Positions 1-64,000 of a stretch of 64,000 bases of DNA are shown one piece after another. This DNA comes from Bispira polyomma. Taxonomy: Eukaryota. Every line of letters starts with the position of its first letter. The first letter of the stretch is position 1. The notes beneath the pieces were generated by a model. The model saw only the letters and a program-made list of their open reading frames with translations. It searched no databases and was not told where the DNA came from. The stretch covers positions 7,564,001 through 7,628,000 of the forward strand of contig OZ287756.1 in the NCBI GenBank assembly GCA_965649765.1, given 5' to 3'. Made by a program: the position numbers and the translations under genes.

Positions 1-104
1 GTGATAGTGACAGCCGTTATCTGAGTAGTCATATACGCAGTTAGGTTTATGGCTGATTGAATAAAAGATGACTCAGTAACTGTTGTTTGATTTGCCATTT
101 TCAT
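1..104 (-). CDS. 5' end of a paralogous class A GPCR (runs off the left edge)
   Basis: Minus-strand translation MKMANQTTVTESSFIQSAINLTAYMTTQITAVTI aligns with MNMANQTAVTESLFYQSPFSQSTYVSSHMMMVTI of the 8068-9126 GPCR. Nucleotide homology continues into the upstream region (1-~480 vs ~9022-9680). Confidence 0.8.
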   Translation of the reverse strand, partial: MKMANQTTVTESSFIQSAINLTAYMTTQITAVTI

Positions 105-185
105 TTGTACTGAGATGAAGCCAATAAAAGTTGCACTCACGACGCAAAAAGGAGCAATGATAACTTTCCATTCTGACGGTTCTGG

Positions 186-193
186 TTTTTATA
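186..193 (-). promoter_or_regulatory. TATA box of the left GPCR paralog
   Basis: GGGTATAAAAACC on the minus strand, ~90 nt upstream of the ATG and identical in the second paralog. An Inr-like TCATT lies ~35 nt downstream. Confidence 0.6.
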
Positions 194-1544
194 CCCTTGG
201 CCGAGACAAAAACAAATAATCTTTGGCAGGATTAATTAAATATATTAAGGGTTGCTAATCCTAGGTCTGTCAATTACCAGTCTTTCAAGTAGAAGTTCAT
301 GTTTCCTACTGGTAATGAAATTGCTTCCAATTATTGTTTTAACTTCATGACTTAAGGTGTAGTTTTTCCAACAAACTTGCATGCAATCACAAAATTATTC
401 ACAATCACAAAATTATCCATATTCTGGAAATTACTTTGCGATTACGTTATTATGCACAGTTTGAAAATTGCTATGCAAGTTTCTCTTACTATACTGTATG
501 CATTAGTAGGGGACAAAAGGCAATTACAAATCGAATATTTATCTTAATTTTGAAAATTGCTGTTTTATTGTTCGCACTACAATTACACATGAGTGTTGCA
601 AATATAAGCAATTCGGTTAATAGGTGTTCACTGTGGTATCACAAATTGTTACCCCAAATCAGTAATGAATTTTGGAATTCTCTCCTAAAAGCTTTGCTCA
701 GTGCACAGCAAAACCGAGATCACAAAGTACTTGTCATCATCTGTTGTCTGGTATTTCTCAGGTATATCAGAATGTAGTCTTTTTTTGCAAAATGGTATCA
801 GACTGGAATACATTTTGTAGCTGATCTAGTAGATGATAAAATATAAATATTGCACGATATTTAAAGAATCTATGGTATATCATTAGCATCTATTTTTATA
901 CTATTACAGAGTACGAGGTTTGGTAGGTAATTTGATCTCAAACAATATTCAAAATGAAATTGTAACTAAATGATAAATATAGACTGTGCAGTATAAAAGA
1001 GGAATCGCTATTACTGTGAACAAACTTCACATTTTTTTTAATTAATAAGCTAATGAACAGAAGGCTATTTTAAGTTTATAATACCAGTATCCGTGTTAAA
1101 TGCTATTATGGGCCATTTGCAATATGACAAAAACTTCATACCCATCAACTTACTTTATATTTTAATGAAGCATTACCTATTCTACTGTGCCTATTCAAAC
1201 CGCCCTAATCTAATGGACTTTAGATTAAGGTTTCTAATGTAGTTAACTGAACGAGAAATTCTATTAAAAATAAACCATAGTAATGAAAAGTTCAACAACC
1301 CCTTTGAAAGATGGCAGCCACTTTATACCAAAAATAAAATAATACTGACATAAAATAAACAGGGGGAACTAATGCTGTTCTTTAGTTTTTCGAAAGTATT
1401 GAAAAATAGTACAAACAATATTTAATCATATGATAGAACTTTTATCATCCACATTTCCAAGACCAGATTGCTTAATATTATGAACTTACTACTACTCTCC
1501 CTAGTTGACTCAATTTTTACTAGTTTTTAGTGATAGACTGATAT

Positions 1545-2020
1545 AAACCTTGCATTGGACACCATCGTCGGAGTGACCCTCATCGTTTTAGATCTCTTAG
1601 CAGCTTCCTACACCATCGACCATGGCCTACTTTGTGACACCCTCAAAAAAATGGTTCGGACTAAATGACATTGTAATTAAATTTCTTTCTCTCAGATAAA
1701 ATAAACTAATAAACTACATGATCACTGATCATGTTTCTTAAGCTTACTATATGAAGCAACCCAAGGGTCTGTCCCTGGGCCTCTACTTTTTTATCCTCTA
1801 TGCACAATAACCTTAATATGAAACACCACATGTATGCAAACAACACCCAAGTCTGTCAATCTCCTAACCCTAAAAATACACATAAAATAGTGATCTACTG
1901 GCTGGACTGTTTGTCCTTCGTGGATGAAATACTTCAAATTGAAATGAAATCCTGACAAAACTGAATTCATTGTCATTTGAGACAAGAAACACAGTGAGCT
2001 ACTAAAATCAATATTCCCCA
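1545..2020 (+). mobile_element. Degenerate L2/CR1-type LINE reverse transcriptase fragment
   Basis: Broken motifs LDLLAASYTIDH (cf. LDLSAAFDTIDH), CCCAAGGGTCTGTCCCTGGGCCT (PQGSVxGP) and NPDKTEFIVI, with stops and frameshifts. Confidence 0.75.
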
Positions 2021-4490
2021 ATTAATATGGTATTAATGTGCTAGCTTACTCCACTTCGCTGTGAGATTTTGATATGACAAATCTTTTATGGTGTCAGAAT
2101 GTTATAACGAATCAAAGTTAGAAATTTTGAAAGTGTTTAACTAAGACTAGTTACCCGTCCCAATATAACCTAAACAGGTACTAGAGTGGACGTTAAATAT
2201 CCAAATTAAAAAAATAATAATAATTCTTGCCTCCCTCTATTTCCCCCTCTACTAACAATGATACAATACTACAATATTGTAGTCTAAGTTACTTTAATTG
2301 ATATTAACTATCAAATTTGCATGAAGTCCTATTTGCTTTGAAGTTGCGTCTGAATAACTTGGGGGGGGGGGGGGGGGGTATCACATATGGAAATAGGATT
2401 CATTCAACTTGGCTATTCTCAGTCATTATAAAATACTGGTATATACAGAAAGTTAATTCAGTATTGACTCTGTTCTCTGATGCTCACTGAAATGTGTGGT
2501 AAGCAATATTGCGCCAGTTTTGCATGGCATTATATGGTTGCCCTCTGTGGAACCTGATTGCTGCAGGTGTGGAAAAGTTTTACAATATGTGGAAAGTAAT
2601 AAGGCAAAATAGAGGTTCTACTGAGTTTGATAAAACTGTATTTAATGTTATCAAAGACTGTATTTTATATCAAGGGGTGAAAGATCAACCAGGTATTCTG
2701 TTCTTGTTCGTAAACATATATGTTAACTTAGTGTGCTGGATGTTCATATACTCAACAAATAATAATAATAATTATGGTGCAAAATAATTCCAGTTAACTG
2801 CTTCTGATACAGAATGTTTATTATTCAGAAATATGTATCAAAATTAGAAAATATGGTTTGTAGCCTAATATAATAAGCAAAAATTATAAAATCTTATTTC
2901 AGTTTCAATAGTTACAATTACAACATTTGAAATGAGTATTAAGAGTATTTAGTAATATGATGGAACCTTTATCATCTTAATTTTTATGATTTTTGCGGGC
3001 AATGTTATAACCTCATTTTCACTCTTTTCGGTTGATTTAAGTATTACTAGGTTTTACTGATACTCTGATATAAAGGAGACATTATTTACGATAAAGCTTT
3101 GATGACAAGTTGTTGTACAAAAGCATATAACAAAGACACTCAGGTCACACATTTTAATTACACCAATAGATTTAACCAAACAATAAGGATGCTACTCTCT
3201 CAGACATTGATATTTTTTTGTACATTTAACAAAACTTATTTTTTGACGAGCTATCGATTATAAAATTTCCTATTTCGATAAATTTGTTAAAAGATAAATA
3301 ATGATAAAAATAATGATAGTAATTCTTGTGGAGAGATTTGGAATTGATGTCACACAAAATAACAAAATGCAGAAGGATTCTAGGGTGACGGAGAGGAAGG
3401 GGTATGTTGCTAAAATTTATTTTAAAGTTTGGCCTTTTGTTAAGAGTATCAAATCAAGATTGTGTGGAAAATTACTATTGATTATAGTTCATCAGAAAAC
3501 AACTAAACATTGTATAGTTATAAAGGAAAAGAAAGGCACATGCTTTATTTAAGTTTGATGGGGCAGCTACAAATTACTTGACATAAAAAACTTTAAATTA
3601 CTTATGAAATAATGTGTATTAAGTGTGGTTGAGAATCTGAAATTGTAAAATATATTAGAAAGTGACCAAGCTTAAGCAGTATTAAATGTGAGAAAATTGG
3701 AAATAGAATAGCTATGCAAAAGACTTATACTTGTTCAACAAAACTTGAGAGGGTACCATATTAACATTAAGGTTTTAACATTGACTGATATGCTATGTTA
3801 AATATATATTTGCTGATGATATGGTATTAATGTGCCATTTGTAGGACAAATAGTTTATTGATATAGACTGCATCAGAAAAATAATACCTAAACCCTTAAT
3901 AGAAGGATTTTTTTGCAAACTATTTTATACATATGACTGCCTGTTTAGTCAATAAAGAAAGGTTTTCTCGTCATATTCTTTCCCTGAACTGTGACTCCAA
4001 CTAAAATATAATGTTTCCCTGTCTCTGGTGAGAAGAGAAAAACATAAAATGTTGCAGCATTTTGGAATGCAGTACTGAATGCTCTATTAACATGTTATAT
4101 TAACATGCCCTGATTTCTATAATTAATAACTAAATGAAATAAACCAATATTATGGCTGAAATAGAATATGCACTGTCACAATAAGTTAAGTTTATCATTC
4201 TTCTTAAAGTAACACGGGATGCTTGATTTAAAGATATTTGATTAACAATCGACTGTAAGAATAATTTTATACTAAGACTTTTGACCTTATATCTACTTGG
4301 AGCTTTGCTTAATATCTGGTTAGAATAATCTGCTGCTCTGCAAATACATATTTCATGGATCTGGTAATCATGAAAATAAGTTAGTTTAAGTCAATAGTTA
4401 GCTCTTACATAAGAAAGCAGTAATTACACCATCATCATTAATATATTATTCATAACTAGTGTAATATAACTGTAGATGATTAACTCAACG

Positions 4491-4555
4491 ATGAAAGCTT
4501 TTGATGGTTGTTGCAGTGTTATCTATTATTGAGATTGTTTCCCAACATATAACAG
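4491..4555 (+). pseudogene. Degenerate copy of the signal-peptide exon at 12260
   Basis: Clear nucleotide homology to 12260-12333, including the donor (AG|GTAAAT). The frame from ATG 4491 hits TGA. From ATG 4504 it reads MVVAVLSIIEIVSQHIT and ends in phase 1. Confidence 0.45.
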
Positions 4556-5351
4556 GTAAATCATATTATGGTATTCGATGAAGTAGTAAAATGATGTAGG
4601 TATTTATTTATATATTATTAATTACATAAGATTAGTGTCACTTTCATCATCACTAGTCATATTTTGGACGGCCAGATTCATAAGTGGAGGAAACTGGTAC
4701 TAGAAATCATCGACTTCTGGAAAGTATCTGGCAAACCTTCCAACATAAAATAGTGGCCACTCCATTATACTCTTTTAGTAAAAGGGGATAAAGGTGGTTA
4801 AAAAATTTAAATAAATATTTTTTTGTTGATCACGCATAATGCTATAAACATACATGTGCACAATTATAAATATTTGGAGAGAACAATTATATGAATAAGA
4901 TACAGATTTTGATCCAGTTCAACATAATGTAAGTAGGATTACTTGTTCAGACATCAATAAATTAGAAGAGACCAAAATATTGTACAAGGTATCACAGTGT
5001 CAATAAAATCCCAGAATCCACCCTTCTTCTTAAATATGCTCAGGATTTGATTCTCCATTGGCACATGCCTGCAAGTACTCCCTACTTTACTAGAATCATT
5101 AGTCTTGTTCAATGCCTCATTTAAATTTCATGTGAATCAGTTTAGTAGTTCCAATTTGAAATTCTCTAGATCACTACGCCCCTGAGAAATACATAGTATA
5201 TGTATTAAATACCTCTCATTTAAATTAACTGTTAGATGAACCAATGTACTGAATGAACAATGACGGACAAAATTTTCACAATAGCCTCATATAAAAGGAT
5301 GATCTACAAATGAGTACATTAAGCTATGGTTTGGAGATTGAATAAACGGTT

Positions 5352-5692
5352 ACCTAATGCCCAATAAAACCTCATTCCAATAAGAACTTTGAAGGTAACT
5401 GAGGCAAAGTACAACTGTGTATAATGGTTCAGCTTTCCACTTCAATATACGTTTGATTATAGTATTCATACCTTCAGAAGCACTGATGACAGGATATGTG
5501 TTAAATAAGTGGTGCTTCTTTTATTATCCATTTTGTAGAATATTTGAGAAAGTCATGCTTTGAATTTTTATCGAAGTGATTTACGACTAGCTTACTCCAC
5601 TTTGCTGTGAGATTCTGATAATTTTGCTCAAAATCTTCTATAGTGTGTGAGAGTAATAATGAATCTAAGTCAGAAACTATAAAAGTGGCCAA
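5352..5692 (-). mobile_element. MULE/Mutator-like DNA transposase relic
   Basis: ORF 5501-5692 continues after a frameshift as TYPVISASEGMNTIIKRILKWKAEPLYTVVLCLSYLQSSYWNEVLLG, resembling the catalytic-Glu region (xNxxSEGxNxxIK) of MULE-type transposases. Confidence 0.6.
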
Positions 5693-6179
5693 CCAAGATT
5701 AAAGAGGACAACAGTGTGAAACGTGTGAATTAGTATTGTAGTCATCATCCAACTCATGTCACTTCTCTTGCCTCCTTTCATTTCCCCATCTACTAACAAT
5801 GATACAATACTACAATATTGTGGTCTAAGTTAATATTAAATATTATATTTGGATGAAGCCGAATTCCTTCAAGTAATTTGCTTTGACTTTGTTTCTAAAT
5901 AACTTTGTGGGTATCACATATGAAAATAGGATTCATTCAACTTGACTTGTGACAGTCATTATAAAACGGTGGTATATAACAGTAAGTTGGTATGCACTCC
6001 CCCACATTCCGAATATGAAATTTACCCCACTTAATCAATACAACCCAACCTCCCCATCCCCTCAATGTTAAATTTAAGAAAAATTACGCCACATTAGTCC
6101 AAGGAAGTCCAAGTTAGACAATGCAATCTAAGTTTTAGTAGTAACCTACGAGCAGGCCACACAGGATCAAACATAGACT

Positions 6180-6560
6180 GGCTTTTGGTAAACTTGTTTT
6201 TTAAAGTTGTTTTATGTCAGCCCTACTACTTGTATTTATAGATTCCTCATACCGACTCTCTATGCAGTAACAAAAAAATATTTGAAAAGTCCCAAAATAC
6301 ACATGGATACAACGACAAACAGTATTTTTCCACCAGACTTTACTTAATTTCCAGGGAGAAAGTACTAACAGTTAAATAATTTAACTTACTGACAAACTCG
6401 TTTTTATATTGTACACAATTACTGATATCGTTCCTCGTTCGAATAGGATGCCCCAAATGAGTCACAGAATCAATGGAGTACAATAACAATTGACTTCTAC
6501 AAGGATTAAACCTCACATTATAATCTTCACCAAATTTCAATTTAGTTCAAATCTAAGAGT
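6180..6560 (-). mobile_element. Degenerate non-LTR retrotransposon RT C-terminal fragment
   Basis: FGEDYNVRFNPCRSQLLLY...VTHLGH resembles the post-YADD thumb region of LINE RTs. Related remnants occur at ~2510 (FCMALYGCPLWNL), ~3810 (FADDMVLM) and ~11476 (LADDVALM). Confidence 0.5.
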
Positions 6561-8067
6561 TCAGTATGTATCATAATCAATTGGCCGTAGAATAAGAAAT
6601 ATTTAGTGCCATTGTGTCAAGTGAATTTGAAAATTTAAAATAATGTAAGTAGCAATACTTGTAAAGACTCCAATAAACTAGAAGGACCCAGAATCCACCC
6701 TTCTCCCTAGATATACTCAGAATTTGGTTCTTTATTTTCACATGCCCTATCTCTCCACCCAATTTCATGTAAATTGGTAAATTAGATATACACAAACAAG
6801 CAAACAAGGTGCCACGGTCTCTGGAAAGTAAAGTAAACAGCCCCTAAGCCTGCAATTACTCCCTACTTTACTGGATTCTTGGCCTGTCCTTGTTCAATGC
6901 CTCATTTAAATTTCATTTAATCATGCCAATTTGAAATTTGCTCAATGTAAATCCCCCTAAGACATAAATGTTATAATACACCTCTCATTTGATGTTATTG
7001 TGAGATAAACCAATGTACTGAATGGAAAATGAAAGACAGAATTTTAACAATAGCCTCATATAAAAGGATATAATCTAATCTACAAATGAGTACATTATGT
7101 TATGGTTTGGCGGTGATATACAAGGTAGCCCAATGCAGCTGTGCATGCTTGTTGTGTTTAGGATATACTTTGTGTATAGGTCAATTATCTAGTACGTCAA
7201 TCTAAAGTAAAGTTACAATATTATTAAACACATAAAACTTACACATATTAAACTACAAAGGCTAAAGAAAATTTGTATGTTTTTAAAGTTGTGAATGTTT
7301 AAAAACCACTAGTTGTAATATGTATTGTGGCAAACACATTCTAAAGCCCTGAAAGTTACTATCATGCCATACTCTCTAATCCATTGTAAAGCAATTCTAA
7401 AAGTTAATGTAACAGAAATAAAATATCTATATTTGACTTTAACACATGCAGGTTGATACTGACTAAAAATAATCCATACATCTATTTGTTCATTTTGGTA
7501 TATACATTTTTTCAAGACACACCCACATAGAATAAGAAGAGTCATGGAAAATTACATAAATAAAGTAACAATATGTATGTATATTGACATTATCAGAGCA
7601 TTACTTTGGCAATATTATAATCTGTGTTGCTACATATTGCTCCTACATTGCTCATTCCTACCACTTCAAATATATTTACATTTGATTTGCTGAACAGAAG
7701 TGACATATCGGTACGTATTTCATACCAGAGAAAATTAGAACTTACATAAACAAAGTTTGTTCATACTCACAAATATGGAAATTAGAAACACAATAATGTT
7801 ACCACATATATACATATGGAGTCTAACATTTATTGATCATGTGTGAAAGTGTTTGTTTTAAGGTTGATTTTTTAAACAACAGGCAAAACACCAAACACTA
7901 ATTCTACAAAACACTTGTTTTCCTGTTACTTACAGCTAAAATTTTTATTAACTATTTTTAATGACTAGTCTTACCTTGTACAAATACAGTAACCATATAG
8001 TCCAGTATTGTCATGTCAATTAATAAGCACAGTTCCTTTAACTGATGACTTCACTAAAAGTTTTACT

Positions 8068-9126
8068 TTATCGGCATAATCGTGAAATACAGTTTTTGAG
8101 TTCTTTCTTGAAGCTCTCATATTTCAGCGTGTATATGACTGGATTTAATCCACAGTTGACAAATATGAGTATATTTGCCAGTTTCTGTGCGAATTCCCTT
8201 TGATCAGACAGAAAGCCCAACAAACCAATCACTATCAGCAATGTTGCTGGTAAATAGCACAATACAAAACAGACACATACAATGAACATGGTAACTAAAA
8301 TATTATTCTGCATTTTTGAAAGCCCTCCATTGGATGAGTTAGCTGAAATTGGGGCTACTTTATGTTTATTTCTCAGTGTCAAAAAGATCTTGGTGTAGAC
8401 AAATATCATGAAACAAGTAGGAAATACCTGCACAGTCATAAACAAACTGAAGCCAAAGATAGCCTTGTGTAGGCCACTCTTCCAAAAGTACATGACTTCG
8501 CAATTGCCCTCTTGAATTCCGGACGTAATGATCAGAAATATGCCAAAGACATGTGCAAACACAAAGATGGCTAGTATCCCAACGAAGGCCAATTTCTTAC
8601 TTAAGTAGTTCTTATGCAGCACTGGCTTAGCAACCATGAAGTATCTCTCTAAGGTAATCAGCACAATGTTGTAGGTGGAGGCAATCAAGAATGTCCATTG
8701 CGGAAACTGTGACACCAAGATTCTGCAAATGATCTCGCTGTTGACGGCTAGGCCATGTGGCAAGGTGCAAATAATGAGAAACAGCCCGCACAGACAATCA
8801 AACATAGACTGACTTTTGATGAAGATGTTGGTCAACTCTTGGTTCATGGTTTTGTTCCTTGACAGGACAATCAAGACAAATAGGTTGCCGAAGAAAATGA
8901 AGAGACCAGTTGGATAATTGAGGATAGCAATATGAGTTTCCCATTTTGTTCCACTCGGTAAAGGATCATTCATTGCAGTTGTATTGCTGTTGGCAGATTT
9001 TGCGATGTTGGTGGCATCATCTGTGATAGTGACCATCATCATATGAGAACTCACGTATGTAGATTGGCTAAAAGGGGACTGATAAAATAATGACTCAGTA
9101 ACTGCTGTTTGATTTGCCATGTTCAT
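8068..9126 (-). CDS. Intronless rhodopsin-family (class A) GPCR, orphan peptide-receptor-like
   Basis: Seven hydrophobic segments with TM1 GN, TM2 QSxxD, TM3 C...ERY, TM5 P, TM6 CFxxCYLP and TM7 NPVIY, plus N-glycosylation sites in a Ser/Thr-rich N-terminus. The start is placed at MNM (9126) rather than the ORF-track start 9228 because of the paralog alignment and the TATA box. Confidence 0.93.
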   Translation of the reverse strand: MNMANQTAVTESLFYQSPFSQSTYVSSHMMMVTITDDATNIAKSANSNTTAMNDPLPSGTKWETHIAILNYPTGLFIFFGNLFVLIVLSRNKTMNQELTNIFIKSQSMFDCLCGLFLIICTLPHGLAVNSEIICRILVSQFPQWTFLIASTYNIVLITLERYFMVAKPVLHKNYLSKKLAFVGILAIFVFAHVFGIFLIITSGIQEGNCEVMYFWKSGLHKAIFGFSLFMTVQVFPTCFMIFVYTKIFLTLRNKHKVAPISANSSNGGLSKMQNNILVTMFIVCVCFVLCYLPATLLIVIGLLGFLSDQREFAQKLANILIFVNCGLNPVIYTLKYESFKKELKNCISRLCR

Positions 9127-9206
9127 TTCTAACAAGCTGACCTGATACATGTAGTCTGTAGGATGCAAAAGGGAGAACTGATGATTTCCCACCTTGACGG
9201 TCCTGG

Positions 9207-9214
9207 TTTTTATA
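9207..9214 (-). promoter_or_regulatory. TATA box of the GPCR
   Basis: GGGTATAAAAACC on the minus strand, conserved with 186-193. An Inr-like TCAGTT lies at 9176-9181. Confidence 0.6.
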
Positions 9215-12200
9215 CCCATGGCAGACACAAAAACAAATGACCATTGTCAGTATGGATTAAAGATACTGTGTGTTACTCACTCTAAGTTCACCAATTATCA
9301 GTCTGTTAATTAACAGTTATTCTTTCTCATTGGTATAGAACTGGACAATAATAACACATCCTTTTATTTTGAGTCTAATTTTCAATTAGCCTTTGTTAAT
9401 TATAGGGAGGCCCGTGCGATGGTCTTTGTCAACCAAGGTTATAATGCTTTTTGACTGGCCTCAGCGAAAAAGGAAACAATATACATGAAGCTGTTTTAAA
9501 AGAATGAATTATTCACAATCTAGTAATTCCTCTGCAATTAGTCATCACTACAATGGATGCATTAGCTCATAACACAAGGATTTCTCTTGGTGAAGAACTT
9601 TACATGCAGGCAATCACAAATCTGACAATTATCTGCATTCCGAAAATTGTAGCGCAATTGTTTCATACTACAACCTATGTAATCTATCCAATATCTGGTT
9701 AAAAATGGAAATTTGTGCTAAGATGATTTTGTGATAAAATGATTACTTTCTAAGGGGCCTTGGATAGTGTATTTTATTTGCCAGTGAAAGTTTTAAAATG
9801 TTGTCAGTGCAAATTTATTCCTAAAAATTGTAAAGTAGTAAACTTTTGATTCTACCTAAAATTCTTCTATTTTATGATTACTGAAATGGATGTGGTAAAT
9901 GACTCTGGCAATATTTAGAAAGCTATTTCCAATATCACACTAATATAAAGATACGTCTATCACCCTGAGACATGACTGAATGGTAGCATCTACAATATAT
10001 TTATAGAATCTCTATAAATGCTGTTATTAGAGAGGTTTCGTGCTATGTTTCCAACTCTTTATACTTAAACTGGAATAGGTATGTTGGAGAGATAAGCCAT
10101 CCATAAAAGAAGTAGAGGTTTCATGGGACGTTAGTAAACCCAGCTAAAACTGTACCCTACAAATGCACATATTATTGGCCTTGCCTTGTGTCTTAAACGG
10201 GCCTGTTGTAACTATTACACAGAATTTTAAACTAAAAGTCAGAACGAGCATCCTTACACAATCTTTGTTAGAATTATATGACTTCAACATTTTTATAAAA
10301 GATAAGTGTGACCACTTTCGTACTGACACCATGTAATACGTAAATTAGCATAAGTATTGGACTTATGACGTAGAAAAAAGCATGTAATGCCCTAATATTT
10401 TTATTTAAATATGTCACAAAACTTTTGTGATATCTAAATCTAACATTGTACCAAATTTATTTGCAATAAAAGTTATGTTAAATCATAAATATATTGAATA
10501 AATTTATTTGATAAAAAATTAACAACTTGGAATAGAAGTTTTTAATCATGTAAAAAAACTTGGAAACTGTTCTTAAATTTTAAAAAATAAAATAAAACTT
10601 TTAAAACAGGACAAATGACAGTCATCAAAATATTACCATCTTTATTTTAAAACCCTGAGCATTACAATTCTAATAACACAAAACTAGAAAACAATCAATA
10701 CTCACACTACATGCTTTACAACATACAGTGTTGAGGGTGGTTATTGTAGGTGACATAACAAGGCCAACCCAGAGCAACGATTGGGCAGAAATACAGAGAG
10801 AATTGAAATTTATGTCACACACAATAGCAAGATGCGGCGAGAATTTAGGGTGACGTGGAGGTTGGGGTTTGTTGCAGAAATAAAATTGGCTTTTTGTTAA
10901 AGTCTAAGATTGGGGTAGAAAACTACTATTGATTGTGTGTGATAACAAATATTTTTCCAACAAAATTTCCCAGTGATGAAGGCAAAAGGAATTAAATTAT
11001 TCAATAAAAATTGCTGTGACAGTGACCAAGTACTGAAACATAAAAACCGAATTTGTGTGATGCATGAATGATGCAAATAATATGAAATATATCAAATGAC
11101 AAGATATGAAACAAACGTTGGTTCCAATCCTGAATATATATTAGAAAGTGGTAAAGCATAAACAGTGTTAAATGTGGAAAGTGAAAAAATGTGATCGTTT
11201 GCCACAACGTGAATGGAGTAGCTGTACAGTAAAATATTACATAAAAATATTAGGAAACTATGGAAGTACAAACATAGGGGTTTTCACAGAAGACGATATG
11301 CTGTAATATATGTATTGATTTCAAATTAAAATTGACATCAAAAAGCTTAATCAAATAGAAATGTTATCATATTTGGAATTTATAGTATGAATATTTGCTC
11401 AGCGTTTGATTTTATCATACATATAAGACATGTATATCATTGTAAACATTAAATGGATCCATGTTGTAATAATACTTGCAGATGATGTGGCTTTGATGTG
11501 CCATTCGTAGGACAGATAAATGGTTTATTGATACAGATTATATCATAAAAGTAAGATTGGTACCATTGACTGAATGGTTTATTGTAAACTATTTCATGCC
11601 TCTGATCAAATGAAAAACAAGCAATAAACCATAGATAAAGTTTGCTGTTACTTTTGAAATTTTACATATAGGAAGTTGTTGTTTTAGGTAAGTATAATAA
11701 ACTAAAACTCAACTTTGCTAAAACAAGTGAACACTTAGGGCCGTATTCTCATACCAAGATCAATTCTGACTCAAGCTCTTTGCCAACGTCTCCCTATTGC
11801 TGGTGAGAGGAGAGATGTGACTGCATATTTGAATTCAGCACTAACTGCTCCATTAAAATAAATAGTCACAAGTATAGGATATATATATATATATGCACCG
11901 GAGTAATAAATAGGCTTCACTTATCTTGAGTTGGAGCTTGAGTTTAGTAAGATGAAACAGTCCCTGGGATATATTTGTGTAAGTGTATAGGAAATATATA
12001 TTAAATAAAATATTATATTAAATATATATATCAGCAGGCATAAGATACACATAATGCATCAGATGCAGTGTATTTATACAGGATATATTACTGCTTCAAG
12101 CTTTGCTTAATATATGGATACACAACGATCTACAACTACTTACATACAAAGTTCTTGGATCGGATAATTACAGAAATAAGTTAATATATGATATCTTAAA

Positions 12201-12259
12201 TCATCGTCATCTATATCATATCACTAACCAGTTTAACATACCTGTGAAGGATTAACTCA

Positions 12260-12327
12260 ATGATGATAGCTTTAATGGTTCTTGCAGTGCTATTCCTCAA
12301 TGGGATTGATGCCCGGCAAAAAAATAG
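12260..12327 (+). CDS. Putative exon 1 (signal peptide) of the Cys-loop channel
   Basis: MMIALMVLAVLFLNGIDARQKN followed by a consensus donor AG|GTAAGT. It ends in phase 2, which matches the phase-2 acceptor at 28640 and gives ...QKNSVLSDEKRLL. The link to the channel is inferred. Confidence 0.55.
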
Positions 12328-12659
12328 GTAAGTCATAATATAATTTATCAATGAACAAGTACAACTGTGCAGGCATTTTGAATTTTTTTTTTCAAAATTT
12401 TATATATTTCCGGGGTAACATGGTTATAGTTTATCGTGTATTGTTATTGAGGAAAACAATTTACGACCAATTACGTCATAATTTATCACCCTTGCTAAAA
12501 GCATGTGTAATGTTGTTATTTTAAAATAGTTTAAATTATGCTTGTATAGACTGTAATGCCTCTGTTACATCATCTAAAAGTGAAAGTATGTTTTGCGAGA
12601 GTATTGGAATATTACTAATAAAATACAATACTAAGTAACATAGATTAATCTGAAATCAC

Positions 12660-13135
12660 CTGTCAATAGACAGTGCGATAACTGTGGCTAACGCCTTTGT
12701 GAGCAGCTGCCTCGACTACTGTATCTCTATTTTGTTCGGAATAAACAAGTCATCGATTAAAAAGCTCCAGTCCATTCAAAACTACCTAAGCAGGGTGATT
12801 TTTTGCCTGGGTGGTCGCACAGATGTCACTCCATACCTCAAAAAATTACACTGGCTGCCCATTCACTGTTGAAGTTTGTTCAAAATTCAAGTTACCACTT
12901 TTAAGGCTGTAGTCACTCAACAGCCCTCCTACTTTGCTTCCTTCTCTCTTTCAGTAACCTTAAGAGATGAAACAGACTCTCTAGTTCTTTGATCAGACCC
13001 ATCAGGAAGGCTTTCTCCATTGCAGCTCCCTTGTCATGGAACAGTCTCCCAGTTGACCTCAGATCAGTTAATACACTCATCGGTTTGAGGACAAACCTTA
13101 AAACCTATGTTTTAAACCTTGCCTACCCACCTTAG
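12660..13135 (+). mobile_element. L2/CR1-type LINE 3' fragment
   Basis: ANAFVSSCLDYC...LQSIQN...LKKLHWLP, continuing with stops to ...LAYPP*. Same family as 29006-29610. Confidence 0.85.
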
Positions 13136-14047
13136 CTTCCCACCTGTATGCCCCACACATCTTACCTTACGACCTTGCTATGCCCATGGAATTTAGGATT
13201 GGATTAATGATTCTGCTGTTGCGCTTTAAAAAAATGCCTAGCATTAATAAAGCTCGTTAAAAATTTATCATATTAATAATAATTAATATTGTTAAACGGT
13301 ATAATTTAAAATGCTCACCAGTCCTTTACAAAACATCTACTGACGTTGATTTTGTCTTACTTCTTCCCACGAACCCTAAGACTCTAACATAAGATGTTCA
13401 AATGATACCCATAAACAAATTCGATAATTAGCCCTACATCTCCTGTGTATGGTTATTTGCTGTTATCTTGACAACATCGTGATGATTCTAAATCAGTACA
13501 GGAATTGCTAAAGCAAATGACAGGGGCATCTGTTCCAATGAAGTGTTCATAACCGTAATAAGCAATGGGATTACCAAAAAATGGCTTTGTTTGTTGGGCT
13601 TGGCTGTGGTTATAAATTCTATGTCTAGAACTAAAATGCTTGCCACCATGTGAACAATCCCTGGGAAAAAAAATCTTCAATTTTCTGCAGAACTTTGTCG
13701 TATTGGACAGTTTTCAATAAAAACTCTCTTGATACTTTTACCGATAAAAATGTTTTGCATAAAATTGTGTTACATCTTTCACCATTATTAGCTATATGCT
13801 GTACAAAATAGCATTCCTACATATATATGAGGTCAATTTATTTAGGTGTGAATATGTTATTATTGAATGCATTTATGTATTGTTTGATACAAAATCAAAA
13901 CTAAACTTGGTAGAACCTAAATGTGGTTATTGATTTACTTCACGTCAACAGCATCTGCTAGCTGCGGTCACTGTAGAAATTGTCTGTGCTAGCCAACCGT
14001 GCCAATTTCTAGCAAGAATAAATTCTGAACCAATAGAGTTAATTGCT

Positions 14048-14250
14048 TTTAAACAGCTCACGGGATATCATGACGGCCAGATTTAAAGGTGCAAGGAGTC
14101 AGTGCTAAAGAACTGTAATCCACAGACCTACATTAAGTACCTGACAAACTTTCCTTCATGAAGGAACGAACAGGAGATAAAACCACATTGGTGAGAGGTC
14201 AGTTTTTGTGAGTCAAACAGTGCTTCTAACCACTAGGCCACTGAAACCCT
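14048..14250 (-). mobile_element. tRNA-derived SINE copy
   Basis: Minus strand reads GTGGCCTAGTGGTTAGAAGC (A box) followed by a body shared with the copies at 15535, 37284 and 57232. Confidence 0.65.
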
Positions 14251-15206
14251 TCATTCGCTTCATGTTCAATATGGTCATTTGAGCGAGGAGGTTTTGTTGA
14301 CACCCCTGGTGAATACAATCACTTGCTTTCAATTTTGAAAATAGGTTGATCAAAAGAGTACTTGTTGCCTCCTTCTGGAAAGTATATCAGCTGCATATAC
14401 AAAATTATATTCCAATATAGTGGTGGAGTCCATTAACTTTTGTAATGGATCGGGGTAGAAATTTTATTTATCACTGTGGTGTTTTGAGAAGGCACACACT
14501 GTAATGGGTGTCATTCTAATGTAATGTAATAATATGAAAACTTTGGCCGGGAACAGGTTTTTTATTCATTTTTTAATTTTTGTCGCAAACCCTATTTTTT
14601 TAATATTTTTTCCATATTTTTTTATTGAATTATTGCCTTAAAGAGGGGACCGTTTACACACATTGATAATAACAAATTTAGAATTTGGAAGTCGGCACGA
14701 GTTCGAGAAAATTTAATTTCTTATGACATAATATAATTAAGGAAATACAGGAGCATCCTTTGAAGAATATTAGAATTCTACGGGGTGGGTTAAACAAATT
14801 CTCATCCTGCATCTTTGCTGAGCAAATCAACATATGTCCTTTATTTCCCATTTTCTATTTGATCTGAAAGGTTTTTTTTAACTTTATTTTCTGTACATAA
14901 TGGTAAAAATACCAACATAATATCATTATCTTACTGATATCATTATCCTACTCATTGTTGTATTTCACAATACAAATTAATCCATTTGCTTAAATTGTAA
15001 ATTGTTTTTGAGGAAAACACCCTTTTTGTAGTAGAGAGAAAGATCTGTTGAGTTGAAAAGACTTTCTAGTTAACAAATAAGAGCTTTACACTGTTGATAA
15101 ATAGCACTGTCTTTTGGACGGTACCATTTATCAACAATGTGAAGCTATTTTGGTGTGAGGCGTTTTTTGTAAATGATGAACTCTGTAGCAAACTTGAGAG
15201 TGAGTA

Positions 15207-15474
15207 CAGGGGAGTAGCCAGGATATTTCATCTGGTACTCCCAAATTAAACCAATATATTGGGTTATTTTTTTGTCTTACCCAAAATTAAATTCGTGGGG
15301 GGTGTATCTACATAATATTTTGGTTTACTTGAGGAGTACTAAATTTTTAATTTAACAACAGGAATCAATGATACTGCTAAAACAAACAGAATAAAAAAAA
15401 GTTTAAGTTTTTTTTTTCTTGTAATTAAATTGGTACGCCTGGGCATACTGGCGTTAATGGTAGCTACGCCCCTG
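15207..15474. mobile_element. MITE with 12-bp terminal inverted repeats
   Basis: CAGGGGAGTAGC ... GCTACGCCCCTG (one mismatch), with an AT-rich non-coding interior. Confidence 0.65.
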
Positions 15475-15534
15475 GAGTCTTCCTTGAGCCTAATTATCTG
15501 TATTTATAGAGTCCATTTCCTTCTGTTCTTAGGA

Positions 15535-15720
15535 GTCAAGGTGGGGAAGTGGTTAGAAGCACCTGCTTCACAATTACTAGCCTCTGACTAGCATGGGTTC
15601 AAAACTTTGTGTGGGAAAATGTGCCAGGTACCTGTTGTAGGTCAGTTGTTTACAGTGATCCAGCACCTGTTTCTTCCACCATTGAATCTGGCAGCATTCC
15701 CTTTTCGCAAAAAGGAACAC
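15535..15720 (+). mobile_element. tRNA-derived SINE copy
   Basis: AGTGGTTAGAAGC A-box-like head, GGGTTCAAA B-box-like motif and the conserved core TTTCTTCCACCATTGAATCTGGC. Confidence 0.65.
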
Positions 15721-15759
15721 ACCCAGTGTAGGGCCAGATTTTTTCTCCCCTTTTTTTTC

Positions 15760-15828
15760 TTGGGGGGTGTGGATTTGGCAAGGGGGGTGCCATATTTTCA
15801 CCCCCCTTGCCAAATTTTTACCCCCCAA
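15760..15828. repeat. Near-perfect palindrome (~30-bp arms)
   Basis: TTGGGGGGT..ATTTGGCAAGGGGGGTG-ccatatttt-CACCCCCCTTGCCAAAT..ACCCCCCAA. Confidence 0.85.
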
Positions 15829-16189
15829 ATCATAATGGCTATATGGGCATGAGACAAACTCTTAGAGATCAGGTAACACTTTGGTACATAGGTTTTCATT
15901 TGTATATGATTGCAAATTCATTTAGGTAGTGAGGTAGGTATTTTTTTAACAGCTTTGAGAGTTATTTTAATGTAATTAGTTTGGTTAAAATATTAACAAC
16001 AACACTACTTTCATTGAATTATGAATGTTTTTTTAAATGATTTTTATCTCTTTCCCATTTTTGTACAGACAAATATAAATTTCCTTGGTTACATTACCAA
16101 TACAATAACATATATTTACATAGGAAATCCAAGTAATTCATCTATCTATTTACATGTAGAATACACATACATAAATCTTTGAAGTTAAC

Positions 16190-16600
16190 TAGGTTACTAG
16201 ACAATTGGCTTCTCATTGTGGTATACACCACAAACTGAATTGATCACTTATTAACTGAATGTGGCTTCTCATAGTACAAGTCATCACTACTTTGATTACT
16301 TGACTGTTTGATTAACTGGATTAATAGATGATTGAATGTAGCTTCTCACTGTGGTATACACCAACACAAAGTTGAATTGATAAATTTATCACTTGATACC
16401 TGAATGTGGCTTCTCATAGTGCAAGTCATGAGTACCTTGATTACTTGATTGTTTGATTTACTGGATTACTTGATGATTGAAAGTGGCTTCTCGTCAGTAC
16501 TTTGATCACTTGATTACTTGATTGTAAGTGACTTCACATTATATAGTCACCAGCATTAAGCTTACCTGATTACTTCAATAAATGTGGCTTCTCATAGTGT
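16190..16600. repeat. Degenerate tandem repeat
   Basis: Recurrent GTGGCTTCTCA(T/C) and GATTACTTGA modules at irregular spacing. Confidence 0.7.
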
Positions 16601-18301
16601 GATATATGTATTTTTATGGTAACTTCAGAAAATACCCTTTGAACTTATCTTAATAGTGGCTTCTTACTTTTAAAAAGTAAAATTAGACACATAGCTTCCC
16701 TTAAAAACTGGATGTATGTAGTGGTTTTTATAATAATAATAGGACATGACTTGTGTTGCCAGTTGTTACATCTATTAATCATGTTAATACCTCTCAAGCT
16801 TGTGGTGTTTTCTGATTACTTAATCCCACAAGTTGATCCAGAATATATTGTAAACATGGATGTTAAAATTTTGTTATTGGACTCTGTTTGCCATGTAAAA
16901 ATGGATCCCCTGTAGATCCACATGCCCATTGGATCGGCCTATGTATTCATGATGTCAGACATGGATATTATGTTGTGTACTACTGATTGCACCAGCACCA
17001 AAAATGGAAATGTATCAGGGCATATCTTTCAATAAAGGTCAACATTTTGTTCTAGTCAATACAGCTAATTATTGGATCAAGTGTAATGTATTATAATGCC
17101 TATTAAATGAGATAAAACATGATGTACAATTTTTATATGTCAATCAAATTTAGTGCACATTTGTATGCCGAGCATCATTAAAGGTATTACGGGGATAAAA
17201 GGGGATAATTAAAAAAGCAACACCATACCTTTACAGAACATCTACTGGAGTTGAAACATTTACTTGTTCTCACAAAAAGCCTTTCTTCGTCACAAAGTAA
17301 CCTTACGAGTCTAAAACAAGATTTGCAAGTCGTCACCATAGACAAATGAGATAATTGCCCCTTCAACCTTAGTGTATTACTATTTACTGTTATCTTGACA
17401 ACATTGTGATGATTTTAAATCAGTGCAAGATTTGCTGAAGCATATGACAGTGACATCTGTCTCATTGAAGTTTCCATAACGATAATAAATAGGCAATGGA
17501 ATTGACAAAATGTTTTTTTTTTGTTGGGCCTGGATGTGACGAGTGTTGATGCTGTTGCACGTAAAATTAATGTGTTCATTTTTGTAGCATTTTCCTATAT
17601 CAAGACTAGCATTCAGGCACTCTTCTTGCTACATATTGTCGCCCAAATTAAAACTTCTCAAACATTAGCTGTAATGTGGCTTCCTAACTTCTTTAATAGT
17701 TTGGTCACATTTGTATTTGTCAATGAAAATTGAATCATCTACTGACATTTGGCTCTTAATGCTCCAAAAACGAACACTTAAAATTTGTACTTATAGAGGT
17801 TCACAAAGAATCAGTCAACCTTCTAGTGTTCCATATTTAACCTACACGTGTCCATGCAATGGTAACCTATTTTAAAGTAAAAGATATACATGTTTTGAAA
17901 ACATGTCAATAGTTAAATGTTAAATAAAATAAATGATATTATTTTGGGGCAGAATGTCACCTTACATTGGGGTAGTACATAATGTACTCATCCATATAAC
18001 ATTCATAAACTCTGGTCCAGAACTAAACTTATGGTAACCTTAATCCATTTCTTTAATTTCTTCCCTTAATTTGCGGTTACCTATTTAACTCTATATATGG
18101 TCACCTTATGCCCCCCCCCCCCCCCCCCCCCCCACTCAAACTAAACTGTATATAGAAAATCCTAGCTTTTTAACAAACCTACTCATCTGAAAAAAACAAT
18201 TTACCGCAATCTTTTACTGTGTTCAATATAGCTAACCTATCAAACTATATGGACTTGACACCGAGGAACTAAGGTATATATAAACCTACATTTTACCCTC
18301 T

Positions 18302-18460
18302 CTGGCCCAATTCACAAATGTCCCGGTGACAATATCAAAAGATCGTGCTTAGTGTTAACTTTGTACTCAAAACTAAGATTAACAGTTGGCACTCTTAAAT
18401 ATTTTAGACATAAATGTTAACCTAAAACTAAGATTAACATCTTTAGTGAGAATGACCCCA
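18302..18460 (-). mobile_element. MITE, same family as 36200-36448, internally deleted and inverted
   Basis: The reverse complement matches 36200-36320 (AACATTTATGTxTAAAATATTTAA...). Termini are GGGGTC/GGCCC-like. Confidence 0.55.
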
Positions 18461-20029
18461 TGTATTTAATAGTTGAGGCCTAAAATTAAAAAAAAAAAAC
18501 ACTAACTCCTCCAGGTTAAGATACCAGGAATTAAATGAACTAATTATTCTACTACTGTGCAAAATATAATTCCTACATATAAGGCTTCTTAATATATTCG
18601 TGTATGTAAAAATGTTATAATTGAATGCGTTGATGTATTGTTTTTACAAAATCAATACTAAACTTGCTAGAAGCTGTCTGTGGTTATTTGCTTAACTTCA
18701 CGTTGAAAGTTTTTGCCATCCAACGATTTACAGTAAACTGACAAACTTTCCCACATGAAGGAAGAAAAAAAAAAGTGTGAATAATTTATACTTGTGATTT
18801 GAGCAAGGTCTCGTTGGTACCCTGGTGGATACAATCACTTGTATCTAATTTTTTGAAGATAGGTTTATCAAAACACTACTGGTTGCCTCCCATAGGAAAG
18901 TATGTCAGTTGCATATACCATGTTATATTCATATATAGTGGAAGAGTCCATTAACTTTGGTAACAGGATCCGGATAGAAAAGCTGATCTATTTTATTTAG
19001 CAATTTGATGTTTTGGAAGAAGTACACTATCCACTGGGTGCCTTTCTAATGTGATGAAGTGGAAACTGTTGCAGCCACTAGTGAACAGGTTTTTTTAATT
19101 CATTTTTTTGTCACGAACCCAACTATATCCTGTTTTTTCCATATCCCTTAATCTCATTATTGTCTTAATGAGGGTGACTGTTTACACACATTTTTGGGGG
19201 GAAAACTTTGAAATGAAACTTCGATGAAATTAAATTTCTTGACATAATTCAATAAAAGAAATACAGGAGCACCATGTGAAAATTATTAGAATTCTACGGT
19301 GTGGGATAGAAAAAATGTAATCCTGCGTCATTTATTTCCCCTTTTCTTTTTTACTTAAAAAGTAGCTTTTTTTTTACTTTATTTTTTATAAAAAAGTTTG
19401 TTCAATTTAACCAGCTCTTTAATCCCAACGAAACTGCATTATATTAATACACTGATCTATCTTCCAAGACACATTCATCTACTTGCTTAAAATTTTAGTT
19501 GGTTGTTAAGGAAACACTCTTTTTCTAGTTGAGAATGATGATCTGTTGAGCTGAGGAGACTTTGACTTTTTAACAAAATTAAGAGTTTTACACTGTTGAT
19601 ACGTGGCTCGGGTCTTTGGGGAAATGCAGCTATTTCTGCTGTGAGGCATTTTTTTGTAAATGAACTTTGTAGAAAACTGGAGATTGATTGACACTTCCCA
19701 TTGTGCAAATGCATACAATTCTTCTTTGTGCCTAATTATTATTATTATGCATTTAAAACATGCTTTATAGATGATCAGCATCTTCTAAAGCGCAACAGCA
19801 GTATCGGTGATCCTATCGTTAAGTCCATGGGCATAGCAAGGTCGTACAGGAATCAACAACTGATTAATGAGAAAGCAATCAGACTGGGTGTTAACCCACC
19901 CCCTAGCATCCGTCAGCAAGGGGCACAACTTCCACCATGTGAAGGGTGCCGTAATATGTGTGCATATGTTATTACATCTTGATAAAGTCCATTTCCTTTT
20001 GTTTTTAAGGGTCGTCGGATTGGATTGGA

Positions 20030-20279
20030 ATTGGGATATTTAACGTCCACTCTAGTACCTGTTTAGGTTATATTGGGACGGGTAGTTGGAAATGCTGGAG
20101 GAAACACTGCATACAGTTGATCAAGATTCTGCACTGAAACCAGCCGCCGGCAGTAAGGAACTACCACCTTTTCCACATAAGCATTGGTGGAAGTCTAACC
20201 CACGCCAGCCGATCCTAGAGGTGAGATACCAGTGATTGTGAAGCACAATGCTTGCTAACCACTGGGCCACAGTGGCCCT
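20030..20279 (-). mobile_element. tRNA-derived SINE (second subfamily)
   Basis: Minus-strand head GGGCCACTGTGGCCCAGTGGTTAGC. Its 3' end is almost identical to the reverse complement of 2152-2205. Confidence 0.7.
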
Positions 20280-23200
20280 AAAGGATCGTTTTCACAAAAA
20301 GAGACCAAAAAAACAAAAACAATGACACATCATTATCAACTTTTTCTGTATGGGAGAGTGTCTTGTGGAAAGATGTGCTATTTTAGTGTTGCTGTGTTAG
20401 ATTAAGATTAACTATGCAGTGCACTTGTGAGAGAAAAAAAAAGAGTTTATTCACATGGAAGTCCCAACAACTGATCTTGTATATTTGCCACTACACACAA
20501 TAGCCAGTATTGTTGCAATCCGACAAATAAGCAGTGTAGAAAAGTGTACTTTGATAAGCAAAATTCCTAAGATTTAAAAAATGGTAATACTTACATATGT
20601 AATCCTGGTAATAAACAAGCAACTTAAAAATAATAAAAACTAAAAACACCACTTACTAACAGCTTTTGATGAAGCTATAACAAAAGTGGCTACACAGCCT
20701 TAAGAAAGATAACCATATTCTGTTTCTGTGATATATACTTGCTTCTACAATTACAAACAAGAATGAGTATTGTCATTATATCTCAGGTTATAACAGATAA
20801 TTAAAGAAGACACGAAATATAAAATAAGGCACATGGTAATCTTATAGTTTAACTAAATCCCCCGACAAAACCATAGTTGTTATGGGTGAGTTTGTGCAGA
20901 GATGACATGCAAACAAGTAGTCTTGTTAGCATTCTTTCTCCACACTAATGAATTTTTTTCTACATTTGATACTATTTAATAGGAAATTTCTTTCAGATTT
21001 GAAGGAACATTTTTCATTCATATTCAACATTTTGGATATGTGTGGCTATATTCGACAGCAAGCAATATTTATATATATATTTAATCAGAAATTGAAGTTT
21101 CCAAAATAAGCCAATAAATGTTTGTAGTATAAATGTATATCTAGCTGTTTTAGATTGCTGAAAATGGTTGAAAATGTTTCTATATTTGATACCAAGAGAT
21201 TACAGGCAAATTTTATATGCTTTCATAATGACCATTAAATTCAGTACAATTACATGCAGTTTTCAAACATCAATCTTCTTTATCACCCAAACAATTATTG
21301 CATGGCCTATGTATTATCTCAATTTATTAGTAGTATTTACATCTATATACCTAATTAGATGATCTGCAGATAAAACATTCATATAACATATTTTCTATGT
21401 GACTGTTTTTCTCATCTGTTCTCACAACAATAACCTAGTGAAATTAACTCAGTTGTTAATTTGGCATGGGGTGATTTTTTTCAAAAAACAACATGTGGAC
21501 TCATAGTAATTTGTTTACGGCTATTCCTTTAGACTGCTTAACAATCACAGTTCTCACACTAATGTGTGTTTGAATCTCAGTGTGTTCCTTCATGTACGTG
21601 AGTTTGTCATATACTTATTGTAGGTCGCCAATTTCTTTCGTCATGATATGACCTAAGATGTTCAAAGCAATGTAAAACCCAACTGTATTTAAATTCTTCC
21701 AGTCAATGCTTTACTTGTATTTATTGCACGAAACCTATTTAGTTAAATCTAAATGGATTTCTAATTTAAATAAAATTGAAATATAATAATATACTTTTCT
21801 GAGAGGCAAAATGGAAATAATCACCATATGTTACAGTATATCTGCATGCAGTAATGATTAGGTCATCCCAAGTGGGTTTAAACATATTATATATGTGAAA
21901 CAAAAACATGCAGGGATCATCTTGGCTTGCTATTATGATCTTACGAAGAAATACAAAAATATAAAAATGCTTTTATAAAGACTAACATTTCAAATATGCT
22001 GCAAAACATCTGTTCTAGGATATACTATTATTTCATTTGGCTTACACATTATGTGTAATAATCTGCAGTATATGGATCATTTTATTCTATTTTAGTTTTT
22101 CATTAGTGACTTTTAACCAATGTGATTAAAACCAGAAAAACCGGTTTTATTTTGTTTTATAAATCCCAAAAGAATTTTTAATTAAATGTAGCAATAGTAT
22201 TACATTTTGAGAACAAAATCAAAATTGTACATCTTTACCAGAGATTAGAATCTCTCTCTCCACATTTAAGTTTATGAATATCTGTTGGTTTAAATCAGCT
22301 TTCCCTAACAATTTAATACAACAAATAAAAATGCACATCAATATGAACATTATGATACAATTATGGCATTTTTTCCGAAAAGGAAAAACACATATATTGA
22401 TCTAGACAGGAAGTAAAGCAAACTCTTATAATGTTGTTCCAGGTTTCCAATTAATAAAACAAGTGCTTTCATCCACAATGGGGTAAATCATGGGATTAAA
22501 CAATGCCACAAAATCTACTATGATCACACAATAACATTATTTATTCTATAGCAATTTCCCTAAAAAAATATTGAATCAATGGCTGTATCTGAGAATATTA
22601 AATATTCCAATATCAGTAAACTCCCCCTCCCACTACTAAGCCCTAGGAAAATTTTACCTGACAAACATATTTTGTCTCTCTGTAATCAGTTTTGCAATTC
22701 ATCACCCTTGCCTATTTGCTGCTACAATTTTTTTCTGTCATTTCTGCATTTTTCTGCATTTTTTTGCATCATAGCTTCGGTTACAACAGATAATTAAAAA
22801 GAAAATGACAAATGAAATGAGGTGCGTGGCAATCTTATTTCTTTGATCAATCCCCCAAAACAAAGCACAAACTGTACATTGTTGAAAGTGCTTTTCGTCA
22901 TTTGGAACTATTTAACAGAAAATCTCTTTCAGATTTGAAAAAAAGATTAACAAATAATTTTAAACATCAGTATGTAAATAAACTATTAGTGATAACATAG
23001 AAATTAAACTAATATCCCCAACTTATCTCCCTTTTTGACTTGTGCTTATAACCTCCTCAAGGTCAATAGGGTGGGCCACTGATGAATATTTTCTTGAAAC
23101 TGCTAATTTATTTTAGATTTAAACATGTTCCATGCATAACTAATTTCAATAGAATCACGATTAATTAGGTTTTCTTCTTTATTTGTTACTTGTAGAATTC

Positions 23201-23308
23201 TTTGCCACACTCATTACTTTATGTTATATTGTGGATATCTGATTCAAGAGCCTGCCTTGTTAATCTTTATTAGAGGTACAGACAATAGACAGTTAGAAAA
23301 TCTGAGAA

Positions 23309-24047
23309 TAGACAAAAAAGTTTGTACTTCACACTTGTGTGGCTGTTCCACGGTCAAGGATGATCCAGAGCAGCCACGATTTTTATGATCTTGGTGGCAC
23401 CCACCTGAAATCTCTGGACCACCTGCTGTGACGGGAAATATGGGGTACGCCAGGGTGATCTTGAAGGACCCAACGATTTAACTGTAATAACCAGGGCCCC
23501 AGGGGGTCCCCCTCCGCGATCGCAAAGATCAGTCTGGGTGACCTCTCCAATTGTAAAGATCAGTCTGGGTGACCTCCCCGATTGTAAAGATCAGTCTGGG
23601 TGACCTCCCCGATCGTGAAGATCAGTCTGGATGACCTCCCTGGCTGTAAAGATCATTCTGGGTAATCTCCTCGCTTGTAAAGATCAGTCTGGGTGACACT
23701 CTGTTTGACTGATCTCTGTTTGTCTAGACTTCTGGGTATAAAAGGTCAGTTTTTTAGATGTTCCAGCCAGTTGAAGATTTCTCTCAAAGAGCAATCTTTA
23801 CAATTGACAATCGAGGAAGCCACCCAGGTTGATTTTAACAATCGGGAAAGCCACCCAGGTTAATCCTAACAATCGGGAAAGCCACCCAGGTTTAGCCTAA
23901 CAATCAGGAAAGCCATCCAGGTTGCTCTTCATAACAATGAGGATTCCATTTTGTTGTTTTAGGGGGGTGGAGGGGAAAATACACCCAGATCAACCTGGGT
24001 GACCAAGCACACATCTGGTCAGATAAATAAGTACAAATATATTTCTA
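23309..24047. mobile_element. Foldback-like non-autonomous element with two opposed 31-bp tandem arrays
   Basis: Six 31-bp units at 23524-23698 and four related reverse-complement 31-bp units at 23807-23925, with imperfect outer inverted repeats TTTGTACTT / AAGTACAAA. Confidence 0.6.
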
Positions 24048-27000
24048 CTATGTAATAAGGCATGAATAAATATAGGTAAATATGTGTCACAAATGATTAC
24101 ATCAAATTGTCTGTAGGTAGATATAATAGTGATCGTCAGACTAACACATGGAGGTTGTATGTTACTCAGACAGGCATATCCACATCATTCAGACATAAAT
24201 AATACATGTTTCATTAAACAGGATACATTAGCAATTCATATCTGATTAATAATTGAAATTTTCAAATTTTATATTGCAATATAGTGCATTTAGAAATAAT
24301 ACCTGGATATATTGATATATCGGTATATTTTGATACCCTTACTCACATGTGCACAAGGGAAAATTCCTTCTTTTTTTTTAGCAAATGAACACTCTTGGTA
24401 CATGACCGGTTACATGTCTGTTGGGAATAGTTCCCATGTTGGTACATTTTTTTTGGTGATTTATGAACTCTGAACAGAACTGGTGTGGGAGGCAAATGGA
24501 AATAACCATCATCCGATATACTATGTCTTGTAACAAGTATTGATAAGTTGACAATCCCAAGTGGGTTTACATATATTGTATTGGTGAGACCCACAAAAAA
24601 TGCGGAGACTCTATATGGAAAGTAATAAAACAAAAAAATTAAAATGCTTTTAGCTGATACACATTTCTAATATGCTGCCAAAACATCTCTTCAAGAAATT
24701 ATTATTCTGTCAGTAACCGGGTCATTTAGAGTGTTTACAGTTTTCCATTAGGAAATATTAAATGATCAAAACCGAGCCCCTTTATGTGTGCTTTAATAGA
24801 TCATGAATTATTTTTTTATTAATTTAATGAAATGGTGAAAATCTGTCCATCTTGAAGTTTGTTAATTTATGTTGGTTAACAAAAGGTTGATTAAATTTAA
24901 AGTATTCCTTTTTTCAATGATATTTTAATATGCATGTGTCTCAGAAGTAGTTAGCACTATCATAGTTGGTTTTAAGGGAAGTTTGCCTGTTTTGCCATTT
25001 TATAAAACAAGATTCGCCAGCATCTTTTGTTTGTCCTGACTATACCCCAAAACTATTGCTAGAAAAAATTAAAATATCCTGTAACAATTACTTAGTTGGT
25101 CAAATATTGCAGTATTAGCCTTTTATCTTGATAAAATTGTGCCCTTAAATTGTAGCTATTTTTTCCATTTAAAGCTATTGTGACATAAATTTTCTTTTTA
25201 TTTTTAACCTTTTAGTTATAAGCTTTACTTTAAATATATTACACAGCTTTTAATAGCAAGAGTGAGATCTACTTCTTAAACAATTTTAATACAAGATGCA
25301 AAAATCTGTTTGTTGATGTTTCACCTTTATTTGACCCTTGGGAATGTCTCTATTAATGGTTTTAACTGACCCTTGGATGTTTGATTTTGTCATTTCATCT
25401 TGTGTACATTTATTCTGTCGGAGCACCTCATTATAACTTGCCATAGCATGTTCCACTGAGACACAAAAAAAAAACAACTAAAATACAAAAGGTTTTGTTT
25501 TTTTCCTGCATATTTTATAAAACATAAATATTGTAGATACTCTTGAAAACATGTTTGCAAACTGGAAAAAACACATGCAAAGAACGTGTGTTCGAGTCCC
25601 ATACTTTAACATGCGAGTACGTCTATTAATCTTATTTACTGAGAAGTACAAGCATAAATCTCGTTACATTATTTGTAATATTTAGGCAGAATTCCATTTT
25701 GCCAAATCTGGACATTATTACTCGTACTCTTACTGTTCCTATACTGGAGTGTGGGTTTTTTGGCGGCTTTTTTTAGTATTCTGTGTTTCCATAACGATTA
25801 ACTATGCAGTAAACTTGATAGAGAAGTAAATAGACTATCATTGAAGCTACAAAAACTGACATCGTCTATTTGTGTTTAGACTAACTATGGAGTAAAACAC
25901 AGTTTCGTTGCATTGAAAGCCAAATAAGTGGCATTGTCTGTTGTGGCACTGCTTACAATAGTAAATGTTGTCTTTATCGCTCGAGGGTTTGGGCTCAAGC
26001 ATATTGGTAAGAACTAATGCAACAATAGCAGCATTGAAGACTTAGGTTGTTATACTAAATTACTAAAAATTGACAATTTTTGTTTTACATCAAATTTCTA
26101 TACAAATTGTTCCAATAATAAACTAAGTTATAACAACTGTCTGACTTTACCTATGGCTCATTTTGATCTCAAATGAATTGATAGAAGGTTTATGTTATGT
26201 TGAAAAAACATGACAAAAAATTAAAACTATGTTGATTACAGGTTATACTGTCTTTAGCTTTAAAGTCACTGTATAGTATACTGTGCTTTAAAACCTAAAT
26301 TATTATTCTGTGGTAAAGTAGAGACAGGTCAGTTTGAGACTAAAAATACTTGTGCCAACCTTATGTAGTAAATTAAGATGAGGAAGTTTAGCTTAGTGAG
26401 GTAACCTAAACATGACTTCAGTGCATCAGTGTATTAATACGTTGATAATCATGATTGTAAATTGTTTTGTAGTGGTAATCTGGTGACAATGTATGTTCAA
26501 ACGAGTCAAATGAAATATCGTTGTTTTAACTTGGTATTTAAGGTAAGTTTACGGTGCAGTACAATCCATTTAGTTCGATTTTTTTTTTTTTTTTGGGGGG
26601 GGGGTTTCACATTCAACATGTGATGGTAGATTTATTGGTAGAGATAACCAGTACCATATAGGAATCTATTGTTGCTGTAAGCACTGACTTCAGGCAAGTT
26701 TATAACATATTTTTCCACATGGAACACAATAATTGGTATACTAATCTACTAGTAACTATACTATGCTCATTCTATTTGTTAATGATGTAACTTACGATGT
26801 GGGACTTAAAGTGCTTTAAAATCGTGTCTGTTGGTTTGTGGACAATTGCATGGCACCTCAGATGGTAATGTTAACTGAAAAATTGGTTAAATAAGAAGGA
26901 TTAGACTCTTTCGGCGAGCATTCAGTTGGATGAACCGCTGCTGTTATCTATGGGAAGGGCAATCCACAAAACTGGTGCCATGTAAAATAATTTTTGGAGG

Positions 27001-39049: not shown

Positions 39050-40496
39050 GTTAGTAACTCTGATGTCACTACATACAAAGCTGTCAACTTTCATGAGCCC
39101 CCATGTATTGCCCCATTGCTGTCTATCAGGTGAAACTAGGGCTTACTAGGGGAAAAAAGTATCTCAGGCTCTGATACCAAAACCAGTAAATGGATTGGAT
39201 ACGCTGCCTTCTCTGTGGCAGCATCAAACCCATGGAACTATTTACCAGCCAATATATAAGATCCGGGTTTCAAAGGCAACCTTAAGACCCATCCCTTCAC
39301 CCTCACTTACAGATACATCTTTCACCTCCACATCAGCTCCCCAATATCGAATTTGCATTGGACTACAATTTACTACCTTTTATAATATTTTTTTTATATT
39401 TCTAATGAGTTTATTTGCTGGATAATTGTTTGGTGTGGTGTCTTCAATTTCTATTTTCGGTGGCGGTAGTGATCTAGTGGTTACAACCACCTGCTTGTCA
39501 GGTACTAACCATAGGCCTGTAGTTTATTTCACCTTTAAATTTGGCCGTCGTGACATAAGCTCCAAATCCAATTCAATATCTAAAAGTTTTTAGTAACAAA
39601 ACAAAACAGAATTTCTGTGTGAATTTTTCTGCATTATTAATACATAATATAGTATATAAGGCCTTATAAAAAAAACATCATAGGTTGTGTTGTCTCAATA
39701 AGATCCTCAAAATAAGGCTAAAAATGTTATTATTTTTTAAACGTCCCAATCGCAACCGGGAAATACCTCATGCTGTGGCAAATTTTGTTGAAGTAAGGAT
39801 GTTTTTTTTTCTATTAACCGAAAGTGTTCTTGTCTTTACAACATGACAAATAATCCCCACCACACACATTAATAACATTTCCTAGCTCAGAGCACCAACC
39901 AATACAATTTGTCAAAATAGAAATCTACCTGTGGGTGATAACTTAATATAAAATGTAAAAATTCTCCAAGCTGTATTTTTTTTCTGTAGACATAACTTTT
40001 GATTCGTTTGAGAGTTGATGGTCTTATCTGTTTCATTATCTTAAAAGGAAAATATTTGGGATGATAGCAATAAAACAATAGTGTATATTTCAAAGAATTA
40101 AAAGGACGGTTTAACGCTGCTGCATTCAACATGTTTCATGAGATATGTCGATGTACATTTCACCGGTATTATAGCAAATCAGAACAGAATAGTTGGTTAA
40201 GGTTTTTAGCGCTATAAACCACTGGCATTCAGCAAGTGTACTGCCATTTTTTTTAAATACATGACAGGGTTACAATACAACTCATAACAACAAATGTGGA
40301 AGTGGCCCACTAACAATATAGTTACCAAAGCTTTATTTTAGGTTCTGTGTGGTCACTGTGGCCAAGTGGGAAGAAGTATCACCCCACCTTAACTGATTCT
40401 GTTGTTGTGCTTTCGAAGATGCCTCACATCAATAAGGTGTGTTAAAAATGCCAAATATAATACAGTAAGTCACATTTTCTTTACGTTCACCCATAG

Positions 40497-40674
40497 GGCC
40501 AGTACAGAGAAATTTGAGAGGGAAGTAAACCTAGTGGTAGACTACAATGGTACAGTCAGGTGGTATCCACACAGAATCTTCTACAGCACCTGTTCTATTG
40601 ATGTCAGGGATTTCCCTTTTGACAACCAGACCTGTCACCTGTGGTTTGGTTCCTGGACCCACAAAGTCTCGCAA
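40497..40674 (+). CDS. Cys-loop LGIC exon 4 (loop E, Cys-loop, loop B)
   Basis: CSIDVRDFPFDNQTC Cys-loop and FGSWTH. CATAG| acceptor and |GTATGC donor. Confidence 0.95.
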
Positions 40675-41504
40675 GTATGCTATGACTGATGTATTTGTTT
40701 AGTTTCTTACAAAAGCCATTGACATATATCCTGTGATAATTTTTGTTTTCAATTTTTAAAATAATTGTTAAAAAGCACACCCAGCGGAGCACATTCCTGA
40801 TCAATCTCTGCACCAAACTTCATGTGTCTATTTGGTTCAGTAGTTTTTGAAGTATAAACCTTAGGATAAACAAATAAGAGGAACATGGTCCCAAAATGTG
40901 TGTGGTAAAAAATGTAAGTAGACATGTGAAAGACCTGTGTTTTACAATGCAGAAAGTCTTGACTTGAAGTGGTGAAAGATGTTAAACCCAAGTTAAACAT
41001 AGCTAAATAGACAGATGTCTTCTGGCACTGTGCCTCTATATTATGAACCCTCCTGCTCAGACTGAGATAAATATGTGTAAGATGTTTGAAGAACCTGTTG
41101 GTCTTTACCATATTGTTTTTTGTTTTTTTTTGTTTTTTTTAGGGGGGGGGGAGACTTTTCTTACACCTCTGCAGTTGTGTGTTATAATATTTGTTACTTT
41201 CTTGAAATATATTGAATTTTCTCTCGTATTTTGCACTTTTAAATCCCCTTTTTGATTCAATATATCTTCTAATGCGTGACAACAGAATCAATAAACTATT
41301 CGACAAGTCCCCAAAACATAGCCAGGTCATCAGGAAGGATGTGGGGTGTACTTGGAGGGAACTAAGAGAGGTACTATAGTTTGGAGAGATACGTTTTCTT
41401 CTAAACACAGAAAGTGTTTCTTGTGGTCTAAGCTCAACTGGGGAACTTTTACATAACATGGGGTCAGCGATATTGAGAAAGCTGTAGATCAAGCTGTATT
41501 AGTG

Positions 41505-41546
41505 ATTAGGGTTAGGGTTAGGTTAGGGGTTAGGTTAGGGTTAGGG
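41505..41546 (+). repeat. Short interstitial (TTAGGG)n-like tract
   Basis: About seven imperfect TTAGGG/TTAGG units. Confidence 0.75.
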
Positions 41547-44500
41547 AACAGAGGAAACATAAAACCTATTTGCCCTCATGAGGTTGTTCAAAGACAGACG
41601 AGTAGTCAGGTAGGAGGGCTGTTGATAGAGACAACGTCTACGAAAGTTTGAATATTGCCATCATTAGCAGTACCATTGTTAAAGGCCGGTTGTATGCAGT
41701 TTAGAAATCCTTTTACAATATGATACATGATATACAGTTGTTGAACATCACTACAACATTCACTATGTATTAGCTTTACAAAAAGTTATGGTAGTGTCCC
41801 AACAATAGTTAGTGTTTATATAAGTCCTCAGTAATGACACAAAAAGTCAAGTTACTTGTACCAGTTTCAATGTTTTTTACACTAATTCTTTTCAGTCTCT
41901 GTGAAAGGGTTCTTTTACTAATCTACAACAGTTCCATTAAACCAAGCAGGCAGCTCTGCGTAAACAGATTGCAAATGTTCTATCGCCATTTCTATTAAAA
42001 GTTAAAGGGCATCCATTGTAGATAAAAAACATATCTAAGGCATTTCATTCTACTGGTTAATGTATTCCATGCGATAAGTTAATCCATAAGGATTTAGCCT
42101 CTCACTTATCTTGGTATTATCTTGTTTAGTGGGCAGCTGATGAAAATGACACTTAGAAGCTGTTGCTAAAGTTACAAATTGAAATAAAACACAAAGGACC
42201 TTGGCACAAGGCAAGGCCATGAATCTCCCACACTGATTTTATATTCTCTTTTATTTCCCTTTTTTATATTCTCTTTTTCCCTTATTTCAAACAATGCCTG
42301 CAAATCCAAGTCATTATTTAAACAGCAGCTTTTTCCAAACAAAAATTACACATTATATGTTGCCATTGTCAAAAGATGAAATTGCAAAATTATTTGACCA
42401 TTTTCAAAAGAAAACTTGTTCCACATTATTAAAACAGTAGATAATATGACTTGTATATATTTTAATATAAACTCCAGATGAGCAATTGTAGATGGACAGG
42501 GTTGGTTAAAGTGTGTCATAAATATTTTATAACATCTTACAAAATACATTTTAATCACGTGGTAATGTCTTAGTCTTTAATAATATAGATTGGTTTGCCA
42601 CACAAAAAGATATAAAAACATGTAAATGTAGTGGTCTCCCATTGCTCTAGCCATCATAAGGTCCTCGGTTCGACTGCCAGTAGGAAGTTGAAAGTTCTGG
42701 TGATCAGAAGGTCCACGATTTCGACTACCGGTGGGAGGGGGAGGGGTTGGTGATAAGAAGGTCCCCGCTGATTAGAAGATCCCTGGTTCAACGGTCGGTG
42801 GGGAGTTGGTCTGGTGATCAGAAGGTCTCTGGTTCATATCCTGCTAATGCTGCTATTTTTATTGGCGGGATAACATCCTTGGGCAAGATGTAAATATGCC
42901 ATTGCCTATTGATGACAATTCAGGCCTTGTGTCGGACACATATTTGGTTTTATTGGTTCGGTCGATGCACTTTTGAAGATTACCTGCCTCAATGAAGCGT
43001 GTTAAAAATATTTATATAATACAATACGGTACAAAATATATATATATAGTTGTGATAATCAACTGTGCAGAGATTAACTCCATAGAATATACAAAGCTAT
43101 TTTAATAGTGAATACCAGATGTGCTGACTCTACAGCTAGGATCACATTTCTAGACATAGAAAAGAAACTATTGCTGCTTTTAATCACATGTTTGTATCAT
43201 GCATTATTCATCCCCTATTGTGACAATGATATAAATTCATATATGATTACTTTTTTCAATCTCATTTTGTGTTGTACTCCCCCCTTCCCCCCCCCCCCCC
43301 CCCCCCCCCCCCAGTCATTAAACTTTACAAATAACCATTTCATACAGAAACATTTGACATTTACCCGGTCTATCGTTGAAAAGACAAACGTGACAATGTA
43401 AGAAACTTCTTTCTGTTTTATAATTACACTAGATTCGGTTACTGATTTTCATCTGAGAACTTATTATCACGTCTGTTTGCAAAAAATAAAGTATTCATCT
43501 TAACACTAGACCGCCTGGTGTTACAGTAAATTTTTGAGATAGAAGGACAAAACATATTTAATTACCTTTTTAACTCATTCATTTATTTGAAATAGAACGG
43601 TGTACAAGGCAGCAAACAATATACCACATTCTGTTCATTGGGATTCTAAAACAGCCAATAAAAAAATCCAAACCACCAACCAAATCACCAAATAGGTATC
43701 ATTAAGCAGACTTATTGTACAAAATACCCCATGAACCATGTAATCCCTGTTCACAATTTCCAGATTATTATGGACTAATTTAAAAAAAAAAGAAATGTTT
43801 ACAGCTCCTGTAAAAGAGTTGCTTCTAGACTTATGCTTAGTATATAGCTCTAAAGGAATTATAACCTTTACCTCTTTCAATCCCTATGTTTTTGGATAGT
43901 CGCTGACGGCATTTATTACTCCCAGAACCAGCAAATAGTCAACAACCAAAAAAGGTATCATTTTCCCCCAGTTTTGTCGCAATTGGTAATTATTAGTTAT
44001 TATTTAAGAAAAATATATATGACGCTGTTTTTGAATGCCTGAACTAGTCTCTAGTGTGTGTTTTAGTGACACCAGCTATCTGTGACCCATTTGCTTGAAA
44101 AATTTCCTTACGTTCCGAACAATAGTTTTTTCAGGGGGTCGAAAGGATTAATGCAAGATGGCAGGTTTTTGCAATATTCAAAGTTACAATTGCCCTTCGT
44201 GTTAACAATTTCGAAGTATCAATTAACATTTTTGTAACTGTAAAAGAACATGCAACAGATAACTATAATTGGTCTAAGTTTGAGACAAAGGCTTAATTAT
44301 GACCAACATTTGTTGTTGAGCATCCCACTAAGGGTAGGCTATTTGATGTGGTCAATTGAGCCAGCACACCCCTCAACACATTTAACCAATCACCCCATCT
44401 TTAGTTGTTACCAATTGAGTTTTAACAGGGTGATTTTTAAATGCACATATTTTTGTCTATTGTGCCATTAATTTCTGTTTGTGTGGTATTCACAGTGCTA

Positions 44501-47500
44501 GTTAACATTTTAGTCCATGCTGAAGTACAGTCAACCTGCACCAGTAAACTCTGAATACAAAGGCTTGATTTTTTTTTTTTTCGAAAAATATTTTTATTTA
44601 CCCTTTTTGTAAAAATGTGTGGAAAAATTCTGGGAAAGCGAAAGTACCAACCCTCCATCAGAATTATTTACATGTGCATTTCTCATACACAGTATGAGAC
44701 AAAAACATTGAATGTATAATAATCTGTCTATACATATATATTTACAAATATTAAGTATTGATATTTATAATACATAAGCAATATACTATTACTGTGTAAC
44801 CAGATATTATATTATAATACAGAGGCTTGATGATTATCATTTATCCAACACCTTAGGTTGTTAAGCCTGCCACTGGCGATAGAATCCAATGAATTACATT
44901 TTTAAGTGGTCATGTGAGAACCTGTGTATGTGCCTGTGCCTGGGAGCCCCAGGATGTGACCAAACCCAGGTCATCTGTGTTCCTTAACGAGTGCATTATC
45001 TACTAGGCCACAATGGCAGATGTTACTCCACATAGCTTTATTTAAAGTCCAGGACAAGCTTATCATGCAAATTTAATTGTAATTGTAGCTTAATTTTTAA
45101 TTCAATGAAAAAAGTGTACAGTTGCCAGGAATATATCTTTTAGAAATTAAAACAAATTAACCTTTATACATCATTGAAATTCTTCAAAGCTGAATTGATC
45201 AGAGTGGATGAGTTAAAGTAACACTTAATATCAAAGAACAGATAAATATAGGTCATGTTCTTCGATGAAAAATGGGAAGCAAAGGCCACATTGGATACTG
45301 ATCACTTTGCTTATCAACTCTAATACACAGTGGAATATTCCATCAAAAAATGCTACTGATCTGAACCAAAAATAAAACAACAAAAAATGATGTTAAATGA
45401 TGTATCATACGTGCTATGTCACAGAAATTGCATATTCTTTGTGAACATATTAACCACTAATAGACCAGCAATAAAAAATTTCTTAATTCTTTCCACTATT
45501 ACTATAGTATTTGGAATTGGTTGTATTTTGGATAATTTTCAGATAATTCAGGTAATTCAGAGTAATGGTCTGTTTGTTGCTATTTTATGAATATTCCTGG
45601 GCCAAATGAATAACCCAAGGCCCTTTATAGGTGGATAAATTTTGTCATAATACAACAAATACTTATCAATAATAGATGTATTTTGTTAATGTTTGTAAAA
45701 AAAATAGATGATCAAATGTCTCGATTGACTTCTTGTCCTTGTCAGGAGCAGAACAAAATAAAATGAAACACCAAACTAAATATGCCTTATACTCTTTTTT
45801 ACTTCAAAAAATTACTGGAATCACGTGTAATAATAACCACGATTCCATAATTCCTAATACAATTGCAATTCAAATTTTAAAAATTCCATTTTTTATGTTT
45901 GAATTATTTTGGCCTCTGCATAACATACACAAAAATGTAGAAGAGACAAAATTATAGAAGACCATTTACAGGGACAGAGTCAATCGTTTCTATTTAAGTG
46001 CCATATACTTTATCACTATTTACATTTGCAGAGAATTTTGTTAAGTTTGTCGTCAAGATCAGAAACGTTCTTAAAATCTTCTAGTGTCGCCCGCCGCTTA
46101 TATCCTGTATATACAAATTTAAACATTTCTGTGACTTGTGCGTTACAAAATGATGTTTTAAATTGGGTACATGATATGAACGGCAAGAAGATGGACCATA
46201 TATTTCCATTTCAGATAATCCTTCCATTCATTGTCCCTGTTTGGTTAGCTGTAGACGCCAGTACTGCCTTGATGAATAGGTGGATTACAAGCTGATTTTA
46301 TAGCACAAATAAATGCCTTAAACTAAAATTAATGATACATACTTTGTGAGGACAATGCCTTAAAAATTTGGAAGACATCAGTTTGGTATGGTTAATCCGG
46401 ATTTTCAGATAAAGTGAGTTCGGATAATCGATGATATATGTATATATATAAATATAAGTATAATTAAATAAAAACATTCATTGCAAGTTTGCTATGAAAA
46501 GGGATATTGTTACCTTAAAATGTCATTGTAAATAAGCTTCGAAATTATACATGTTAAGGTCATCACAATACCATTTACATCTATCTAGTTTTCCCCAAGG
46601 ACATAGACATGCCAACCATTTTCAATCAGACTTCAAAGAGACACTTGGAGGCCTGGAGGTCATTCAGATAATTTGTATGAAGGACAAATATTAATGCCTG
46701 TTCTGTCACTGACCTTACTAAAGACAGAAATGTAATAATAGATCTACCACAGTGATGTATAAACTTAAGTCTTTTCTGGCTTTATCTAAAACTTTTCTGA
46801 ATCGATGCCCCTTGTGTTATGGAAAAGTCTGCCTATTGAGATTGGATCACTAGCAACACTTTCTGGGTTTACGAATAAAAATTAAATGCTATCTCTTCAA
46901 ACTCGCTTAATCACCTTAGTTCCCTCCCTGCACACCCTATATATCCTACTGTGCTACCTGGCAATGTTTTTTTTTTTTACTTTTTGTTTGGTTAATATGT
47001 ATTCTGTTATTAGACTTTAGAAAATGCCTCACACCAATAAGGAACTTTAATACTGCAAAATACAATACACAACAATGTATATATAAATCTAGACTGGGAA
47101 TTCTGTAGCTGTGACGCAGTCCTGTTTGTTTGCAAAATGACACAAAGAAAAAGGTGTACCTTATTGACAGAATAATATGTTACTACACATAGAGCAACAC
47201 AAAATGTAGCCTTTTACAAGACTCGTGACCGAATATTCTGTCGCCAATGATGACTTTTTTACTGATGGATAGCTGATTGGCAACAGAGCGGCTTCCATTT
47301 AAAACTTAGTAAATCCAAATCGGCATATATAGAGATAGAATCTGGTTAAAATAAAATAATACCCTTACTCCTTATATATGATATAGTAGCCGATTTTCTG
47401 TTATTTCATGCCGACATGGCACATGTCAAGTAGTACAAAGTAAAAACTACAGCCACAAATATTGGCACGTAGTCCTAAATTTACAACATTTTTGTAGCAG

Positions 47501-47819
47501 TATCCGTTCTGTTCCTTTTCATGATTCCATCATCAAAATATCAGCAAGGAATCTCGATAAGTGGGACAGATTATTTGGTCTAATATAAATCTAACTTGTG
47601 CCATATTTTTGTTTCAGTCAGTTGTGTGGTGGTAGTAATACAGTTGACGAGTTAAAATCTTACCCCTGGTGTGTGTATCAGGGAAAGCTGACAGTAAACG
47701 TGCCTGAAGATATTGGTAGTTTTGCAGACTCTGCAAACCTTGTACCAAATACAACTGTTCTATTATTCTCTGTCAGTAAACTAACTGCTGGTGGTGCTAT
47801 GAATGATAATAATAATAGC

Positions 47820-50050
47820 TAAATTTATATAGTGCAAATATCAGAGTAGTATTTCTGTTCACAAGCGCTTTGGCGATGATAATGAGACAAAAAGAATATG
47901 TACATGTACAATATTTTAGATTAAATTTGCATACAATAAGCTCTTCTAAAAAGATATGACTTGATATGAATTGTTTTTTGAAAGATGTCACCAATTCACA
48001 GTTTCGTATGTCTTCAGGGAGTTTATTCCAAAGTTCTTGTGGTGCTTTTTTAAAGGGTTTGTCACCATTTCTCTTTAAGTTGGTTTTGGGGTATTGTCAG
48101 TAATGAGTCACTTGTGGAGTGAAGTGTATGTGTTCGATTATATGGAGTAAGAAGGTCAGTTTGGTATTTTGGTACCCTGCCCTTTAGGCATTTGTAAGTG
48201 ATAATAATTATAATATATCAGACTTTTTTAGCACTTATTTTCATTGTAACGAATTCTAAGGCGCAAAAAACCACAGCCAGAGTAAAAAAACATAGGTGAT
48301 AGACAGAAGGGAGTCGTCATCAATGCCTCCACCGAAAACGGAAAAGAGATTATGGAGGGAATGCATCATTGTACAGATAGGTCTTTTAACTGGGCCGGAA
48401 GGAATACAAGGGATGGAGCTGTCCTAATGTGTTGAAGCAAACTATTCCATAGGGTAGGGGCATCATTTGCAAAACTTTTATCAAAGTGAACCTTTGACCT
48501 GTGTACTTTGGACAAGGAGTAGTTTGTAGTTTGAGACAAGGAGTAGATTGTACTGAATCCTCTCTTCTTTTGGAAGCCAGTGTAATTCAGTCAACATTGG
48601 AATTACAGGGTCAAATTTTTGGCCACCTAGGATTAATTTTGCTACACAGTTCAGAACTGACTGTAATTTATTGAGCTGCTTCTTCGGACATTTGTGGAGC
48701 AGACAATTGTATAGATCTAAGCGAGAGGTTACAAAAGCATGCACTAGGATTGTGCATGCCCTTTTGGTCAGATATTTTCTAATTTTATTAAGGTTTCTTA
48801 GACGACTCCAAGCTGGTGCTGATATGTGATTAATTTGATGCTGTATACTTAGTTATGAGTCCAGATAGAGGCCAATGTTTTTCACAAAGGATTTAATCAC
48901 TATGTTTTTGGGCTTCAACATAGTTTTGTCATCATTCAGTTTTAGAAAGTTTGATGTCATCAATTTTTACACATCTTTGCAGCATCTTCCAACTCGTAAA
49001 ACTGCGTTTGTTACTGCATTTTCCTTGCCTACCTTGAAGTGAACATATAATTGGGAGGCATCCACGTAGAAGTGGGGTACCACCAAATGTGATCTAATGA
49101 CTTTGCCAACTAGCTCTGTGAAGTCACCTGGTCCCAAAATAGACCCTTGTGGAACATTCAGTTTTATGATGGCTTCCTTTGATAGCATGTTTTTCACTAG
49201 CAGTAGCTGTCTCGGTGCTGTGATATTGGCGATATACAGATTGTGATGTTTCCAGAAGGTTATGTGAATCCTTGTATGCATTTAATGTAGCTGAAACTAC
49301 TTTTTCCAGTAATTATGATGCAACTGATAGATTTCAAATGGGACGAAAAATTTTCAATTTCTCTGTATCAAGTGTTTCCTTATTTAGTAAGGGAGTCATA
49401 ACTGAACATTTAAAACACGATAGAACAATCCCTGATTTCAATGATAGGTTGATAATCCTTGCCAGTACAGTTGTAAAAGTTCTGATACCTTTTTTAACCA
49501 CACTTGACTAGGTAGGACTAGCTTTTCAATTTCCTCTTCTGTTGTTGGCACATTAAGGGTCAGAGTGGAATGTGCTGGATAATCAAACATGTGTGGGTCC
49601 TCTCCAATTTGCTCACTTAACAAAATTGATTGTATTTTGTCAATTTTTTTAATAAAGAAATTATTGAAATTTTTAAGCGGGGAGGCTTTAACACCACTTG
49701 CCACCTTTTTGTTCTTTTTCTTATGTGCTAAAGTGTTCACCATTTGAAATAATTTATTCTGATCTCCAGCCGAGTCTGCTATGATTTCAGTGAAGTATGC
49801 TTTTTTTCCTTTTTGAGATAACGCTGGTTGCTTTGTTTTTGTCATTTTTTTATGCATGGTTGGTTTTAGTGGATTTGTTGCCTTTCCATCTTCTTTCAAA
49901 TTATTGTCTTTCTGACACAATCAACTATGTTGAAAAAGCAATGTTTAGAAAACCTGAACCAAACAAAGTATATGTACACATCTATGCGCTTCCGATATAC
50001 GACGCTGATTTGCAAAAGCAATTTTTTGTATCCTTGTCTAGTTGTTCACA
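47820..50050 (-). mobile_element. Cluster of L2/CR1-type LINE fragments
   Basis: HAFVTSRLDLYN...LHWLP, NVPQGSILGP, HFYVDASQLY (cf. YADD), and KAYFTEII...QNKLF...FNNFFIKKIDKI. At least two 3' ends are present. Confidence 0.85.
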
Positions 50051-50522
50051 TGTGTCAAACTGTAAATTGTGACACATGTCTAGTGGCTTCCAAACCTGAA
50101 AAGATAGGGTAAAAATGTGAAACCAAACTGTCCAGAGTGATAATCCAATATTTTTTAGGGGTGAAAATTAGGGTCCGGGATATCACTTGTCGAAAACTGT
50201 TCCGGTTCCAGGATACCGGCTATAAAAAAACCAAATATTGCTAATCTAACGCGCCTTCGAGAACAGGAAGTAATTAAAAATAAATCAAAACAACATGTGC
50301 AATATGCCTAGAAAGCAGCAAAAAGTTGATATGTCAATAATCTACAAATATAAACCTATTCTTATGTTTCCCTGTCATATTGTCATTAAATCGCTTGAAT
50401 GTGAACAAATATTTTTGCGTCGCACTTCGCAAATCGAACATAGGATATCGGAGGCCACATACATGACATGTGTACGTGGACTAAAACTAAAATTCCCCTC
50501 TTGTTTGGTCTATATTTACCAG

Positions 50523-50784
50523 ATAGACCTGCATCTAGATATCCCAGAAGGCATAGACCTGACCACCTACCAGTCAGACTTCAAGGCGACCTCCAAGTGG
50601 GACATCACCGGTGTGCAGGCTGACCGGATGGTGGACGAGATGGCTGTGTTGACCTTTACCTTGTACCTACAGAGGAGGATGATCTTCTCCAGTTATATCC
50701 TCACCTTCCCAGTTATATTTATGTCCTTCCTCACCCTCCTTGTCTTCTGGCTGCCATCTGATCATGCAGACAAGAGTAATCTGG
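50523..50784 (+). CDS. Cys-loop LGIC exon 5 (loop F, short loop C, M1, start of M2)
   Basis: ACCAG|IDLHLDIPEGIDLTTYQSDFKATSKWDITGVQADRMVDEMAVLTFTLYLQRRMIFSSYILTFPVIFMSFLTLLVFWLPSDHADKSNLG|GTAATT. Confidence 0.93.
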
Positions 50785-52239
50785 GTAATTAAGGGTGCAT
50801 TCCACTTTTGCGACCTCAACCATCAATTTTGGGGCCGAAGTAAGCAACCTACAAATCGTACTAGTCGGAACCCGATATTTAGTAATCACTCGAGTCCACG
50901 TTGCTTTATCAACTTGCCCCTAACTCAACTAGAACTCTGGGGGACTAATGCGATCACAGCCAGTATCTTTTTGTTCTCACCAAGATAGCTGTAATGTTAT
51001 ATTGTATTATTTCTAAATCACCTTACCCATGGAAGATAAAGTTTGTAAGTGTATTTTCAGTGATTTTTAAGGATCGAAACAGCCTTGAGAACGTATTACG
51101 TCCTATCTTTATAGCTTCCATGGGGGCTCTAATTAGGCGTGCACAGGCAAGTGCTTAGTGGTCCTCTCCTGATTTAACACCTTGTGTTTTACACAGTATC
51201 GAACTTTGAATCAGAATATAATTTAAGTAATAAAATTACCTTGTGGTGGGAGATTTGTAGGTTTTGTAGCCATAAAGGTACCCAATTGAAAGTTTGGAGA
51301 AGTTTTTACTGTACAGGAAAGATAAGTAAAAGATAAGTAAATATCTAGATGTTTTAAAGTATTGTAGTGCTTGCACTTCACAAAGAAGTTATAAAAAGTG
51401 AAAGCTATAGTATCAGTAGTCTTTCAGAAATTTGCATTTTAATTAATGTCACAGTGTGTTAGAAAAAAAACTAAACATAGGCACACATTCTGCTAGATGA
51501 TGCGTCATAAAAGATTAACATTTTGAAAGCACAAATGTACGTATACATGTTTAGTAAATGCTTGCTTCCTAGAATTCTAAAATGAACCATTTTTTGACTG
51601 CGTAAGTACATGAACCACCATCCAGTGCCAGTATCTGTCACATTTTCCTAACTGAATACAGAAGTTTTAAGATAAGTATATAACAACATCCCCAAAGTTT
51701 TGTAGCTTGATATTAGATAAATATACTGACGACCGCCATTTTTAGCCACAATGTATCCGTCTGTTCTAACTAGGCTGTGATCAACCATTATTAAGCTAGT
51801 GTACTGTCCACTAGGCCATAAGCCAGTGTGCCTCATAGGTGACAAAAATTGCATTGACAGTGTTGCAATCATTTGTTGGTAATTGTCTCCATTGTTCGTG
51901 TGCAGTCACCTGGGGAAAGAAACACAACAAATGCGGCCTTCCAACGCCATCGTTGAGACAGTAAGATGACACCTAGAAGACATACATGAAATACCAAAAG
52001 AAATTTAGGACAGAAACTTTTTGCGATTACACAACATTTAATATCGCGACTTGTCACCTAACCAATTCTCCCAAGTGGGATTGGGCCATATTAGTGGTAA
52101 CAGTATCAACAATCTTGGCAATGTGTAAATTTTGTTCTCCAGCCATATTCCAACAGTACACTATATTTAATAAATTTACAGGTTATGTACATAGCCGATT
52201 TAGTTGTGTGATCATTTTATAACTATTATTAAACTCTAG

Positions 52240-52326
52240 GTATGACCATATTCGGTAGCCTTTTGCTACTTTTGCTGATTCTGGTGGAAGCTGCGCCCCC
52301 CACGAGTGCCGCCATTCCAAAGTTAG
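52240..52326 (+). CDS. Cys-loop LGIC exon 6 (M2 and M2-M3 loop); not in the ORF track
   Basis: CTAG|(G)MTIFGSLLLLLLILVEAAPPTSAAIPKL(G)|GTAGGA, 87 bp, phase 1 to phase 1. Confidence 0.92.
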
Positions 52327-54122
52327 GTAGGATTATTTTCTTATACAATATAAATATTTGTGTCTTAAAGACATACCAGTGTAGCCAATCACCTTTTAAT
52401 AATAATATTTAGTCTAGTCAAGAAGAGGCTACGAGAACTTGTAGTGCCTGATATATTTCATTGTGTAAAAATATATTTCGACCTCATATCATGAATTATG
52501 TCTCATCAGAGGCTGGGGTAGTGTATCGTCAATAGCCCTAAGGTACAAAAATGGTGTCTGGTTTTATCCAGTGTTATCCGGTGGATATCACATCTTTTAT
52601 CCTGTTTATTCTGTTTAGTTTCCAGTTTTGCAGGATATTTTTATATGAATTGTGCATAAACCAAATACAAATATGCAACAATTCTTAGTCAATATGTTGA
52701 CTTTAAATGAATAGTAATAAAGCATCTTATGAAGACGGTTTCCTTGGTGACAAACTCGCATTGCATTCTGACCCATTGCGATGTAATGTCTTATAACAGA
52801 TCACCCTTCAAGTTTGAATAATAATATAAAGTAATGTAAAGTAATAAAAAGTATGTAGATTTACTGTAAAAAAATAAGGAAGTGCACGCCACAGGAGATA
52901 CATACCACATAAAATATAACAGTGGGATTTCAATTACTCTTCTCTGAGATTTTGAAGGGAATGCTTCTAACACCTAGACTGCGGTTCCCCCTACTCATAT
53001 TTTAACCTGTTCACAACTGTATAGTATTCCACAGTACAGAAGGAGATTCACAGGTTAACAGGTTCCAGATAAGTGTTGTCGGTAAAGAGCGACTAACACA
53101 GTAGAACCTGGCATATCATTACCGCTTCATGTATATTTCTATAAATATAGAACTACAAAATAAAAATATAGTATATGGCTGTTGACTGATAGTCAATAGA
53201 TATACCTTCTCCAAAAAGGGTTTGGTGTCAACTTGCGAGTCGGAATGCGAGGTTGGCGGAATGCAATGTGGGAAGCACTAATTCATATCGACACTTCTTG
53301 CATTGTAATTGATATATTTACAATTGTAATATATTCATGTCATGTAAACGCCCCCCTTACCCAAATTTAAAAAATTAAAAAATATTTACAATAGTATTTA
53401 ACTTATATTTTGACAGCAGCTTGAAGTGTGCATAACAATTTAAGATCAGTTGCACTTTTCATTTATATATATGCTGCAGATGGTTAAGATAAATAATTTT
53501 TTTTTTTTTTTTTTTTTTTGGGGGGGGGAGTTATCTGTTTATGTGTTTCATTAATGTAAGAATGACTTAGCATTTGCTAGTGTTAATCAATGTACATACT
53601 ACATACTATCAATCTAACGTTTATAGCTATTTTATGCTGGATTAACCTTGTCAAAGTATGTTTAGCAATACATCCGGCTTAACACAATCTATCTTATTCC
53701 GAAAATCACTAAGAACAGGCCACGAGGAAGAGTTACTATGCATGTAATAGGTGGGACATGACCCGGTTGTAAATTGATGGAAAGTGATATATACAAACAA
53801 GTATTGGCTTCCAATTTACATTTACAATGAGTCATTTTTGTCTGTTTGTTTTTGTTATGTTTTTGTTTATCATTATACCTTAACATATTCAACTATCATG
53901 AAAAACAAAAGTTTCAGCCACTTGGGAAATATTTCACGTTAAGATTAGATATAAATCATGTAAATACATCTATTTTACACTATTTGGTAGATTAAACACC
54001 GAAACAGCTTTCAGGGATTTTCTACTGTTTTAATATTGTCATTGTGATACTATTTTCTTTGTTTTCAGGGCTTTGCTACTGTTTTAATATTGTCATTGTG
54101 ATGCTGTTTTCTTTGTTTTCAG

Positions 54123-54250
54123 GGCTTTACTACTGTTTTAATATTGTCATTGTGATGCTTTCCATATTCCTGTCTTCATTAATTGCACATATTGGGGGCG
54201 CCGGGAAACCAATGAGAGCACGAAAACCAGTACCTGCTTGGCTAAGAAAG
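54123..54250 (+). CDS. Cys-loop LGIC exon 7 (M3, MX helix); alternative in-frame acceptors at 54015 and 54069
   Basis: TTTTCAG|(G)LYYCFNIVIVMLSIFLSSLIAHIGGAGKPMRARKPVPAWLRK|GTATGC. Confidence 0.9.
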
Positions 54251-57052
54251 GTATGCTAACATATCTACAATTCCAGGACCTTTTTAATATGAACTGGCAC
54301 TACTTAGAACCAGCTAAGTTTCAACTAATCAAATTTATTGAAACAATATTTGTAGGCAAGCAATTTGCTGGAGTCAAAAATTTTAAAATGAAAATAGTCG
54401 TGAATACCAGGCCTGGTGAACAACACCACAAATCTATCCCCCAATTTATCCTTTCACCCGTGTTTATTGGTCAGTTGGTTTGGTAAAGAGATGGTCTTAA
54501 AAGAATCCATTCAATATAGGACAAGTGTGAAAGGGTAGATCCAACAATTTGTGTTTTACTTGGCAGTGGTATGGGCCTTCGTAGTTTATTGATACAAATA
54601 AGTTAAAATACCCGTGAAAGATGGTCCTATGTTGGCATTGTAATTTTAAGATAACATTTTAAAAATAAGCATTGTTATGTTCGACAAGGAAGTTTTGCTT
54701 TTTGCTATGTCCATTGGCTGGTTTGTCACATGGATTTCACAGAATCCATTGCAATGATTTTTACACAATATTTGCTAGAGGGATTGGGCATTGCTAAGAA
54801 AACAACCCACTAAATGTAAAGCAGATGAGGGTATTGTTTGCCAATCTTAGACAATCTTGAATATGTGCTCTACTAAGTTTCCTTGTGTAGTTTGTTTTTG
54901 AAAGCAAGTTACAACTCTCAAATATGATGGGGAGGAGAGGTTATAAATTTTAAAGGGTGGACAGCAAATCAGAAGGGACCGGGCCTTAAGGTGCGTCCTT
55001 CCCCAAAGCTAACAGGCATGCTGCATATTTGTCTTTATATTGTGTTACTCTGCTCATGCATAGTTGGATTAATAAACAAATACTCCTCTAGGGAAACAAC
55101 CACCATCAACTGGAATTTGTGCGACATGTACAAAACCAAAGCAAAGTGAAACTACACCCGTTTTTGTTCTGAGCAACATTATTCCTGAGGCAAAGTTACA
55201 TGAAATGCTTCAAGTAGTGTCTAAGATGACATTGTTTTTTTTTTAGTAAAGTATGAATTCAGAAAAAAAACTTGCTATGTTAAAAAGTATGTGTTTCTAC
55301 TTTCTTGTTTGATTAAATCGAAACATACAGTTTAGTTTTTAATCAAAATCAAGTCCTTAATATCACACATAAAACTGCTGCAAATATTTGAATATTTGGC
55401 AAGTTATAATGTACAAATGTGGCTTGCTAAAAGTGGATTTGTTAACAACAGAAAACTATCAGGCCTGTTTAGTTCATAGTCATACATGATTTTGTTTTCT
55501 GTGTCTTGCAGTCATAGCATTGTTCCCCAGTGTTTTCATTCGGAAAATGGCCCCACCATCTTAGAAAATATGTAAGACCTTCATGGATTGTTAGGAAGCA
55601 ATCGATCTGGCCAAACTGAGGGGTAGTCAGATTTACTATCAGGATCAGTATATATCAAGCGCATAACTACATGTAAAATGCTTCAAATTTGTTTATATCG
55701 AAATAGCTTAGGTGACGCCCTTGGTAGTTTCAGAATAGGCAAAATAAGTTGAACCTTGATCTGAAATATCTCCACTCTGAATTTAAAAAACATGAAACTT
55801 GAAAACCTTTTTGTATATCTGGCTTGTATGAGTTCCCGCCACTTTTATCTGAAGCAAGAGACGACACTTTTTAAGGTTGCTTCTTAGTTTTTTGTGGGGG
55901 AAGGCGGTGGCTGGGCTGAATAGTTGTATAGGACTGCAGTTTTGCAATTATGGTCTTGTAAATCTCAACCCAAAAGTTCAAGACAGATGATATTGGACTT
56001 GAAACAATGCAATTGACAAATTCTTTAGCGACAGCAAAACATCCGATTTCATGGACTTCTCGCATTACTTCATCCGCATAGATCAGTTAAATTCTCCATA
56101 AAAATGTTGGGTGTGGCATCAATGCACAATAAATGTCACCCATTACTCAAGCCAGTGTATACAAACACCGCCCCACCCCCTCCTCTGTTACATTTTGATA
56201 CTCTTTGTTGTTTTTGTGACTAGAATCAACCAGTTTGAACCAGTTCTTGCCTTATTGCGAGTTAATGATTATCTCTGGGCAAAGGAGATGTTATGTCTTT
56301 GTTACCCTTTGTTTGTTAATGATTGGAGTTAAACTGAAGAACTACTAAAGTGATAAATACTTGAAATTAGGTTGAGAGATGGCACATTAGTGATACAATT
56401 AGTGTCTGATGTACTAACAATTTCCTATTGTGAGGAATTGAAGGAAAATATAATAACAATTATTTTGGGAGTTGACTGATTACCCGATAGACATCTTGGT
56501 CCTGGGAGTAAGACATGCTTTTTTCTGTTAGTCGACAACCTGGGGGTTTAAAGGAGTTAAATGTAATCACTTTGTCATGCCACAGTCAAGTGTACTTGAC
56601 CCAATTTAAATATTGTTGGTTCAATCAGTAGCATTTTGCCAAGGTCTGTGTTAATCAGGTGCAGCCTGATATTATTTTCATTCGAAAAATGGCGCCACCA
56701 TCTTATAAAATATGGAAAGCCTTTATGTATTGTTAGTAACTAATCGACCTGGTAAAACTGAGGGGTGTGTCAAATTTATTGTTATCAGGCGCAGCCGAGC
56801 TTCAGTATATAGTGACCATATTATTATTATGAATTTTTATCGCTCTTAATTGATGCTAGGCAAGCACAACAGCAGAATCTTTGATCCAATTGGGCACAAA
56901 AAGGTCATAAGGAAAGATGTAGAGGCATATCAATGCAAGTGTATTTCACAGTGTATTTTTTCAAAAACAACTCTTGTTGCTGTTCAGGACATGCTTCTAA
57001 ACTGGTACACTACTTCTTAAATGGTTTATATTTATAACAATTTTTGTTCTAG

Positions 57053-57197
57053 TTGCTGAGGATGTCAGAAAAGTCCCCCATCAGATGCAATTCCAATGGT
57101 GTAGCACATAAAGCCTATTCCAAAAACAAAGGCTCAGATGAAGAAATGGGACATCTTCTCGACATATTTAAGTCAGTGTCGACTGAAGGTTCCTCAG
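57053..57197 (+). CDS. Cys-loop LGIC exon 8 (intracellular loop)
   Basis: TTGTTCTAG|LLRMSEKSPIRC...STEGSS(G)|GTGAAA. It bridges phase 0 (exon 7) to phase 1 (exon 9). Confidence 0.7.
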
Positions 57198-57231
57198 GTG
57201 AAAGTCAATCTCTTTTGCATTTGAATTTAGT

Positions 57232-57413
57232 AGGTTTTACGTGTCTTTTAACAGCTCAGGTCAAGTTACAACAGCCAGAGTTGATGGTGAAATAAACCAG
57301 TGCTGAAGCACTGTAAACCACCCACCATGGCAAGTACCTGACAAATAGGATTCGAACCCACAGTGATGAGAGGCAGGTGATTGTAAAGCATGTACTTCTA
57401 ACCACCAGACACT
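57232..57413 (-). mobile_element. tRNA-derived SINE copy
   Basis: B box GGTTCGAATCC on the minus strand (57348-57358) and the shared body. Confidence 0.7.
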
Positions 57414-58608
57414 GTGCTCGTATTTACAAGCACTTCAATGGAAATAGGTTCTAAAGAAAAATTAAATACTAATATTGAATCAGATAGGAGAGATTTGAAT
57501 TGCACACAAATTTCTTTTCTTGTGAACTGGAAACTATATGTGCAAATTCAACTACCCGACACCCAACACTTGATATAGAAAAGATTTAGCCTCCATAATC
57601 CTCTTGATATACAAACTATTAATAAGTAGGTCCCCCCGCCCCCTCTGTCTCATTGGGTAAAATTAAAGAAATTTTTAATGGAGATATTTGTACTGGTACT
57701 GTAACAGTTAAGGCCCACGAGGAAAAAAGGTGAATATACAAATATTGTATTGAAAGCAAAATGGCACACTAAATGCACCAGTATATTAATAGAACATTTA
57801 AAAAACAATCTGTAAACCATTTATTTCCAGCCAAACAATAGGTGGGTTTAACTGTTGTAGCACTAGTAGTCGATGTTACATACTTGATCGGTTCAGATGT
57901 GATGGGGGCGGGTGTGGATCTCTATTTAGTTTGGGATTTAACATCACTTTCGAACATGTTTTGTGTCATGTTATCACTGTCAGGGGAAATTAGAGCCGGG
58001 TATATAGTTTGTCACGGTCTTTGTAAAACGACTGGCCTTCAGCGAGTCTACTGTAGGGATTTATTCCAGCACCATTGAATCTCATGTCGTGCTTATGGGC
58101 TGCTTGATATAGATTGCTGAAAAGAATGGCCGTCACTATCATTTTTCTTGATATATAAACTACTAGTAAATATCTATTTATAGCATACATTTGCCATCAC
58201 TAGCTTCCCTGAAACATTTTTATACACCACACATATACCCGATGAAAATAACTACAATGTACCAATACTTGACTTTTGGTAAGTCTAGTATGTATGGTTT
58301 ATAGCTACAGATAAGCTGTGTTCAGCACTAGAAGGGTACATTACTATAGAGTAGTTGAGTAGATCTTCAATAGACTGTTACCCAGTGTGTGGTACTACAA
58401 TGCACCCATACTTATTGTTTTGTTTGTTATTTTATTATGATTGTGGATGATTTCAAGCTACAGAGAAGCTGTGCTCTGCACTTAAAGGGTTCATTTATTG
58501 AGAGTAGTAAAATAGATCTTTAATAGACTCTTACCCCGTGTGTGGCACTTGCAGTGCATCCATACTTGGTCTTTTTGTTAATTTATTATTATTGTTTATG
58601 ATTTCTAG

Positions 58609-58796
58609 CTACAGAGAAGCTGTGCGCTGCACTACAGGGGTACATTTCTCAGAGAAAAGTGGACGAGAAGCGACAGCAGGAAATTAAGTGCGTTAACCAA
58701 GACTGGACTTACGTAGCCACAATGTTGGACAGGATCATTATGTTCATCTACTTACTGGTCATTATTGCATCACTCATATGGTTGTTCCCGCAATGA
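58609..58796 (+). CDS. Cys-loop LGIC exon 9 (MA helix, M4, stop); not in the ORF track
   Basis: TTCTAG|(A)TEKLCAALQGYISQRKVDEKRQQEIKCVNQDWTYVATMLDRIIMFIYLLVIIASLIWLFPQ*. DWxxVAxxLDR is diagnostic for this family. Confidence 0.93.
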
Positions 58797-59199
58797 AAAA
58801 TGAGATAAAAAGGAATGACATGTAACTTTCACTTCAGTAATAATATCCAACAGTCGGTGGACGGCATTGATGTTTGACAGAAGCAGAGAACATTGGAAGT
58901 AAAAGATTTCAAGATAATGGCCTTTCAATGCAATAGATTTTCAGAGACTATGATCAGACAATTATCTCAAGACTTTTTGTTGACCCAAATACTGTAATAT
59001 TATATAGGTTTCTATTTATATGTTTTAGGTGCAAGTTAGTTGTAATAATTGCCTTCTTTTACCTGGTCAATGCCGAAAGAGTCTTGAAACTGGATATTTT
59101 CATCTGAGAGTGGAAACTTTGTTTTTTTAAATACTCCACTTAAATAATTATTATGCAGCTGAAGGTAACACTAAGCAATAATACATAAACATATATTAT

Positions 59200-59770
59200 G
59201 TTACCTGAGCTGTAGGACCTCAAAGTCACACATTAATTCTGTTATTTGAGCTGTAGGACCTCAAAGTCGCACATTAATTCTGTTATCTTAGCTGTAGGAC
59301 CTCAAATAACACATTTTGTTATCTGAGCTGTTGGACCTCAAAGTCACACATTAATTCTGTCATTTAGGCTATAAGACCTCAAAGTCACACATTAATCCTG
59401 TTATCTAAGCTGTAGGACCTTAAAACCACACATTAATTCTGTTACCTGAGCTGTAGGACCTCAAAGTCAAACATTGCTTCTGTTACCTGAGCTGTAGGAC
59501 CTCAAAGTCACACATTAATTCTGTTACCTGAGCTGTAGGACCTCAAAGTCACACATTAATTCTGTTATCTGAGCTGTAGGACCTCAAAGTTACACATTAA
59601 TTCTGTTACCTGAGCTGTAGAACCTCAAAATCACACATTAATTATGTTGCCTGAGCTGTAGAACCTCAAAGTCATAGTCATTACGTTACCTGAGCTGTAG
59701 CACCACAAAACCCAAGAATTCTGGCACCTCAGGTATAGTACCTCAAAGTCACACATTAATTCTGCCGCCT
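59200..59770. repeat. 41-bp minisatellite, ~14 copies
   Basis: Unit GTTACCTGAGCTGTAGGACCTCAAAGTCACACATTAATTCT, head-to-tail with no spacers. Confidence 0.95.
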
Positions 59771-60523
59771 CAGTTATAGTTGCCCAAAGCCCAGTTTGAC
59801 AATAAGCCAAAACTTGAAGGTACAAACATGCCATTTTATGTCAAGATTGTGTGTCCGAATGGCTTACCAATAGTGAGCACTTAAGTAATACCAAATTATA
59901 TGGACAGGGTATGGTGGATCCTGTATATTTATTCTAGGAAAATGAAATACTGAGAAACATGAAATATGGAAACATGGGGAAATTCAAAGCTTTTCTAAAT
60001 ACTAGTGGTGCCCTAACCTATATGTTCTAATGAGCCTTTTTTGCCATAAGCCCAATGTAGTTGTAAAGATAAGGACTCTCTAACTGTCCCTACTTTAGGA
60101 AAAGTTGAGACATACATGACAAAGATAAAACACAGTAGCAAACACATGTGGAGTTAAGTAAAAAAAGATAGAAGTAGGTCCACAAACTCTAATAACTTAC
60201 CATTTCTTCTTGATTTCTAGTACCGTTATGCAAATAGAAATCCTGACTATTTTGTTAGAACACATTTTCCATGTATTATTGCTTGATTAACAATTGTGTT
60301 TTTACAAGCTATGTGCAAGTGAAGTCCAGACAAATTTGGTATATTACGTAGTTTAATAATTCACCGCGGCATGCCAGCATCATAAGACATATTCAGAACA
60401 TGCTGTTCTGCCACAAACACAATATAACAATGCTTCTAACTTTTTGCCTCTAATGATACCAAGTTGAAAAATAGACAGACCATGGATAAACTCATCTACC
60501 ACATATTTGGAGTCAACAATTTT

Positions 60524-60528
<5 letters not shown>

Positions 60529-60566
<38 letters not shown>
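60529..60566. repeat. (TA)n microsatellite
   Basis: Pure TA run. Confidence 0.95.
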
Positions 60567-60572
<6 letters not shown>

Positions 60573-61537
60573 CAATATTTATGTAATTAATGTTTTTAAT
60601 GTTTAAATAAATTTACAAATTAAACTTCTGCTTCATTTGAAATATTTCATTGTGTTCTTAACAAAGTATTCACATGTGTATTTATAGCCAGTGCCAGTGT
60701 GTGAAAACTCCACTCAAATATTATCAAACATTTACATAATGTAGAGTGAAACAATAAATGTGTTATAATAGAAGATACTTTTTTCTTTTGTGATATCAAG
60801 GTGTCACCAGCATGTACGTTGTATCATTTGCATAAAAGTAGCAAAAAGATATGTTCCATATATTTAATACATATATTACACATTAATTATGTTACCTGAG
60901 CGTGGTATATGTTCCATATATTTTACATAAAAATGGACAAAACATAGAAGCAGAACATAACACAACAGACATAATAAATTTCAAGAATTTGTCTTACAGC
61001 AAACAACATTAGACATTGCTATGATTTAAATTTAAATTTTGTTTGATTAAAAAATGTGTTAGTCATATCCAGCATTGATTATATATACATATTTATATAT
61101 AACACAACTAAAATAAATGCATACACTTAATGCAATTGGTCATGATTGCTTGAAAATATAATATTAAAATTAAAATCACCAAATTAAATTATATTAAAAA
61201 ATCAAGTATAACATGGTACCTCTACATTCATGGGGATAAATTTGTGATGGTGTAATATCATGTCAATCTTATTAGTGCAAGTAATTTCCAAGATACTTTA
61301 TGACATTGATCAAGAAGTTTTGTAGAAGGTAAAAAACTCAACAATTGTGTTATCAAATATCAAATCAACCCTTATAGCTTTCTTTGGAAATGATATAAAT
61401 TGCATATTAGAAACTAGAAATCTGAAATATATCTGTTCCCAGTACATGAAGTCTACGACTAGTCAAATGTTGGTCTCTTTGTTTGCACTATAAAGTACAA
61501 CCTTTTAAGGCATGGTATTCCTGTGAAGTTTCAAACA

Positions 61538-62565
61538 CTAAAAAGATCTTGCAAACCAAGTAACCCCCCCAAAAAGCAGGGTGATCGAACCTGCACCCAC
61601 TAATGGTATATATAGGAAAAACATTGGTGTGTAGTTCCCAAAAAGGAACCCTACCAGTGCCGGCATCGACATAAATCCAATATACTGGATCAAAGAGAAT
61701 AGTGTTGTCTTCTTGGTACAGCTATTCAGCTTTTGCTGGCTAAACGATATTAAGTTTCCGAAGACTGGAGAAAATGCCAGACCAATCAACACTGTACACA
61801 CCCAAGTGATAACGATGCTTCTTGTACACGCCAATGTCATCAGTAAAAGACCGAGAAAGGCCACAAAAAAACAGACAATAATTAAATACTGCGGACATAC
61901 AACTTTAGTTGCTGGAATGCTCAAAGCCCTACCAATGGCTAAACTTCCCCAATACGCAGTAGTAATTAACGCCGCCGTGTCAAACGAACGTTTCAGATAT
62001 TTCACAACAAAGCTTAATATCCATGCCCCATACGTACACTCCATGCCACCATAAATAAAGCTTATAATAAGTAGAGTAACCAGCAATGGCTTACTACGTA
62101 CTGGTCCACCATGATCGGTTTCTTTTTGCAAAAAGCTATCAACCCTGGATAGGCCCTGTTTTCTAAAGGTTACAACGGCAATGCAAAAAACTACTACAAA
62201 AACCAAGGATGCTGTAAACATAGCCACAGATGCAATGAGATAGGGAAACAATATAACTGGCATTTCACGATTAGCAGCAGCGGTAACATTACTCATACCA
62301 TCTCTTGAACTTTCATTTGTAACATCCGAACCTCCTAAATCTTGGTACAAATTATACACAGTTTCATTACTTGAATTACCATTCACTACTCCTGTTGGAA
62401 CAGATGAATTTAAGGGTATTATGGTGGCTTCGTCAGCTAGATGTGAAACAAAAAGATCAACTATCAATGGTGTAAGACAGGATCCAAAGGATGTAATGAA
62501 ATGTAAGGCTTGCAGATACGGTGGGGACTTCAACCGCCAGGTTTTCACCACATACGAATTGCATC
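61538..62565 (-). CDS. MFS transporter, MFSD4/NaGLT1-like, last coding exon
   Basis: CCATAG|(G)CNSYVVKTW..SPPYLQALHF..FGS.LTP, YGGMECTYGAWI and YWGSLAIGR, with multiple TM helices and a stop at 61538. Confidence 0.88.
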
Positions 62566-63256
62566 CTATGGCAACAACAAAAAATACATTAGTTTCTATG
62601 TATCACATTTGGGGAACAAAAATAAATAATAGTGCATAATAATATGTATAAAAATGCTTTTTAAATATGGTGCAGTTGATGTATATGTTTATGATCTTTA
62701 TGATCACACAACTATTATTATAATATTCAAGGCTATATTAGTGCCTATAACTAATTCATTTAACTTAAGCCATATACTTAAAGGTATATAACAATGGTAC
62801 ATGAATTAGATATTGTCTAAATGTCATAATATCTGGTTATTTGTGTTCAATCGATTTCACTCTATAGTCATAATGTTACCTCCCTATTTTTACATGTTAG
62901 GATATCTATATTAATACTTTTACATTTTTGCATTAATTTTAGAAAACAAAAAGTATCTCACTACTCTATAAGCCTTTCAAAACAATATATGAGGAATATG
63001 TGCGCTTTATCTCTGCACTTAGTGGATTCTAAAGCTATAACAATGACCGTATGTTAAATTCATGAATTTTATGAGAGATTATCATTACCTCTTCTTACCA
63101 GTGATAGGCACTCTTTATTTCTATGAAATATCTGTATAAATATGCAGTTTCACATAAATAAAAGAAATACCAAATCAGATAGAATGAAAGAGACATTAAT
63201 TTCCTAAAAAAAACTCAAAATTTAAATATGTATCACCTTTTTTATATAAGACCCAC

Positions 63257-63542
63257 CTGCACCTATTATACCATGTGAAAAACCTCCAAAAACTATAACT
63301 ATCCCAAGAACAAGGAAAGACTTGCAAAACGGTACCCCAAGATTTGCTCCAACCAAGCCAAGGCATCCCAAACTGAGGATGACCTCTGGAGGGAACATGC
63401 CGAACACAAGGGCAACCAAAGCATTGCCCATTAGTGAACCACTCGCTCTCCACAAGAAAACGGAAGCGATTTCTTTAGTCGTCGATCTTGTCTGTACTTC
63501 TAAGTGAAGAATTGTTGCACCGAGAATGGAATTCCCCATTCC
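63257..63542 (-). CDS. MFS transporter, MFSD4/NaGLT1-like, penultimate exon (first exon not located)
   Basis: CTACCAG|GMGNSILGATILHL...SVFLWRASGSLMG...HGIIGA(G)|GTGGGT. It ends in phase 1, matching the next exon. Confidence 0.85.
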
Positions 63543-64000
63543 CTGGTAGGACAAACGTCAATATCAATATATATATATTATACATATAAACATACAAAAA
63601 AGTATAGATTGACATAAAAGTATGAATTTTTATTACATATAATGAAAGCACGTACATGAAAATAGTAAACATATACAGGTAAAATTCATTCAGGTATAGA
63701 TATATATATATTCTTTTATGTATATCTTGTCTTCATATAGTCTACACAAACAGTGCAAGTAGTAAATTCTGACTGAACGATTAATCAGCAATACAATCGT
63801 CTTGCAAAACACAGCTGTTTTCTTGCAGAAAATCATGATCATGTATTATTTTTTTAATATATCAGATGCTCCATTTGATTTGAGACACTTGGGTAAAGTT
63901 GTTTTTTTCAGAGAGTCTTAATTATGTCTCATTGTATTAATATATCAGAAGTTCCTTTTAGTTTTGTAGAGACACTTCTCACTTGGTCACAATTTCTGCA

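Follow-up and report, generated by a model that had tools for sequence, protein, structure and literature searches.

Glycine at the 9' pore position of a nicotinic-type receptor subunit from Bispira polyomma, a small-residue trait of a subfamily related to AChRB

Textbooks place the gate of pentameric channels at a ring of leucines in the 9' position of the M2 helix. Gating energies in the muscle receptor are largest at the pore-facing positions 9', 13' and 16'. Two of these, 9' and 16', form the narrowest parts of the closed pore, and serine at 9' makes unliganded opening rise with each subunit that is changed (PMC10757554). Alanine at 9' slowed desensitisation in every pentameric ligand-gated ion channel (pLGIC) examined, but in ELIC it also sped deactivation (PMC4485021), so the phenotypes of 9' mutants do not transfer everywhere. 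Small residues at this position have been met mostly as engineered mutations with a gain of function (PMC10757554; PMC4485021), and vertebrate subunits carry Leu9' throughout except for Val in alpha5 and beta3 (PMC10757554).

The described receptors that are most relevant here are those of the AChRB family (Octopus AChRB1, the anionic nAChRs of Lymnaea and Schistosoma SmACC). This family is anion-selective and has the motif PAK (Pro-Ala-Lys at -2'/-1'/0') (Courtney preprint 10.1101/2025.04.02.646353; PMC4055736), which according to the Courtney preprint is carried by every AChRB gene. An acidic residue at the -1' site is a hallmark of cation channels and Pro-Ala is a hallmark of anion channels (PMC4055736). 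That nicotinic genes have expanded in lophotrochozoans is already known (PMC6896357, PMC13174522). Among the expanded families, the Alpo3-like family 41A occurs in all sampled lophotrochozoans and its polychaete members lack the vicinal disulfide (De Gieter 2023, PMC10338036); an acidic -1' residue is implied for Alpo3, which was kept out of experiments for a missing M4 (Wijckmans 2016, PMC4801368). Position 9' is not mentioned for this family in the accessible text of either paper. Family 41A may correspond to AChRB plus the subunits described below, a match made by description rather than by sequence.

We analysed a window of 64,000 nucleotides from Bispira polyomma (contig OZ287756.1, positions 7,564,001 to 7,628,000 of the forward strand) and assembled from it a gene model of eight exons that encodes 426 residues and contains no internal stops (Table 1). 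The model comprises a ligand-binding domain with a Cys-loop and four transmembrane helices, as in a nicotinic-type pLGIC, although the Pfam matches of single exons to the membrane region fell below the curated cut-off. A signal-peptide exon upstream of 28640 was not located in the eight-exon model, and there may be another small exon ahead of the one that encodes the intracellular loop. Aromatic residues are present in loops A, B and D and absent from loop C, which is short and has neither the vicinal cysteines (YxCC) of nAChR alpha subunits nor tyrosines. Because of the missing vicinal cysteines, the subunit is classed as non-alpha. It has Ala-Asp-Lys instead of PAK at -2'/-1'/0', and at 9', where a bulky hydrophobic residue is typical but not required for a nicotinic-type pLGIC, it has Gly.

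Table 1. Features of the receptor gene, in window positions.
Feature	Position	Strand	Evidence
Exon: N-terminal helix, beta1-beta2, loop D tryptophan	28640..28823	+	AG/GT ends, tblastn of homologs
Exon: loop A region	38940..39049	+	tblastn of homologs
Exon: Cys-loop, loop B tryptophan	40497..40674	+	Pfam Neur_chan_LBD E=1e-18
Exon: shortened loop C, M1, M1-M2 linker, M2 to codon 4' base 1	50523..50784	+	
M1-M2 linker residues Ala-2', Asp-1' (50769-50771), Lys0'	within 50523..50784	+	
Exon: M2 4'-20', M2-M3 loop	52240..52326	+	
M2 residues Thr6', Gly9', Ser10'	within 52240..52326	+	
GGT codon, Gly at M2 9'	52254..52256	+	contigs of 3 runs; paralog codons GGA, GGC
Leu13'	52266-68	+	
Leu16'	52275-77	+	
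Ile17'	52278-80	+	
Glu20'	52287-89	+	
Exon: M3, MX	54123..54250	+	
Exon: intracellular loop	57053..57197	+	match to paralog at C9:1.04 Mb
Last exon: MA helix, M4, stop codon	58609..58796	+	Pfam Neur_chan_memb

The M2 helix is split by an intron, and the identity of its 9' residue depends on the junction 50784|52240. This junction is canonical, with a GT donor after 50784 and an AG acceptor before 52240, and the codon that it splits (G|GT) encodes Gly4'. The same codon 4' intron position is found in both DR-type (Asp-Arg or Asp-Lys at -1'/0') and PAK-type paralogs. Seven acceptors between 52150 and 52300 were tried and only that at 52240 left the frame open and preserved an M2 helix. Of the remaining six, five led to stops and the one at 52291 skipped M2, and alternative acceptors were thus ruled out. 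The prime numbering of M2 and the labels of loops A to D are those that we take to be general for this receptor family. A homolog with Gly9' (P0150) aligned without gaps to solved alpha6 and alpha4 chains across M1, M2 and M3, which makes the numbering sound, and insect alpha7-like proteins have Leu in the column that holds Gly9'. Contigs from all three sequencing runs checked contained no other letter at the GGT codon, these runs representing at most two samples from one study that is possibly the assembly's own source. An earlier sequence-only reading had placed Gly at 9' in a register free of gaps and had named a shifted splice junction, or Leu in reads, as grounds for doubt; its M2 sequence and register were borne out, and the genomic sequence and contigs gave no sign of either.

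Comparison with paralogs indicated that the gene is maintained. Against its nearest paralog (80% identical), dN was 0.134 and dS 1.81 over 371 codons, a dN/dS of about 0.07 that marks the gene as being under purifying selection, and conservation was higher in the M2 exon (dN 0.033 over 28 codons). At 9' the window gene uses GGT and its two nearest paralogs use GGA and GGC, and as synonymous sites are close to saturation, Gly9' has been kept by selection and not by chance. That the glycine stems from wrong splicing, a sequencing error or the neutral decay of a pseudogene is therefore extremely improbable. While the junction was predicted from DNA alone and two broken DR-type copies exist at C9:21.23 and C9:21.27 Mb, the canonical GT-AG junction lies at a conserved intron position, the contigs agree, the 426-residue frame is open under the dN/dS given above, and Gly9' recurs in homologs (P0147, P0026) on short, transcript-like contigs. 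As judged from these comparisons, Gly9' is a real residue under selection, and one common to a subfamily related to AChRB.

The distribution of small 9' residues was surveyed in the Bispira genome by a search with the M2 exon, which gave 33 candidates and 32 matches, and 30 loci were read. The 9' residue was Gly, Ala or Ser at 13 loci, Leu at 8, Val at 5, Asn at 2 and Phe at 1, and one locus was frame-broken. Leu at 9' had been called near-universal beforehand; with 8 of these 30 loci it falls short of that here. In all 13 genes with a small 9' residue, the exon ahead of it encodes Asp-Arg or Asp-Lys at -1'/0', and these genes account for 13 of the 14 intact DR-type genes. The fourteenth, an alpha-type gene with Asp-Lys at C11:8.93 Mb, has Leu9'. 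Three DR-type genes with Ser or Gly at 9' are themselves alpha-type with YxCC (C9:6.29, C2:52.0 and C7:44.65 Mb), and the genome also holds three PAK-type alpha genes with Val9'. Its PAK genes lie at C6:24.2-24.4 Mb.

Other loci in the same genome drew attention in their own right. Two GEK-type paralogs, L050 (G000:C5:77.36 Mb) and L053 (G000:C5:66.35 Mb), are long single frames with Asn at both 9' and 12', and paralog L045 (G000:C11:17.17 Mb) has Phe at 9'; by their residues these three are further unusual gates. Three adjoining divergent pLGIC genes (L055, L056 and L059, G000:C12:24.70-24.72 Mb) have long open frames that span M1-M4, and an M2 that starts with Glu-Arg-Glu. The broken tandem DR-type copies (L043, L119-L120 and L127, G000:C9:21.23 and 21.27 Mb) are accompanied by an apparently intact copy at 21.19 Mb.

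Homologs were also collected from databases by HMMER search and by alignment queries, the best 120 matches of each search being used; a search with a single 86-residue exon as query returned no matches. The resulting alignment had 266 rows, 263 of them with an intact M2. Our grouping rule selected 29 DR-type rows, from which three misgrouped GER/GEK proteins and the window gene were removed and to which two missed rows were added, leaving 27. Their 9' residues were Gly (4), Ala (11), Ser (11) and Arg (1), that is, small in 26 of 27 and never Leu, with the proviso that three of the 27 rows are apparently one Dimorphilus locus. Like the window subunit, 25 of the 27 are non-alpha; alpha-type DR subunits with a small 9' residue were found in Capitella and Paralvinella as well. 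All 14 rows with a species name among the matches listed came from annelids (Dimorphilus, Capitella and Paralvinella), the other 13 being without a name. No named mollusc or flatworm member was present among the best 120 matches per search, although mollusc and flatworm AChRB relatives filled the listing of the second search. This suggests that the DR subfamily is confined to annelids. Small residues were found at 9' in 5 of 118 PAK rows; among AChRB-type proteins, too, there are thus small 9' residues (Ala or Ser in the PAK/PSK-type proteins P0070, P0145, P0146, P0099 and P0344).

We then asked how these subunits are related, using a tree of 78 of 86 rows from which the M2 and intracellular columns were removed and three long branches and five near-duplicates were left out. 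The window gene fell in a clade of 31 rows with support of 100/100, in which seven rows had Gly at 9', ten Ala, thirteen Ser and one Arg (30 of 31 small, no Leu), and Gly9' occurred on at least four separate branches of the tree. The first branch within this clade is an alpha-type gene (97/82). A second DR group consists of three alpha-type rows with Ser9' (100/99), and the two DR groups together with the PAK-motif receptors formed a clade of 68 rows (100/100) that excludes GEK-type subunits, which gives DR and AChRB subunits a common ancestor. The question raised earlier, whether a small 9' residue is a feature of a clade, is thus answered in the affirmative by both the tree and the database rows: by these alignments it is a trait of the subfamily, and the single gene is not special. 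Small 9' residues were engineered in vertebrate receptors; in the DR subfamily they are natural. Full-text searches, in which the prime sign could not be used and which covered few subscription journals, no figures and only some of the supplements, turned up no description of them in these receptors.

In this tree the DR subunits group with AChRB and not with alpha7, which the sequence-only reading had used for comparison and which the AChRB/PAK family should replace. In a quick tree of 38 rows, likewise without M2, PAK monophyly had a support of 90 and DR monophyly a weak 54, and for this reason we make no case for a return to cation selectivity from an anion-selective ancestor. Identity with the dopamine-gated DopC channels was considered and rejected: DopC channels form an alpha9/10-like clade with YxCC (Daphnia DopC preprint; Courtney preprint 10.1101/2025.04.02.646353), whereas the window subunit lies outside the alpha9/10-like rows and has no YxCC.

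Structural comparison placed a Gly9' homolog in the nAChR fold. A monomer model of this homolog reached a pLDDT of 85.8 overall, with an unbroken M2 helix at 93-94, and its best structural match was alpha7 (E=2.6e-33); a single subunit does not define a pore radius. An earlier model built from six sequences (pLDDT 49) was set aside, and the matches in the ESM Atlas were generic pLGIC clusters only. Vertebrate alpha7, alpha4 and alpha6 are only 27-29% identical to the modelled homolog but share with DR subunits the fold, a gap-free alignment over M1-M3, Leu16' and acidic residues at -1' and 20'.

Pore residues were counted in 26 DR rows, including the window gene, and 118 PAK rows; the GEK group, being mostly vertebrate beta3 with Val9', is not a representative comparison. 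The two families share the length of the M1-M2 linker, a similar M2 pattern, the acidic 20' and the codon 4' intron. They differ in that AChRB members combine PAK with Val or Leu at 9' (111 of 118, of which 86 Val), whereas DR members combine Asp-Arg/Lys with Gly, Ala or Ser, and in that 17' is Leu in 103 of 118 PAK rows but invariantly Ile in the 26 DR rows. Also, most DR members lack YxCC in loop C. In the DR group 6', 9' and 10' are small or polar, and 2' is small in most members. Leu16' is found in all 26 DR rows and in 112 of the 118 PAK rows, and 13' in the DR rows is divided between Val (15) and Leu (11).

Of the 26 DR rows, 25 have Asp at -1' and the remaining one has Glu. Acidic residues at both -1' and 20' had been read as signs of cation selectivity. 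The inference may hold for -1', which discriminates between the families, but not for 20', which is uninformative on selectivity here because it is Glu or Asp in 108 of 118 PAK rows, so that Asp-1' is the sole hint of cation flow in DR subunits. One alternative is a channel that, like the related AChRB receptors, still selects for anions, or selects poorly; Asp-1' would lie off the ion path and the small 9' residue would affect kinetics only. The grouping with AChRB at 100/100 argues for such a channel, as do the Pro-2' of the anion motif, which 16 of 26 rows share, Arg or Lys at 0' in all, and an Asp that is shorter than the usual Glu. We nevertheless hold it to be very unlikely, given that the acidic site is the cation hallmark and Pro-Ala the anion hallmark (PMC4055736), and that both Pro-2' and Ala-1' are missing from the window subunit.

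We give about an even chance to a reading in which the window subunit is the non-alpha component of a ligand-gated, likely cation-permeable heteropentamer with DR-type alpha subunits, which would close at 13'/16'/17' and desensitise slowly. By this reading, the window subunit would provide the complementary face beside alpha-type DR subunits, and co-assembly with the products of the three alpha genes with Ser or Gly at 9' could place five small 9' residues in each pentamer. The inner pore would be wide and polar, as 6', 9' and 10' are all small in the window subunit, cations would probably permeate on account of Asp-1', and closure would fall to the upper hydrophobic rings. By analogy with engineered 9' mutants, opening would be easier and desensitisation slower; the sequence-only reading had proposed that the subunit may be leaky, of low threshold or non-desensitising. 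Acetylcholine is plausible as the ligand only at interfaces with an alpha partner.

The rings at 13', 16' and 17' deserve scrutiny, since the sequence-only reading had offered a gate shifted to the Leu run of M2 as one possibility. This was an overstatement: only 13' and 16' of the run face the pore (PMC10757554), Leu16' is canonical, and 13' is Val in more than half of the DR rows. Because Leu16' is canonical in all groups, the upper hydrophobic ring is best regarded as inherited and not newly built. A hydrophobic constriction in the upper pore, at 16', has precedents in Alpo4 and ELIC (PMC10338036, PMC4485021), but there 16' is a bulky Met or Phe as opposed to the canonical Leu16' of DR subunits, and ELIC has Leu9' where they have a small residue. 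As no compensating bulk has been added, with Val13' in most members, the upper rings may fail to close the pore alone. A channel that conducts at rest for want of a bulky 9' ring, and is modulated or shut by pH, a blocker or a ligand, would accord with these residues, with the loss of the loop C agonist motif in most members, and with constitutive openings of 9'Ser and 9'Ala receptors that scale with the number of changed subunits (PMC10757554), the progressive rise in the muscle receptor being what favours a leak. The hydrophobic rings are nonetheless fully retained, alpha members keep YxCC, and it would presumably be costly for about 13 paralogs to leak cations at all times; we consider a tonically open channel distinctly unlikely.

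The composition of the pentamer is the other point on which the heteropentamer of DR subunits could fail. The Leu9' DR-type alpha and the three Val9' PAK-type alphas of the same genome are alternative partners and speak against an assembly of DR subunits only. The window subunit might instead be an accessory, present in one or two copies among AChRB or GEK alphas with Leu or Val at 9', in which case the gate would stay at 9' and the subunit would raise sensitivity or weaken anion selectivity. Its non-alpha character fits this role, as do the additive effects of 9' changes per subunit (PMC10757554) and the failure of Octopus AChRB2 and AChRB3 to give homomeric current (Courtney preprint). We think such a tuning role unlikely, as DR alphas with a small 9' residue here, in Capitella and in Paralvinella point to receptors built within the group.

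A broader version of the DR heteropentamer can be put forward tentatively: an annelid branch of nicotinic receptors that assembles from its own alpha and non-alpha subunits, has abandoned the 9' gate for gating at 13'/16'/17' and conducts cations beside an anion-selective sister family, perhaps as a tonic or non-desensitising sensor of a ligand other than acetylcholine. As a natural, selected subfamily with small 9' residues in both alpha and non-alpha subunits, the DR receptors allow a test of whether the upper rings alone can close a channel, and of how desensitisation is controlled without 9'. Together with AChRB they also form a natural pair for charge selectivity, Pro-Asp-Arg against Pro-Ala-Lys at equal linker length.

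The receptor gene and its surroundings contain several repeats and mobile elements. A 54-nt unit stands in 2.8 tandem copies at 54009-54159, so that the beginning of the M3 exon, with its acceptor and initial codons, is duplicated in frame and without a stop; splicing to the acceptors further upstream would extend the protein by 18 or 36 hydrophobic residues ahead of M3. This repeat is absent from the nearest paralog. The last exon shows a similar arrangement, its acceptor and beginning being part of a 153-nt unit (2.4 copies, 58291-58655). Duplicated acceptors are thus present at two exons of this gene. An intron holds a retroelement at about 30900-35700 with gag-, reverse-transcriptase-, RNase-H- and tyrosine-recombinase-like frames, broken in places, which by ORF reading is DIRS-like, and reading of ORFs also identified LINE-like reverse transcriptase fragments in introns at 29006-29659 and 48480-49920, both on the minus strand. 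Among the neighbours, a single frame of 392 codons at 8068-9246 (minus strand) resembles a rhodopsin-type G-protein-coupled receptor by ORF reading. Downstream, on the strand opposite to the receptor gene, lies a major-facilitator transporter frame (61538-62602, possibly with 63222-63557, both minus; Pfam MFS_1 E=0.0017, below the cut-off), and a 41-nt minisatellite of 14 copies (59195-59764) follows the receptor gene.

Follow-up and report, generated by a model that had tools for sequence, protein, structure and literature searches.

The nicotinic acetylcholine receptor (nAChR)-like gene analysed here occupies a part of a 64,000-nucleotide stretch of the Bispira polyomma genome, hereafter the window (C9:7564001–7628000 of the 1.035-Gb genome). 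With a probability of about 0.5 its product may be regarded as a secondarily derived non-α subunit, which would co-assemble with YxCC-bearing members of its own, AChRB/ACC-related clade. Its short loop C is a true feature of the gene and no assembly error, and the trees place the gene within a radiation that lacks the YxCC motif and appears to be nested among YxCC-bearing genes, probably as a sister group to the AChRB/ACC anion-selective nAChRs.

Gene structure

Eight coding exons, all bounded by GT-AG, were identified on the plus strand between positions 28640 and 58797 (~30 kb). Joined by their coordinates, they yield a frame that stays open for 427 residues up to the stop codon and contains the Cys-x13-Cys loop, ligand-binding domain and four transmembrane helices of a Cys-loop receptor. 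The length of 449 aa given in an earlier note on this DNA was not confirmed by this frame, in which the first exon is not found: a signal-peptide exon must lie upstream of 28640–28823, and two scans together with a comparison with the 10 kb upstream of a paralog at C9:1.04 Mb provided no convincing candidate.

Residue names such as K145, Y151, L119 and P121 follow what we take to be the α7 numbering. The first identified exon (28640–28823, 70% identical to that of the paralog) runs from the N-terminal helix to loop D with its Trp codon at 28812, and the second (38940–39049) carries the WxPD motif and loop A (Tyr codon 39042). The third (40497–40674; PF02931, E 6.8e-18) encodes loop E, the Cys-loop (Cys codons 40591 and 40633), Trp at the K145 site (40642) and the loop B Trp (40654). 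The fourth (50523–50784, 91% identical to the paralog) comprises a lengthened loop F, loop C, M1 and the M1–M2 linker with the codon of −1' Asp at 50769. M2 and the M2–M3 loop, with Gly at 9' (52254) and Glu at 20', are encoded by the exon at 52240–52326; M3 and the start of the intracellular loop by that at 54123–54250; the intracellular loop by the least certain exon, at 57053–57197 (36% match to the paralog's exon); and the MA helix, M4 and stop by the last one, at 58609–58797.

Some exon borders are embedded in tandem repeats. A 54-bp unit present in 2.8 copies at 54009–54159 spans the acceptor of the M3 exon and creates three in-frame acceptors (54015, 54069 and 54123); an upstream one, if used, would lengthen the product by 18 or 36 residues that repeat the beginning of M3. 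A 153-bp unit (2.4 copies, 58291–58655) makes a duplicate of the last exon's acceptor and initial codons, and a 41-bp array of 14 copies is situated just past the stop codon (59195–59764). The 10-kb intron contains, at about 31000–35700, fragments of a tyrosine-recombinase (DIRS-like) retroelement in several frames, with weak RT/RNase H and integrase SAM-like Pfam matches below cut-off. The intron preceding the loop C exon harbours on the minus strand (47800–49920) a high-copy repeat with very high read depth and no Pfam match, which presumably is a broken non-LTR retroelement. Apart from the receptor gene, the minus strand of the window carries an intronless frame of a rhodopsin-family GPCR (8071–9246, 392 residues; PF00001, E 1.1e-29), the start of which is echoed at 76–231.

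Short loop C as a feature of the gene

The span from the β9 Trp, the codon of which starts at 50598, to the Arg-Arg pair ending at 50678 on the plus strand comprises 27 residues, as counted already in the earlier note, and contains no Cys-Cys and neither of the loop C tyrosines; its tip is deleted and the second tyrosine site is occupied by Met (50640). The lengths given there for comparison, about 33 residues for α7 and about 30 for β2, proved each to be off by one column: in the same aligned columns α7, α6 and other YxCC subunits have 34 residues and human β2/β4 have 31, so that the gaps amount to 7 and 4 residues.

All of loop C is encoded within one exon, flanked by AG at 50521–50522 and GT at 50785–50786. 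Additional loop C sequence with YxCC, the finding that according to the earlier note would overturn its idea, was searched for in the genomic window: tblastn with five proteins, four of them YxCC-bearing, revealed no second loop C exon, and a scan of 40675–52239 (plus strand) for the motif gave a single match in a proline-run stretch. A hidden or alternative YxCC exon was rejected on this basis; a weak GT after the β9 Trp has no loop C exon downstream to join. Contigs assembled from two runs (X1 and X2) of one sample, possibly the window's own, cover 49873–51911 with zero differences, while the read contigs available over the locus (three runs) contain no splice joints and are uninformative on splicing.

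The loop C exon, the fourth of the eight, has 35 matches in the genome. The best one apart from the exon itself belongs to the paralog at C9:1.04 Mb, which is 91% identical over this exon, possesses the same 27-residue loop and has matches to all eight exons. Over seven exon cores (350 codons) the two genes differ with pN 0.11 and pS 0.72, giving a dN/dS of 0.049, a rough ratio because synonymous sites are near saturation. The gene is old and under purifying selection. A word-index search with the exon alone gave 21 candidates, none at E≤0.001 for so short a query, and a full HMMER scan gave 146 matches.

Loop C length among relatives

The loop span was measurable in 130 of 186 sequences, and 69 of the measured rows, some of them isoforms or near-duplicates, were assigned to the clade of the window gene. 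Cys-Cys is absent from 63 of these 69 rows, in which the span varies from 24 to 38 residues: 42 have 32–34, seven have 37–38, and only four, after removal of one artefact, have 28 or fewer (24, 27, 27 and 28). In all six rows retaining Cys-Cys the span is 34–35. Artefactual values were 20 (C9:21.49 Mb, where an intron gap conceals a true span of 30), 22 (P0032) and 26 (P0153); P0022, P0078, P0032 and P0153 were scored as "other" in the loop count though they are clade members. Thus the window gene ranks among the members of its clade with the shortest loops, though it has company there: besides the paralog, spans of 28 and 30 are found in the same genome at C9:8.48 and C9:21.49 Mb, on separate branches. 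An nAChR-like subunit with a short loop C, as the gene was described at first, therefore stands, whereas the lone oddity it was thought to be does not.

Short loops occur outside the clade as well. The nematode non-α subunits UNC-29 (Trichinella) and ACR-2 (Aphelenchus) have a span of 26, orphans from Mactra, Tegillarca, Patella and Mya (bivalves and a limpet) have 27–29, and Octopus CRT1 has 28, so the shortness taken earlier for something special is equalled or surpassed in ordinary accessory subunits. Changes of other kinds were noticed too. At C3:79.94–79.95 Mb (L013, L060) there is a YxCC-less relative with loop C lengthened to 37 residues and the loop B Trp also lost, for which a rebuilt site can be argued more strongly than for the window gene; P0061, P0088, P0099, P0119 and P0161 have a span of 38. 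Further independent losses of Cys-Cys with loops of full length were registered in α-like genes of the cation clade at C10:17.38, C2:22.99 and C3:46.79 Mb (L017, L097, L089).

Phylogenetic position

Two mutually consistent trees were built, a quick one of 52 rows (four short rows dropped) and a careful one of 29 chosen rows, with paralogs represented by gapped rows stitched from tblastn matches; vertebrate β2/β4, DopC and CRT1 are not among the rows. The careful tree joins the window gene first to C9:1.04 Mb (100/99) and then to C9:15.4 Mb (100/100, span 32). This trio belongs to an 11-row YxCC-less group (99/99), which together with a long-loop YxCC-less pair and the YxCC-bearing pair of C9:6.29 Mb and Dimorphilus 8695 forms an internally unresolved clade of 15 rows (100/99); the YxCC-bearing gene at C2:52.0 Mb is basal to it (95/91). 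We call this branch PDR after its usual Pro-Asp-Arg linker. Its sister group consists of four rows with linkers of the Pro-Ala/Ser-Lys type (96/91), namely Cryptocotyle ACC-2, Capitella 218891 and two more, and both together are supported by 100/99; in the quick tree the window clade falls into an unresolved polytomy with Pro-Ala-type rows. These rows were equated with AChRB/ACC by motif and one named member rather than by functionally tested sequences. The probable kinship with anion-selective nAChRs was missed in the earlier note.

The nearest named relatives are those of the annelids Dimorphilus, Capitella and Paralvinella, and the named matches within the PDR branch in two homolog searches (22 and 21 matches) came from annelids only, which weakly suggests that the branch is restricted to this phylum. 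The β-type rows, represented by the β1-like gene of the same genome, ACR-2 and UNC-29, form a separate clade. Grouping with ordinary β-type subunits, named at first as an outcome that would speak against an unusual receptor, was tested by forcing the window trio into this clade and rejected (p-AU 2.96e-8). Classical β-type membership is thus discarded, there being no descent within the β clade and Gly standing in place of the Arg that precedes the loop B Trp in vertebrate β2. UNC-29 and ACR-2 share with the window gene a very short loop C (26), the absence of YxCC and Gly-Ser-Trp in loop B, and in ACR-2 K145 and the β10 Asp are replaced as well, but given the rejected grouping this likeness is convergent.

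At the scale of the whole genome the PDR branch includes at least ten YxCC-less genes (the window gene, C9:1.04, 8.48, 15.4, 21.19, 21.49, 32.5 and 63.56, C2:39.9 and C3:79.9 Mb), to which two worn-looking YxCC-less copies at C9:21.23 and 21.27 Mb may be added. The copies at C9:21.19–21.27 Mb (L004, L005, L010) are tandem paralogs, two of which are substituted at otherwise invariant sites and may be decaying. YxCC is present in at least two PDR genes (C9:6.29 and C2:52.0 Mb), in at least three genes of the Pro-Ala type (C6:24.2–24.4 Mb) and, by motif only, in the gene at C11:8.93 Mb. One of the Pro-Ala-type genes, at C6:24.36 Mb (L054), has two near-identical, possibly mutually exclusive M2 exons about 440 bp apart.

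The characterised channels closest to this branch are Octopus AChRB1, Lymnaea anion nAChRs, SmACC-1/-2 and Cryptocotyle ACC-2. Their group, as represented by the four rows above, is the sister clade of the branch in the careful tree (100/99), and it likewise has a non-Leu residue at 9' and a YxCC-less member, SmACC-2; the YxCC-less radiation of the window gene differs in having neither YxCC nor Pro-Ala (−1' is Asp in 27 of 27 core rows), in the loss of K145 and the β10 Asp and in a longer loop F. Octopus AChRB1 is described as an ACh-gated anion channel related to those of Lymnaea and Schistosoma and confined to lophotrochozoans (10.1101/2025.04.02.646353). Pro-Ala marks ACh-gated anion channels, and SmACC-2 is reported to be devoid of YxCC (PMC4055736).

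Binding site and pore

Residues were counted over 27 core rows of the clade, and 15 rows that bear YxCC or belong to the cation clade served for comparison. The loop D Trp is retained in 26 of the 27 core rows, the loop B Trp in 25 and the loop A Tyr in 19 (Phe in 3). The window gene has all three, as the earlier note reported, but human β2 keeps them too; so their retention is no argument for a working principal site, and neither does it support the pointer to a new ligand that was seen in it. Trp occupies the K145 site in 17 of the 27 core rows and in all three long-loop rows, but in none of the 15 rows used for comparison, which have Lys, Thr or Val. Val or Ile stands in place of the β10 Asp in 23 of 27; His replaces Tyr151 in 17 of 27 and Pro121 in 17 of 27; at the site of the second loop C tyrosine, 19 of 27 rows have Phe or Tyr and the window pair has Met. 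The window gene also has Trp at the K145 site, Val for the β10 Asp and an aromatic residue at the L119 site. Its stretch from loop B to β9 is 33 residues long; the corresponding lengths are 32–34 in most core rows, 30–31 in relatives that bear YxCC and 28 in α2. The position two residues ahead of the loop B Trp, which is Arg in β2, is Gly in the window gene and in 25 of 27 core rows; nematode non-α rows also keep Gly there.

Since YxCC is absent and the second loop C tyrosine, K145 and the β10 Asp are all replaced, identity as an α subunit was rejected, and the proposal that no canonical principal ACh site can be formed is supported by a loop C without Cys-Cys or either tyrosine. An AlphaFold model of homolog P0036 (30-residue loop), used instead of the window protein, matches nAChR and 5-HT3 structures and indicates an ordinary fold only.

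In the pore region −1' is Asp in all 27 core rows and −2' is Pro in 17 of 27; in the window gene positions −2', −1' and 0' are Ala-Asp-Lys, without Pro-Ala. Negative charge at −1' is given as the usual mark of cation channels (PMC4801368), so that the window gene may encode either an anion- or a cation-selective subunit. The 9' residue is Ser in 10, Ala in 8 and Gly in 7 core rows, with gaps in 2, versus Val in five Pro-Ala rows and Leu in 5 of 6 rows of the cation clade. A small 9' residue is therefore a trait of the clade (25 of 27 core rows), and Gly at this position loses the distinctive value ascribed to it earlier.

Possible role of the gene product

If the window gene encodes a derived partner subunit, its ancestor would have carried YxCC, this motif would have been lost at the base of the annelid radiation, and five residues of the loop tip would have been deleted later, in the ancestor of the window gene and its paralog. 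ACh would bind between loops A–C of the partner and loops D–F of the window subunit, where the loop D Trp is kept and an aromatic residue is present at the L119 site, and the short loop C of the window subunit itself would close no ACh site. Asp at −1', the lack of Pro-Ala, Gly at 9' and Glu at 20' would shift gating and push the selectivity of such a mixed pentamer away from chloride.

This assignment is favoured by the complete loss of both tyrosines, both cysteines and the β10 Asp from loop C together with replacement of K145, and by comparably short loops in the named non-α subunits UNC-29 and ACR-2 (26 residues); Ascaris UNC-29 is reported to function only with the α subunit UNC-38 (PMC2705655). 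The span drifts from 24 to 38 residues in YxCC-less rows of the clade versus 34–35 in 6 of 6 YxCC-bearing rows, and its shortening on separate branches in this genome (27, 28 and 30) is as expected of a loop freed from capping. Candidate partners are at hand in the same genome, five YxCC-bearing relatives (three on C6, C9:6.29 and C2:52.0 Mb) and C11:8.93 Mb by motif, and dN/dS of 0.049 over 350 codons against the paralog is consistent with a maintained function. A non-α member has been described in the anion clade as well: knock-down of SmACC-2 gives the same hypermotility as that of SmACC-1, though the two together produced no current in the first expression trials (PMC4055736). Other data fit a partner subunit less well. 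At least ten YxCC-less genes per two YxCC-bearing ones inside the PDR branch are a large number if all of them are mere accessories; the principal face shows conserved remodelling instead of simple decay, as Trp at the K145 site testifies (17/27 and 3/3 versus 0/15); and the site-blocking β-type Arg of loop B is missing (Gly in 25/27), though nematode non-α rows do without it as well.

The same conserved remodelling makes it possible, with a clearly smaller likelihood, that the YxCC-less radiation rebuilt its site and forms homomers or YxCC-less heteromers gated by some ligand other than ACh (an amine, protons, a metal or a metabolite). Besides Trp at the K145 site, this would account for His at the Y151 and P121 sites (17/27 each), for the stretch of 32–34 residues between loop B and β9 in most core rows (30–31 in YxCC-bearing relatives, 28 in α2), and for 91% identity of the loop C/M1 exon between paralogs despite saturated synonymous sites. 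That the Trp lines the pocket is, however, our assumption from the α7 geometry, and the window gene lacks the aromatic residue kept at the second tyrosine site in 19 of 27 rows, so little is left in it to cap a small ligand. Ligand switches are known in nAChR-derived channels, namely DopC1 (10.1101/2025.04.02.646353) and the cephalopod chemotactile receptors (CRs), and the polychaete orphans Alpo1, 2 and 4 are reported to have answered none of 33 compounds (PMC4801368). DopC channels, present in annelids too, are α9/α10-related, keep YxCC and need the loop B Asp (10.1101/2025.10.31.685654); membership among them was rejected for the window gene, which has no YxCC and has Lys in place of the Asp after the loop B SWTY motif.

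It is unlikely that the gene encodes a peripheral contact chemoreceptor convergent with CRs, the precedent invoked in the earlier note. The resemblance in loop length holds (27 residues versus 28 in CRT1, both without Cys-Cys), and CRT1 is among the solved-structure matches of the exon (E 8.8e-5), but α6, α3, α7 and β4 outscore it there, its linker is an ordinary GEK, and it does not belong to the close relatives of the window gene. CRs are described as intronless and cephalopod-enriched (PMC13174522), and a gene of at least eight exons under strong purifying selection, with two short-loop copies, is unlike a fast-evolving intronless sensory array. In gene structure such an array is approached more closely by a cluster of nAChR-like frames at C3:80.8–81.0 Mb, at least six in number and apparently free of introns, of which the one measured has a 32-residue span without Cys-Cys.

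Loss of Cys-Cys by itself does not exclude gating by ACh, because EAT-2, which has none, forms ACh-gated homomers with EAT-18 (PMC7173930). A homomer of this kind, gated by ACh or choline and perhaps assisted by an auxiliary protein, agrees with the preserved loop A Tyr, loop B Gly-Ser-Trp and loop D Trp, but seems unlikely for the window gene, as EAT-2 is stated to retain the second loop C tyrosine (PMC7173930), while here this site is Met and seven residues are gone. Finally, an assembly or splicing artefact or a decaying gene, for which the missing first exon could speak, is hardly credible in view of the open frame, canonical splice sites, identical read-derived contigs, the same loop in an old paralog and dN/dS of 0.049.

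Novelty and implications

A single gene with a short loop C matters little, because YxCC-less nAChR-like genes constitute the majority in some spiralians: 52–129 nAChR genes are reported for annelids, and only 33 of 132 oyster genes are of the α type (PMC6896357). Clades with substituted binding residues were reported in a mollusc-wide survey (PMC13174522), and the loss of vicinal cysteines in a polychaete family is already in print: in Alpo3-like nAChRs (family 41A) they are described as lost in polychaetes only (De Gieter et al. 2023, PMC10338036). This family may be the same radiation, likened to it by description and not by an Alpo3 sequence; Alpo3 itself is reported never to have been expressed (PMC4801368). 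Titles and opening lines of abstracts disclosed no account of the residues of the radiation or of its tie to the anion clade, and the supplementary trees of Courtney 2025 and De Gieter 2023 may already show it.

The point of value is, thus, the subfamily and its placement rather than the loop of the window gene. One genome offers a testable set of two YxCC-bearing and at least ten YxCC-less paralogs with spans from 27 to 37, beside characterised ACh-gated chloride channels, and the gradation that exists naturally in loop length and in the M2 motif (Pro-Ala-Lys, Pro-Asp-Arg, Ala-Asp-Lys) lends itself to comparing how ligand capping and charge selectivity evolve. Either outcome would be informative, being a second independent origin of β-like accessory subunits, this time in the lineage of inhibitory nAChRs, or a novel class of ligands. 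A broader generalisation, which we regard as rather doubtful, is that annelids possess an old radiation of at least ten genes derived from the lineage of ACh-gated anion channels, in which YxCC was exchanged for a new aromatic set, with Trp at the K145 site, a lengthened loop F and histidines at the interface, that serves non-cholinergic ligands, the 27-residue pair being its most reduced and possibly cation-reverted members. If so, the radiation would be a plausible origin of fast currents that amines or pH gate in the neurons of annelids, an example of which may be the serotonin-activated chloride response of leech Retzius cells, described without being called ionotropic (PMC12898036).
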